From contig CDLV01000007.1 in the NCBI GenBank assembly GCA_001244265.2, positions 930,001 through 994,000 of the forward strand: DNA of 64,000 nt. The letters run 5' to 3'. This document shows positions 1 to 64,000 of this stretch, in pieces. The DNA is from Microbotryum violaceum (Eukaryota). The notes below the pieces were generated by a model. The model saw nothing but the letters and a program-made list of their open reading frames with translations. It searched no databases and was not told where the DNA came from. The position numbers and the translations under genes are program-made. Position 1 is the first letter of the stretch; each line of letters begins with the position of its first letter.

Positions 1-2110
1 ACTTGTAGCAGGCGAATGGGCGAGATAGATATCGAGTGTGTGTTAAAGAAGAAGGAGAGAGTGAACGAGACCAGAGCCTTAGATAGTATCCGCGTGCAAG
101 CCACCTCTGAGTCCAATCAATACGCCACACCGCCATCTGCCTCCATCCGGCGCCGATCCACGCGCGCGCCAACTTCCCAATGCCACAAGTCCCTCTGGAC
201 CGCTGACCCTTTACTAATTTCCCACAACACCCTGTCCCCCACCATGCCCCCGTCATCACGAGCGACACCCTCGCCGCATTAGTCCCCGGACGATCGAGAA
301 AAGCATGGGAGGGCAGGTTCAACAACGGTGACGAACCAACACAAGTCTTCGGCTTTGTTCGCTGGTTCGAGCACGGCTTAGACTCGTCCCGCGGCCCGCG
401 AAGCCGATCCCCTCGTCTGGACGTTGACTAAATTCGGACAGGTTTGTGACGTTGCGCTCTATCCCAACCGCGTCGACCTCGTGAGCGCCGGCAGCGGAGT
501 TTCAGTGCTTCTCGGCGCCGACTCCTCCCGTTTTAGCGCCGTGTTGTCGAGCAAGTACAGCTCCAAAACATCAGCTTGGTGGCCTTGTCGTGTGCGACGC
601 TCACCCCGCGGTGTGAAACTAGCAACGGTTGTGGCGAGCCTCGTTCTCGAGTGCGAGTACTTCAGCAGGATCAAAGGGATCGGGCCAGCAACCCTCGAAA
701 AGTGGCAGGGTACGCCACATGAAGACCCTTCGAGAGTCTCGCGACATGCGTACCCGCCGCAATCCCCTGTTGTGCACTAACTGAGAATCTTCTCCACTGC
801 ACTCTGCCACCCCCCTTCCGTGCCTTTCGGTCCAAGATTCCGAACTCCAAAGAGACCTCGCCGTTGAAGTTCGACTACGTCAAGCCGAGCAGTCGACCTG
901 CCTGGTCTCGACGACGCCGTGAACGGTTTAGGCAGCGGTCAAGGCGGAGTCGGGCCACCTCTTGGTCGAGCCCGAATTCGAGGACGGCATAGAACGATAA
1001 AAGCGCAAACTCCAGACTTTCAGATCGATGGAGAGGAACAAGGCGACCACGGCCGCCGAAGCTCATGTCCCGTACTCGAAGCAATCGGACTCGGGCAGGA
1101 GCTGCAGCCTTGCCCTGGCGACGAAAATTCTCTCGGCGGACTTGAATACAAAGGTATCGACAATGACGGGTACGTTCGACGATCTGGTTCAAGAACCCAC
1201 TTTGCCTGGAGGATTAAGGTAAAGCGCACATCGGTCTCGAAGACCCGCCGCAAGGACGACGCGTCACTGTCACCGGGAGGCAAGCGCACCGCCGGCAACT
1301 GAAGTTGTCGTAGAGTCGGACTCGGCTTCGCCTTTCAGTCGATCGTCGACGTATCCGAACCGCGCGGCCACGGCATCGCACCAATGTTGATTGATGGGTG
1401 AAGCCGTGCGAAGACAAAGGAGGTTGATTTGTGGTCGCAGCTTTCGGAGTTTTGTCGCACCGGGACCGGAGTCGCCACCCGTGCTTCAAGTCAGCATCAT
1501 GATCTTGTCTAGGTGTCGTTACAGATCAGAATTTTGACATTGTTTAAATCATCCCCGAATAAGATCATACGTTTGCGCGGTGCTACACTAAATGACTTTC
1601 CCGAGATCGCCTCCGAGTGGCCGGTCAACTCGATTGCGCATCGGCCTCGTCAATTGCACTTTCCCTTTGCCCTTTTGACCCGGCGAGCGAGCGAGCAAGT
1701 GCCTCCCCATCCGGCGCTCTTGGTTAACTTGGTTGTTATTCATCCCGTAAGCCGAGGAGGACACCATCGATCGGCGCATCATCAAGCCTTGGGTACTGAT
1801 ACTCACGCGGGCTGTCGGATTGCGGACTATTGCAGTCACGTTCGCACATTGCCACGCCCCGTCCCCGTGGCGTCGATTTCCGCGTCGCCGGCCTAGTCAT
1901 TGGCTTCCGTGAACGGGCGACTCCGTCTCGCGACGGACATCATCTATCACGACGGTCCGAACGGAACACCTTTTATTGTCGAGGCACGTACCTGCGCCTC
2001 TACCAACGCTTCCTGGTCGACGCGACATCGCCTACAGCCGACACTTAGCTCGAGAGCCCGTCGTCTGATCGACACGCGCTCCAGAGCGCTCTGCCAGAGC
2101 CGCCGACGTG

Positions 2111-5100
2111 ATGGCATCCCCACAGCCGCCGTACGAGGATGTACACAAGGCGCGCAACAACCACCGACGCACGCGTTTGAACGCATTGAGGGCTATGTCC
2201 CTCTCGTCGCATCTCAACGGGAGCGCCTTCGCGTTGCTCTATGTCTCCCCTGTTGGCGAGATCGAGACCTTCTCGACGCCCTCGCTGAGGCCCCACCTCG
2301 GTAGCTGGTTCAACATCAAGGTCCACAAAGAGGCCAAGCGCTCGACCATCAAATATTTTCGTACCAGAAGACGTATACAAGGCGAATTCGCGATTGCAAA
2401 CGACTTTCGAGGCGAGTACGACGTTGAGGAACCCAAAGCTCCGACGATAACGATCACCGGCAAGCCGAGGTGGCCGCGATCTCGCACAGCTTCGACACGC
2501 GCGATCGTCGAAGATGACTGGGAGGAAGAGGATAGCCCCATGTTGGGTGCTGAAACGGCCTTGATCCTGCCTCCTCTTGAGCCAAAGCATGCGACCGAGT
2601 CGGGCGCGAATCAGGCTTCTGCGCCGGCGTCAAGAGAGAGGGAATCTCCGCCAGACGGAAGCGCCGCAAACACTCATCTGAGGACACCTGGACCCATGAC
2701 CAGGCAAAATCGACCCGCACGGTCACCTACATCTGCGGGAGCCCGACCTACCTCCAGCGAAGGCGACTTTGGCCGATCCCCGTCGATGGGTCAGCTTGGC
2801 CTGGACGATACCGCTGCAACCGGGAGGAGAGAACTCGATGCCCTTGGACGACCTACACCACCGCTGTCGACGTCTCCTACTGAGCTTGGCGTCACATTGT
2901 CGCAGGCTTCGATCTTTCCTCGCCCTCCACTGTGCCGGCTCGTCCCCATCCTGCTGGACCCGCAGTCGATCTCGAAATGGTACTTAAGCAGATTTTCGGC
3001 GATTCCCCACGAGCAACAGTACGAGCTTTGTGCATTGTGGATACGAGCGCTAGAGCCCGATCACAAGGTCAAGTTTCCTTACAAGACCAGCGGATCGACT
3101 CTTCAACCAGCATGGTGGCCTGCAGGGGTGCCACACAAGCCGCCATCCCGCCTGTCCGAAACAGGTGAGCCAGTGTCGGTGAACACACCCATATAGCCAG
3201 GGGCTAACGCTGACCCTGCACGTGCTTCCTCTACGCAGAGCGAACCCTTCTGCTCGCTGCCATGATCCACTCTCATGATCGACCGTTGTACCAGCTGGAA
3301 GAGATGACCGCGCAAGATTCGTTTGCGATCTCTCTCGAGCTCGACTATCTGCTTAATGACATCTACAAAGTCGTCAAGCTGCAGAGGCGAGGGCAGAATA
3401 ATGTCGAAGGTAAGGGTCGACGCTTATTATGCTAAAGCAGGATTTCAAAAACGTAACTCATGCTCTCTGCACATGTTCGTACCCGCAGGGGCGCTGTTCC
3501 CTGCCTTCAGTGTGGACGTCCTTCCACTCGACTCGGAGGTCCTCGATTTCGTGGCTGGCGCGTTAACCGTTGTGCCGGAGGAGGAACCCGGTCACCCGAC
3601 AAATGATGCCAACACGAATGTGCTTGCCTCCCCCATCAAGTCGAATGAGAAGAGCTCTACGGGAGGATCCAAAGGATCACGACACCGGTCCCGCAGTTCG
3701 CTCTCCTCCGCGCCATCAACTTCCGCGACCGCCGTCTTCGGAGCGTCACCAGCACCGCGGGCGCGGACCTTCGCGCATCCCTACGCCTTGTCGCGATCCA
3801 CCAGCGTTCAAGACGTCGGCATAAACGGCCTGTCGCTTGCGACAGGGTCCCAACCGCTCTCGCGCAGTCACTCTATCAATGGCCCTGGAACTTCTCTGGA
3901 CGATGCGATGGCGAACCGGGATCGCGGCATTGTGTCCAGTACGGCCTCGCGAGCCCATCGAACACCTGGTCAAAAGCAAGCCTCCGATATTGGCAACGTT
4001 CGTACTTTGGAGCATCCTTCGACAGCGACGACATCCGCGGCCTTGCAGCGCGCACTCGAGAACGGGCTGGACGATCAAGACGACGCAGCGCTCAAGTCGC
4101 CGTCCGATGGCGCGAGTGCCTCGCGGCGTTCCCACCACCGCGAGCCGGCGTTTGCCTCCCCAGCTATGATCAAATCTGCCAGCCGGAACATGGTCTTTGA
4201 TTTCATACCGGAAGCTGGCGGGATGGCCCCTTCGCCCTCTCGTAGTGCACCTGTGGCGATAGTCAAAAAGCCAGCTGGGTCGAAGCCCCTCTCTCGCCAA
4301 GGCTCTCGCGCCTCGGCGGCGAAGAAGGACCGAGTACGCGCTTCGGCCCCCAAGCCGATTACAATACACCCGGCTCATCAGCTGGGAGAGCTCGCTGTCG
4401 AAATAGCTGGCGCGGACTATCCCACTCCGACGTACTCTACACCGTCGCACATGGCCCGGTCGCAGTCCGCAAGGCAGGCCTTCCAGCAGGCTCCCGAGCC
4501 CTCGCAGCGGGCCATGCCCCATCCTCACTCGTCGCAAATCCCGCAATCTGCACAATTTCAATCGTCGCATCTCGAAACCCCCACTCAGTACGGGCAGCCG
4601 CGTTACACGATCCCTCATCCTCAACAACACCAAGTCATGCACCCCGGCATGCAGTACGGGGAGTACGAAGAACAGAGAACGGCGCGCCAGCCCCTGCCCG
4701 CTCAGCAAGCGCCGAACACCTTTGTCATGCCCGTTCCCGAGGATCCCAACGCGCGGACGCAGCATCAGATTGGCTACTCGCCGCGAGAAGCGAACCGTTA
4801 TCAGATGCGACACAATCAGGGCCAAGCCGGACAGCAAGCACACTACATTGGGACGCAGGACTCGCAGTACTTCGAGGCTCAGACGGGACGATCGCAAGGG
4901 CAGCCCGTCCAGCAAGACGCCGAAGGCTCTCGCTTCCAACACCACGCGCCCTACCTCAATGTTCGCATGGTCAATCAACAAACCTATTCAACTCAGCCCA
5001 CGCACTATTACCACAGCGAAGCTGCAAACCAAGCTGACACGGTGCAGTACACCGGTGGTGCCATGGGCATGAACGATTACTCGCAATGGCCTGTACATCA

Positions 5101-5224
5101 GCAGTCGGCCGTGGGATTAGGGCTGGATGAATTCTCCGGTACCACTTGGGACGGCGCCATGTATGATACTCAGGCCATGCAGGGCATGATGCAACAACAG
5201 CAAACGATGCAGTACGGTTCATGA
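2111..5224 (+). CDS. YDR124W/DUF2841-like helical-bundle protein with a MADS-like N-terminus and a long S/Q/P-rich disordered tail; probable transcription regulator; 3 exons
   Basis: Contains WY..RF..IP..QQ..LC..WIRALEP..K.KFPY....PAWWP.GVPHKPP..L..ER.LLL, which resembles the DUF2841 consensus. GT-AG introns at 3165-3238 and 3410-3488 join ORFs 2108..3196 and 3323..5224 in frame. Confidence 0.75.
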
Positions 5225-5667
5225 ACGGAGCTCTGGAAGCTCCTCGGGGTCATGTTCTCGACCAGCGCGGAGTCAATCTTGTTGCGCGAAAGTCCTCTTC
5301 TCATTTTTCTTGATCTATTGTATCTTATCGGCTCTCTTGTATGTCTCGCTCTTTCTTCCTTGATTGTCTGTATCCATGTCGTATTCATCTTCATCGCCAT
5401 CGGGGAAGATCGTGAAATCGAAATTGTACTTGTACCAATTCCGACAAAACGTCTCAGTTACAGTCGTCGGACTCAGGGGCATCGCAGCAACATAGGCAGC
5501 GACTTGTTCTTCCAAATCACGAGTAAGGGGTAAGTTAAGAGGAAGCGACAACACTACTTAAAAGACCTTACAACAAATTTGGCTCTGGTACCAAGAGCAC
5601 TCTACACATCGACCCAGCGAAGCTTTTTTTGATCCAACTTCATGCCCAACAAGAAGTCGAGTGGTCT

Positions 5668-8600
5668 TCAATTGAGTCCACTACCATCGGCCTGGACTTG
5701 CCACATCCAATCCTGACCCTCTTCCTTCTCGCCCTGATCCAGCGCATCCCATTGGTCCGTAAGATTTACGTCATTCCAACTCTGTCCCTGAAAAGCGTCA
5801 ACGACATGACTCGTCGGTTGATCGGGAACACACGGAACGAGGTGTGTCGGTAGATTGGGGTCCCGATTGGAGACGACCCCGTAGGTGTCGAAGATGTACG
5901 GCGAATACTCTTGAGCGCCATTTGAGTCCTGCGTTGCCATGTACGGCTCCAACGCGGATTGGTCCAGGGAATTTGTGTACGAGTGTTGCGATTCGGAGCT
6001 GAATTGGGTCGAGGGGCGAGGATCTACTGGCGCATGACGCTGCATGGGATTCCCGTATGAGGTCGAGCCAGGTCGAAGCCGCCTTCGCGCCTCTGTGAGC
6101 TGCCGGAGACGCGTGCCAGCTCGAGGCGTGAAGTAACATGCTAGTTCGAGACCTTCTCGGAGCCTGTGAAAGTGCACATTACAACATTCAGCAAGTGATT
6201 GTGTATTTCTAGTCGCTCGATGGGAGAGAAACTGACCACTCTAACTCCTGCTCACTCAGCTCATACTCGGTGGAGGCGGATACACCAGGCAACTCAACTC
6301 GCTGTGCCGCCATTTCCGTCCATGCCGGCAAAGTCTCAAGCTGGACCACGAGGTGGTAGACGAGGTGTTTGTCGTTCGATTGTAGGAAGAGCTGCGAGTA
6401 GAACGCGACGAGCTTGAGTGACTTGCGCACGCGAAGTTCGGACTCGTGGCGCAAAGAAGCCAAGAAGGCGCTGTCCCGACGCGTCGAATTCCAGGTCGCG
6501 CGTGCGTCGGAGTGCAAGAACTGGTGAACCAGATTGATGATGTCGACGAGATAGGTGTCGGCGCGAACTCCAAGGAGAACGAACTGATCGAGCGCGTAAG
6601 GTTCATCCTCACACCCCGGTGGAGGCACGTGGATATTAACCAAAAACTGCTGCAGTTTCTGGATGCCCGCGTGTGCCTCGTCAATGAGGGCGTACAGAGC
6701 TCGGAACTCTTGCAGAGGAGACGGTGTGTTGGGACGTCGGTCTGCTCAGAGTAGATGTGACTATCGTCAGATGGTCGAGTCACAGCGAAAAGTCGGGGAG
6801 GAGCGAGCTAAACCACGTACCGATCGCGAGGCGAGCAAAGAGGCGCTGCACCCCACAGACCCATAGGCCGGTCGTCGCAAGTGCCGATTCAAGAACAGAT
6901 CGAGTGAGAGGTTGTTGCAGAGTCTGTTCAAGCACAGACGCAAGCCGTTGCTCGACGAAATTGGGAAGCGCGGCCCCCGCCGGCCCAAAGTAAGATTGCA
7001 GCTCCTCCGTGCTGATGAGGCAGGGCCACATCGCGCGTGGAGCTGTCATGGCATCGTCCGCGAACAACGACGTCGATAGCCTCTTGCTCAGGTCAAATCC
7101 GACTTCCTCACTGTCGCTATTCATGAGATCGACGAACATCCCGACTGCATTCCGGAGCACGAATCGACTCTCTTTCGGTTGCGCCTCTTCGACTGTGTTC
7201 AGCACCAGGTGTGTCAGCGCCTATACCTCCTCTTCGCGATGCGCAAGCTCTACTCACATATGAGCAGCTGCGTCAATCCTGCCAGAGACTCCAAGTTGTC
7301 CCACCGAGGCTCGCTCAGCACCTTCCCTGCCCAGCAAATTTCCTTGGCGCGCGCCTCGAGCGCTCGACAGGCGTTCTCCCGTCGTTCGCCAGCACCGAGG
7401 TACATCGCAGGAGTGGCCGTTCCGTCCGAAAGTGCGGCCGTCGAGATGCCCAAAAGGGCCGAATGTGGTGATGTTCGAGCGCCGAGCGCGCAGAGTACGG
7501 CGACGCCGAGTTGCGCCGACGGTTCCAGGTCGTGCAAGTTGGCCTGGTATTCAGGGATCCGTTCCGCAAGCGCATGCAAGGCTGGTAACCGTGAGCAGCA
7601 CGCTCTCTGTCCCGCATGCATCAGGCTGATCGTTAAGGTCTTAGCGGCGCTGGGTAAGCCGAGTCGATGCTCGATGCTGAAAGGTCCAATGTTGGCGAGG
7701 CCGAGCCGCTCTTCGACCAAGAACTTGAGCAACGAGCAAGATTCCTCCAGACTGAGATTAGGGTGAAGGGCGCTATGAATCGAAGTGACGAGCCTTAATG
7801 ACGCCTCACTGTTGCGATCGTCGGGAGAAAGTGGAGGCACGGGCGTCGGGACGGTCCAGGCTGGGGTATTTGATGAGGCTGCGGGCGAAGTTTGCTTTGC
7901 GTCGTAGTCGCTGTCATATCGCTGTGCTTCCAGTTGTTGCTCCATAGTGGCCACCGCAGCTTCGAGCGCTGCCACTCGGTCCGACTCTTCCGGGTCATCC
8001 CTTTTTCGAGCCGAAGTCTGATCCGGGTAGCTGCAGCCCTCGCGACGCTTGAGACACCGACCGCAAATGGGGAACGCTCGGTCGCACCGTACGCGACGCT
8101 CCCTGCACCGATTGCAAGTCTTGTCGCCGTAATACTGCCCCTCGATCGCACCCGGGTCGATCTCGCCTCGCCTGCGCTTAACGCCGACTCGAGCGCCCTT
8201 GACGGTGCCCGAGGCGGACATGGTGACGTTCGAAGCAATCCGACTCCCCGAGTGGGCCTCAAACGTGATGTGATCATCGTCGGGTGAGCTCTCATCTTCG
8301 GCACGAGCGACGGTGACGATCATGGTCGAAGGGTCGAGGGTGTGATTGAGGCTGGCGCTGCGCGACTCGTCGAAACGCTCGTCCTTGCCCCTGTAGCTGA
8401 CGGCGCTAGTCGCACCGGTATCTCTGCCGGAACCTGAGCCGGAGCCGGAGCCGGAGCCGGCACGTGACGTGATGGTGTTGTTGGGAGAATCGGAAGCGAC
8501 AGAGGACATGACGAGATGGCCTTGTGCTGTCGAATGCGAGTGCGACTGCGGGCGGGGAGGCGGCGGCGGCGGCGATACGGCCGCACCGGGCGGGAGAGGC

Positions 8601-8950
8601 GGGAGGACTCGTAGAGGGGCACCACCGTCCCAAGACTGGCCCGGGTTGAAGGGTGACCAGACGTATTGGCTGGCGCTAGTCGCAGCGGTGGTGACAGTAC
8701 TGGCGAGGGCCGAGGACGAGCTGAGCGACGCTGACTGCGACGGGATTGAGCCGGTCCGGGCGACTCTTGGGCCTAGAGTGGCCGGAATCAACGCTGAAGC
8801 TGGGCTCCGAGTTGGATCAGCCGGCGTGGCGCTCACGCCAATGTGGTACGGCGTGTACACGAGCGTTGGAACGACGTGACTAGTCAACGTGTCGTCAGTG
8901 AAAGGTAGTGTAGTGGGTGGTGGAGGCGACAAAGTTCGTCGAGAGCTCAT
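5668..8950 (-). CDS. Zn(II)2Cys6 fungal transcription factor, multi-exon
   Basis: Binuclear cluster CNRCRERRVRCDRAFPICGRCLKRREGC followed by a coiled coil (RVAALEAAVATMEQQL). Downstream exons correspond to ORFs 6780..7205, 6209..6643 and 5668..6177. First ATG is at 8950. Confidence 0.9.
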
Positions 8951-10704
8951 CAAAGCAAGGCCACGCTGGCAGTTGTCAATTGCGATGGCTGCTTGAGCAT
9001 CTGACGACGCTGACAATCCACAGCCGTCTTGTCACAGTCTCACTCGACGCAGTAACCAAGAAGCACTTTGGGTCCGATTCACGTCGGAGAGGTAGCAGCC
9101 GATCGTCTGGCTGTGTCCGGGGTCAAATCCAAGAAATGCTCTGGCACAGCGCCTAGCCAGGCGTCGACAGGCTAGCCCCCGCTGCGCGCTGCGCCCTGCG
9201 CCCTGCTGCGCCAGACTGCGCAGGGCAGCGCAGGCAGGACCCCCGAAAGCCCAGCCGGAGGCGCCAATTTGTTTTTTGACATGTTGGGGACCCAAGATCC
9301 TGAAAATCGTCGAGGCGCATTGCAAAAATTTGCCATTTTGGGACGAAACACACGTTTTGCCCCCGAGGCGCCTTTGCAGATTTTGACATTTTTCCCGTCG
9401 GTCGACGCAATTTTGGCCTGAGCAGCCTTTGGCATGACTTTGGGCCCGTTCGCCTTCGCTTCGAGACGCGCGTCGCAATGCTCGCGCTTGTACAGGTCAC
9501 TAGTCATTTTTGTGATCACTTTATTAGTGCAGTGGCTGCTAGGGATTAGATACCAATAGTTCCCACTGTGATTGAAGCGGCGCCGGTTCTGTTCCACTTC
9601 ACTTCGTTCTGACAATTATTGAAGCATAACACGACAACATGATTCCATGCTTATTTCTCGACGAAGACCAGGACTGCTATTTGAACAGACGATGACTTCG
9701 ATCGAGTATCGCCGCTCACCAACATGACAATCGCCGAGCTCCTCGCCTTCGATGTATCATGTCGCTCCCGCCGACGCGTCTCTTCGCACCGAGTTGTCCA
9801 AGGGCAAGCCCACCCAATAATTGACCTACCCTACCTGACTCTCCAGACCAGAGACGCGTTTCTCGCCACCGATGCTCTGACCAACGCACGCAAGAATGGA
9901 TATCGACCGTTGGCCGTCGCGTCGACAAGCAGTACGGAGCGCTAGCACAACGCTATCGTGATTTTGGATTGCTAGACGGAGTTGAAACCACTGCCACACC
10001 ATTGGAGATCGGATCTCTGATCTGCTTTGGCCTCGTGCGTGGCATGCAGCTGCGGATGGAGAAGAACCGCTGTCCATAGGAGCTTCGCCTCATCGAGAAA
10101 GCATGCTATTTCACTCACATTGATGGCACTGTGCCGTTCTGCATGATTGAAGGTCGACAGGTCATCGAGTCATTAGGCCCGCCAACGACTACATATTGTC
10201 CCACAGGGATCTTACCTCATGTCACCCCGACGAGCGCATAATCAGCACGTGCGCACATGCCGAGCAAAGATTGCCGCCCTTCGGAGCGTGCCCGGGCCGC
10301 GAGATGCCGCCGGTAGAATCTCTACAAGCCGCACAACTGCCACCGCGGATACAAAGAGCTCAAGTTCAGGAAAACGTAAGTCTGACAACGAAGTAGCGAG
10401 CCCGCCAGTAAAGCAAGGAAGAGGCCACGCGCGACACCAGCCGAAGCGACGCGTGCCGCAAGCCACTTTCGATAGGCCGCCGCGCGCCCGCAAACGCTCG
10501 GAACGCGTTTTCGAGGGCTTTTCGGCGATTTTTGGAGCATGTAGAACACATCTTGATAATTTTTCCGAGGCGCATGTGAGATTTTGACATTTTGGGGCCA
10601 AAATAGGGTAAAAAAACTTTGACAAAAAGGCCAAAAAACTGCATTTTTCCACATGCGCCTCTGGCTGGGCTTTCTGGGCCCGTACCCATGTCGGGGGTGG
10701 GGGG

Positions 10705-10985
10705 GGGAGAGGAAAAGAAAAGAAAAGAAAGAAAAAGGAAAAGAAAAAGAAAAAAAGAAAAAGGAAAAGAAAGAAAAAAGGAAAAAGGAAAAGAAAAGAA
10801 AAAAAAAAAAAAAAGAAAAGAAGAAAAAGAAAAGAAAAGAAAAGAAAAGAAAAAAAAAAAAAAAAAAAAGAAAAGAAAAAGAAAAAAAGAAAAAGAAAAA
10901 AAAAAAAAAAGAAAAAAAAAGAAAAAAAAAGAAAAAGAAAAAAGAAAAAAAAAGAAAAAAAGAAAAAAAGAAAAAAAAAAGAAAA

Positions 10986-11017
<32 letters not shown>

Positions 11018-11046
11018 AAAGAAAAAAAAAGAAAAAAAGAAAAAAG

Positions 11047-11110
<64 letters not shown>

Positions 11111-11220
11111 AGAGGGAAAGGGAAAAAAGGGGGGAAAAAGAGAAGAGGGAGGGGAAGAGAAAGAACTTGGAGAAAGAAGAAGAGGGAGGGGGAGGTGCAA
11201 AAGGAGAAAGAGAGGAAGTG
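10705..11220. repeat. About 500-bp almost pure purine (A-rich, A/G) low-complexity tract
   Basis: Directly visible and preceded by a G run. It generates spurious poly-Lys and poly-Phe ORFs. Confidence 0.95.
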
Positions 11221-11439
11221 GTACGGAACAAGTCATTTTGACAACATACTTCATATTACGCAGGTATTATACAGCTACAAAGTTGTGACACTTCTTTTGA
11301 TGCCAAGCTCGGCCATTCATCTCAGCCCTTGTCAGTCCTCTACAGAACCTTCGTGATTGTGGGTCGTTCGGATCCATCTCGTCTGTGCTTCCGCAGTCCA
11401 AGCACGCCCCGTCACACTCAGTCACCGATCCGTCATCGC

Positions 11440-13091
11440 TTAGTTTTGACCCCTTGCGTCGACAAATAGTTTGCCCACATAATCAACGTGCTTTGCCCCT
11501 TTTGTGGTACCCGCGCGCGTCAAAGCGCTACTCGTGCCCAAGTCCGCGCTCGAACCAGCGTCGCTCGAGGCAGTTGCAGCAAAGGGGCGGATGGATGACG
11601 TTGTAGGATCCGAGAAATCGACTTCTACCTCTGGCCTCCCCAAGGCAGGTGGTTTGTGACCGAGTAATGCCGTAGCCGCTAGCATGCTAACATCACGACC
11701 GCGGGAGGGGTCGGTAAACAAAGCTTGGATCACTATGACGTCGTTCCCACCCATGTTCATTGTGGCTTGAGCATTTGCCAGCGACGACCATCTCGGTGCC
11801 CATGTATTGATGTGCTCTGGCATCTGTGTGAGGATTGCGCTTCAGCTCAACATCACCATTCAGTGTGACACAAACGCGACATACTTTGTAAAAAATGTCT
11901 AGTCCGTTGGCATACTTGTTCCAAGGCTCGGTATTCTCGAATATCCGAAGATTTTGAGGAGCTCCCAGTCGTACCTTGCTTGAGAGATATCTGTATAGCG
12001 CTCGTTGGCTGGGTGTGTGGACATACAATACACCGAATCGAGTACCCTGACGTTCCGCTGGCCAGTCGTGGCGAAGCTTGCGATCGGTTGGCAGCCGGCT
12101 TTGCATATGCTGTATCGCCGGCGTATTGTTTTCCAGCAAGTTCCGTGGCGACCACTTGACGGGCTCCGAACGCAGAGTCCCGCGCTCGACTTGATAGGGC
12201 TCGATCAAAAAGTGCATTTGCGCTGTTGGCGACTGAACAACAGGTACGATGCCGAATGTTTCGGTGGATGGGGTGTAGAGCAGCGGGTTGACTATATCTG
12301 ACACGGTGGTTGAGTGCCGTGGGAAAAATGCCGAGGTTTTGCGCCTCAGACGATGTAATTCCACAGTGAGCCAGAGGTCGTAGTGCCCCACGCATGGTTT
12401 TCCGGTACGATTGAACGTCCCAACCTGCGAATACAAGGGAGAATGGGTGAGAATGGTTGCCGCTTCTTCGAATTGCGATGGTGGAGTTGGACTGACCGTG
12501 AGGTTATGCACTAGCACGTAGTCAGCCGTGCGCATTGACATGGCACGGAGAAACACCAGACTTTGGAAACTGTTGGCGAAGGTTCCGATGGATGCCTCCT
12601 TCGAGACTGTTGGTGTCGCGCTGGCAGGAATTAAACGGACACCGTCATCCGCCTTTCCATCTGGCCCTCCGCAAGGCCCAAGGTCGGTGTACAGCTCGAT
12701 GCCAACTGGATCCGATACTTGGCCTTTCCGAACCGCCTCAAGACATCTCTTCGCTGCCTCGTGCGCCGCTTTGTTGAAAAGTGGTTGCTTCGACTTCGCA
12801 TCGACCGAGCTTCTCAAAGACCTCCCGGACCAAAGGCTCGAGAATGCCTGGCGGAGGGATCCATCGACGAACGCGTCTCCAAAGCTTCTTGTTCCATACC
12901 GGCGAGCGGACCGCTTCTTCCCACGTCATTCCGAGTTTTGCTAGGCGAGCCTCCATCAGGAGTCGATCATCCGCATTCGGGATGAAAACCGCATCGGAGA
13001 AGGCGCGAGCAAAGGCATTGCCAGCAGCGCCATGTTTTTTGGACACATAGATCCGGCCAAAGAATTGCCAGAGATCGAATAGAATTTGCAC
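11440..13091 (-). pseudogene. Frameshifted DDE transposase remnant (DxxH/Mutator-like group; resembles the DUF6729-associated family)
   Basis: Motifs spread over several frames: LFDLWQFFGRI..KKHG..FARAFSDAVFI; WRRVRRWIPPP; PLFN; SDP.GIELY; CQRDTNSLEGGIH (about 12585-12630, degenerate RGTN..EG.H); HNL|VGTFNRTG..GHYDLWL. Confidence 0.7.
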
Positions 13092-13363
13092 AGCGGTATC
13101 GTCTGAGGAAGGGACTAGTGAAAGGGGATGGTTCGAGATACATACATCAGCTCCAGCCCCGGCGCCAGGACTGGCGCAAGTCCGTACTAGTAACTGACCT
13201 TTGCTTGTTGCAGCCTTGCCCCATATAGCTTTGCCAACTGCTACATTTTGTCATCCGTGTTATCGGCGCTTCGTTTCCGAAAGGGGCGTGACAGTAGTTG
13301 CATCGTAGGATATGGCACGTTGCAGCATGAAGACAAGGGGATCGCCGCATGCGGCGCGCCTGA

Positions 13364-13545
13364 TTGCGCCAACTCAGTCCGCCAACTCAGTCCGCCAACT
13401 CAAGTGCTCCAACTCAAGTGCTCCAACTCAAGCGCGCACGGTGCGCTAACTCAAGTGCGCTAACTCGGGCGCACAACTGCGCCAACTCAAGTGCGCTAAC
13501 TCAATTGCGCCAACTCAATTTGGCGCGCGCGAGTTAGCGCAAGCG
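13364..13545 (+). repeat. Imperfect tandem array of 12-13-bp units (gcgccaactcaa / gcgctaactcaa), likely TE subterminal repeats
   Basis: About 10 units visible. The same array plus flank recurs at 42925-43017. Confidence 0.85.
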
Positions 13546-14784
13546 TATGGGCCGCCGTTTGGGCAACAAATGGATTTGCGCGCCCGGGGCTACTTGCGCG
13601 TTACAACTCGTTTGTACGCGCGCCGAAAATCGTGCAATTGCGCGCCAAAGGGCCTTCATACGCGCGTCATTCACTCTTGGACGCACTTTTGGTCTCTAAC
13701 GCGCTCTGGAACCTGTGGAGTTGCGCGCTTTCCAGGAAATACATCTGTTTCTGGCCCCTATTGGCGGTCCGCGCGCTTTTCACTCACTGTTAGACTCGCT
13801 CGCCCCGCCGTATCCGCGCACGGACGGGGCATTACACGCGCTACAGCGCGCTCATGCGCGCGCAACCTACTCAATCTACGCACTTTTTGGGATTTTTCCA
13901 AAAACCAAAAATAAATCCGTAAAATGATTTTGAGTTTTTTCATTTTTCATAGCTAAATTCCGAACCCCGCACTCCCCGCTCTTTACGATATGCGCGCCTC
14001 GGAAGCTGCTTACGCGCGCTCGCAAACAGTTCTCACGCTCGCAAAATCGCAGATGCGCGCGACCGGAAACGCTCTCACGCTCGCGACGCTCTGATTCGCT
14101 CGCGGCTTTTTCTACTTGCGCGACAACCGACCCCGAGGAGGATTGCCTTTTCACTCCGCGGTGTGTATCTCATTCTCATGGCAGGAGGTGTCGAAGCGTT
14201 CGAAGCTCAGGGCTGGGCACTCCGGCTCCAAAGTTGAGTTCCAGAGATCCAGAGAGCTAAGGGCTCGTTCCAGATAATTATTTGTCGGGGTGGGCCGACA
14301 AATCCTGCGCCGGTGCTCCCGGCCAAGAGTCTTGGTATGCAGCAGCAGAATCGTATATCGAACATCGGCACTGGAAGAATCTCTGCATCTGCTCCAGCCT
14401 GCATTAGGAGGGCTCAAAGAGCTCCCAGCTTGCAACGTACCTGCACCCTTGGCGGCCAACTCCCTCTCCCAAGTCGGAATGATGCCATCCAACTTTCTCG
14501 TGATGACAATTGAAAGCTTTTGACTCTTGAGTGAAACAGAGTCGTTATGAAAGCGGGGAATGACTGGACAAGGTTGACGTGGGGGCGGTGTGTGTGTGGA
14601 AGAAGGCGGCCGCGCGAGTCCGCGCGAGTGTCGCGCGTGAGCTGGAGTGTGTCGCGCATGAACGAGTCTAGACGAGTCGCGGGCGCGCAAAAGCGTTCGG
14701 CGGGGCGCGCATATCCATATTTCTGGGCGCGCGGAGGCCCCGGGCGCGCAAATCCATTTGTTGCCCAAACGGCGGCCCAAACTA
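13546..14784. mobile_element. Non-autonomous TIR element of about 1.24 kb inserted into the repeat array
   Basis: Perfect 43-bp inverted repeats at 13548-13590 and 14737-14779. Flanked by GCG on both sides (13543-13545 and 14785-14787). An empty-site paralog lies at about 42975-43017. Confidence 0.85.
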
Positions 14785-15099
14785 GCGCACCCCCCAGCAC
14801 CGGTACCGCCCCGGCTTTCTGGGGTCCTCGCCTGGCCAGTCCCTGGCAGTGCCTGGCTCTGGGTGACAAGCGGCCGGCACAACGGGCGAGACAGCTCATC
14901 TGGACAGCTTTTTTCTACAAATCACGATCCTCCGATCCTTTGATGTTGAATTCCCCTTCTGCACAGAAATATGCCATGACATTCCACATCAGCACTTGAC
15001 TTCGTGTGGTCCGAATTAGCGAACTGTTAGTCGGACACCGGCTTCAGCAATTCAGCGAGCATGCTGCATGCTGCATGCTGAACCGCATGCATGATTTAT

Positions 15100-16400
15100 T
15101 GATCGGCGACGACCGAACGAGGCCTTAACGTCCTCAACCTCAACCCCTGATCTGCAAATGGAAGTCGACCGAGGTAGCTACCGTACAATTGAAAGAGACT
15201 GTTTTCGTCATATGTCACATGGCCAAAATCTCGGACACCATATTCTTCTTGTCACGCGTCAAAGAGGCCTCGGAATACTTAATCGTACTAAGGTTGAGCA
15301 GCAATTTCCTTTGTCACACTTTGGCGAAGAAATCACTACAGTGGCATCACAAAACGTCGAGTGTCTCACCATTTGCCCCAAAATTGGCCTTTGGATCATT
15401 GTAATCTTGCCAGATTTCGGTCCCAAAATGTCCCACATCCGATGTCACATTTTACAAATTTTGGGCGGAATGCTACGGTTCAAATCATACGGTAGCTACA
15501 ACATCGGGCGGTAGACCAAGGGGAAGCTAACGAGTGGCAAAGGCCTACATAAGGCCTACATTTTCGCGCGTCCCGAAGCCCACGGCGGTTGCAACACCGC
15601 TCAAAGCTTGGTGATTTCCCGGGGATCGCCAGGGTCTAGATCTGGGACGTCTTGGCGACCCTGGAGTCCGAATTCAGAGGCCCAGACCACCGAAGGCGGC
15701 GTGATTCCACTACGTACTCCATGGACTCCATGCCAGCTTGGAAACGTTCTCCTTGAATTCTTCTGTTCTTTATACATTTCACCGCTCGTATAGCACTAGT
15801 CAAGGTCTTGTAGATTGCCTGTGTCGGCCCAGGTCCCAGGCCCCAAGCGTACCTCCAAGCCTACCCACTCTGCTCAGATCTTGATTACAAAAGCTAGATT
15901 AACCGATCGATCGGGCCCGAAATGTCGATGGAAGACGCTGCCAAAATGAAAGTCCCGATTCGCGATTGTGGGTCAGAGCTCTGGTAGTCTGATTTGGTCC
16001 CATCGCTTGAAGATCCAGGTGCTTCGCAAAGCATCTTGATTTTCTTTGTGCTCGTTGAGGTACCGGTAGAAGCAAGGCACTTACTTGACCATGGTCAAAA
16101 GTTGTGGGATATTTTCTGAGCACTTGAAATAACATCGGCGTCGAGGCAAACCCCGTCGGTCATGTGCATCAGCGGTCTCCACTGAAAGCAAAGACTTTCC
16201 CCTCAGAATGTACATGAAACTGATAAATATTCTCGGTTTTTCATGAACGCTGCGCTGCGGGTTTGACATGTCGCGAGCGAAAGGTCGTACGGAACAGCGC
16301 CGAAATCGAGATTTCGTAATTGTCGACACTCGGTGGCACTCAGAACTGCATGGAATCGGACCGTTCAAGTCTTGTTCACTCAATTTGTGCGATGGCTGGT
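15100..16400 (-). pseudogene. Decayed coding-like sequence of unknown origin
   Basis: Protein-like stretches broken by several TGA stops, plus a gtaagt donor at about 16085. No family recognised. Confidence 0.25.
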
Positions 16401-16691
16401 GGAGATGATTTTTGAACTCTTGATCCTTTGAGCAAGCACATAGTGCAACGCTAGCTTCCTACGCTGCAACAGCGGTCGCATACAAGCGTCCGATGCAGCT
16501 CAAAGTGCCGATTTGATGAGATCCCCCGTTGTCGAGCCAAAATTGGTGGGCCTGACCGGCCCGGCCGGCTATCGCGGTGCTTTGGCCAGTACTAGAGGCC
16601 GCAGTCGCCTGTGCTCGCCTGCTGGAAGCCTCAAGGCCTCACTCAGCATCTCTAGTGCGCTCCGTCTAGCCGGTACACACGGCTCCACACG

Positions 16692-19600
16692 ATGAGCAAC
16701 GAGAGCATACAGACGATTCAAGGAATCAAATCGGGTCAACGACAACGACCCGACTCGATCGCTCTCCCCGCTCGTGATGACTTCGCGTTAACCAGCCCAC
16801 TCTCACCGCCCGCGTCTACCACCTCATCCGGCGGCGCCAGTTCCGTCGATCGCCCCGGCGGGGCATTGCCCTCGTCACGGCTTTTTCCGATGAGGTCAGT
16901 CACGCAAAGTGTTGATGTGCTACGACGTGCAGCTGTCTACGCAACTGTCCACCGTATCGTTTTGATTACCTGCTGACGCCGACCCTGAACCTCGCATTTG
17001 TTACACGATCCCCGTCATGGCTCAACCCGCCGTTGAATCGTCGATGTGCATCTCGCTACACCTTCGCTTCGTCGTATCCATGTGGTGTCGTCGGTCAATC
17101 GGCGTGTGCAACATCCGAACTCGAACGGAAATATAATATAAATGTTTCCTCTGTGACGATGATGTTGCCGATCTCACCTGTACAGGAATGTGATGCACTA
17201 CCACTCGTCGAAGGGAAAGGAGCGTGCTGCTCCGATGTCGCCGGGCTCGCCTCCGTCATCGGGGTACCCAATCATGTCGCCGGCCTTTTCCAGAGCTTCG
17301 GGGACCTCTGCTATCACCTCTTCCATTGAACCTTTTACATTCCACGCATCGGCGATGCCGACCACGCGCAAGCTCGCGTCAAGACCCGAGACCCCCGGCA
17401 CCGCGTCGTCGGCCCCGACCGTCCCATCGGAGGGCGCGCAGTCCGACATACCTTTGCTGATGACGGCTCGATTCGAGCATTCGGTTGCACCGGATGGGTC
17501 TCACCACGTATTGACTGGAAGGGACGGGGTCATGGAGAGATGCGAAGATGAGGTGTGTTGGACGAGCGGGCTTGTAGACAGCTTACAGGAGCTTGCGCCA
17601 TCTCGTTAGCGAAATGTGAGGCGCTGACTCCTGCGCTTCGTGTTCGCGTGCCTTGCAACTCTCACGCTTCCCCAACACAGCCGATTCGGCTGCCTGGTGC
17701 GATTCAAGCCTTTGGGGTGCTGATCGCATTTGAAGAGCAACCGGATGGCAAGCTGCGGGTGCAGCAGGTGTCCGAAGTGAGCAGGAAGGAGCGCGGAATT
17801 GCACCTAGGAGCCGTAGGACTAATCTGGTCGCTTCGTTGCATCATCCGACGTCTTCCGCAGAACTCGAATTTTATTCTTGGCATGCGGCCAAACGACTTC
17901 TTCCGCACCCAATGCCTTACCAGTCTGCTAGACCCCGAAGAAGCCGACGCACTGCGGGACGCGCTCGAAGCACTCGACGACCGCGACGCTGATTCTGCCA
18001 ACTTGTACGAAGGGCCTATCAACTTCCAGCTCTCTGGAACGGGCCGACCTGGTTCGGCTGCGGCTGATGCCCAGGATTCGTCACGACTCGAATGGTCGTG
18101 TCATGCCGCGCTGCATCGGCCCGATCGGGTCAATCGGCCGAAAATGGCCGTACTGGAGCTGGAGCTGATGGACGACACGGTCAACCCGTTAACGACCGAA
18201 TCCACGGAGCCGGCATTGCATGAAGAAAAAGGAGGCATGGAGACGGACCAACCTTTCGAGCCGACTGAGGAGGATCTGCAAGAGAGTACGGTCTCGCTGG
18301 TCAAGCCGTTACGGTCATTGGCGGGGATGAAACGGCAGCGCCGGGCAAAGAGGTCGCAAGCGGATGTCGACGTCGTGACCTTGTTAATCAATATCAACAA
18401 CGAGCTCTCCAAAGCTGAAGATATCAATGTCTTCCTCAGGATCACAGCCGGTGTCTTTAAGGAGTTGACCGAGTTTGATCGCGCAATGGTCTACCAATTT
18501 GACGAGAAATGGAATGGTCGCGTTGTGGCCGAGCAAGTTGACTGGTCACGGACAAAGGACTTATTCCGCGGTCTGAACTTCCCTGCCTCCGACATCCCTG
18601 CCCAAGCCCGAGAGCTATATCGCGTGAACAAGGTACGACTGCTGTACGACCGAGACCAACCGACCGCTCGCCTGTGCTGCCGCGACGTGTCCGAAGTCGA
18701 CAACCCACTCGATATGACCCATTGCCATCTGCGAGCCATGAGTCCAATCCATATCAAATATCTCGGTAACATGGGGGTACGAAGCAGTATGTCGATTTCA
18801 ATCACTGCCTTTGGGGGCCTATGGGGCCTGGTCGCCCTGCATACATACGGACGGTATGGCCATCGAGTCTCGTTCCCCGTCCGACAGCTGTGCAAACTCC
18901 TCGGCTCGTCAATTTCGCGAAACATTGAGCGGCTATCCTACGCAAAGCGACTGCACGCTCGCAAACTGATAAACACCGCCCCGAGCGAGGCGAACCCTTC
19001 CGGCTATATTCTGGCCAAGTCAGAGGACCTCCTGCTCCTCTTCGACGCCGACTTTGGAGTGCTGAGCATCGGTGACGAGGCCAAGATCCTTGGCTCTGTC
19101 GTCAATTCTCAAGAATTGCTCGCCGTCCTAGAGTACCTTCGCGTAAAGCAATTCACGACGATGCAGCACTCTCAGGACATCCGTGCGGACTACAACGACA
19201 TCGACTACCCTGGCCCATTCGAGATGATCGCCGGCTTGCTCGCCGTTCCCCTCTCGAGCGAAGGCCGCGATTTCATTGTCTTCTTCCGACGCGGTCAACT
19301 ACAGGAAGTCAAATGGGCCGGCAACCCGTACGCGAACAAGACGGAAGACGGGGATGTTGGTCAGCGCCTCGAACCACGCAAGAGCTTCAAGACCTGGAGC
19401 GAAGTCGTGTTGGGGAAATGTCGCGCCTGGACGGATGAGCAGATGGAAACGGCGGGCGTGCTCTGTCTGGTTTATGGCAAATTCATCACGTGAGCCGTGC
19501 ACCGCTGAAAGGAGCAAGGTAGCGAGAGATGGCATGGTAACCTGGACTGAAGTGAACTCTTATTTGTACAGTGTGTGGAGGGAAAAGGAGTCCGCTCTCA

Positions 19601-21819
19601 AGACCAGCCAACTTAACAGTCTGCTGCTCGCCAACGCGTCCCACGAAGTGCGCACCCCGCTCAACGCAATCATCAACTACCTCGAGCTCGCGCTCGATAG
19701 TGAGGTCACGGATGAAGTGCGCGAGAACCTTACACGAAGTCACGCGGCGTCCCGTTCACTCATCCACGTCATCAATGACTTGCTTGATCTGACGCGCACC
19801 GAAAGAGGCCAAGACCTCTACCTGCAAGACCCGTTCAACCTGTCAACAACACTGGAGGATGCCTTGTCGGTTCACAGGGCTGAGGCCAAACGTCGGGGTA
19901 TCACGCTCGACGTGGTTGAAACCCCTCAGGGGACGCCAACAAATTTGCTCGGAGACCGAGGCAAAATCCGCACGATCGTCAGCAACATCGTCGGCAATGC
20001 GGTCAAGCACACGAAGAGCTCGGGCAGCGTCACAGTCGAGTGGGGCGAGATGACCGACGTGGATCTCGAGGATGCCATGGACAAAAAGACCGACAGTATC
20101 CGCATTGGGCTGTCGATCATCGACACTGGCGTGGGTATCTCAGAGTCACGCCTCGAGTCCTTGTTCCGCGAGTTTGAGCAGGTCTCGACTGTCGGCGATG
20201 ACCAGCGTGGGGAGGTAGCGTCCTCGGGGGGAACTGTCGGACTTGGACTGGCCGTCGTTGCTCGCATCATTCGCAATCTGGGAGGTCAACTGAGGGTCGA
20301 GTCAAAGGAAGGCGAAGGCTCCAAATTTATGGTCATCATACCGTTCCGACTCCCCCAGCAGCCGATCTCCCCGCCCGGCAGCTCCACAATGGACGACGAC
20401 ACGTTGGCGGCCTCATCGCGAACGATGAGTATCGCCAATGGGCACAGGTCGATGACCCGCTCCAACAGTACTGGTTCCGCCGGGTCGAAGAATTCGGACA
20501 TCGACTCCATCATCAGCGCCATGTCGAGCTCGCACATGAACCCTGGAGCTGCCAGACATATGACGAGCGGCAACCAGCGAATGCTGCAGGCGAAAACGTC
20601 GCGCGCTTCGAACACTTCCACTTCGAATCGATCCAACCGCTCTGAAGGGTCGATGCGCTCAAATCGATCCTACAACTCGACGGGCACCGTCGGGAGCAAG
20701 GCCAGGTCGAACGGCTCGATCGAAATTGATAGCTCGAACGTCGCACTACGGGCCATTCGGGTGCCGCCACTTATGCGCTCTGCACAGGAGTTGAATTCTC
20801 CGGACGGCGATCAGGAACGAACAATAGTACGCCGCGGCTCGCTCACCCGGACTGGATCGCGCAGTGGTGTACTGGCCTCCTCCGAGGAGCACCGAGGAAA
20901 GATCAATGCCGCACCGGCTACGACGAAGCGAATCACAAACATTCATGCGGCCATTGCATCGCTTACTTCATCCACACGGATGGACTTCGCCGACGCTATT
21001 GCGGAACAGGACGGGGCCGTCGAAACCGGCGACGCAAGTCTTCAGCCACTGATCGAAAGTCCGATACACGTGAGCCAGTACAAGGCATCGCCACCGGCAG
21101 TGCAAGAGGATAATGTTCCCTCGATGCGCGTACTGGTCGTCGAGGACGAGCTCGTCAATCGCATGATCCTGCAAAAGCGACTGACCAAGGATGGCCATGA
21201 TGTCGTTGTCGTCGAGCATGGCGGTGATGCTGTGCGGCTGTTCAAAGAGGACCGACAAGTGAGCCCAGTGTTTGTGTCCTTATTTTATGAGGAGCGTTAC
21301 AGAAAGCTGACGAATAAACATGCCTTGCTATCAGTTCGATTGTATCTTGATGGACCTGCAAATGCCGATCATGGGCGGTCTCGAGGCGACGCGTCAGATC
21401 CGGAGGATCGAGCACGACGAACCCGTCTCCCTGGCGCAGCAGAGGCCTTCCTCGATATTGAACGGCCAGATCCCGATCCTTGCCGTTTCAGCATCGCTGC
21501 CGGAACGTGAACGACCACTGATTGTGGAGGCCGGTATGGACGGATGGTGCCTCAAACCGGTCGATGTCAAGCGCTTACGCAAATTGATGCGCGGAGCTAT
21601 CGACGTCGCTGTGCGGAGCGAAGACGTTTACCAGTCAGTCACCATTCTCACGGTTTTCTGATCCTGTTGGCATCTCCAAAGGCGCGTGAACCCATACTCG
21701 AGGTTTTGTTTGCCCACAGAGCTGGCTCGTTTGAGAAAGGCGGATGGAACTTCGAAGCGCCGTCGCATCGACCGTCCAAGCCCGACGTGGCCGACTGGGT
21801 TCAGAACCTGTCCAAGTAG
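16692..21819 (+). CDS. Fungal phytochrome (N-terminal extension-PAS-GAF-PHY-histidine kinase-receiver), red/far-red photoreceptor, FphA/Phy1-like
   Basis: RCEDE|PIRLPGAIQAFG carries the bilin-binding Cys. Also GAF FPASDIPAQARELY and LRAMSPIHIKYL, PHY LEPRKSFKTWSE, H-box LLANASHEVRTPLNAII, HATPase DTGVGI/GLGLAVV, receiver ILMDLQMP, and C-terminal EKGGW. Introns are GT-AG. Confidence 0.97.
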
Positions 21820-22628
21820 TGTCGACGTTCTATTACATGAAAGCGAAGTGCCGCCCGCCGGTGTCTTCAGGATTTTCATGAGCATGAGGTTTGAGGGGCG
21901 TGCCCCAAGTCCTTTGCGGTGCTCAATTTTTCTTTTTGTTTGCGGAAGTTGGCGCGTAGAATTTCTCTTCTGAAGTGGTCTTTTTCTGGGGCCCGGGATA
22001 CTCGAGGTTTCATGTCATGTCTCATCTTGTACTGTTTCATCTCTTCACGAATCGAAATACCAGAGCTCTGTTTGAACAAGAGAAGCCGGTGGGGGAACTT
22101 GTGTTTCCTATTGTCACCCACTTCCAAGTCTCGAATGGTGGATTCAGCTCGATTCGAAATGAACATTTGCGCTTCTGGACGGTTCCCCCAAGCGCCCCTG
22201 CATCGACGCCAGCCCAGCTTCGCCCGCATCCCACCACCCGACCGCCTCACCCGCCCAATTCATCATGTCCTAGTAAGCGCCACTTTCTTCTCCTAGGGCC
22301 ATCTCAGAGCTACCGGCTGTACGACTCGGTGCTTCTCCAACGACCGTTCTATGGTGCTACTACATCATAAGCGCACGAGTCCCGATTCGCGCCGGGGTCA
22401 CTGGCTCGCTACCGACTCGAGACTACGATCATGTCATCTCCGACCTCGCCCACTTCTAACGAGAATGTTCTCCTTAGCTACGAAAGGAGCAAGATCGTAC
22501 GCGTTGTCGATCACACATTCAATCTGGACCTCGACCGCCGCTCATTGCTCGCTTCCGCAACGACCTCTCATCCCAACATCACCGACAAGGAAGCAACAAC
22601 TGACTTTTCGGCCTTTGTTCCACTGCAG

Positions 22629-23171
22629 CACCATCGCTGGCAAGAAGATCCTCAACGAGTACATCGCGTGAGTCTCGCTCACTCACTTTTGGGCCGTACT
22701 TGTGCGCCGCGGGGAGTTGCGTTTCGCAAATTGAGGATTAAGCAAGCGCATTATTAACCATTTGCTTTCCATCTTCCTCCCGCAACCGCGATCGCCCTTC
22801 CCTCCCCCGCATGCCCACGCCGTGCCGTCCTTCGTCATCTGATCCGGGTTCACTCTTCTCCGACCTCTTTCCTCCGTCGTAGCCTCGGTGTCTTCGGCAT
22901 GACCGGTTTCGGCGCATGGGCCGCGACGCGAGGTGGGGATGCCAAGGCGACCAAGATCGCAGAGTCGACTAGCGCCAAGCTCAACTCGTCCAGGTAAGCG
23001 CTATGCATCGAACTCTTACTCCCATGGTTGATTTTTCTTGGAGATTGACTGTGCTCTTTTTGCTTCCGTGTTGTCGGTCTATTTATGATTAACAGCGAGG
23101 AGGAGGCGGCCTTTATCCAAAACTTCATCAACGATCTCGAGCACCAGGACAAGGCGCAGAACAAGCACTGA
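22629..23171 (+). CDS. ATP19: Mitochondrial ATP synthase subunit k (5' exon not resolved, lies upstream of 22629)
   Basis: Spliced product TIAGKKILNEYIA|LGVFGMTGFGAWAATRGG...LNSS|SEEEAAFIQNFINDLE..KH* matches the fungal Atp19 pattern. Confidence 0.75.
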
Positions 23172-23413
23172 GCGTAGCGATGATAGTTCTGGTGTGATGA
23201 TTTTGGAAGAAGAACAAGAGCGGAAAGGAGTTACATAGAAAGATGAAATCGGAGAAGGTCTCCGTCCAGATCTCCTTACCTGCACGGCATGAGGGTTAGG
23301 TGCTCTCGAGAGAACTTTCGATAAGGGTTGCAAAGCTTCGTTATCTTTTCATTTCGAGATGCTATAAGAGAAGAAAAGCGCAGAGAGGAAACACAAAAGG
23401 AAACACTCGAACT

Positions 23414-26400
23414 CTACTTTGTGTCCATCGGGACATCCTCCTTCTCGTACCCTTCATTCTTCCTCAGGATGACATCTGCGATTGCCAAGCGGAAATAGTT
23501 AGGTTAGTGAGCATTCATCGGCGCGTGCAAGTCATCGGAAACATTGCTGCAACTCACATCCTTCAAGTACATGCGAGTAAGAGATATACTCCTCTGTCGC
23601 CAACTCGGCACGTTCGACCTGGCCCAACCGCACCGGTGTTTGATGCGTCTGGAACCCGGAGATCGTTCTCGGTTTACCGGCTTGACCCACGACATCGACG
23701 GCGGTCCCGACTCGGACCGTAGCGGGCAAGAATTCGCCTTCCTCGTTGAAGGTGATGAGGAAGCGAGGGTACATGGCCATGACGATAAAGTAGAGCATCC
23801 AATGTGACTTGTCGAGAATGAACTCTTTCGAATCGGTGAAGGCGATGATGGTCGCCAATAGACCCGCAACGGCGACGGGGGACATGAGGGTGCGATCGGT
23901 ATGGAATGGGTTGATCCCGATCGTACCTTTACCCATATGCACCAGGCCTTGCGCGATACGGACCATGAAGAGGCAGTCGGGTTCTTTGGCGTAGTACGAT
24001 GCGAGCTGGCGCAGCATTTGTGCCAAGCGCGCATTGTTCGTTCCCGCGCCGACGAGACCCATCGCGAAGATGGCGTTGATTGAAACGGCGAGGTCGTTGT
24101 CGTGCGAGTAACGCGACAGAGTATCGAGCAACGTCAAGACCGGGTTCGAAGCCGAGATCAGACCCAAGGCCAGAGGGACCGCACGACGAATGACGGATTC
24201 CCCATAGTGCATCAGGTGGTTGAGCTGTCGGATCGCCATCTCGGAACCGACATCTTCACCCATCGAAATGACTGCGATACCGAGCACGGCAAAGGCCTGG
24301 TGCAGGTCTTCTTCCTTTTCGGCGTCGATGTGCTCGTAGCAGTGGTTTAGCATCGATTGTATCTTGAGCACGTTCCCTGTCCCCGCGTACGACAGAATCT
24401 CGACGAGCACCAAAGTCTGTTTCCCGATCGGGGCCTCGATCGCCTTGAGTGTCTCGATCGTCGCGTCCGAAGCGTCTTGTCGACTGAGGTAGAGCACCGC
24501 CAAGCCAAGGCCCAAGAAGCGACCCCACTTGCTCTTGAGCTCGGCTTCCTCACGCTCCATCATGGTCTGCAGAATCGCCATGGTCACCTCGCCATCGCAC
24601 GAACCGACAAAGATGAAGCCCAACGCGAGCGACGTCATGGCCGCGATCTCCATCGTCACCGCCGAGTCGGCGATGGCTGGAAGAAGGAGCTCTCGAATAT
24701 CCTCCCGTTGTGTGCCGGCGTACGCGATACCGATACCGACGATGGCCGCAACTCGTAACGGCACCGATTTGGACTCGACATGTTCGGACAAGAGAGCGAG
24801 CGCGGCGTCCATCTCGGTTCGGATCCCCGAGTGAATCAACCCGTTGGCCAGCATCGCACCGGCCTTAATGTGTTCCTCGGTCGCGTAGGCGTACTTGTCG
24901 ATTTGTGACAAGCCGACGTCCGTGTCCCATAGCAAACTGACACCGAGCGAGGCCGCGGCGGAGAACATGCCGTGGTCCTTGTTCTTGTAGATCCAACTCT
25001 GCCCCTCCTCGGCCTCGACCATCAGCTTGTCGTTGCCGAAGCCGGCGTTGACGAAGGCGTTAACAAACGTGCCGGCCAAGTTTTGACGTGCCGAGTCGAC
25101 GCTCGCGGCGGCGCCGCTCCGTGATGTGTTTTCGAGGTGGGATTTGTAAATATCCTCGAGCGACTTGGGTTCGGTGACGTTGAGCTCTTTGCCGAAGCGC
25201 TTGAAGTTCTCGGTCAGCTTGGTGTTGTTGAGGATCTCGACGAGGTCCTCATCGTCGGTCTCAATATTGACTTGTTGACGAGCCAAGAGGTACGCGAGTT
25301 GTCGCTTCATGTGACTGAGTGGAAACAAAGCATGCCATTCAAGGGTTATGCATCAGCATGCTGCCCCTCGTAAACATTCCCACTTTGTTGGACTAACGGG
25401 TTTGTCGGGGATTCAAAGTCCTCCTTGATCAAGTCCATGTCTTGCAACTTGAGCGAGAGCGCAATGCTCTCGGTGTACTTGCCGTGCTTGCGGTAGATCT
25501 CGCGCGCGGTTTTGAGGAAGAGTTGGTCGTCGGGAGAGATGAGCAGGTTCACGCACGAGACCATGTAGAGGCACACGCGGGCGTAGGTGTCCTTGTCGAC
25601 GTGGGGTACGATGCTCGGAATCGATTCGAGTTCGAGCAAGAGATCGACGGCGTCGGCCTCGCCGTTGTGGGTGAGCAAAAAGGGGACGAGACGCAATCCG
25701 AGCTGGAGCAAGTCGTCGGTCGACTCGGTCGAGCTCTCGTCGTTCTGTCGGGCGAGGTATTCTTCGCCCAACTCGGCCGCCAGGTGACGCACGTACTCGT
25801 GTCCCCACAGTCCCGAATCCTCCTCGCTGCCGCCCTTGAGCCGGTAGGACAGCGTTTCGCGCTTGCCCGAGTCCGAGTAGGTCATGGCAAGCACGGAGAG
25901 GATGTCCGCAAAGAGGCTCTTGTCGCTGACGGAGGCCGTGCTCGAGTCAGCGGATGTGATGCCGACGGCCTTCTTGACGTCGTCGAGCATCGAGGTCGAA
26001 GGCTGGTCCGGCCACGAGGCCTGGATGGCGGCGAGATCGGCGTAGTGGGGACGGAGGTGCTTGAGCGGCTTGGGCACCGAGGTGAGCGACGAGGTCGAGG
26101 TGCGGATCAAGGTTCGTAGTGACTCGAGTGCGGGTCGGTACAAAGACGTGTCGGCTTCCTGTTTGGGGAGGAAGGTTAGTCACGGGTGAGTGAATTAGGT
26201 GGGAGGTGGAGAGAGCGGGACTCGCCTTGAGTCGCTCGACGAGCATCTCGAGTTCGCTCTTGAGTGCAGCATCCTCTTCGGACTGCGAGCAGTGTACGAG
26301 TCAGTTGCTGTTGTACTTTTGTTTCGTTGCAGGCTGGGTTGGTTTCGGAGCGGACGCCGACATCGAGGTCGAGGCCGAGGTCGACGCGTGGTCGGTGGCT

Positions 26401-26585
26401 CAGAGACTGACCAGCTCATTCTCATCCTCCTTGGCTGCCGTGGCAGTCGTAGTCGGATCTTTCTTGTCGTCGTCTCCTTCCGGCGACTTGCCCTTGTCAT
26501 CCTTCTTGACCGGGTCCTTGGATGGGATCGGCGCGACGATGAAGGGGACCCCGTTCGGGTCTCGTTCGTCCTCAGCTGCTGGCAT
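23414..26585 (-). CDS. RPN1: 26S proteasome regulatory subunit Rpn1 (PSMD2)
   Basis: Contains IRTSTSSLTSVPKPLKHLRPHY, WGHEYVRHLAAE, DSARQNLAGTFVNAFVNAGFGNDKL and VRVGTAVDVVGQAGKPRTISGFQTHQTPV. Confidence 0.97.
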
Positions 26586-26960
26586 CGTCGATGGGGGAGA
26601 AGATATGGGCAAGATCGAGAGAGAGGGGTGGGAAGAGGAGAGGGTGGTGGCGAAAGAGTCGGAGCGGATGAGGTGGGGAGAACAGCAAGGAGAGTGTGTA
26701 GAATCGAGAGAGCAAGCTGTTGGACGAGCACGTCGTCAGCGCCTGTCAGCGCCTGTCTGGAAAGCGCGCCCGCCAGCTCCGGCTCAAGACTGCCTACGCG
26801 CTCCCGCTTGGGCCTCTTCTCGCGGGCTAAATAGCGGGAATGGCGGGCGCGGCTGGCCAAGACCCGGATTCGTAGTTCGATCGTCTCGAGGCGATCGAGA
26901 CAGCTCTCTAGCTCAGGTCTTACAGGCCCAAGGTACCAGCTCTTGCTCCTCTTGAGCAAC

Positions 26961-29069
26961 ATGAGCCTCGACCCAGTCCGCCGCATCATCAGCGGTAGAA
27001 AGGCGCGCTACACCAATGACGAGCACAACCTCGACCTCGACCTCGTCCAGTTGACCGACCGCGTGAGCACTGGCAGGTGCTCAAGCCTCAAGCTCACGTA
27101 CGCGGGCATCGTACACGACGTGCTGAGGCTGACCATGCGCGCCGCCTTCGACTACAGGTCACCTTGATGGGGTATCCCGCCGTGGGAACTGCATCACTGT
27201 ACCGCAACAAGAGGTCAGTTCGTTGGGCGGTCATCTTGTCTCGTCACCCTACCCGCCGCGTCCTCCTTCCGGGCCAAGACAGCCAAAGCGACGTCATCTC
27301 TTCTTGTGCCGCGGTCTCGGCGCTGGAAGTCCACCGGCCCCCCTATCTTCCCATCTCTTCTGTCGTCCCCGGGACCGCGCACTCACATAGCCCTGGCCAA
27401 TTCCTTTGGCTCGTTTGGACTCTACAGATCTCAAGTCCTCAAATACATCTCCCTCCTCCCCTCACCGCCCCTGATCGTCAACCTCTGCCCACGCTACGAA
27501 AACTCGTACCCTTCCGACGCGCTCGTCCCCCCCGCCGATCGAGTTGTGCGCTTCCCTTTCCCCGATCATTACCCACCCCCTTTGAGTCTGCTCCCCGTTG
27601 CAGTCGAGACGATCGATACATGGATGAAGAAGAACCCGCAAGGGACGCTAATGATTCATTGCAAGGTGCGTCCGTTCAACTTCGTCTGCTTTGCTTCGAC
27701 AGGTGAGAGAAAACTCACCAGAGATCGTAACCTTGTTCTGTCACCGCGCAGGCCGGGAAAGGAAGGTGAGCCTATAGTGTGGAGAGAACGCCAATCACAC
27801 TTCCAGGAAATCTCGCTCAACACCAAACACTTTACAGATCGGGCACCATGGCCCTTTCCTACCTCTTGACCTTACCCGGTCTCCCCTCGGCACCTTCCCT
27901 CCCCACCAGTTCTTCGGACTCGTCCTCAAACGAACCCATCGACCCTTCCCCCCGCCCAGCAACCACGACGACCCACCAAACGCACCAAGAAAAACTCGCC
28001 GCCCTGATCGACTTTCACACCTCGCGCCGGATGGCCCCGGGAACGACTTCTCGAGGCGTCTCGATCGCGAGTCAGAGAAGATGGCTGGGGTATTGGGCGA
28101 GAGTCTTGGATCGAGAGGATCCGAGACCGCGGGTGGTAGAAGAGAAGAGCTTGAGGAAGATCAGGTTGGATTGGATTAGGATTCGAGGGAAAGGGCCGAA
28201 AGGGTTGTGGGGCAAGTTGGGTGGGGAGCGGATGGCAGTTCAGGTAAGATCCGAACGTACGTGAAGGTCATTCGTTGAATCGAGCACTCAGTTCGAGGAC
28301 CTGTGCCACTCTTAGGTCTTCCACTACCGACCTTCCATCTCTTCCTCCCTGCGCAAAAGGGAGGTCAGACTTGACGCTGACCGCAGCGCAGACGAGATCT
28401 CGAGCCCCTTTGACGATGAGAAATGGGACGACGAGGAAGAGGACATGCTCCAAAGAGTCGGCACTTTCTCCGAAGCCCCTGATGCCGAAGCGCCTTCTTC
28501 ACTGGAGGAAGGGGACGATTTTACCGAGACGCCGAATGCTATCACACCAGCAACGACCGCGCCGTCGTCACCTCATCCTGATTCGCCTCCATCTCCCTCG
28601 AGTCCGAGTTCCAATCTAGAAGAGGACAGCCCAATCCGAACCCTTCTCCCTTTCTCAATCTACCTTCCTTCCCCGACCTCACCCTCTCTCGACGTGGCCC
28701 CTCGATCGAAAGAAGTGTCCAAGTCATCTACGGCGTTGGAAGAAGGCATGATCCTCGATGCCGATGAGGGTATTCAATTCAAGTTGTTGTTGGGTAAGAG
28801 TGGGAGGAAACATGGGGACTATCTACCTGCGATGGTGAGTCCTTTGTCTTCCCTGACAAGGCCTTATTCTGACAGCCCACTGAACTGACCTAGAGTGCTT
28901 TTCCGACACGCAGGCAGCCCTAGGCATCATCTGGTTCATACCCTCTTTCGAAGCCGATGCCGCCGGCCAATCCCGATCGCATGTGTTCATAGTGGAAAAG
29001 GGTTCGATCGATTTTTTGAAACCCCAATCGGGGATCCATGGAGTCGAGATTGGATTCACTTTTGTGTGA
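26961..29069 (+). CDS. PTEN/Tep1-like phosphoinositide phosphatase
   Basis: VRRIISGRKARY..NLDLDL..TDR|..MGYPA.G...LYRN; FPFPDHYPPPL; spliced catalytic loop IHCK|AGKGR|SGT; GVSIASQRRWLGYW. Confidence 0.9.
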
Positions 29070-29257
29070 TTTGGAATTTTGCAGCGTGGTACTTTTTTCT
29101 TTATGGAACACGTTCACCGGACTTTTCACTCGGATCTCCGATTGATATATTGAGATTACGAACGTAGCCTTGTACAAATTTCGGGCACTTTCAGGCATTC
29201 TCAGGGCTCAATCTCCTTCTCCGCCAACCCCACATTCCCCACTCCACCACTGCCACT

Positions 29258-30596
29258 TTAATGCCCACCTCCAATCCCAAACACCTTCCTCATCCCGTCC
29301 CTATCCTCCTTGCCCAATCCCAATCCTCTCCTCTCCTCCTCCCCAATTTCCACCCCCTTCAAAACCTCCTTCAAAACCTTATCCCCCTTCGCCCATCGCA
29401 ATTCCCTCTCCTGCCCTTCCCAAAACCCATGCACCAATTCGCGCGTCTCGGAATGGGTCATCAGGGCCATTTTGTGGAGGTGTGTGCTACGGATTGAGCA
29501 GAGGGAGGTTTGGGAGAGAGAGAGGAGGTTTTGGAGGTGCGGTTGAAGGAGGGCCGGAGTGGTTGGTTGGATGGGGGAGGGAGGGAGAAAGTAGGATGCC
29601 AGGACGGTGGGGATCCAAAGGAGGGAAGGGATGAGGAGGTGGAGGAGGGAATCGATCTAGGATCCGTATTTTGGGGGAAAGTCAGCTTGAGGTCACCACG
29701 ACGAGATGGGGAGTAAGAAACGTACCATCATCACCTTCCCGGACCCAACGTTGCTCCACCTCGCGTACACCTCCCCCGCAAATCCCGCACCCAGCGCACC
29801 AACAACATAAACCCTCCACCTCTTTCTCCTCCCTTGTGAACCCATAAGAAGGATCGAATCGATCGTTGCGATGAGGAGATATTTCAGGGCGATGGAAGGG
29901 AGTAGTACGAGTATGTAGTCAAGGGAGGAGGTGGAGGAACACCAGGTGCAGTGCAGGAGAGGGAAGGGGCCGTAGGAGAGGTAGAGTTCGCGCGCGTCGA
30001 GGGTTGAGAGGCGGGATAGGAGTGCATGGTCCTTTTGGGGGGGGAAGGGAGGGAATGAGAAAAGGTTCGGCGCAGCGGAGGTGCCCTTTCGTCCTTCATT
30101 TCGAGCGTACCTGATCGTTCAAAGCCTTGTGCCGACTCCAAAGCTGCTCCAATCTCGTTATCGAAATCTTCAACTCGATCGGGGTCCTCAGGACGGGGAA
30201 AAAAGTGTGCCATATCGATCTCGAAGGCGCTAGGTGAAGAAACAGGTTATCCGTCGGGATGAGAGATCGAGCAAGGAGGCTCGAGATGGTTAGGGTCACG
30301 AGACAGAGGCGGGCGAGTTTGAGCCGAGGGGGAAGCGGGGGTTCGATGTGGCGGGTCGAGAGGAAGGGGGAGTTATGGGGAGGGGGATCGTTGCCGTGCG
30401 GTGGGGCGGCTGTGGGATATAGGAAGGCTGTGACGAAGCGGATCAGGCGAGGGAGTAGGAAGGGGGCTAGAAAGAGCTGTGGGTGGGGAAAGACCCGTTT
30501 TGGGGTCAGTTACTAAGATACATGGAGAGAGTTGTGAGTGGGGAAACGTACGAGGAGGGTTTGGGTAAGCGTCGACGAAGAAATGGTGATGATCAT
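29258..30596 (-). CDS. Conserved fungal membrane protein of unknown function
   Basis: Spliced frame with several hydrophobic segments, LSRLSTLDARELYLSYGPFPLLHCTWC and a C-terminal RELVHGFWE. Start is tentative. Confidence 0.6.
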
Positions 30597-30975
30597 GGTG
30601 TGCGCGGTGGTGGCATGGGGTGCCTAACCGAGTCTCGTTATGCGACTAATACACGCTGGCGACAGTGCGCTTTGTGGGGTATGTGGGTCGATGACGTACG
30701 TGGGCGACGACCGCGGAGAGAAAGGACGTGACGACGTGGCTCGACGTGTATGGACCCAACCGCTCGAGGGATCGCCGAATGGGAGTCGAATCGAAAGGGT
30801 CTTGACGAACGTGGGGGAGCGTTCTAATCCGGTTTGACCTGCCCTGCGCAGGACGATGGACAGCTGGCGATCGTGGTCCAAGAACAGGAGCCGGATGAGA
30901 AAGCGACCGAGAAGTGACCAAAAGCGGACAACAGCGGACAACCGTGCGAGAACGTGCGAGTGCGAGCAGGTGCGA

Positions 30976-31070
30976 GCGTAATCTAGCGTAATCTAGCGTA
31001 ATCTAGCGTAATAGAGCCTAATAGAGCCTAATAGAGCCTAATAGAGCCTAATAGAGCCTAATAGAGCGCA
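30976..31070. repeat. 10-bp-period minisatellite, (gcgtaatcta)x3 grading into (atagagccta)x5-6, in a divergent intergenic region
   Basis: Directly visible. A (gtctgccg)x3 run follows at about 31097-31127. Confidence 0.9.
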
Positions 31071-31343
31071 ATCATGTGCGCGCGGTAGTCGCGCGGTGTC
31101 TGCCGGTCTGCCGGTCTGCCGGTCTGCCTACTGTCTCCCTTGCACGAGCTTGCACGCCTCGCACACATCTGCTACGACCCGTCACACCCGAGAGCTTGGG
31201 CCTTCTCCTCGTGTCTGCACCTTCACAGACCTGCACTCTCACAGCTCCCACTCCCCACTCTAGCCGATCTCTCCTCTCCGCTTCCCCTCTCCCCTCGTCC
31301 TCCTTCCGTCTACCCCTCGCCAGTCGTTGACGGAAGACAAGCC

Positions 31344-32742
31344 ATGGCATCCAAGCAAGCAGCCAAGCGTTTGAGCAAGGAGTACCAGTCGATGCAAAAG
31401 GCACCTCCTCCCTTTGTATGGGCCCGACCAAAGTCAGTATGACTGAGGTCCGGGTGATCGATGACGTGCATGACTGGCGCTTACTTTGTCTCTCGCCGTG
31501 AATACGCACAGTGAATCAAAGTGAGCTCTCTCCGCTCCAGCTGCGGTTCATCATCACCAGTATGCTCAGTCTCGATCGATCTTCCCACAGCGTGCTCGAA
31601 TGGCACTACATCCTCCAAGGACCTTCGGATTCGCCGTACCTCGGGCAAGTTCCAAGAAAGGAGCCACCTCGTACGGCCAGCTGATCCAAGTGCATCTCGA
31701 TCCGTATACAGTGGTGAATACTGGGGGACGCTGCTCTTTCCTTCGGTCAGTACATGAACCAATCTCCCTTGCACCTTCACTCACTCACTCACGCTCTTTG
31801 AAACCGTGCGCAGGATTATCCCTTTGCTCCCCCGACCATCAAGGTGGGTTATGCACGAACAGGAACCCGACGGAATGCGTCAGGCGAACTGAGTTTTCGT
31901 ACCACATCCTGCAGATGATGACCCCCTCAGGACGCTTCGCCCCCTCGCAAGCGATCTGCACGAGCATGTCCTCGTTCCACCCTTCGACTTGGAACCCGGC
32001 TTGGTCCGTCAACACGATCCTCGTCGGGCTGTTGAGCTTCATGTTGGGTGATGAGATCACCACAGGTGCGTTCATAGTTCGGTGGGAGGCTGCCCAAGGA
32101 TATGTCTGACTTTGAGTTCGAATCCTTTGAAGGGAGTGTGATGACTACCGAAGCCGAGAAGCAAGCTTTCGCCAAGGCTTCCCACGCCTGGAACATGCAA
32201 GTCCAGTCTCCACCTTCGAAATCACCACCTCTTGCCTCAAACTGAAACCCCACCCTTACCTTACCTCCCACAGCCAACAACCACGTTTCAAAACCCATTT
32301 TCCCGAATACTCTTCTCCCGTTATGAAAAACCTCCCCGTAATGGGTTCTGCCGGTCCCCCTGCACCAACCCAATCGGCCGCTGTCAATTCCACGACGACG
32401 ACGACAACGACGACGGTGTCAACTAACGGTGCTGCCCTTCCTGTACATTCCTCTTCTGCTTGTTCGTCTTCTTCTTCGAGGAACGGTACAACTCGGGAAA
32501 GATTTGCGTGATCGATAAGAGGGGAGGTCGCTGACTCGTCATTATTCCTCCTTCCCACATCCCAAACGATCCATCTACGTCTACCGCCACAACGAACGTT
32601 CTCGACCTCAATTCCGCTCATTCAACCGCGCGTAGTGATCGACAAGAAGAAGGACGAACGCAAAAGCAAGACAAGAACATGGTTTCTCTGGGCTTTCGTC
32701 TTCTTGCTCGTGTCGTGGGGCGTGATGAAGGTCTTGGAATAG
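31344..32742 (+). CDS. UBC6: Tail-anchored ER ubiquitin-conjugating enzyme E2 (Ubc6/UBE2J2)
   Basis: MASKQAAKRLSKEY..PPPFVWARPNESNVLEWHYIL; MMTPSGRF....ICTSMSSFHP.TWNPAWSV.TILVGLLSFM; C-terminal TM segment WFLWAFVFLLVSWGVM. Confidence 0.95.
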
Positions 32743-33116
32743 ATTCGAGTGGGTAGTAAAGAAGAGGGGGAGGGGGGGGGGGGCTTGGGCTTGGGCTTTT
32801 ATTAGAGCTGTTGTAAGATCAGAGGTCAGAATAAGCGTTTTCGAGAAATTCGTCCCCCCACTCCATGTCGGCTTGGGAATTTGGAGGGATGTATCTGAGA
32901 AGTGGTGAAACCGAGCGATGTGCTCAACGAGTCGGCGGCAGCGAGGTGCCAATGAGTTTGCGAACGAGTGAGAAGAAGAGGCAACGACGCGATTAACACA
33001 CGATCGAGACGCGCGTAATGCGAATTTAAGGCCAGACTAATTCATCAACAAGAAGCAGCTAGGCAATACACAAAACAAACGGGCGAGACTAATCCTCTGA
33101 CAGACAGAACGGTCTA

Positions 33117-34591
33117 TCAAATCACTATCAACTCATGCGCGAGAAACCCAACCTCCATCCATTCAAGCAAGATCCTTCGCAACCTGAGGCGCGACCTTCT
33201 TCCACACCTCGCACATCTCGTCCCAGACTTTCTGTTGCAACGCTTGATTCTTCTGGGTCGCGAGACTTGCGGCGGGACTGAACAAGAACAAGGATCGAAT
33301 ACCCGCAAGTGTCAGCCTAACTCGTGCTGGAACCCTGAGCAAAGGCCGGAACGTACGATTTGATCTCACAAACCGAGATGTACGCTCCAGCGGTGGAGGA
33401 GGTATCCTCCACGGCGGCCCAGGCGATATTCTTGCTCCCATCTTCGGTCGTTCGAGCAGCCATATCAAGCATTTTCCTGTGCGGAGAACTTGAAACTACT
33501 CAGTGTCTTGCTCGCCGACCCAATTGAACGAACCATCTCAGGAACTGACCCGAATACCCAACTCATCTCCTTCCTAAGCTCGCTCACGCACAAACCCGGG
33601 TTCACGACGTTGACGATCACACTATCCTTCTCGAGGATGCGGGCCAAGTTGTGCGCGAGGTACATGTTCAACAACTTGGTGATATTGTAGCGATCAGTCT
33701 TGTAGAAGTGTTCGGGAGAGTTGAGGGCGTCGAGCGTCGATCCGGGGACTTTAGCTTCCTCGAAGCGGGCCCAGCCATGAACTGGGAGTTGGAGGTTCGA
33801 TTAGTTGAGGGGTTGGATGGGAGCGGCATTGGGGACCCAGTTGTTCGTGGATTACGAGGGGTGAGACGTACCTTCTGAACCGACAATTGTCAAATGGGTT
33901 TTAAGTCCCGAAGACTCAGGGCAGGGCGACGGCAACTTAGCAGTCTTGCGCAGCAAAGGAATCAACAAGAGACCCAACAAGCCAGTCGACAAGACGTTCG
34001 TTTGAAGCCTTATGGAGAATTTTACGAATCAGTCAGTATGTACATACTGAACGCCCCTTCCTCAGTCTAGGTTCGGCGAAACCGAAAGACCATCGGGCCC
34101 GAAAAACTCACGATTCCTCCCACCCATCCTCGGTCTTCTTGAACCCAAACGTCGCGATCGCCGCATTCTCCACCATCAAATCCAAGCGATCCAGTTCATC
34201 TTCACACCTCTTTGCAAAAGCCTTGACGCTGTCGAAGGAGGCAAGGTCGAGTTGCCAGACGTGGATGTGATTGAGGTCAAAGGAGGCTTGTTCAGCGATT
34301 TGAGCTCGGGCCGTCTCGCCTTTGCTGGGGGTGCGTACGGCGAGGATCAGTCGCGCTGGGTTGAGGCGCGCGAGGTGGATTGCCGCGTGGAGCTATGGTT
34401 CATGGTAGGGTGGAGTGTAAGGAGTTTTGAGAAAGGTGATCGTATCAAGTTGTAGGTAAAGCTCCCTGTGCGACAACAAGACTTACCCCTAAGCCGACGT
34501 TACTTCCTGTGATGATCACCGTTCGACCGTCGAGGCGCTGCGTCGGAGCCACGACCTTCCCAAAGAACTGTTCTCGCAACATTTCAAACAT
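33117..34591 (-). CDS. Short-chain dehydrogenase/reductase (retinol dehydrogenase/WWOX-like)
   Basis: VIITGSNVGLG, QLDLASFDSVKAFA, LDLMVENAAI, catalytic YNITK, VNVVNPGLCVSEL. Confidence 0.92.
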
Positions 34592-36536
34592 GCTTGCACG
34601 TGGCGTGAGGTGAACGAAGAGGTTGGTTGTTTGGAGTTTAGAAAAGCTTGGTTGTGGGCAGTGTCGAAGAGGACCGTGACGCGTAAGCTGAGTGAAGGAA
34701 GGAGGGAGTCTTTCGATGAGGTCAGCCAAAGACAAATGACCATGCGAGAGTTCACGTGCTGGCAGCGGAGTTTGAACCCGAAGCCGAAGGAGGTCGCTTA
34801 TCTAAAGCTTTTATAACCCGTACGGAGGCTGTTCGGGGCACCTCTGGCTATATATAAGCACGCTAAAAAGTGGCGCGCGCAGCGCGCCTCCGACCCTCGC
34901 TTCCGCGCGGCGTAGCCATACATGTTGCCCGCCTGTAACCCGGGTTGCTGGATGGCGCGAGGACTAGCGCAACACGGAGGCTGGTGTGGCCTTCAACACG
35001 TTCATCTCATGTACGTGCAAGCTCGTATCGGGGTAATCCAATCTTATAAATGCTGCCATTGTGTATAAAGCATATCCGGAAAACTCATCGTCAATTTCTT
35101 CTTTAGATTAGTAGCGAGAAGAAGCTCGATTAGAACATCATTACATCATTACCTCATTAGCGGTGGGGACAAGGTAGCATTGATGGACGTGGTTAAGTCA
35201 CGTGCCGTCTCACCACGCTGGTAGACCAGCCGTAGCGAGCCTGAGCGCGAGCGAGCAACAGCATTGCCGCTTGACGCGCCGCTATCGATCACGGTCCTGG
35301 TCTTACTGCTTTCTGTTCCCTCACGCTTTCTGTCGTATATCTTGAATCGAAGCCCACCGACCATACGATGTGTTGCCTCTCCTGTCTGCTCCCAGCAACG
35401 CGTCAGCGTTTGCCGCTTCCACCCGCGGGCGAGGTTGGCACTGCGGTGTGGTATGTGCTTCAACGCCGGCAGATTTTGGTCAAAGAGCGTCTGGATCGGC
35501 TCGCCGAATGCGATGATCTCTCGGTTGTCTGGCTCAGAATGCGTTTACCCGTTTACCCGCAGTTCATGAATCGCGGCCCACGGCATTCGGTTTGATCGGA
35601 GGAGTTTTCGCCGGACGGGCGAAACAGGTGTTGCGCCGGTCGCGCGGTAGTCCACGTCATTTCGGTCGCCGCCTTTCGACGCTGAATAATACTCAAATAC
35701 AGAGCCTCGTCACTGAGTCGAGCCGCCGCTCATCAGGTCCTTCTGCCGTGGACGTGCGCCACACAACCATCGACCTCGACGCATTCCGAAGGGAACTTGG
35801 CCTGACCCCCGATCCAGCCGCGGAGCATGCCGAGCGAGACCGCGATGATGTGTATGAAAGACGAGTGGAAGAAGTTTTGGGTTCACGATCGGAGCACGAG
35901 GTCGAGGAAGAAGATGATGCTGAGCTCGGGAGGGCGACGGAGAGTCGGGCTGACAAGCGTTGAGGACTCGGACGACCTCGAGATTCTCGACGAGCCCATG
36001 GGCTAGCTAGGGATGGTTTGGCGCATTTGTTGACTGTAGATTATTTGTTATTGAAGGACTTTGCTTTTTGTATGCGGCCCATATCGCACATGGTGGAAAT
36101 GTACGCCCGTGCACAAAAGTAAAATGAATGTCAGCCTTAATCAGGCGTTGACGCGTTGACGACCACGATCCCACGAGCCGGTCGCCACCGCCACACTCAT
36201 CGAACTGCAGTACGTGACAAGCTTGAAGGTTCTACTAAGTTAAAGACTAAAATTTGATGCGCATCGATGCTGACATCTGCAGGTTCAGGTTTGGGAACGT
36301 TGCCAGAGGGGGGCGGGGGGCGGTGAGGATTGGTGTTGCTGTAGTTGTTCTGTTCCAACAGCACCCCAAAGCATGGGTCCAGACGCGTCCAACGGCGCTC
36401 CGTTGTACAGTGCTTGCGATAACATGTCAGCAAAAATCAATGAAATACGTCACCGCATACCTACTCCGTTGACGTGATAGTTTATGTAGTCGAGTGAGCA
36501 GGGATATCGGTCCATCGGCCAAGGACCTTGTAGGGG

Positions 36537-37400
36537 CTGTGTACTCCCGGGGGTACACATACACAGAGTCGGCGCGCGACAAGAGTACAAGAGTGTAACC
36601 CCGAGGGACCCGGCCTGTGCCGCCGACAAAGCTGTGTACTCCCGGGGGTACACAGTCATTCGGCGCGCGGGGTGTGATCATTACCGGGAGTACACAGCGG
36701 AAGAGTGGACCAGTCCTGCGTGCCCCCGGGAGTACACAGGCGCTTTCCCGCTTGCGCCTTGTGTACCCCGGGGGTGCAAAGTCGGTCACCGGTGGCAGAT
36801 CACTGTATAATAACATATACGAGTCTCCAACGGCGGGAGGTGAATCCTTTCGGTAACTTCAGACACATCCTGGGCTTTGAGCGGGTGCGTGGAAGTTCGT
36901 TGTAGTGCAGTTTCGCTCTGCTCTGCTCGGAGGCTGATTCGAACGAAGAATTCAGCTAGGGAAGTGCGCTGGCCTTGCGGGCTTTTCAGAGTGCAAGTCA
37001 GATGTAGCAAACAAATTTTTCGTCGGTCTCGTCGCAAGAGGTTATTTCATTCCGTAACCACAGACACATCCTGAGCTTTGAACGGGGGCGTGGAAGTTTG
37101 TTGTAGTGCAGTCAGCAAGGCCGTCGGCGGCGACGGACCGCGCCTGAGCCGTGGAACCCCAGGGGTACACAGCTGGAGAGGGCACCGGTCGTGTGTACCT
37201 CCGGCGGGTACACATCGCCACGCCGGTTGTACAGTGCTTGTTGAGAGTGTCCTAGAATTGATGAAGCATGTCGTCGCATACCGCTTCCTCATTTCCGGAG
37301 GTGCGGGACTCTGTTGTAGTGTATCTACGCCCTGCCCTAAGGTTAAAAATTGAACAAGAATTTCCGCCTTCGGAGTGCGTTGTACCCTCGGGGTAGATCA
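36537..37400. repeat. Cluster of quasi-palindromic TGTAC(T/C)CCCGGG(G/A)GTACA motifs plus a 52-bp direct repeat
   Basis: About 8 full or partial motif copies (about 36539, 36632, 36684, 36724, 36760, 37158, 37191, 37381). cagacacatcctg..gttgtagtgcagt occurs at about 36860 and 37061. Confidence 0.85.
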
Positions 37401-37513
37401 TGGTTGCAGTGCAGGATCTCCATTGACATAACATACAAGCTAGGTGGCTACACACGCTTACGGAAAACTCGAGACGGTCATTGTCTAACTGGTGAATTGA
37501 CACTCATGGTGCC

Positions 37514-38815
37514 TCATGTCCCAGTATCCAGGCCGCGCTCCAGCTTGCTCAGGCTGGTCAGCTCCGAGAGGGCGGAGAGGTTGCTTTTGGCCTCCGAGCC
37601 GGCTGCTGATCCGTGGTCGGAATGTTGGCCTTTCGCCGAACTGTGTTCCGATATCGCGTCCTCCTCTCGTGCCCCTGAGGTCAACGCGGCACCCTCTCCG
37701 CTGGACCCCTCTTGCGCATCCAACGATACGTCTCCCTCTGTTTGCTCAACAGCGCCAACCACCTGTGGGCACACTCAACAATCCAGTAGTGCCAGGTCTT
37801 CTTCCTTTCGGGCTCTTGGTCCGCATCGGTGGGCGGCTTGGGAGGTTCGGGAACGTGGACGAGCACTGTCATGAACCAGTGATCCTGCAATTCCTAGCTC
37901 GTTTCACTGGGGGTTGGCCATACATAGTACCAAACTGTCCACTCCTTTCAGAGTGGATATTGTACCTTTTTGAGGTCAGCGTAGGCTAGTGGTAAAGCTT
38001 GGACCTACTCCTGACAAGCACCGTCGTTGCAAATGGTCTGAGCGCTGCTTGCCAGGTGCGATGTTCGTTTTCTAACTGATCCCAGTACTCGTCCGGGGCA
38101 CGTTTCCCGAGAAAAGGGCGGTACACCTTTTGGATCCATCTTAAAAAGGCGGTCACTCCCCTCCTGGTCCTCGTCGGTCCTTATTTCGTCCTCAGGGAGG
38201 GGGCGTTGGCACTCTTGGTACAGGGGTGAAAGGATTTCACGGAATAGGCGCGATTCCTCATATTCGGCGGCAATGTCAACGGGGACGGTGAAGATGCGCG
38301 CGAGGATGTCGTCAAAGTCTTGGATGCGGGTCCTATACTCCTTCAAGACTGTTGCGCTCCCTCCACCTCTTTTTCGCTTCTGCCCCAGCGCAAAACGCAA
38401 TATACTGGCGCAGAAGCGCTGGCCGTTCCAAGCTCCTTAGACGAGCGTCGTTGAACACAAACTGCTTGTACGTTTCTTTCTTCGACTGACCACGTGTGGC
38501 TGGTTCGAAACTTTCGACTTGGCGCAGAGCAGCCAATGATAATCGCTCGGCGGTTGCAATATAGTCAGGCGCGATTGGCATACGGGATGTTCGATCCGAA
38601 AAATATGGGGCCGGACTAAAGTCGCGTTCATGGCCCCCACCGTACTCGCTGTGACGTTCATCATCCCAATCCATCCCACTCGGGTTAGCGGCTTCGTCGA
38701 AATCGGCCTGTATCGGAGGGGCCATTGGAGGCCGAGGAGACGGCGAGCTAGCTTCGCCACGAGCATGTTCATCGAAGGTTCTTTGCTGAATTTGGCGCGC
38801 AGTGTACGTAACCAT
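37514..38815 (-). pseudogene. Disrupted cargo ORF within the TIR element
   Basis: ORFs 38333..38815, 38005..38400 and 37681..37890 look like one protein broken by a frameshift and in-frame stops. Confidence 0.5.
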
Positions 38816-39269
38816 GTGCCGGGTTCCGGGGATGTTGGTGCGGATTCGAGCGTCCGAACGAAGGCCTCGGGGCTTATAGTCAGGATGTCCCTCGAAGTAG
38901 CCTGTCAGGTCAGAACTTGAAGCGATTCCATTTATGCCTGCCCATTGTCCGATACAAATGTCGTAGATTGATTCGAGAATGTGTTACTGTGTGTTACAAT
39001 AGTTGGTGCTCGTGTTAGAACTGAGGCGGGTCTGATTTTGCGCTGAGCGGGGGGAGGCTAGAAGAGACAGCTCTGTGGGCGATTGCACAAGTACTCCCTA
39101 ATAATAGGTCAATCTCATTAGCAAGTTGCCCTAGTCCTGGGGCCATCCAGCAACCCGGGTTGCAGGCGGGCAACATGTATGGCTACGCCGCGCGGAAGCG
39201 AGGGTCGAAGGCGCGCCGCGCGCGCCACTTTTTAGCGTGCTTATGTATAGAGCCAGAGGTGGTTCGGGG

Positions 39270-40890
39270 AAGCTCGGCGAATCCTCCTCGGCGCACGTGG
39301 CGAACCGAGATAAGCTCACCCCAACTTTCATCACGGCCCAGCAAAATGTTTTTGATCAAATTGCGCTGCTTTTGACCGCCCTGGGCCGGTTCGGTTCGGG
39401 ATATGGAGCAAGCTAGGAATGCCAAATATACTGCATTACAACATTGTACTCAAACATCCTGCTCGTTCCCCTCTCCCCATAGTGCTCATACTTTCCTCTG
39501 CATGCATCTGCAAAAGCCAGTCGAACGACGGTAGCTTCGGTGTCGGAGCAGTCGAAGACAAACGTCTCCGGCGCGAACGACGGAACCGAGCTTCGAACCC
39601 GTTGGAGCCAATTCATGTTGGGATATCTGCAATGGCACATGGTAGGGATTCACATGAGCAGTCGAACATACGGTAGCAGATCGCTTTTTAGTGGGTGCTC
39701 AATAATACTGACTGAGTTTCATGAGGCGTCAACATCCACGCGACTGGACACCTTTGTCGGCGCGCGAGTGCTTGACCACGAGCGAGAACAAGTAGACCTT
39801 TGCGTGTCGATCAAACATGGCATAACAGGTGTTAAGCGTTGATTTCGTCATGACCAGACGTTCGCATTGCTGAATCACTCGTGATCGTCATGGGGAACGC
39901 AGGAGCACCGCTCACGTCGGTCGGCAAGCGTCATCCCGGATATTCTCGCGAAACTCGGCGTGCCAACCCTCGGAGCGCAAGCGCTCGATTCAGGCGTTGA
40001 CATTCTCTCGAGCAGCGGAGGCACGGGGCGATTGGGAGGGCATGTTCTGTTGCACCTTGTTGTACACGTCCCTGTATCTGACGCGGAGTATTTCCGGTAT
40101 GGTCGGAGATGAGCCAAGATCGCCGATCTACGAACGAAGAAGTCAACAAGTCAGGGTCAGTGGAATGATACATATAATGACTGATGACATTGTAGGGATG
40201 CGAAATCTACTCACATTCATCGTCTCTTCTTCGGATAGTTGCATTAACTTCAGCGTGCTCCGATCGAGCCCCTTGGAAGCAACCTCGGAAAGCCAAAGCT
40301 GAGCCGGAGCCGAGAGTCGCGAGCGAAGGAGGTATTCGGACGAGTAAGGATCATGGTTGTTGTGGGGCGTAATCACGACATGGTAGATTGTGGGGTTGTC
40401 GCGGTAATAAGATACAGTTATCGCAGCCTTGCAGCCGCATTTGATCGACGACTTTCGAATTCGCTTTCGCATTGATTCTGTCACTGATCTTGGGCTTCCG
40501 GCCCAATTGCAGATGCATTGTTCGAACATGACTTTGCGATGTTGACCTTTGAGACGAGTTTCGGGATCTGGGTGGACAGGAGCAGCGGTAGATGGACAGT
40601 CAATAACACAGTCAGCAGAGGCATCGAGAGCAACGCGCTGTTCGACTTTCAAGGAATGACGGAGACCTACTCGGCGGCTGATTGGCTTGACCTTCGATTA
40701 AAGCTTTGCTCTTGTAGCTCTTGCTCTTGTGGCGTTGCCAATTGATGGTCTCACGTTGGCTCGCCAGCCAGTTGGGGAATTCGGCGGCGGATACCACTGT
40801 TGTTCGTATCGAGTTTGCGTCAGGCGGTGCAACGAGAGGGCGCGTGGCCTTGTACGACATTGATGAGTCGAAGAGGGGATTTGATGTCAT
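39270..40890 (-). pseudogene. Mutator-like (MULE) transposase remnant
   Basis: FAR1/WRKY-GCM1-type finger CNWAG...SIKCGCKAAITVSY....YHVV..HNNHDP. MULE core fragments NTCY....KVYLFSLVVKH...KG and PETFVFDCSDTE....LAF. Frameshifts present. Confidence 0.75.
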
Positions 40891-42314
40891 GGTGTTGGGG
40901 TGGTGAAGATGTTATGGGCGACGAAGTGTATGGAAGGAAGGAAGGAGACGATATGGGTTGAACAGCCTATTTATTCATGCGCGGGTTCGACAACTGGTCG
41001 ACCGACATCTACGAGCGGAATAGATGTCGACATTCCAGTACCGGTTAATCTCGGACTCTGTTCTACCCAAACAATGAGCAAACAAAGAAGAGGACACCAG
41101 TCGGAGTCGCTGTGCAACGCGGCCTGATACGTGCACGTGAGAAAAAAAACAAAAAAAGCAAACACAGCGAACCCACACACATCCGCTCCATCATCCCCAT
41201 CCTCGAGTCTGACCTGTCCCGCCGCATTGCCAGTTGAAGCAGCTGTTGACAGCGGGTGACCACGTTAGCAGCAGCTCGCAACTTTACGTTCGAGCAGACG
41301 GAACTACTAGTAGGCAGTCACACTTGGTGTGCATAAAACTCACTTTTTGTGGACAAAGTTGTTGATTCATCATTGATACCAGTCATGACGTCTTGAACGG
41401 CCGATTGGCGGACAAGGAAACCCCCTGTAACGCCAAATCCCGAGGTGGATGCAAAGGTGAAGGTGAAGGCGAGAGCAAGGTCAGCCCAAGCCCGGTGTAC
41501 AGGTCGGGTCCGGCCGATGATGCCGCAGGCTGAGCTGCGCTGGCGGTGGCAGTGCATGCTCGGAGGTGGCCACAAGCGGAACTGACCCGATACAATGATA
41601 ACCAAAAACCTCTCCCAAACTCTATACCTCACAAGACGACCAGGACTGCCGTGGGCCCCTCTTCGATCAAGAGCGAGATCGGAGGCTGGTGACGATCCGA
41701 GTCAAGACCAGAGGGCAGTGCCCAAGTCAGCGACGGTGGTACATACTTGCAACAAGTGGGAGGGGTGAACTCACGGTGGCTGATGGTACACTACTGCCGA
41801 CTTCCACCACCTACCGCCTCGGTGCTGCGTCGATGCGCTAGTCGGTTTCGGCCCAGTGGTGGAGGAGCCATGTGAGAGGTACTCATCAACGAAGAAGAAG
41901 GAAGGAGAGAGAGAGAGGTGGGAGTCATGTTGAGGGGTCAGAAGATCGAGCTGATGAGCCAGGAGCGCGCCGGTCCCCGTCACGCGCAACCTGTTCACTT
42001 CTGACGCGACAAACACCTCGGGTACTACCCTCGCACTCCCTCATCTTTCGATCTCTCACCGACCATGACGATCGCACACGCACACAAACTGCTCGCCGAT
42101 GAACACCCTCTCTCTCCCCCTCTCCCTCCCCCCCACACACACACATCCGGCTGTCTACTAGTCGTGATTCTCGACGGCTCGACGCTGTTCTCCGAGTGGT
42201 TCTTGGCCGCTCGGAGCGGCACCTCGCAAAAAAAAGCAAACGCAGCGGTTCGTCGGCTCAGTTCTTGTAGAGGCGGATCGCATCGTCGCGGCGACGGCCG
42301 GACGAATCCACCTC

Positions 42315-42760
42315 GTGATCGTCTTCGACCACGCTTCGGCTCGTCCGGCCTTGAAGGCCCGTCGTACCCCCATGTCGAGAAAGGTCAAAGTCGATTCCCT
42401 GCCCAGGTTGCAAGCGGTCCAACTTCTGGGAAAAGGTGGATTCGCTTCTGTGACCGCTGGCCAACTCATAGTCGGGGTGCCCGCCGGCAACGACAAGACC
42501 TCGGACGGGGAGACGCGACGGACCTTGATCCCGACCGACCAGCCAGTGGTGATCAAGCTGTTCGATGACGACGTCCACACGGAAGCGGGGATACGAGAAT
42601 CGATTTTCTATGAAACGGTGTTCCCTCTACTCCCGAAGGAAACCCGCGCATTTCTCCCGCACTATTATGGAACCTATCGATCAAGCAGCGGTCGAATGCT
42701 CGCTTTGGTCATGGGTTACGCCGGCAATCCGATCCCGCGACAAACATTGCGCTTGATTCG
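42315..42760 (+). pseudogene. Truncated protein-kinase-like fragment (N-lobe and hinge only)
   Basis: LLGKGGFASV (Gly loop), VVIKLF (Lys), RESIFY (helix-C Glu), PHYYG and LALVMGYAG (hinge). No catalytic loop or DFG before repeat DNA begins. Confidence 0.65.
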
Positions 42761-42924
42761 CCGCGTGTTGGTCACGTGCTGTGACTACTGTAGACTGTAC
42801 CTGAGCAGGCGCGCGAGACAGCGAAGCCGAAACCCGCGGCGAAATCGGTCTAGAACTCGTGCGCGCGGACAGCAAAAAGTTGGGGCGAGCGTAATTAATC
42901 CAAACACGCACACATAACTATGAT

Positions 42925-43017
42925 GCGCCAACTCAAGTGGGCTAACTCAATTGCGCCAACTCAATTTGGCGCATGCGAGTTAGCGCAAGGGCACCCCTCG
43001 GCACCGGTACCGCCCCG
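42925..43017 (+). repeat. Second copy of the gcgccaactcaa array and flank seen at 13.4-14.8 kb, lacking the nested insertion
   Basis: tgcgccaactcaagtg(g/c)gctaactcaattgcgccaactcaatttggcgc..gcgagttagcgcaag..cacccc..gcaccggtaccgccccg is shared between the two sites. Confidence 0.9.
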
Positions 43018-43275
43018 AAAATTCAAACATTTGGCGAAAGCTCAGGGGCCGCGCCAAAACTCGCAGGCGTTCGTCGTTTGACGGGCTACACCGGCAAACT
43101 CACGAATGCCCCTGAAAGCAGCTCCTTTCCTCAGAGCTTCACACGCTCACTGCTCTTTCCCCCCACTCTCCCTTTCTTCTTTCTTACACATAAAGTCCTC
43201 ACCCAAACACTCCTTCCTATCCTCGTCGCGCGGAAATATTGTGCATCTCGAGCAAACGACGCCTGAAGGGTTCAC

Positions 43276-43510
43276 CTTCAAGATAGATGGCGCCAATCAC
43301 ACTCATGTCGACAGGAGAAATCAGTCAACTGCTGCAAAACAAAGGGGGCCGACCACTCATCGCGTTGCACGATGCGTATCCCTCTGGCGAGCCTGGAGCC
43401 TTGTTCCTACGCATCGTGCAACGCGATGGGTGGTCGGCCCCCTTTGTTTTGCAGCAGTTGACTGATTTCTCCTGTCGACATGAGTGTAATTGGCGCCATC
43501 TATCTTGAAG
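43276..43510. repeat. Long inverted repeat (hairpin): 103-bp arms, 29-bp spacer
   Basis: 43276-43378 versus 43408-43510, two mismatches counted by eye. Confidence 0.95.
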
Positions 43511-45839
43511 TTGACTCGGAAGTCGATGAGGACGAGGACAGTCTGCAAACCTTGGCAGCTTTGGTCCCGGTTCCCTCGAAGTCCTCGATCTCTAGCACCT
43601 CCGCAGTCTCGAGGCTTTCGAACTCTCGCAAGCGCCGTTCGAGAGACTCCGAGGAGGATTCGGCAGACGAGGATTACTACGGAGTCAACGACGACGATTC
43701 GGACGAGGAATCAATCGACAACGTCGTCTCGGCACTACCCCTGGCTCGGAACGACGAGAAGATCCTCGACCGGCACACGTACGAGCCCTCTCGACAGGAC
43801 AAAGGGTTATCGAACACGACGCGCGAGGCAATTCTCTCAAACGTAATCCTCACGACTGCAGAGCACAACGAGCTCCGTCTCAAGCCGCTCGTTCTCAATT
43901 GTCGCAAGCCGAGGTCCGAATGGGAATTTGTACATGCAGATTCGACATACCTCTGTAGCCATGAACTTTGGGAGCTCCAGGACAGGAAGTTTGCGCTGCG
44001 CTGCGTTTTGTTTCATCCTGTGAACGACCTAACTTTTATTGGTGCGATCTATCAACAGAAGCATGACTGGGCTCCACGCAAATATGAACGCTGTCTCGCT
44101 GTCGTCGAGCGACCTTACGGTGACGCGTCCTCGTCTACTCATCATCAACATCCGTCTGAGGTGGCAGTAGGGATCGACTGGCGTCCAGAAGTCATTGGAT
44201 CCTTGTCGAGGCACGCCTTTCGGATTGTACATCTCGGGTGTACGACTCTCTTTTTGGCAGGGAGAACATGCGCAAGGAGGCAAACGAAAGTCTCGATGTG
44301 AGTTCCTCCCCATCACCATCACAAAGCACTTCCAGAGGCACTCAAACTCTGCGCAGCTGCTGACGTCATTCGCCTTTTCCGCCTGCCAGTCAATCATCAC
44401 TTTCTTGGAAACTCGTGCAGAGGGACCGATAGAGCGCATCACTGGAGGCATCGATCGACCGACGGTCCCGTACAGAAATTGGCGGCGATTGATTGTCAAA
44501 GCGGCGAAGGCCGGCGATCAGCCTTAGCCGGATAGATATCCTCAACAGACTGATGGCAACGCCTGCGGGGCGTTCGTGTGCCGAGCGATGGAAACCCTGG
44601 TATGCGTAGCAGTCGCCAAAATGGAACCCGATTGGAGCTGGGGCCCACAGGTTGAGCCGGTAAGATTTTATTTGGAGCTTCGAGACTACATGTCGGATGT
44701 CACCCTGCACTCTCGTCTACGATGCGACATGAGCTCGTCTTGGTTTTCGGGCTCGCCGGAGTCTCCAACCGTCTCGTGTGCTACTCGTGATCCAGACAAC
44801 ACAATGGATAGCAGGAAACCTCCTGGCAATACACAGCCTGGAGATTGCGTTGGTGAGTTCGAATAGGATAATTGAAGCTCCTGCATGTTCTATTGTCCTA
44901 TGGAGCTCTGCTCTCCCCCTCCTCCTCATGTCCCTTGTTGTTTCGGAGTGACTCACCCCTGATCTCATCACCCGGCCATTGTTTCGTTCGCAGGTTACAG
45001 CAGTGACGACGCGGAAGAAGTCTCACAACATCTCAGCAAGTTCCAGGACAGAGAAAGCAACTCATTGGCTTTGCTCGTGCCCTTGATTCCAGATTATCAC
45101 TCAATGATCCTTCCTCTCTTCGTGTTTGCGTCGCTCTAGTTTCCACCCTCCTTGTGTCTACGAGATCCGTAACCTTCGAGGGGTCAAGACTCGCAAGGAA
45201 TGTTGCGTCCTCTGCTGACACAGTCATTACCCAGCACCCACAACCTGGCGGTTTGTCACACGTGGAATCTGTACAAGGAAACAACATGTCGACAGCACGA
45301 ACTCGTCTTGCATCGGACCAATCCGATTCGCCCAAAAACCGACCAACGCTCGCCTTTCCTTCATTTTCGCCAGTATTTGCCACGAGCGATATCGAACACC
45401 TACCAAAAAAAATGCAAGCACTCTGCGGTTCCTCAAAAGAGTAGCCCTTCCGCTGTTGTTACTCCCAGCAAACGGCGTCATTCGGAAGCGGAAAGCGAAA
45501 CCCCGAGCTCCGGTCGGCGGAAAGCTTGCTCGCAATGTCGAGACGGAAAGTTGAAGTGTGATCTAGGACATCCATGCTCGAAGTAGGTACAGTCTAGTAT
45601 TTCATCAGACCAACAAAAGAGTTGACAACTGGTTTGTTCACTTTGGGCAGCTGCACTAAGAAAAGGAGAGGTAAAGCGAGCATTTTTACATGTGAATACG
45701 TTTGAATATCGTTCAACTGCAATGATCATACGAAGTCCGCCAATGTCGAGGCGTGACTTACTATAATTTGTGTCTTCGCTCGAGCTCTATGAACTGTTCT
45801 TCATGGATCAGAGAAGCGAGGGACCGGTGCCAATTCTGA
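43480..45839 (+). CDS. Hypothetical multi-exon gene or pseudogene with an acidic N-terminus and a C-terminal Zn2Cys6 cluster
   Basis: 273-aa ORF 43480..44301. Splicing across two GT-AG introns near 45580-45740 gives CSQCRDGKLKCDLGHPCSNCTKKRRVRQC. Linkage of the two parts is not proven. Confidence 0.45.
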
Positions 45840-46832
45840 TCTAATCGGCGCAATCACGCTCGGGAGTGTCGGCCCTGGCACCTTGGGCGCCGGACCGCTG
45901 ACACCACGGGCGCGGAGAGGCCAAGCGGGGTGAAGATGTAGCAACTACTGCATGGTCCGCCTTGTCTCACCGGCCAGAAGTACTATAGACCTATACATCC
46001 ATCATACTACGTTCCCCAAAGTGATACATCACATATTGCAAGAGACACAGGCGTCTACACTATGTGGTACCAAAGTCCCTATGAACGTGGTACAAGAATG
46101 ACCTCCGATGTCATCTCAAAGTCCGCACCGATGTGATCCCAAAGTCGCCTCCGATGTGGAACCTCGCCTCCGATGTGGGACCAGAGTTGCCATTTTCGGA
46201 ACCAAAGTGCCCTGCTATTCGCGCGATTAACCTAATTCCGTTTATGCAAGGCCGCTCGCTCTCGGGCCCGGGACTGCGCTGTGCATCCGCTACTTTGGCG
46301 CACGTCGAGAAAGATCCGTACCCGGCTGAACAAGAGGCGCGCGTCGGGGCCGTGGCTCGGTGCTGGCAAAGTGAACTTTGTGGATCTTCTTGACGAGCTT
46401 GCCACCTCGGATTTCCGATCTGATTCGAAGGAGCAAGCGCCATCACAAGAATTTGCGAGCCCAGAAATTGCCAAGACCAATCCAGCGCCGATCATCTCAG
46501 CTCTTCTTCGCGTGATACCCCTGGGCGCGAAGTCGATCGCAACAAACGAGAGAAAAAGAATAAAAGCCAATCACCACACCAGCCTCTCGTGACTTTGGGT
46601 GATTGGACTTGCCTCCCAAGACTTCCAAACTCTCGTGATTAGCCGAAAGCATAATAGCCCCTCGGACTACCAGCTAGTGCTGCCGACCAGCGTCACGATG
46701 CACGGGGAGTCTGATTTTTGTGGTGTCTCAACTGCCTTTTTGTTTGTGTTGACCGATCGCAGCTACCAAGTTGTTGCAAGAAGGGAATTCCTGGGGTGTT
46801 CGGTCCGCCTCATAATAGGCTCCAATTCTCTT

Positions 46833-48151
46833 TTAGTTCTGTGGGAATGACGATCATGAGTTAGCGAACCGTTCAAATAGCCTTAGTGAGATGTGGACTT
46901 ACAATGTCCTCAATGCTCGGCTCGCCCTGCTCAACGTTGCACACACCCGAACGGAGCTCAAATCAGCCTCGACACTCCATCTCAACCACTTCAAGATGAC
47001 TAGTACTGACCGCGGTGTCGACCAGGTCTGGTACGGCATCATCATCATCATCAGCCTCCGGTACGACCGCGTTGGGGCCCATCGAAGCGGCCTGCCCTTG
47101 CGAGGCTTGGTACGATTCGGCGATCCTTCGCAGGTTGGCCATCGCGTCGGGACCGAGCTGGGACAGAACACCGGGGACAAGCTCGGTGATCTCCTTGTCC
47201 TTGCCTTGACCATAGATGGCGAAGGTGTTGGCCGCGATCGCGTGGTGGACTGTAGTCGATCAAATTGGATTGGGTCGGAGGATGGAGGCGTGGGCGAAGG
47301 GAAAGTACGTGTGGGGGTTGCGGTTGAAAGCGCATTCCCCAGACGGAGGTGCCATGGACAGTATTGGGAACAGTTGCAGCGGGTAGCGTATCAATCATCA
47401 ATTTCCAGTATGATCAAGGTTGTGATCGAGGGTGCAAAGTTCGTTCAGTGAGAAGAAAGCGGGGTACAAATAGGTCAGACAAAGGACGGCAAACCATTCA
47501 GAGGCGAGTCGAGGAAGGCACTGACCCTTTGGTGCGCTAAAGTGCAGGACACCACCATCAGCCTTGAACATGTTGACCTCCTCGACACCTGCGGTGATGG
47601 CAGACAGGCCCGAGGATCAATACAAGAGCTCTTGGAACGAACGGGATTGCGTCCGCCGGGGGGGGGGGGGGGGGGGGGGGGGTGCAGAAGCCGTTTCCTC
47701 CTCGTGTACGGGCACGCAGCGGCCGGAGACAAGCTGTCCTCTCTAACGATACAACCATTCATATAGTTGTGGAGTGCTACTGACCCTGCATGTGTTGAAC
47801 GTTGAGCTTCTTGAGGGAAGCCTGCAGCTTCTGGTCGCTTCCACCAGCGCGAGGCTTGGCCACGACCTTCCGTCGGACCGTGCCCTTTCCGCCTGTTCCA
47901 GATGCGCACATTGCATGGAGCAGCATCGTCGTGCGATAGGATTGGGAGTTCAAGCGTTATATTCAGTGGGGCGTACAAGCGGGACGACGGTAGGATGCCC
48001 GCTCGAGGGTCGAATGCGCAGAGGGGCGGCAACGGGAGCTCGAGCGGGTGCAACGGACGAAAGAGACAATGACCAGCGCCAACTGACCAAGACGGAGAGC
48101 AGCGGTCTTATCTTGCAGCTTCTTGAGCGCCTCGGGATCGAATGTCGACAT
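46833..48151 (-). CDS. EGD1: Nascent polypeptide-associated complex subunit beta (BTF3)
   Basis: MSTFDPEALKKLQ..RLG|GKGTVRRK..DQKLQASLKKL..VEEVNMFKADG.VLHF..PK|VH..IAANTFAIYG...KEITELVPGVLSQLGPD..DDDDAVPDLV. Confidence 0.95.
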
Positions 48152-48523
48152 GATTGATGGTGGTGGGTAGGTCACGAGGCTGTCGACGTGACGCTTGGCC
48201 CGCCGCCCTCTCTTCCGCTCCCCGGCTCCAAACTGCTCCAAAGGGCTCCAGCGCGGTTCCAGCTGCAAAGGGCCACTTGGCGCATGCGCGTGGGCGGACT
48301 TTTGAGCTCGGGCCTCTTTTCTTGCTCGGCCGCCACGGACGCGAAAAGCGCGAGGCCCCTCTGCCAATCCTTCTCGGCAGCTCGAGAGAAATGGTCTCCT
48401 GAACACCTGGCGGCGAGGAGCACTCGATAGACCGGCGCTCGCACTCGCCGAGCTCACACGCCGGTTGATGAGCGCTGGGCCGTTTTTCTTCTGCACTGCA
48501 CTCGCTACACTTCGCACCAAGCC

Positions 48524-49912
48524 ATGACAAGCGTGTGGAGCCGCAATCTACGAGATGAGGACGACTGTGGGTTTGACCTGGACTGCTATATCACAGCTAC
48601 ACCTGCCAATCCTTGGCATCAGGTGCCACCACCCGTCGCCGCTTCATTCTGGCCGGTCGCAGCCGCTTTGTCTGTCCCCGACATTGCGCCGCGAGCTCGT
48701 CGCAACCACCTCCTGACCGGATCGGCTTCAGCTTCCGCACGGCAGCGGACCGTCGTACCGACGCAACAAACCCAAGAGGTCGTTCGTTTCTCGCAGCTGC
48801 CAAGTGATTCGGCTGCCATGTCGGTTCCGCCGACGGCTTCGCATCGATCTCCGTTGAAAAACCTGTCACCCTTTCAAACGGGCGTCACGGCCGTATCACC
48901 TCCAAGTCGTAATTCTCACGCCGATCGAACCGATGCCACTCAGCGGCCGTACCGTTATCCACCGGCAAGGACCTGCGCTGGGCATTTCAATCCCAAACCT
49001 TCACTGCACTCCGAAAGTTCAACCAGGATAGACACAATATGGTCTGAAGCACACTTATCGAAAGTCAGCGCCGTCCTCCGAGTCGAAGATCGCTCTCAGC
49101 ACCCGGTTCGTACGACCTGGTCGTCGCTGTCAACATTCTCGCAGAGTATGCCCATGTCTCTGACCCCATCACAACCAGCAACCGCAAAAATACCTCGTTT
49201 CAATACCCAAAATACCCCATCGTCATCCTCAACCCCGCTCGAACAAGAGGTGGTAGTTCCGACACCCATCCGACTTACACCACCGACCCAAGTAGTTGTC
49301 GATCAGAACTCGGCGACCGCCGTTCCATGCGCAGCCCCGAATCGACTGGAGCAGTCAGCTCCTAATCCATCATGGCTCGAAGAAGCGTTGTACGGACCAC
49401 CCTTTGGAGCAGACATCAGTTCGAGCTCTCATGCCCCGGTCACTGGCCAAAACAGGGTGACCATTCGCAAAGCGAAAGTGTCACGCTTCAAGCAGATCGG
49501 GAGGGTGTGGGTGAGTCGAGTCGATTTCTCCTTTACGGCGGCGACGTCACCCGACAGATCGGACCACACCCAGGCAATTGACACTTAGGTTTACTGTCAT
49601 CTGATGTGTAGACCCGTAAAACAACAGCCGCTCCTGCACCGGCGCACACCATGGTCGCACCCTACCCACACGACGGGGAATCCAAGCCGTCACCGACGCC
49701 CCAAACGATTCGAAGACCTTTCAAACAGAGAGGCAATCGACGCACTCCACCGAGATCCAGTCAGGCATGATCCAAGGTGCCAAATATATTCGTATACCCT
49801 TGACTGCAGGGCGACATTTGCAAATCGAAACATCGTTGCCCCGGCGCTCCCATTCGGAGGAATCTTGGGGGCCCCACACGCTCAAGCGTTGGCGCAGCCA
49901 TCGACTGCCTAA
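48524..49912 (+). CDS. Hypothetical S/P/T-rich disordered protein
   Basis: 354-aa ATG-initiated ORF with a probable intron near 49510-49611. No domain recognised. Confidence 0.45.
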
Positions 49913-50003
49913 CCTTGGCCTGGGCGATCCTCGGCTGCTTCGCTCTTGCATCCATTCTCTGATTCCCTTCCGCACCCGATCGTGAATCGGTATCCCCTCC
50001 ATC

Positions 50004-51390
50004 ATGCCATCACTCGCCTTCGAGACAGTGGATGCCTTCACCTCAACCGCGTTCGCCGGCAACCCTGCAGCCGTGATCGTCCTGTCGAAGCAACAGACCC
50101 AGGAGTTCGATGCGACGCAGATGCAACTCATTGCACGAGAGTTCAACCTCAGCGAAACTGCATTCGTCTGTGCATTGAATGACGAGGTCGAGGTCAAGGC
50201 TGGCGAGGTGGAATATTTGATTCGGTGGTTCACTCCGACGGCAGGCGAGCTTACATGACTCTTGACTTATTCAGCTCGACTCCGAGTCAAGGCTGAAGGT
50301 TTCTCACCCAAGTTGCTGAATAGTTCGCTGATAATTCTACCTACTTATCGTATGATTAAACAGAGGTCCCCATTGTAAGTGATGGTGCCACAAGTTCTCC
50401 TCGGCACAATAGTCATTAGGACCTGACCCTGCCACTTGCTCGCTCCCTCTCTCCATAGTGCGGTCACGCCACGCTTGCTTCTTCGCACTGCCTTTTCACA
50501 AAACATCATTCCGATGCGCGACAAATCAACTTCAAGCCGCTCCATTCCGAAAGCCTGACGATCCAGCGCCGAGCCGCCGATCGCATCGAGCTCAACTTCC
50601 CCGCGGACGTCAGCAGTCATCCTCGAACGATCCCCAAAGATTCGGAGCGATGGTGCCTGATCATCAAAGCGCTTGGCAAGGCTTTAGGAGTGGAAGTCGA
50701 GCCTCATGTGGTTGCTATTTCTGATTCTGTTACCGGTCCTTTGATCGATGTTTCGGTCGATGGCATCAACCTCGAGACGGCTAAGTGGAAATCCCAGGCT
50801 TTTGTGAGTCAAAGTTTCGATGGCCGGATGGGATGGACGGATTCGTATACCCTGCAAAAGCTGATGGTAGTGTTGACCTGAGAATATACAGACCGCAGAG
50901 GTGTCTACATTCCAAGTCATCGTCACACAACCGGCGTCGAAAGGAGAGCAACAGGATGTCTCGTCTCGAGTTTTCGGGCCTGTGCTCGGTGTGCCCGAAG
51001 ATCCGGTGGTGCGTACTCCGAATCCTCCTAGTCTTTCACTGTGAGGAATAACCTTCTTGCACAACGTGCTAATACATAAAACTGCCTATTGCCATCCCGA
51101 TTGGGACATCACAGACCGGCTTTGCTCACACTGTCCTCGGTCCCTACTTGGGCAAAACGAGCGCTGCGCCTCATGCTCGCCTCCTCGCTACCAAAGGACT
51201 GACAACATGGTCCAAAGATTCGATGGAGTGCAAGCAATTGAGCGAAAGAGGTGGGACGTTGGTCGTGAGGTGGAAGGATGCAAAAAGCGGATCGCATCAG
51301 TTTGGAAGGGTCGGCCAAGACGGTGATGAGGGGAACGTTAGAGTATTGAACGGGTTGAGATTGCATGTTCAGGCTCTTTGCATGTTGTAG
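50004..51390 (+). CDS. PhzF/PBLD-family (diaminopimelate-epimerase-like) protein, paralog 1
   Basis: VDAFT..AFAGNPAAV, MQLIAREFNLSETAFV, IRWFTPTA|EVPI|CGHATLAS, SRVFGP.LGVPEDPV|TGFAH, QLSERGG. Confidence 0.92.
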
Positions 51391-51629
51391 TTAGACAGAA
51401 GCGCTTCTGCCCAGTGCTCGAACTTTTGATGAAAAATTATCTTTAAGAAACTCAAGCAGCATACACCCTGTCGACATCGACCTAGGTAATTCCAGCCGGC
51501 TCTCGCTCAGCCCACCCAGCTTGCCAGCCTGCCAGCCTGGCAGGGGCGCTTGCTCGCTTGCCGCGTTGTCGACAAGCTCGCCCGCTCGCTGCATCCTCGA
51601 CCTCCCTCCCGCCTCAAAACACGATCGAG

Positions 51630-54600
51630 ATGCACGCGATCCCAGGAATACTCGTCCCCTTGCTTCTTTGTAAATGTGCTCTGGCCCTGTCGCTGCGATC
51701 TTCTCCGCAAGCCGAGCTCAATAGACCATCTGACTCGGAGCTGATAGGCCGTCAGTCCATGCCGTCATCCGGACGGGCCGGCGAGGCGCAAGACCGTTTC
51801 CGACTCCCCGACGTGCCTAAGCAAGACGGACCCAAGATGACGAGCATCGAGTTCTACCCGTTGCTACCGCCAGCAATTCCACTGGCAGTCAAATCGCCTT
51901 GTACGTGCTGAGCTGTGGTGTACGCAATGGATACAAGTTCCTGGCATCCCCGGGGCTGCAGTGTGGGGGGCGGACGGTTCAGTGTGGGGCTGTCAGCTGA
52001 CGTCGGACGAGGTGTCTAGTGGCTGCAACCTAGCAGCGTGCTAGCAGTATCCGGTCGCTGACCATTCGATCGTACATCTCTTAACTCTGATATCTGTTCA
52101 GATCTCAATGCCTGGCTCCCAACAGGCAATGATCGCCAGGACGCGGGCCACCTAGCCGGGCACTGGCCTCGCTTCTGGCCAATTTCGTACCCGCACACCG
52201 AACGAGGCTACCGTCTCGGCTGGTCGGGGATGATCCGCATCGACTCGAACCAAACCTACGTCTTTCTCGGCGATCCTGGGTCGACTCCGGGTTTGAAAAG
52301 ATCGAAGGTCCGTCATTCTACATGGGGTTTGTCTTGGCAAGGGCGGTTTGGCAGGTCGACTGACTGACTTCTTTCTGGGATGCTGGCGAACCCTCCAGAT
52401 GGCCGCGCAAACCCGGTTCGAATATACAGCAAGTCGGTCGATCTTCTCCTTCAAAGCCGGAGGTGTTCACTTCAATGTCACCTTTGTCTCGCCCATCACC
52501 CCCGAAGACCTGATATCGACAAGCTTGCCGTTGTCCGACTTGGTCGTCGAGATCGATAGCAAGAGCCTCAAGCAACATCATGTCGAGGTCTACACGGATA
52601 TCACGGGAGAGTGGGCCACCGCCGACTCCAACGCTCCAATAGTGAGATGCGGCCCTTCATGATATCCTTTCACGTGTTACAATGACTTACAAAGGATCGA
52701 TTTCCGTGCTCCGTGCGCAGACATGGGACTTTGTCCATCATTCTGCAGCAGGCATCCACCTGGTCCGACGCAGGGATGAGCTGCTTTTTGAGGAGATCAA
52801 CGAACAAGCTGAATGGGGAAGTGCCGTGTATGCTACCGAAATGGTGAGAGCTCTGTTGCACCAAAACGTCTCTATCAAAGATCTTTTCTGATGTTTACTG
52901 TTTTTAACTCTTGCGGGTACAGTCGCATTCCACTCGAGCGGGCTCCGGTCCCGCTCGTAAACTCAGAAAGGAGTTTGCTGAACAAGGGCGCCTCAGTGGT
53001 GCGCTTGACGCCCAGTACCGTGCTGTGAACGATGACCAGCCAGTTTTCGGGTTTTCTGAAATGATGAGCCCTCAGAAAACAAGTGTCACCTTCACGATTG
53101 GTCACATGCGAACACCTTATGTTGTAAGCCCAACCCCGGCCTGAGCTTAGGGGGGCCGCTTTTCCGGCTGCGCACCCACAGCTGATCCCAACTCCTGCAA
53201 ACTCTAAACTCTAAACAGAACTATGTCACAAGTGGGGGTCAAGTCAACCTCGATGGATATTGGATGACCCAATTCCCCACCTTCACCGAGGCTGTTGCTG
53301 GGTGGATAAAGAATGGCTCTGCCATCCATGCCGCCGCCACATCTTTTGACCGCAAGCTTCGGCGAGATGCGATCAGGGTTTCGGGCAAAAACTATGCCGC
53401 AGTTGTGGAGCTATCGGCCCGCCAAGCATTTGCTACGTTCGAGATCACTTCTGGGGGCAAGGGCGAAGGTGATACTGTGGCTTTCTTGAAGGAGATCAGC
53501 TCGAATGGTGACATGTCGGCAGGTTTTGGGACAGATCTAAGGAACCAACCTTGGACTGGCAGCTTATCATCATCACATGTTCTTGCAGACGGTGGACGTC
53601 ATCTTTCCCCTCTACCCAATTTTGGCGTACGCCCAGCCAAAACTCATCAAACTGCTACTCGAGCCCTTGCTACGGTATGCGACCAGCGGCCTGTATCCAA
53701 ACCAATGGCCGTGTCACGACCTGGGAACGTATCCAAACGCCCGCGGTTACAACGATGGCAATGATGAGGCCATGCCCGTCGAAGAAGCGGGCAACCTGCT
53801 GTGGATGGTGTTGGCCTATGTCCAACTGTCGCACGATGTTGAATTTGTCGAGGAATACTACCACATCTTGACACAGTGGACGGCATTCCTGATCCAGGAT
53901 GGTCTTATCCCTGCTGAGCAATTGAGTACCGATGACTTTGCGGGTGAGCCAAACACGTTTCGGTCCCCGGGCTTCTGAGAACCCGGCAGCTGACTCAAAT
54001 TATGACCACAGGTACTCTGTCAAACCAGACCAATCTTGCAGTCAAAGCCATTGTCGGAATAGGTGAGTAGTGGAGTCTTCCATTTGCAAAGCTAATCGTC
54101 TCTCCTTTCTCTTACGCATGTCTTACTTCCATGCAATAGGGGCTATGGGTGGGCTAGCGGCCAAAACCGGGAGGTGGGTCGAGTCCATTCATTATGGAGC
54201 GACAGCCAAGGTCAGTCATCTCATCCTGCTTGTTGTTACTGCAAGTTTGCATATTAACCTCCTGGCAATCGCAGGCATATGCTGCCGAATGGTATGACCT
54301 GGCGCTCACGCCCAAGCCCATCGACTTACCGCACGCCAAGCTCGCCTATCAGGATGAAAACTCGCATGGCTTACTCTGTACGTCCCAAATTTTATCCCGG
54401 CTCCTTGCTCTAGGAGCTGACACAATTGATTCCTACCGCATTACTAGACAACTTGCTCGGAGATCGCGCCTTGAATTTGGGCATTTTTGACCGTCAACTC
54501 TACGAATGGCAGTCCAAGTTTTATACTACGCTTCTTCAACCTTTCGGTGTGCCCCTTGACTCTCGTCATCTTTGGACCAAATCCGATTGGGAAATGTTTG

Positions 54601-55021
54601 CTTCCGCGTCAAGCACATCTCGTGACTCGAGGGATATGTTCGTCGACTCCATCGTTAAGTACCTCAAGGCGGGCAAGGTTGATGCAGCTTTCCCAGAGTG
54701 AGCCCATCATTTCGGAGCAGAGCCATTTCTGCAGAGGGCTAATCGGAAAACATGTAACCCTGCAGTCTCTACGAAACGACCGATGGTAACTTTCCAGGCC
54801 GAGGGCTTGATTGGCCTATCGAGTTCATTGCTCGACCCGTTGTTGGGCAAGTTCAGATTGGCCTTTCTTCCTGACACAGACTCCTAGATCACATGGGTTC
54901 GTTCACTAACCATGATCAATTTTGAATATGCAGGGGCCATTTCTCCCTTCTTGCGCTTGATGTGGCCAACAAAGCAAATGGGGTCAAGCGCGACCCATTC
55001 CGGGGCAATGACTTGGACTGA
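51630..55021 (+). CDS. Secreted GtaA-type glutaminase (DUF5127/DUF4965/DUF1793 architecture), many exons
   Basis: Signal-peptide-like N-terminus; PPAIPLAVKSPYLNAW; FLKEISSNGDMS|TVDVIFP; HDLGTYPNA.G..DG.DEAMPVEEAGN; QLSTDDFAG.L.NQTNLAVKAIVGI; FGVPLDSRH.WTKSDW; ARPVVGGHF. Confidence 0.93.
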
Positions 55022-55387
55022 ATGATGGTGCCCGGTCTTTGGGGGAGTACTATATACGTCCAGCATGAGTGGTCAATGGACCCGATGCATACGGTTTTTA
55101 CTCTTTGCAATCTTGCTTACTTTACACCAGCCAATTGGGCACACGAGATCCACGGAGTCTAGTGTGAGGGACAACGCAACATAATCGATCAGAAGAGATT
55201 GTTGCGGGGCCTCACAGCTAACTGATCGGCACGGGTGCGCACAAGTCCGCACGGACTCCGGCCTGAGTCGCTTGACTCACTCTCCCCCTCACACCTTTCA
55301 ATCGGCTTGCAACTTCCATCGAAAGGCCTAGCTTTAAGTCCACCCATTTTCTCCCTACAACACACGACTCAGAACTTGTCCACAACG

Positions 55388-56494
55388 ATGTCACCCCTCC
55401 CAGGGCATCGTCGCTCGCTGCCCTATTGGACCTTGGACGTCTTCACCTCGTCGCACTTCCACGGCAACCCCGCCGCCGTCCTCGTTCTCCCTACCCCTAC
55501 TTCACCCGAATTCGATGATGTTGCTCTACTCCAAAAGTTGTCCACCGAATTCGCCCTCCCCAATACGGCGGTGCTGAGACCTACCTCGGATCGTCGAGTG
55601 TGGGACGTCCGTTTCTTCTCCAAAACCCAACAGATCCCCTTATGAGGACACGCGACCATGGCCGCGGCCCATCTATTCGTGAGAGAATTGAAAACGGTAG
55701 ACCTCGATGCAGATTTCGTGTTCCGTACCTCAATGGGAAGAGGGGATATCAAAGTCTCGCAAGTCGGCGATGTGCTGGGGATCGAACTCCCCGCTGATGG
55801 ATCGGTCTTGGACCAGGACAACGTACAACAAATCGACACGGAACGAGTCAAACAGGCTGTATCACAGTCCACAAAGGGTGTCGAAGCGCATGATATCGTT
55901 CATGTGGTCAGGAGCGAGCGGGTCGGTTGGGTCGTCGACCTTTCCCCCGACGTCGATTTGAAGAATCTGCTCGTCGAACCGAAACCGATCGTTAGTCCCG
56001 CTCTTTTATCAATGGCATACTCACCATCTGATCAAACCTTGTAATGCGAATCTTTGGCATGAACAGGAAGATCTGACCCCCTTCATGTTGGTCATGACCC
56101 AACCCTCGAGTCAAGGCGGCGTCAACTCGAGAGTGTTCTGTCCTAGCATGGGCACGATCGAGGATCAAGTGGTGCGTTTGGTACCCGTTTCTCAAGTGAA
56201 TACGATCGAGCCTCGACGAAAACCGATACTGAGCTCTATACTTTAATTCGCCTCCCACAGTGCGGATCAGGGCATTGCTCGGTCGTGCCGTACTTCCTCG
56301 GCACCCCTTCCGCCCGAGCACGGTTATCACCCGAAGGCATCACCCAGACAAAAGCGAACGACTCGGGGTTCCAAGTCACACATCTCAGCAAACGAGGCGG
56401 AAAAATGTTCGTCACGTGGGAAGAGAAGAAAGGGACGTGCGTACTCTCGGGTGACACCGTGCTCGTTAGTGGTGGGAACGTCTTTTTGCCTTGA
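55388..56494 (+). CDS. PhzF/PBLD-family protein, paralog 2, with an in-frame TGA at 55643-55645 (recoded gene or young pseudogene)
   Basis: LDVFTSSHFHGNPAAV, VRFFS..QIPL*GHATMAAAH, SRVF.P.MG.IEDQV|CGSGHC, HLSKRGG, LSGDTV.V..G. Frame and splice sites stay intact after the TGA. Confidence 0.85.
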
Positions 56495-56626
56495 AGGAGG
56501 CGTGTTTACGGCCGTTATGGTCGAGCGTTGTCTAGAAATTAAGCAGTCATCGGCCAAGTGAACGCTTGAATTCCAACACATATCCGCACAACATCGATAA
56601 GATTGCTCCTCCGCTCGAACGCGATC

Positions 56627-58418
56627 CTAGTCCCAATCCTCATCACTCTCATCATCACCATCACTATCGCCGAGCTTGCCCTTGCGCTGGTTCAAAGCCG
56701 CAGCCAAAGCGCTCGCCAGATCGGCTCCTCCTCCACCACCCGCTACGTCTTCATCACCGCCAGCAGCCATAGCAGCACCGGCACCGGCACCGGCAGCCAT
56801 TGCGGCACCGGGAATTTGAGGAGCCGCTCGAGCGTCCGGGTCGGCACCGGTTTTGCGCAGTTGACCAACACCAGCACCTTGGATCGAGGCCAAAAGACCT
56901 GCTCGTCCGTCTTGGGGAGCTGGAAGTTGGACGGCAGGCGATGCCCCGGGTGGAGGTGGGGGAGGGGGAGGTACACCGCGAGGGGCAGGAGGAGGTGGTG
57001 GCGGCGGGGCAGACGGCCCGGCGGAGCGAGCAGGTGGGGCCGGGGGAGGAGGAGGTGCGCCTGAGCAGAAACACAGACGCGTCAGCTTTTAAAGATACTG
57101 CGCGATGTTTATCGTGAACACGGACTGGAAACTCACCTCCACGGGGCGGGCCACTCGCCGGTGGTGGGGGAGGTGGGGGTGGGGGTGGGGGCACGACGCT
57201 CGAGCGAGATGGAGGTGCAGACGATGGAGGTGGTGGTGGACGTGCAACAGGTGCTCGAGAGGGTGGCAAAGTCGGGGCAGCGTCGACAGAGGAGTCGGAA
57301 GCAGGCACCCTACGTGGTGCGGGCGGCGCAGGAGGTTTGCGCTTGATGTTCTGCACAACTCGAGAAGCAGGGGCGGGAGGAGGCACTTTTCGACTAGGAG
57401 GGCCTGAAGGTGGTGGAGGTGCGGGCAATGCAACAGCGCTCGGGCCGCCCGATCCTTCCACGTAGTTTCGGATGAAGGCCTCGTTCTTGATGATTTGGTT
57501 CTGCGGGGTTCACACGGGAAGAAGGCTACTTAGTCCCTTTCTATCGACAAAATCTCAAAGCCCAATCGGGATGATCCCCAGCTCACCCTACTGATTCCTT
57601 GTCCTTCGAGTTGTCCGAGCAATCGTTCCCAGCTCGGATCGACATTACTACTGCTGAAGCCCTTTTCCGTGTCAAAGCCCATGTGAGCGACGTGACTGAA
57701 GCCGGTCGGGGCGCCAATCATGCTCTTGTCGATCACGCCCTTCTTCTTCTTCTTCCCGCTGGGACTCGAGGTAGCAGCCGATGCAGATGAGCTCTTCTTG
57801 GACGATTGGCCGGCTTTGCTCGCGTATTTGGATCGCATCGAGACTTTCTTAAACATCTCGGCGGCTTCGGATTCGGATGAAAAGGCGAGACCTATCATGC
57901 AGTCCTGCGTGTCACGTGGATATGCAAGTAAGCATTCATGACCAAAAGCTTTACTTTGGTCGACGTTATAATTCGATGCTGTCTCGCCGTGTACGACAAC
58001 CGGGATGCGACTAGGCCACTCACATCAGACGGGAACGTGTGGAAAAAGGTTCGATCCTGGTAGTACTGCATCTCTTCAACAATCTCGTGTATCCAAATCG
58101 TCCCTCGTGTACCCTGCACAGGTTTGTTGTACATTCGATCAGCGCTGCAACCTTCCCCGTCCGAGATCGGGCATCCGAGCCACGGCAGACCGATGTAGGA
58201 CTCACCGCCAGATCAACAACCTTGATCCATCCACCCTGACTACCCCATCCGAATACGAGTGCGCCACTAATACCGCTGTAGGACCATTTGGCCGGGTCGG
58301 GGAAGGCGTAGTAGACTCGCGCGACGGCGGCGGTGTGGATCTTGTCCCCTGGCGCTGAGGGGGCATGTTTCTTGATCAGCGACTTTTCGTTCGAGGTGAG
58401 GGTTGATGTGGAGGGCAT
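56627..58418 (-). CDS. WASP/Las17/Wsp1-like Arp2/3 activator
   Basis: WH1 (AAVARVYYAFPDP.KWSYSG; YYQDRTFFHTF; MIGLAFSSESEA), CRIB (IGAPTGFSHVAHMGFD), polyproline, WH2 (LLASIQGAG...LRK), central helix LASALAAALNQRK, acidic DDESDEDWD*. Confidence 0.95.
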
Positions 58419-60019
58419 AGTAGGAGTATGACAGTCCTGTGGGGAGAGGTGCTAGGTCAGTGATCTCCGGTCGTGAGTCGATGAGCCGTCCAACACGGTT
58501 GGGTGTGATGGTAGCCGAGGAAGCCAATCCACCGATCGGTAAAGGGATACGAATACCACCAGCTGATCAGGCGTGAAGACGAGAAAGACATACAGCGCAG
58601 ATGAGTGGCACAGCTAATGGATCTCGGGCGGACAAAGGCCGATGACGGGGTGGAGCCGGGGTGCCTTCCCGGTACGAGTCGAAGGCTTGGGCACGTCCGA
58701 CGGTACCAAAAATGAGCCCGAAAAAAATTGCGATATAGGACGCTTAACAGATAAGAGTGCTCGGCTGGGTCCTAACCAGCGATGAGCTGTCCGGTGCTCG
58801 TGGTCTTGCCCGTGAGAGTGAGCGGTGACGAACTGAGCAGCGCCGAGGCGGCCGGTACCCGGTAAATTGGGCCCCGTTCGCGAGCGACTGTTTGACTTTA
58901 CAACCCATGAAATTCGCTTTGTTTCCGTACATCAGAGAGCCCGATGAACCTCTCGAGAAATCATTGATATGATCGATGAAGGAAAACACAGTTCAAGCTG
59001 TTGCATGTATCGCGGGTCATCGAAGATTGGGGGCCGAGACTCTTAACAAAAGGCGCGGAATTGGTGAGCAGCCTGAAGTTTTGATCGTGAAAAGCTATCA
59101 TTTCATTCCGGTGGTGAAATGGCCTGAACGTGTACGTTGAGACGTGGAGAGGGGAGACGTAAGCGAGCCTGGCCTCCGAGTGAGCCCCTGTTTTGCGCGC
59201 CAAAGTATCATCCTACCGTAACCAATCAATCGCGCCAACGGTTGTGAGAATGTACTTCTGGGCTGAACACACGCCTTCCATAAGAGGTTGACTGCTGCGG
59301 TCGAGCCTCGGCCAACTTCAGATATGCAGATACCTTTTCACCGAGCAAATCATCCGGCTTCTCTTCTGAATGGAGCCCGACTCCAAGTACGGTATGAAAT
59401 CGAGTCGTCCTCGGGGCTCAAGAGAATATCGGGTGAACATGGGCCCGTTGTCCGGGTCGCTGCTTACCTTGAGGATCCGGCCTCTGCACAGCCACAACGC
59501 GGGCTTGGAACTAGGTGAACGCGCGTCGGCCTCGCGCGGCCTCGATCTGCAATGCGGTAGTAGATGACTCGACCAGTCAAGGTTCGCGCCCATCAACATT
59601 TTTAACGACCCTTGTGCTCAAAGCATTCAGGTGAAGAGCGTCTAGCGGACAAATGCTACAATACGGGATTCAGAGACAGTCCTCATAGTAAACCCGACGC
59701 CGTGCGCAGCAGAAGCTCCCGGGAGGACGTCAGCGACTGGCTCGAAGCTTCGTTTCTCCGATGCTCAGGTTGAAAGCGCCCCACTTCATCTGCGAGACGA
59801 CGAGCTTGAGCTGGCTTGCTGCCCGTTTGCTACGAGCCAAAAATGGCATCAACCAGGCTGGGAGCCCGTCAGCTGCCCGCTGCAGGCCGGGCGCGCCTGT
59901 CCCGCTTTCCCGCCAGGCACGGAGCCAGCTAGCTCGAGCTGGCTTGCTGGCTTGCCTTTTGCTCTCTGCTCTCTTTCCAAACCCATACCAAACACCTTGC
60001 TGCTCTACCTCATCACACC

Positions 60020-61303
<1,284 letters not shown>

Positions 61304-61706
61304 TCGAGGTCGGACACGCATTCTCTTCTGCACCTACTCCCATTCTTGAACCCACTGCGGTTCCGTCTCTTCTTGGGCGCAACCTTTCCCCACCGCGTGA
61401 AGTTCTTTCTCTCTCTTCCCGCCTGCATTTGGGCCGTGTTACATCTTTTCCACCCCTTGATCCTCGACGTGCTTTCTCCTCCCTCTTCTTTCCCTGGTCG
61501 CTCCTGACTCGCGAGAGCTTGATCGGCTCTTTCTGCATCTCATACTTTCTTCTTTGATCCCAATACGAGTAGTCGTTTTCCAGACACGAAATCAAATAAA
61601 AGACAAACTCCAAACGAACTGAACTCGGGCTAACAAGAAAGAAAGGTAACGCGCTCAGGAGAAAGCAGGAACCAATGACGCAGACAGCAACCCGACGGAA
61701 CATGAA

Positions 61707-63023
61707 TTACAACTTTGCACCGGCACGAGTGATGATCTTTTGACTCCACCACGGGTAGAACTCGGTCGGCAAGTCTTTGGGTACGGTCGCGACCATCCGG
61801 GGCGCGCGCTTGTCCCTGAACGCTTGCACGCCTTCCTTGGAATCGATTGAATTGCCTAGAAGTACACGAATTATGGTCAGTACTCAGGAAGAAGCTTTCC
61901 ATACGCGCCGTATGTATGGACTGTACTGACCAGCGACATGCATCGCCTTTGAATCAAGCAGATGTTGATCCTCGGGACTATCCATTCCACGCCAGACCAA
62001 ACCCTTGATCAAAGAGGACGAGATCATAGAGTTGGAGAGGGAGATATCCTTGGCCAAGACGAGGGCAGCTTGGAAGGTCGCTTCAGGGGAGGGATGACGC
62101 GAGGCCCAGAGGAGGTCGAGGATGGGCGAAGTGGCGGGGATCACCTTGGCCGTCTGCGTGGAGATCGAAGAGGATTTGTCAGCTAACAGAAGACCTTATG
62201 AAAGGCGTGAAGTGTCACGGAGGAGCGACGAGTTCCTCACCATGAACAATTGCATCGCTCGCGAGTGACCGATCAATTTGGGCAAGAAGTATGACGAAGC
62301 CGCTTCGGGAACGATACCGCGTTGAGCGAAGACGAAACCGATTTTGGCGGTTTCGGAGACCAAGCGGATGTCGGCGCCGAGGGTCATGGTGATTCCTGGG
62401 TTAGGGTAACAAAAGTGGGGTCAGTCGTGAGGGATGACAAGTACAGAAAGGTGAGACCTACCGATTCCAATAGCGTGACCATTGACAGCGGCGATAGTCG
62501 GCTTTCGAACTCGGAAGAGCGCAAGCGAGACCGTGCCTGCAAGGCCAGTAGGGGCTTCGCCCGCGGTCAGCTCGGCACAGACTGGAGGCGGAAGCGTCAG
62601 GAATCTGGCTCACCTCCACCGTCACGGTGCTCGTTGAGATTACGAGCCGAGTTTTGTGAATACCGGTCCGAAGTACTGAAATCGCCCTTTGACAGATCCG
62701 CTCTAGTACAACAAGAAGCTCCTCGGCAAGTCAGCTCAGGGGCCTCTCCGCAATCCACGTCGATCCACACTTGGCGACGATCCACGCTTGAATGCTAGCA
62801 ATCTTCACCCTGCACAAAACGCTTTGCCTTCATTGGGGGATCCAGCAAGTATGACGACCTTGACGTTGTCGTCACTGTCGAGTCGGTCAAAGGCAACGAC
62901 CAAGCTCTTGGCCATAGGATCCGTGAAGGCGTTGCGAGCCGTGGGGCGATCGAGGTACACGACCGCGACCCCATGTTCCCGCAGTTCGACTCGGATGTCC
63001 TTCAATTCGGGATAGAGCGACAT
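61707..63023 (-). CDS. Enoyl-CoA hydratase/isomerase (crotonase) family protein, probably peroxisomal
   Basis: LDRPTARNAF, KAFCAG|ADLS, KPTIAAVNGHAIGIG, TMTLGADIR....AKIGFVFAQRGIVPEAASSYFLPKLIG, FKEGVQAF..KR. Ends in the PTS1-like AKL*. Confidence 0.93.
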
Positions 63024-63313
63024 GGTCTTTGGTGTTAAAGGGCGCAGTGTAAGGACGGTGAACGATTTGAAGACGAGCCTTGAACGACGGGCTGGGGAAC
63101 GGAGAAGTGGCCCCCGAGCCGAGGGCGCGCGAGGACCCATGTATGTATGTGGGGGTCGGCCTCGCGTGTCCTCGGCAATCAATCTTGCCGGGTCCGGCAG
63201 CGGCGAGAGCCGCGGATGGCCCGTGGGGTCGGATTGGATTACAAACTTATCTCTGCTTATGCAAATGGTTTTATGATACAACGGTGTACGCTCTGATATG
63301 ACGTATAGAACGA

Positions 63314-64000
63314 TTACAACTCTTGCCTGGCCCTATCCATGAGATAGTCGTAACCTGGCATGTAGACCTCGCCCACGAGAGCCTTGACCGCCGTCTCGGC
63401 ATCATCAACGGTCAACAGCAGCGATCCAAGAGAAACGATTGTGGACGAATACGTCCCAAAACGTTCATCCTGTTCAAGTTCGATTGAGCTTGCGCCTCTT
63501 GGTCAGTCTGCACGGTTACACGTCCCCGGAGTGGAGTTGTCGAGCGTTGAAGATCGAGCACTTACGCGAAGAATTGTCCAAGTCAACTCGAATTCGCCCA
63601 ATCGTGCGCCGTCCGCGCTGTGTAGTATCTGATTCGACGCTTCATCGCTCGAGGTCTTGAACCTCTTGTCGTGATACAACAATCGATCAAGGAGAGGGCC
63701 CGGTGTCGCTTGAGGAAGCGGCGCACCCTCTCGAAGCGCGAGAGAGAGCTGACAGGGAGATAGTCGAAGTCTTGGTCAGGCTGTGTCGCAAACGTTGAAC
63801 GAAAGGGCTATCTTATTACGTCGACTGACCAATGCAAAGGTCGATGAAACATCGGAGATTAGGTTGGGGTGGAGGAAAGCCGTGGACCTGATCAACATCT
63901 TGCGCCAAGCTGGTTCGAGTCGGACCAAACCCAGTCCTAAGGACCCAAGAGCTCTGGAGATGCAGCATCATGGTCCGTCAGAAATCATTCCATGATGTAC
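63314..64000 (-). CDS. 3' part of an unidentified spliced gene running off the window
   Basis: Minus-strand frame ending ...LLLTVDDAETAVKALVGEVYMPGYDYLMDRARQEL*, with intron-like interruptions. Confidence 0.4.

What the first reader, a model, noticed from the sequence alone, without database searches (positions are those of the whole stretch)
55620..55670. In-frame TGA exactly at the active-site Cys of an otherwise intact PhzF paralog: possible UGA recoding (Cys readthrough or Sec)
Seen: CAG ATC CCC TTA TGA GGA CAC GCG ACC reads QIPL*GHAT. The paralog 5 kb upstream reads EVPI-CGHAT at this position. No GT/GC donor nearby could splice the codon out. About 200 downstream codons, two introns and the family motifs (SRVF.P, EDQVCGSGHC, LSKRGG) remain intact. 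TGA is an ordinary stop in ATP19, the PTEN-like gene and the glutaminase, so the code is not globally reassigned. Known: UGA aligned to a catalytic Cys is the selenoprotein hallmark; Sec machinery is reported in some early-diverging fungi but not Dikarya; yeast near-cognate tRNA-Cys can read through UGA-G. Inference: this is programmed readthrough, an unexpected selenoprotein, a very recent TGY>TGA nonsense allele, or a sequencing error. The last two have the higher prior. I saw no canonical AUGA..AA..GA SECIS core in the short 3' region (56495-56630), only weak stems.
Basis: partly seen in the sequence, partly recalled or inferred. Interest (0 to 1): 0.85.

Follow-up and report, generated by a model that had tools for sequence, protein, structure and literature searches.

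The report
Recent nonsense mutation in PhzF-like gene

Summary
TGA at 55643-55645 is codon 86 of a three-exon PhzF-like gene (ATG 55388, natural stop 56492-56494).

- **Organism:** protein hits place the window in Microbotryum lychnidis-dioicae. The p1A1 Lamole reference already splits this gene at the TGA into an 85-aa and a 223-aa protein, MVLG_05019.
- **Relatives:** all three in which the codon could be read have Cys. These are the sister species M. silenes-dioicae (98% identical), M. saponariae (91%), and a roughly 90%-alike relative whose spliced, probably RNA, contig reads TGC.
- **Conservation:** the Cys is invariant in 21 of 21 aligned family members.
- **Against recoding:** no SECIS-like match, no unusual RNA structure, and a TGA-GGA context rather than the fungal readthrough motif UGA-CU. 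The literature places loss of Sec before Dikarya.
- **Second lesion:** the window's copy also changes another family-invariant residue, Ala to Gly in CGSAHC.

Best reading (about 0.87): a young lineage-specific nonsense allele or pseudogene.

**Not achieved:** no same-species reads were laid over the codon, and no genome was available to search for Sec machinery.

The parts
55643..55645 (+). In-frame TGA, codon 86: a premature stop at the family-invariant Cys of the C-G-H loop. Context TTA TGA GGA CAC.
   Evidence: Relatives read Cys or TGC here. Cys is invariant in 21 of 21 aligned relatives.
55388..55990 (+). Exon 1 of the PhzF-like gene (codons 1-201). It includes Asn59 at the position of PhzF Glu45 (LPNTAV instead of LSETAF).
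   Evidence: translation. Pfam PF02567 E=2.1e-19. PDB-chain alignments. X20 contig collinear over 55355-55990.
55388..55645 (+). The 85-codon N-terminal frame that ends at the TGA. It is present in public protein sets as a separate 85-aa protein (P0007).
   Evidence: P0007 ends ..QIPL and sits on the same 131,061-bp contig as MVLG_05019.
55658..55660 (+). ATG of Met91, used as the start of the annotated 223-aa protein MVLG_05019 (P0003). It lies 4 codons after the TGA.
   Evidence: P0003 begins MAAAHLF and is 100% identical to the window.
55991..56066 (+). Intron 1, 76 nt, GTTAGT..CAG.
   Evidence: The joint 55990>56067 (GT..AG, skips 76) appears in the X20 contig.
56067..56171 (+). Exon 2 (EDLTPF...SRVFCPSMGTIEDQV), holding the E-D pair that aligns with PhzF Glu207-Asp208.
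56172..56260 (+). Intron 2, 89 nt, GTGCGT..CAG. It is retained as a 30-aa insert in the 343-aa ortholog models P0002 and P0006.
   Evidence: The X20 contig leaves 56171 and resumes with letters that read CGSAH (tables 5 and 5c).
56261..56494 (+). Exon 3 (CGSGHC...LSKRGG...NVFLP) with the natural TGA stop at 56492-56494. The Gly in CGSGHC replaces an Ala that is invariant in relatives.
50004..51390 (+). Upstream canonical PhzF paralog. It keeps LSETAF and EVPI-CGHAT and has an inferred 11-nt micro-exon at 50364-50374. It is an old duplicate of the focal gene.
   Evidence: Pfam E=4.6e-19 for its exon 1. Only 44% identity over 59 aa to the focal family. The gene model is inferred and the 3' end is not modelled.

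Best explanation
The TGA is a recent third-position change, TGC to TGA, that arose in the M. lychnidis-dioicae lineage after it split from M. silenes-dioicae.

The gene is a diverged PhzF-fold paralog conserved in Microbotryomycetes. It lacks the PhzF catalytic Glu. It keeps the invariant C-G-H loop and has C-G-S where PhzF has T-G-S.

Translation from the ATG at 55388 ends after 85 residues. What is left is a young pseudogene or null allele, whose downstream exons, introns and motifs still look intact because there has been little time for decay.

Shown: the stop, the gene model, Cys in relatives, family membership, and the absence of recoding signals. Inferred: loss of function, possible mRNA decay, tolerance of the loss, and fixation in the species.
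For: 1. The stop is real in the window and in frame.

2. Public protein sets hold the two halves as separate proteins on one 131,061-bp contig. These are the 85-aa P0007, ending ..QIPL, and the 223-aa MVLG_05019, starting at Met91. The reference annotation therefore carries the same stop.

3. Five runs from two studies hold 1.00 of the 131 sampled 31-letter words of 55300-56600.

4. Cys is seen in 3 of 3 relatives where the codon could be read. They are M. silenes-dioicae P0006 (98% identical over exon 1), M. saponariae P0002 (91%), and the X20 contig, which reads A>C at 55645, giving TGC. The two species are called sisters, with a split estimated at 420,000 years (passage, citing Gladieux 2011).

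5. The gene was a constrained coding gene. dN/dS is 0.30 over codons 1-119 against X20: 0.31 before the stop and 0.27 after.

6. Orthologs exist in other Microbotryomycetes, for example Leucosporidium creatinivorum P0008 at 41% identity with the same LPNTAV and CGSAHC motifs.

7. On the M. lychnidis-dioicae branch there are 4 replacements plus the nonsense, against 2 on the M. silenes-dioicae branch. One of the four, Ala>Gly in CGSAHC, hits a column invariant in 21 of 21 relatives.

8. There are no recoding signals. No SECIS among 5 chance-level Rfam matches at E<=10. Fold z-scores are +0.71 downstream of the TGA and +1.38 for the 3' region. The context is TGA-GGA, not UGA-CU(A).

9. A canonical paralog 5 kb upstream could offer partial redundancy.
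Against: No read or contig of the same species was laid across the codon. X11 and X16 laid nothing and X19 has a hole over 55596-55836.

The reference annotation may derive from the same assembly as the window, so it may not be independent.

The stop falls on 1 of 104 possible single-base nonsense paths in this CDS, and that one is at an invariant Cys. This is a coincidence that recoding would explain more naturally, although the finding was selected for exactly that coincidence.

The branch-specific excess of replacements rests on 4 versus 2 changes. dN/dS against X20 has no power on the short terminal branch.

Expression of the broken allele was not examined.
Confidence: 0.87

Rival explanations
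1. Leaky nonsense (hypomorph). Near-cognate Cys-tRNA occasionally decodes the UGA-G, so a small fraction of ribosomes make the exact ancestral full-length protein. The allele would then be tolerated or mildly functional rather than null.
For: In yeast, UGA-G and UGA-C favour Cys-tRNA as the near-cognate decoder (abstract, section 6). The codon is followed by G. A Cys insertion would restore the residue invariant in 21 of 21 relatives. A relative's contig, X20, carries another in-frame TGA, also followed by G, at codon 5 as laid.
Against: The yeast data show a preference among near-cognates, not efficient readthrough. UGA-C, not UGA-G, is the leaky tetranucleotide. The fungal programmed motif is UGA-CU(A), which is absent here. 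There is no downstream structure. The stop is absent from 3 of 3 relatives read, so nothing is conserved. The extra Ala>Gly at an invariant column suggests relaxed constraint. No expression or protein data were available.
Confidence: 0.07
2. Assembly or sequencing error: the true codon is TGC or TGT.
For: No same-species reads were laid on the codon. The window and the reference annotation may come from one assembly.
Against: Five runs from two studies hold 1.00 of the sampled words of the stretch, and a further possible source run holds 0.98. The public annotation splits the gene at exactly this codon. The site is not a homopolymer or repeat.
Confidence: 0.03
3. The truncated products are the functional forms. 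These would be the 223-aa protein from Met91, as annotated (MVLG_05019), and/or the 85-aa N-terminal piece.
For: Both are annotated in public sets. Met91 lies 4 codons after the stop, so reinitiation is conceivable.
Against: The 223-aa form matches only Pfam profile positions 73-279 of 281. It lacks the GNPAAV strand and the whole loop that carries the catalytic residue in PhzF, plus the invariant C-G-H. All relatives encode the full-length form. Reinitiation after an 85-codon frame is generally inefficient (general knowledge, not tested).
Confidence: 0.02
4. Selenocysteine insertion: a new fungal selenoprotein.
For: UGA aligns with a Cys that is invariant in homologs, which is the classical Sec/Cys pattern.
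Against: No SECIS match on either strand of 55000-57500, even at E<=10. The 3' region is not structured. The sister species, about 0.42 My apart, has Cys. A survey of fungal genomes places Sec loss before the split of Dikarya and dismisses the only three Dikarya assemblies with tRNA-Sec as bacterial contamination (passages). Microbotryum is not named in that main text, and its genome list is in a supplement I could not see. There is no tRNA gene in the window.
Confidence: 0.005

Closest known systems
Ordinary premature-stop allele or young unitary pseudogene, as catalogued among degenerative mutations in M. lychnidis-dioicae (PMC7150583, passages seen)
   Same: A single-base nonsense change in an otherwise intact gene. 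Intact orthologs exist in sister species. The annotation is split or truncated at the stop.
   Different: That paper's premature stops are discussed mainly for the non-recombining mating-type chromosomes. This 64-kb window gave no transposon or reverse-transcriptase domain among the 40 frames scanned. Its chromosomal compartment was not determined.
PhzF / YddE family (Pfam PF02567; PDB 1s7j, 4dun, 1sdj, 1qy9, 1ym5, 1u0k)
   Same: The domain matches above the Pfam cutoff. The GNPAAV, C-G-H-A-T and E-D-x-x-x-G-S motifs align.
   Different: The catalytic Glu45 of PhzF is Asn here (LPNTAV). PhzF Thr211 is Cys here, and PhzF has Ala72 where this family has the Cys. It is probably not a DHHA isomerase, and its substrate is unknown.
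Eukaryotic selenoprotein genes (Sec-UGA paired with Cys homologs)
   Same: UGA sits at a position where all homologs have Cys.
   Different: There is no SECIS and the UGA is not conserved. The host clade is reported to lack Sec machinery.
Fungal programmed readthrough at UGA-CU(A) (Ustilago maydis peroxisomal isoforms, PMC4207609)
   Same: A UGA stop in a basidiomycete gene with open frame beyond it.
   Different: That motif acts at natural stops to add C-terminal extensions and needs CU after UGA. Here the stop is internal, is followed by GGA, and is absent in relatives.

Membership tests
Eukaryotic selenoprotein gene | In-frame UGA aligned with Cys in homologs | tested here: met
   Cys in 21 of 21 aligned relatives.
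Eukaryotic selenoprotein gene | SECIS element in the 3' UTR | tested here: not met
   Rfam scan of 55000-57500, both strands, at E<=10 gave 5 matches, none a SECIS and all below gathering score; 3' region z = +1.38.
Eukaryotic selenoprotein gene | Sec machinery in the genome (tRNA-Sec, eEFSec, PSTK, SecS, SPS2, SBP2) | not testable with these tools
   No genome is held for the window and there is no tRNA in the window. The literature places Sec loss before Dikarya (passages). The genome list is in an unseen supplement.
Eukaryotic selenoprotein gene | UGA conserved in close orthologs | tested here: not met
   3 of 3 relatives read at this codon have Cys or TGC.
Programmed stop-codon readthrough | Leaky context (UGA-C or UGA-CU(A)) | tested here: not met
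   The context is TGA GGA CAC. Motif taken.
Programmed stop-codon readthrough | Stimulatory downstream RNA structure | tested here: not met
   100 nt after the stop give z = +0.71, and 155 of 200 shuffles fold at least as well.
Programmed stop-codon readthrough | Stop codon conserved among relatives | tested here: not met
PhzF family (PF02567) | Domain match above the curated cutoff | tested here: met
   exon 1 scores 70.5 bits and ortholog P0006 scores 98.6 bits, against a cutoff of 27.
PhzF (DHHA isomerase) proper | Catalytic Glu45 in the L-S-E-T-A-F loop | tested here: not met
   Asn in the window and in P0002, P0006 and P0008. Glu in 14 of 21 aligned relatives. Role of Glu45.
PhzF (DHHA isomerase) proper | Gly73-His74 and Asp208 / Gly212-Ser213 substrate-binding residues | tested here: met
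   G-H follows the TGA. E-D and G-S are present in exons 2 and 3.
Young pseudogene or null allele | Disabling lesion absent from intact orthologs | tested here: met
Young pseudogene or null allele | Lesion confirmed in independent reads of the same species | tested here: inconclusive
   Word shares of 1.00 in 5 runs of 2 studies, but no same-species contig was laid over the codon.
Young pseudogene or null allele | Relaxed constraint after the lesion | tested here: inconclusive
   4 versus 2 branch replacements, one at an invariant Ala. dN/dS of 0.30 against X20 reflects older history.

The most novel reading that the evidence does not exclude
The nonsense allele is not null. Because the stop is UGA followed by G, the near-cognate tRNA most likely to slip in is Cys-tRNA. 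Rare readthrough would then rebuild the exact ancestral enzyme, making this a self-correcting nonsense mutation that selection tolerates. A second in-frame TGA-G at codon 5 of a relative's abundant contig could be another case of the same tolerance in this gene.
Probability: 0.06. Interest if true: 0.45.

Novelty: new member of a known kind. Interest (0 to 1): 0.1.

Why it matters
As it stands, this matters mainly for annotation. MVLG_05019 and the neighbouring 85-aa protein are two halves of one broken PhzF-like gene, and the 343-aa ortholog models in sister species retain an intron.

It removes a candidate for Sec use or stop-codon recoding in Dikarya.

It also gives a dated example, at most about 0.42 My old, of gene loss in a selfing plant-castrating fungus. 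The loss is in a Glu-less PhzF-like subfamily of unknown function that is conserved in Microbotryomycetes.

Tried and rejected
- **Whole-genome search for Sec machinery:** no genome is held for this window.
- **Read check of the codon in the same species:** X11 and X16 laid 0 contigs, and the tool says this can be a filter artefact. X19 has no cover over 55596-55836. None of this says anything about the codon in those runs.
- **RNA evidence:** no RNA holder was listed among the 24 runs. No statement on expression of the window's allele is possible.
- **Splicing the codon out:** 122 in-frame GT/GC..AG pairs span it, none with a GTRNGY donor. The relative's spliced contig is collinear there. Rejected.
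- **Crude test for TGA read as sense in the window:** counting frames joined by a single stop was uninformative, because this GC-rich DNA has many long chance frames.
- **A-to-I editing of UGA to UGG,** as known from ascomycete sexual stages (recalled, no call): it would give Trp at an invariant Cys, and no RNA of this species was available. Set aside.
- **Literature:** 'MVLG_05019' is in 0 papers. 'Microbotryum' with 'phenazine' gave 8 papers, 7 of them listed, and none of the listed ones was relevant by title or abstract.
- **Mating-type-chromosome degeneration as the cause:** not testable here. 40 long frames scanned with Pfam gave ordinary genes and no transposon or reverse-transcriptase domain; the only possibly mobile-related hit was a FAR1 domain below Pfam's cutoff. 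The chromosome was not identified.
- **Structure prediction:** not run, because no unaltered, correctly spliced full-length sequence was available. The ortholog models retain intron 2.

Full report
**1. The observation**

The window reads CAG ATC CCC TTA TGA GGA CAC GCG ACC at 55631-55657. The TGA occupies 55643-55645. It joins two open frames of 139 and 132 codons.

Translating 55388-55990 with TGA shown as X gives 201 residues with a single break at residue 86..FFSKTQQIPLXGHATMAAAHLF...

My gene model is:
- Exon 1: 55388-55990.
- Intron 1: 55991-56066 (GTTAGT..CAG).
- Exon 2: 56067-56171.
- Intron 2: 56172-56260 (GTGCGT..CAG).
- Exon 3: 56261-56494.

This model gives a 942-nt CDS whose only stops are codon 86 and the terminal codon 314.

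**2. Organism and existing annotation**

A search with exon 1 found 4 proteins at E<=0.001 among 213 candidates.
- P0003 is MVLG_05019 of Microbotryum lychnidis-dioicae p1A1 Lamole. It has 223 aa, is 100% identical to the window, and begins at the Met four codons after the TGA.
- P0002 is a 343-aa M. saponariae protein, 91% identical over all 201 residues, with Cys at residue 86.

The 90% cluster of P0002 holds two more members.
- P0006 is from M. silenes-dioicae. It has 343 aa, is 98% identical to exon 1, and has Cys86.
- P0007 is an 85-aa protein identical to the window's N-terminal frame. It ends ..QIPL and sits on the same 131,061-bp contig as MVLG_05019.

The public reference thus already carries this stop, and annotates the gene as two pieces.

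**3. Relatives and the ancestral state**

One call was available to lay public runs.

X11 and X16 laid nothing, which the tool warns can be a filter artefact.

X19 is 95-99% alike or better, has depth 2.6-3.6, and keeps the introns. Its three contigs leave 55596-55836 uncovered.

X20 gave one 1990-nt contig of depth 644.8, about 90% alike.
- It is collinear with 55355-55990.
- It skips 55991-56066 (GT..AG).
- It leaves exon 2 at 56171 and resumes with letters reading C-G-S-A-H.
- It is therefore a spliced transcript of an ortholog, and it supports my gene model.
- At 55645 it reads C, giving TGC.

In 3 of 3 relatives where the codon could be read, it encodes Cys. [quoted passage not shown] The change is therefore TGC>TGA on the short M. 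lychnidis-dioicae branch.

**4. What the gene is**

Pfam PF02567 (PhzC-PhzF) matches as follows:

| Query | E-value |
|---|---|
| Exon 1 | 2.1e-19 |
| MVLG_05019 | 3.2e-11 |
| P0006 | 6e-28 |
| Exon 1 of the paralog at 50004 | 4.6e-19 |

Seven PDB sequences match P0006 at E<=0.01: 1s7j, 4dun, three entries of E. coli YddE, yeast 1ym5 and PA4716 1u0k. In the three printed alignments, L/I-C-G-H-A-T aligns with QIPLCGHAT, and L-S/P-E-T-A-F aligns with LPNTAV.

Passages of PMC4586147 say the following about PhzF:
- Glu45, His74 and Asp208 are the critical residues.
- The Gly73/His74 and Gly212/Ser213 amides bind the substrate carboxylate.
- Ala72 is one of the residues lining the site.

By motif, the TGA position corresponds to Ala72, not to the catalytic Glu. 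The Glu itself is Asn in this gene.

An exhaustive HMMER search with P0006 found 4356 proteins at E<=0.001, of which 5 were at E<=1e-30. I then aligned 21 sequences:
- P0006 and P0002.
- 17 of the listed 150 hits. I left out P0010, P0015, P0022 and P0025 among the top hits because of their lengths.
- P0004 and P0005.

C86, G87 and H88 are invariant in this alignment. The Glu position is E in 14, N in 3, M in 2, A in 1 and D in 1.

The closest non-Microbotryum relative is P0008 of Leucosporidium creatinivorum. It shares LPNTAV, RIPLCGHAT and CGSAHC.

The gene therefore belongs to a Glu-less PhzF-like subfamily of Microbotryomycetes with unknown substrate. The stop hits its most conserved loop.

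The upstream paralog is canonical, with LSETAF and EVPI-CGHAT, but is an old duplicate: 44% identity over 59 residues.

**5. Tests of recoding**

- **SECIS:** an Rfam scan of 55000-57500 on both strands at E<=10 returned 5 matches. All were far below their gathering scores and none was a SECIS.
- **RNA structure:** the 100 nt after the stop fold no better than shuffles (z +0.71). Neither does the 3' region 56495-56700 (z +1.38).
- **tRNA genes:** ARAGORN finds no tRNA gene in the window.
- **Sec in fungi:** passages of bioRxiv 10.1101/314781 place one Sec loss before the split of Dikarya. They attribute the only three Dikarya assemblies with tRNA-Sec to bacterial contamination. Microbotryum is not named in the main text, and the genome list is a supplement I could not see.
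- **Readthrough context:** the programmed motif shown in the basidiomycete Ustilago maydis is UGA-CU(A) (passages of PMC4207609). Here the context is TGA GGA CAC.
- **Near-cognate decoding:** That work describes preference among near-cognate tRNAs and names UGA-C as the leaky tetranucleotide.
- **TGA as an ordinary stop:** this gene ends at TGA, at the C-terminus shared with its orthologs. The RPN1 frame ends at TGA 7 residues after the RPN1_C match.

**6. Constraint and decay**

I used the 40 X20 substitutions listed for 55394-55745 (25 more were not shown by the tool). Nei-Gojobori dN/dS over codons 1-119 is 0.30: 0.31 before the stop and 0.27 after. This shows a constrained coding gene over the long branch. 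It has no power on the recent branch.

M. saponariae serves as outgroup.
- The M. lychnidis-dioicae copy has four derived replacements: F45V, Q70R, E184D, and Ala>Gly in CGSAHC.
- It also has the nonsense change.
- M. silenes-dioicae has two derived replacements.

The Ala>Gly change falls on a column invariant in 21 of 21 relatives, and X20 also reads Ala there. These numbers are small, but they point to relaxed constraint.

**7. Points against my reading**

- No same-species contig was laid over the codon. Support for the base call rests on the window, on an annotation that may come from the same assembly, and on word shares of 1.00 in five runs of two studies.
- Only 1 of 104 single-base paths to a stop in this CDS hits Cys86. 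The coincidence with an invariant Cys is real, though the finding was chosen because of it.
- X20's contig, as laid, has TGA at codon 5 (55400 C>T and 55401 C>G), where M. saponariae has Ser. I cannot explain how that abundant transcript is translated from the shared ATG.
- X19 shows a 5-nt deletion at 55453 in a contig of depth 3.1, within a CCG-rich run. It may be an error, and the annotated M. silenes-dioicae protein is intact there.

**8. Verdict**

The TGA is a genuine, lineage-specific nonsense mutation that made a young pseudogene or null allele. It is already visible, though not explained, in the reference annotation. Recoding by Sec is close to excluded. Biologically meaningful Cys readthrough remains a small possibility. 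The finding is ordinary.

Noticed in passing
window 55400-55402 (as laid from run X20): The relative's abundant spliced contig reads TGA at codon 5, from two adjacent substitutions. It is also followed by G, and M. saponariae has Ser at this codon. Either that ortholog starts elsewhere, or it is also broken, or the stop is read through.
   Followed up: partly
window 55453 (run X19): A 5-nt deletion in exon 1, in a contig of depth 3.1 from a relative 95-99% alike. It would shift the frame. It lies in a CCG-rich run and may be a contig error.
   Followed up: no
window 56172-56260, and proteins P0002, P0006, P0012, P0013: The 343-aa ortholog models of M. saponariae and M. silenes-dioicae carry a 30-aa insert that equals retained intron 2. 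The X20 contig splices it out. Two Phenoliferia proteins have an insert at the same alignment position, which suggests the same mis-modelled conserved intron.
   Followed up: partly
window 50244-50459: The canonical paralog seems to need an 11-nt micro-exon (50364-50374, coding EVPI with one base from exon 1). A GC-AG intron (GCGAGC..CAG) precedes it. This is inferred from the sequence only.
   Followed up: partly
window 55562-55564, and alignment A2: The PhzF catalytic Glu is replaced in a set of basidiomycete relatives. It is Asn in Microbotryum and Leucosporidium, Ala in Meredithblackwellia, and Met in Rhodotorula toruloides and Naematelia. The C-G-H loop stays invariant. This may be a subfamily with a different chemistry.
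   Followed up: partly
window 52297-54701 (+): A glutaminase A gene (DUF5127 plus GtaA six-hairpin domains, several exons) lies between the two PhzF-like paralogs.
   Followed up: no
window 17781-21507 (+) and 23535-26179 (-): A phytochrome-type histidine kinase (GAF, PHY, HisKA, HATPase_c) and proteasome subunit RPN1. Among the 40 long frames scanned, no transposon or reverse-transcriptase domain matched; the only possibly mobile-related hit was a FAR1 domain below Pfam's cutoff at 40146-40697 (-).
   Followed up: no
window 56627-57509 (-): A convergent neighbour encodes a very proline-rich protein (long PPPPP runs, acidic C-terminus ..DEDWD) with no Pfam match. Its stop lies only about 130 nt from the PhzF-like gene's stop.
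   Followed up: no
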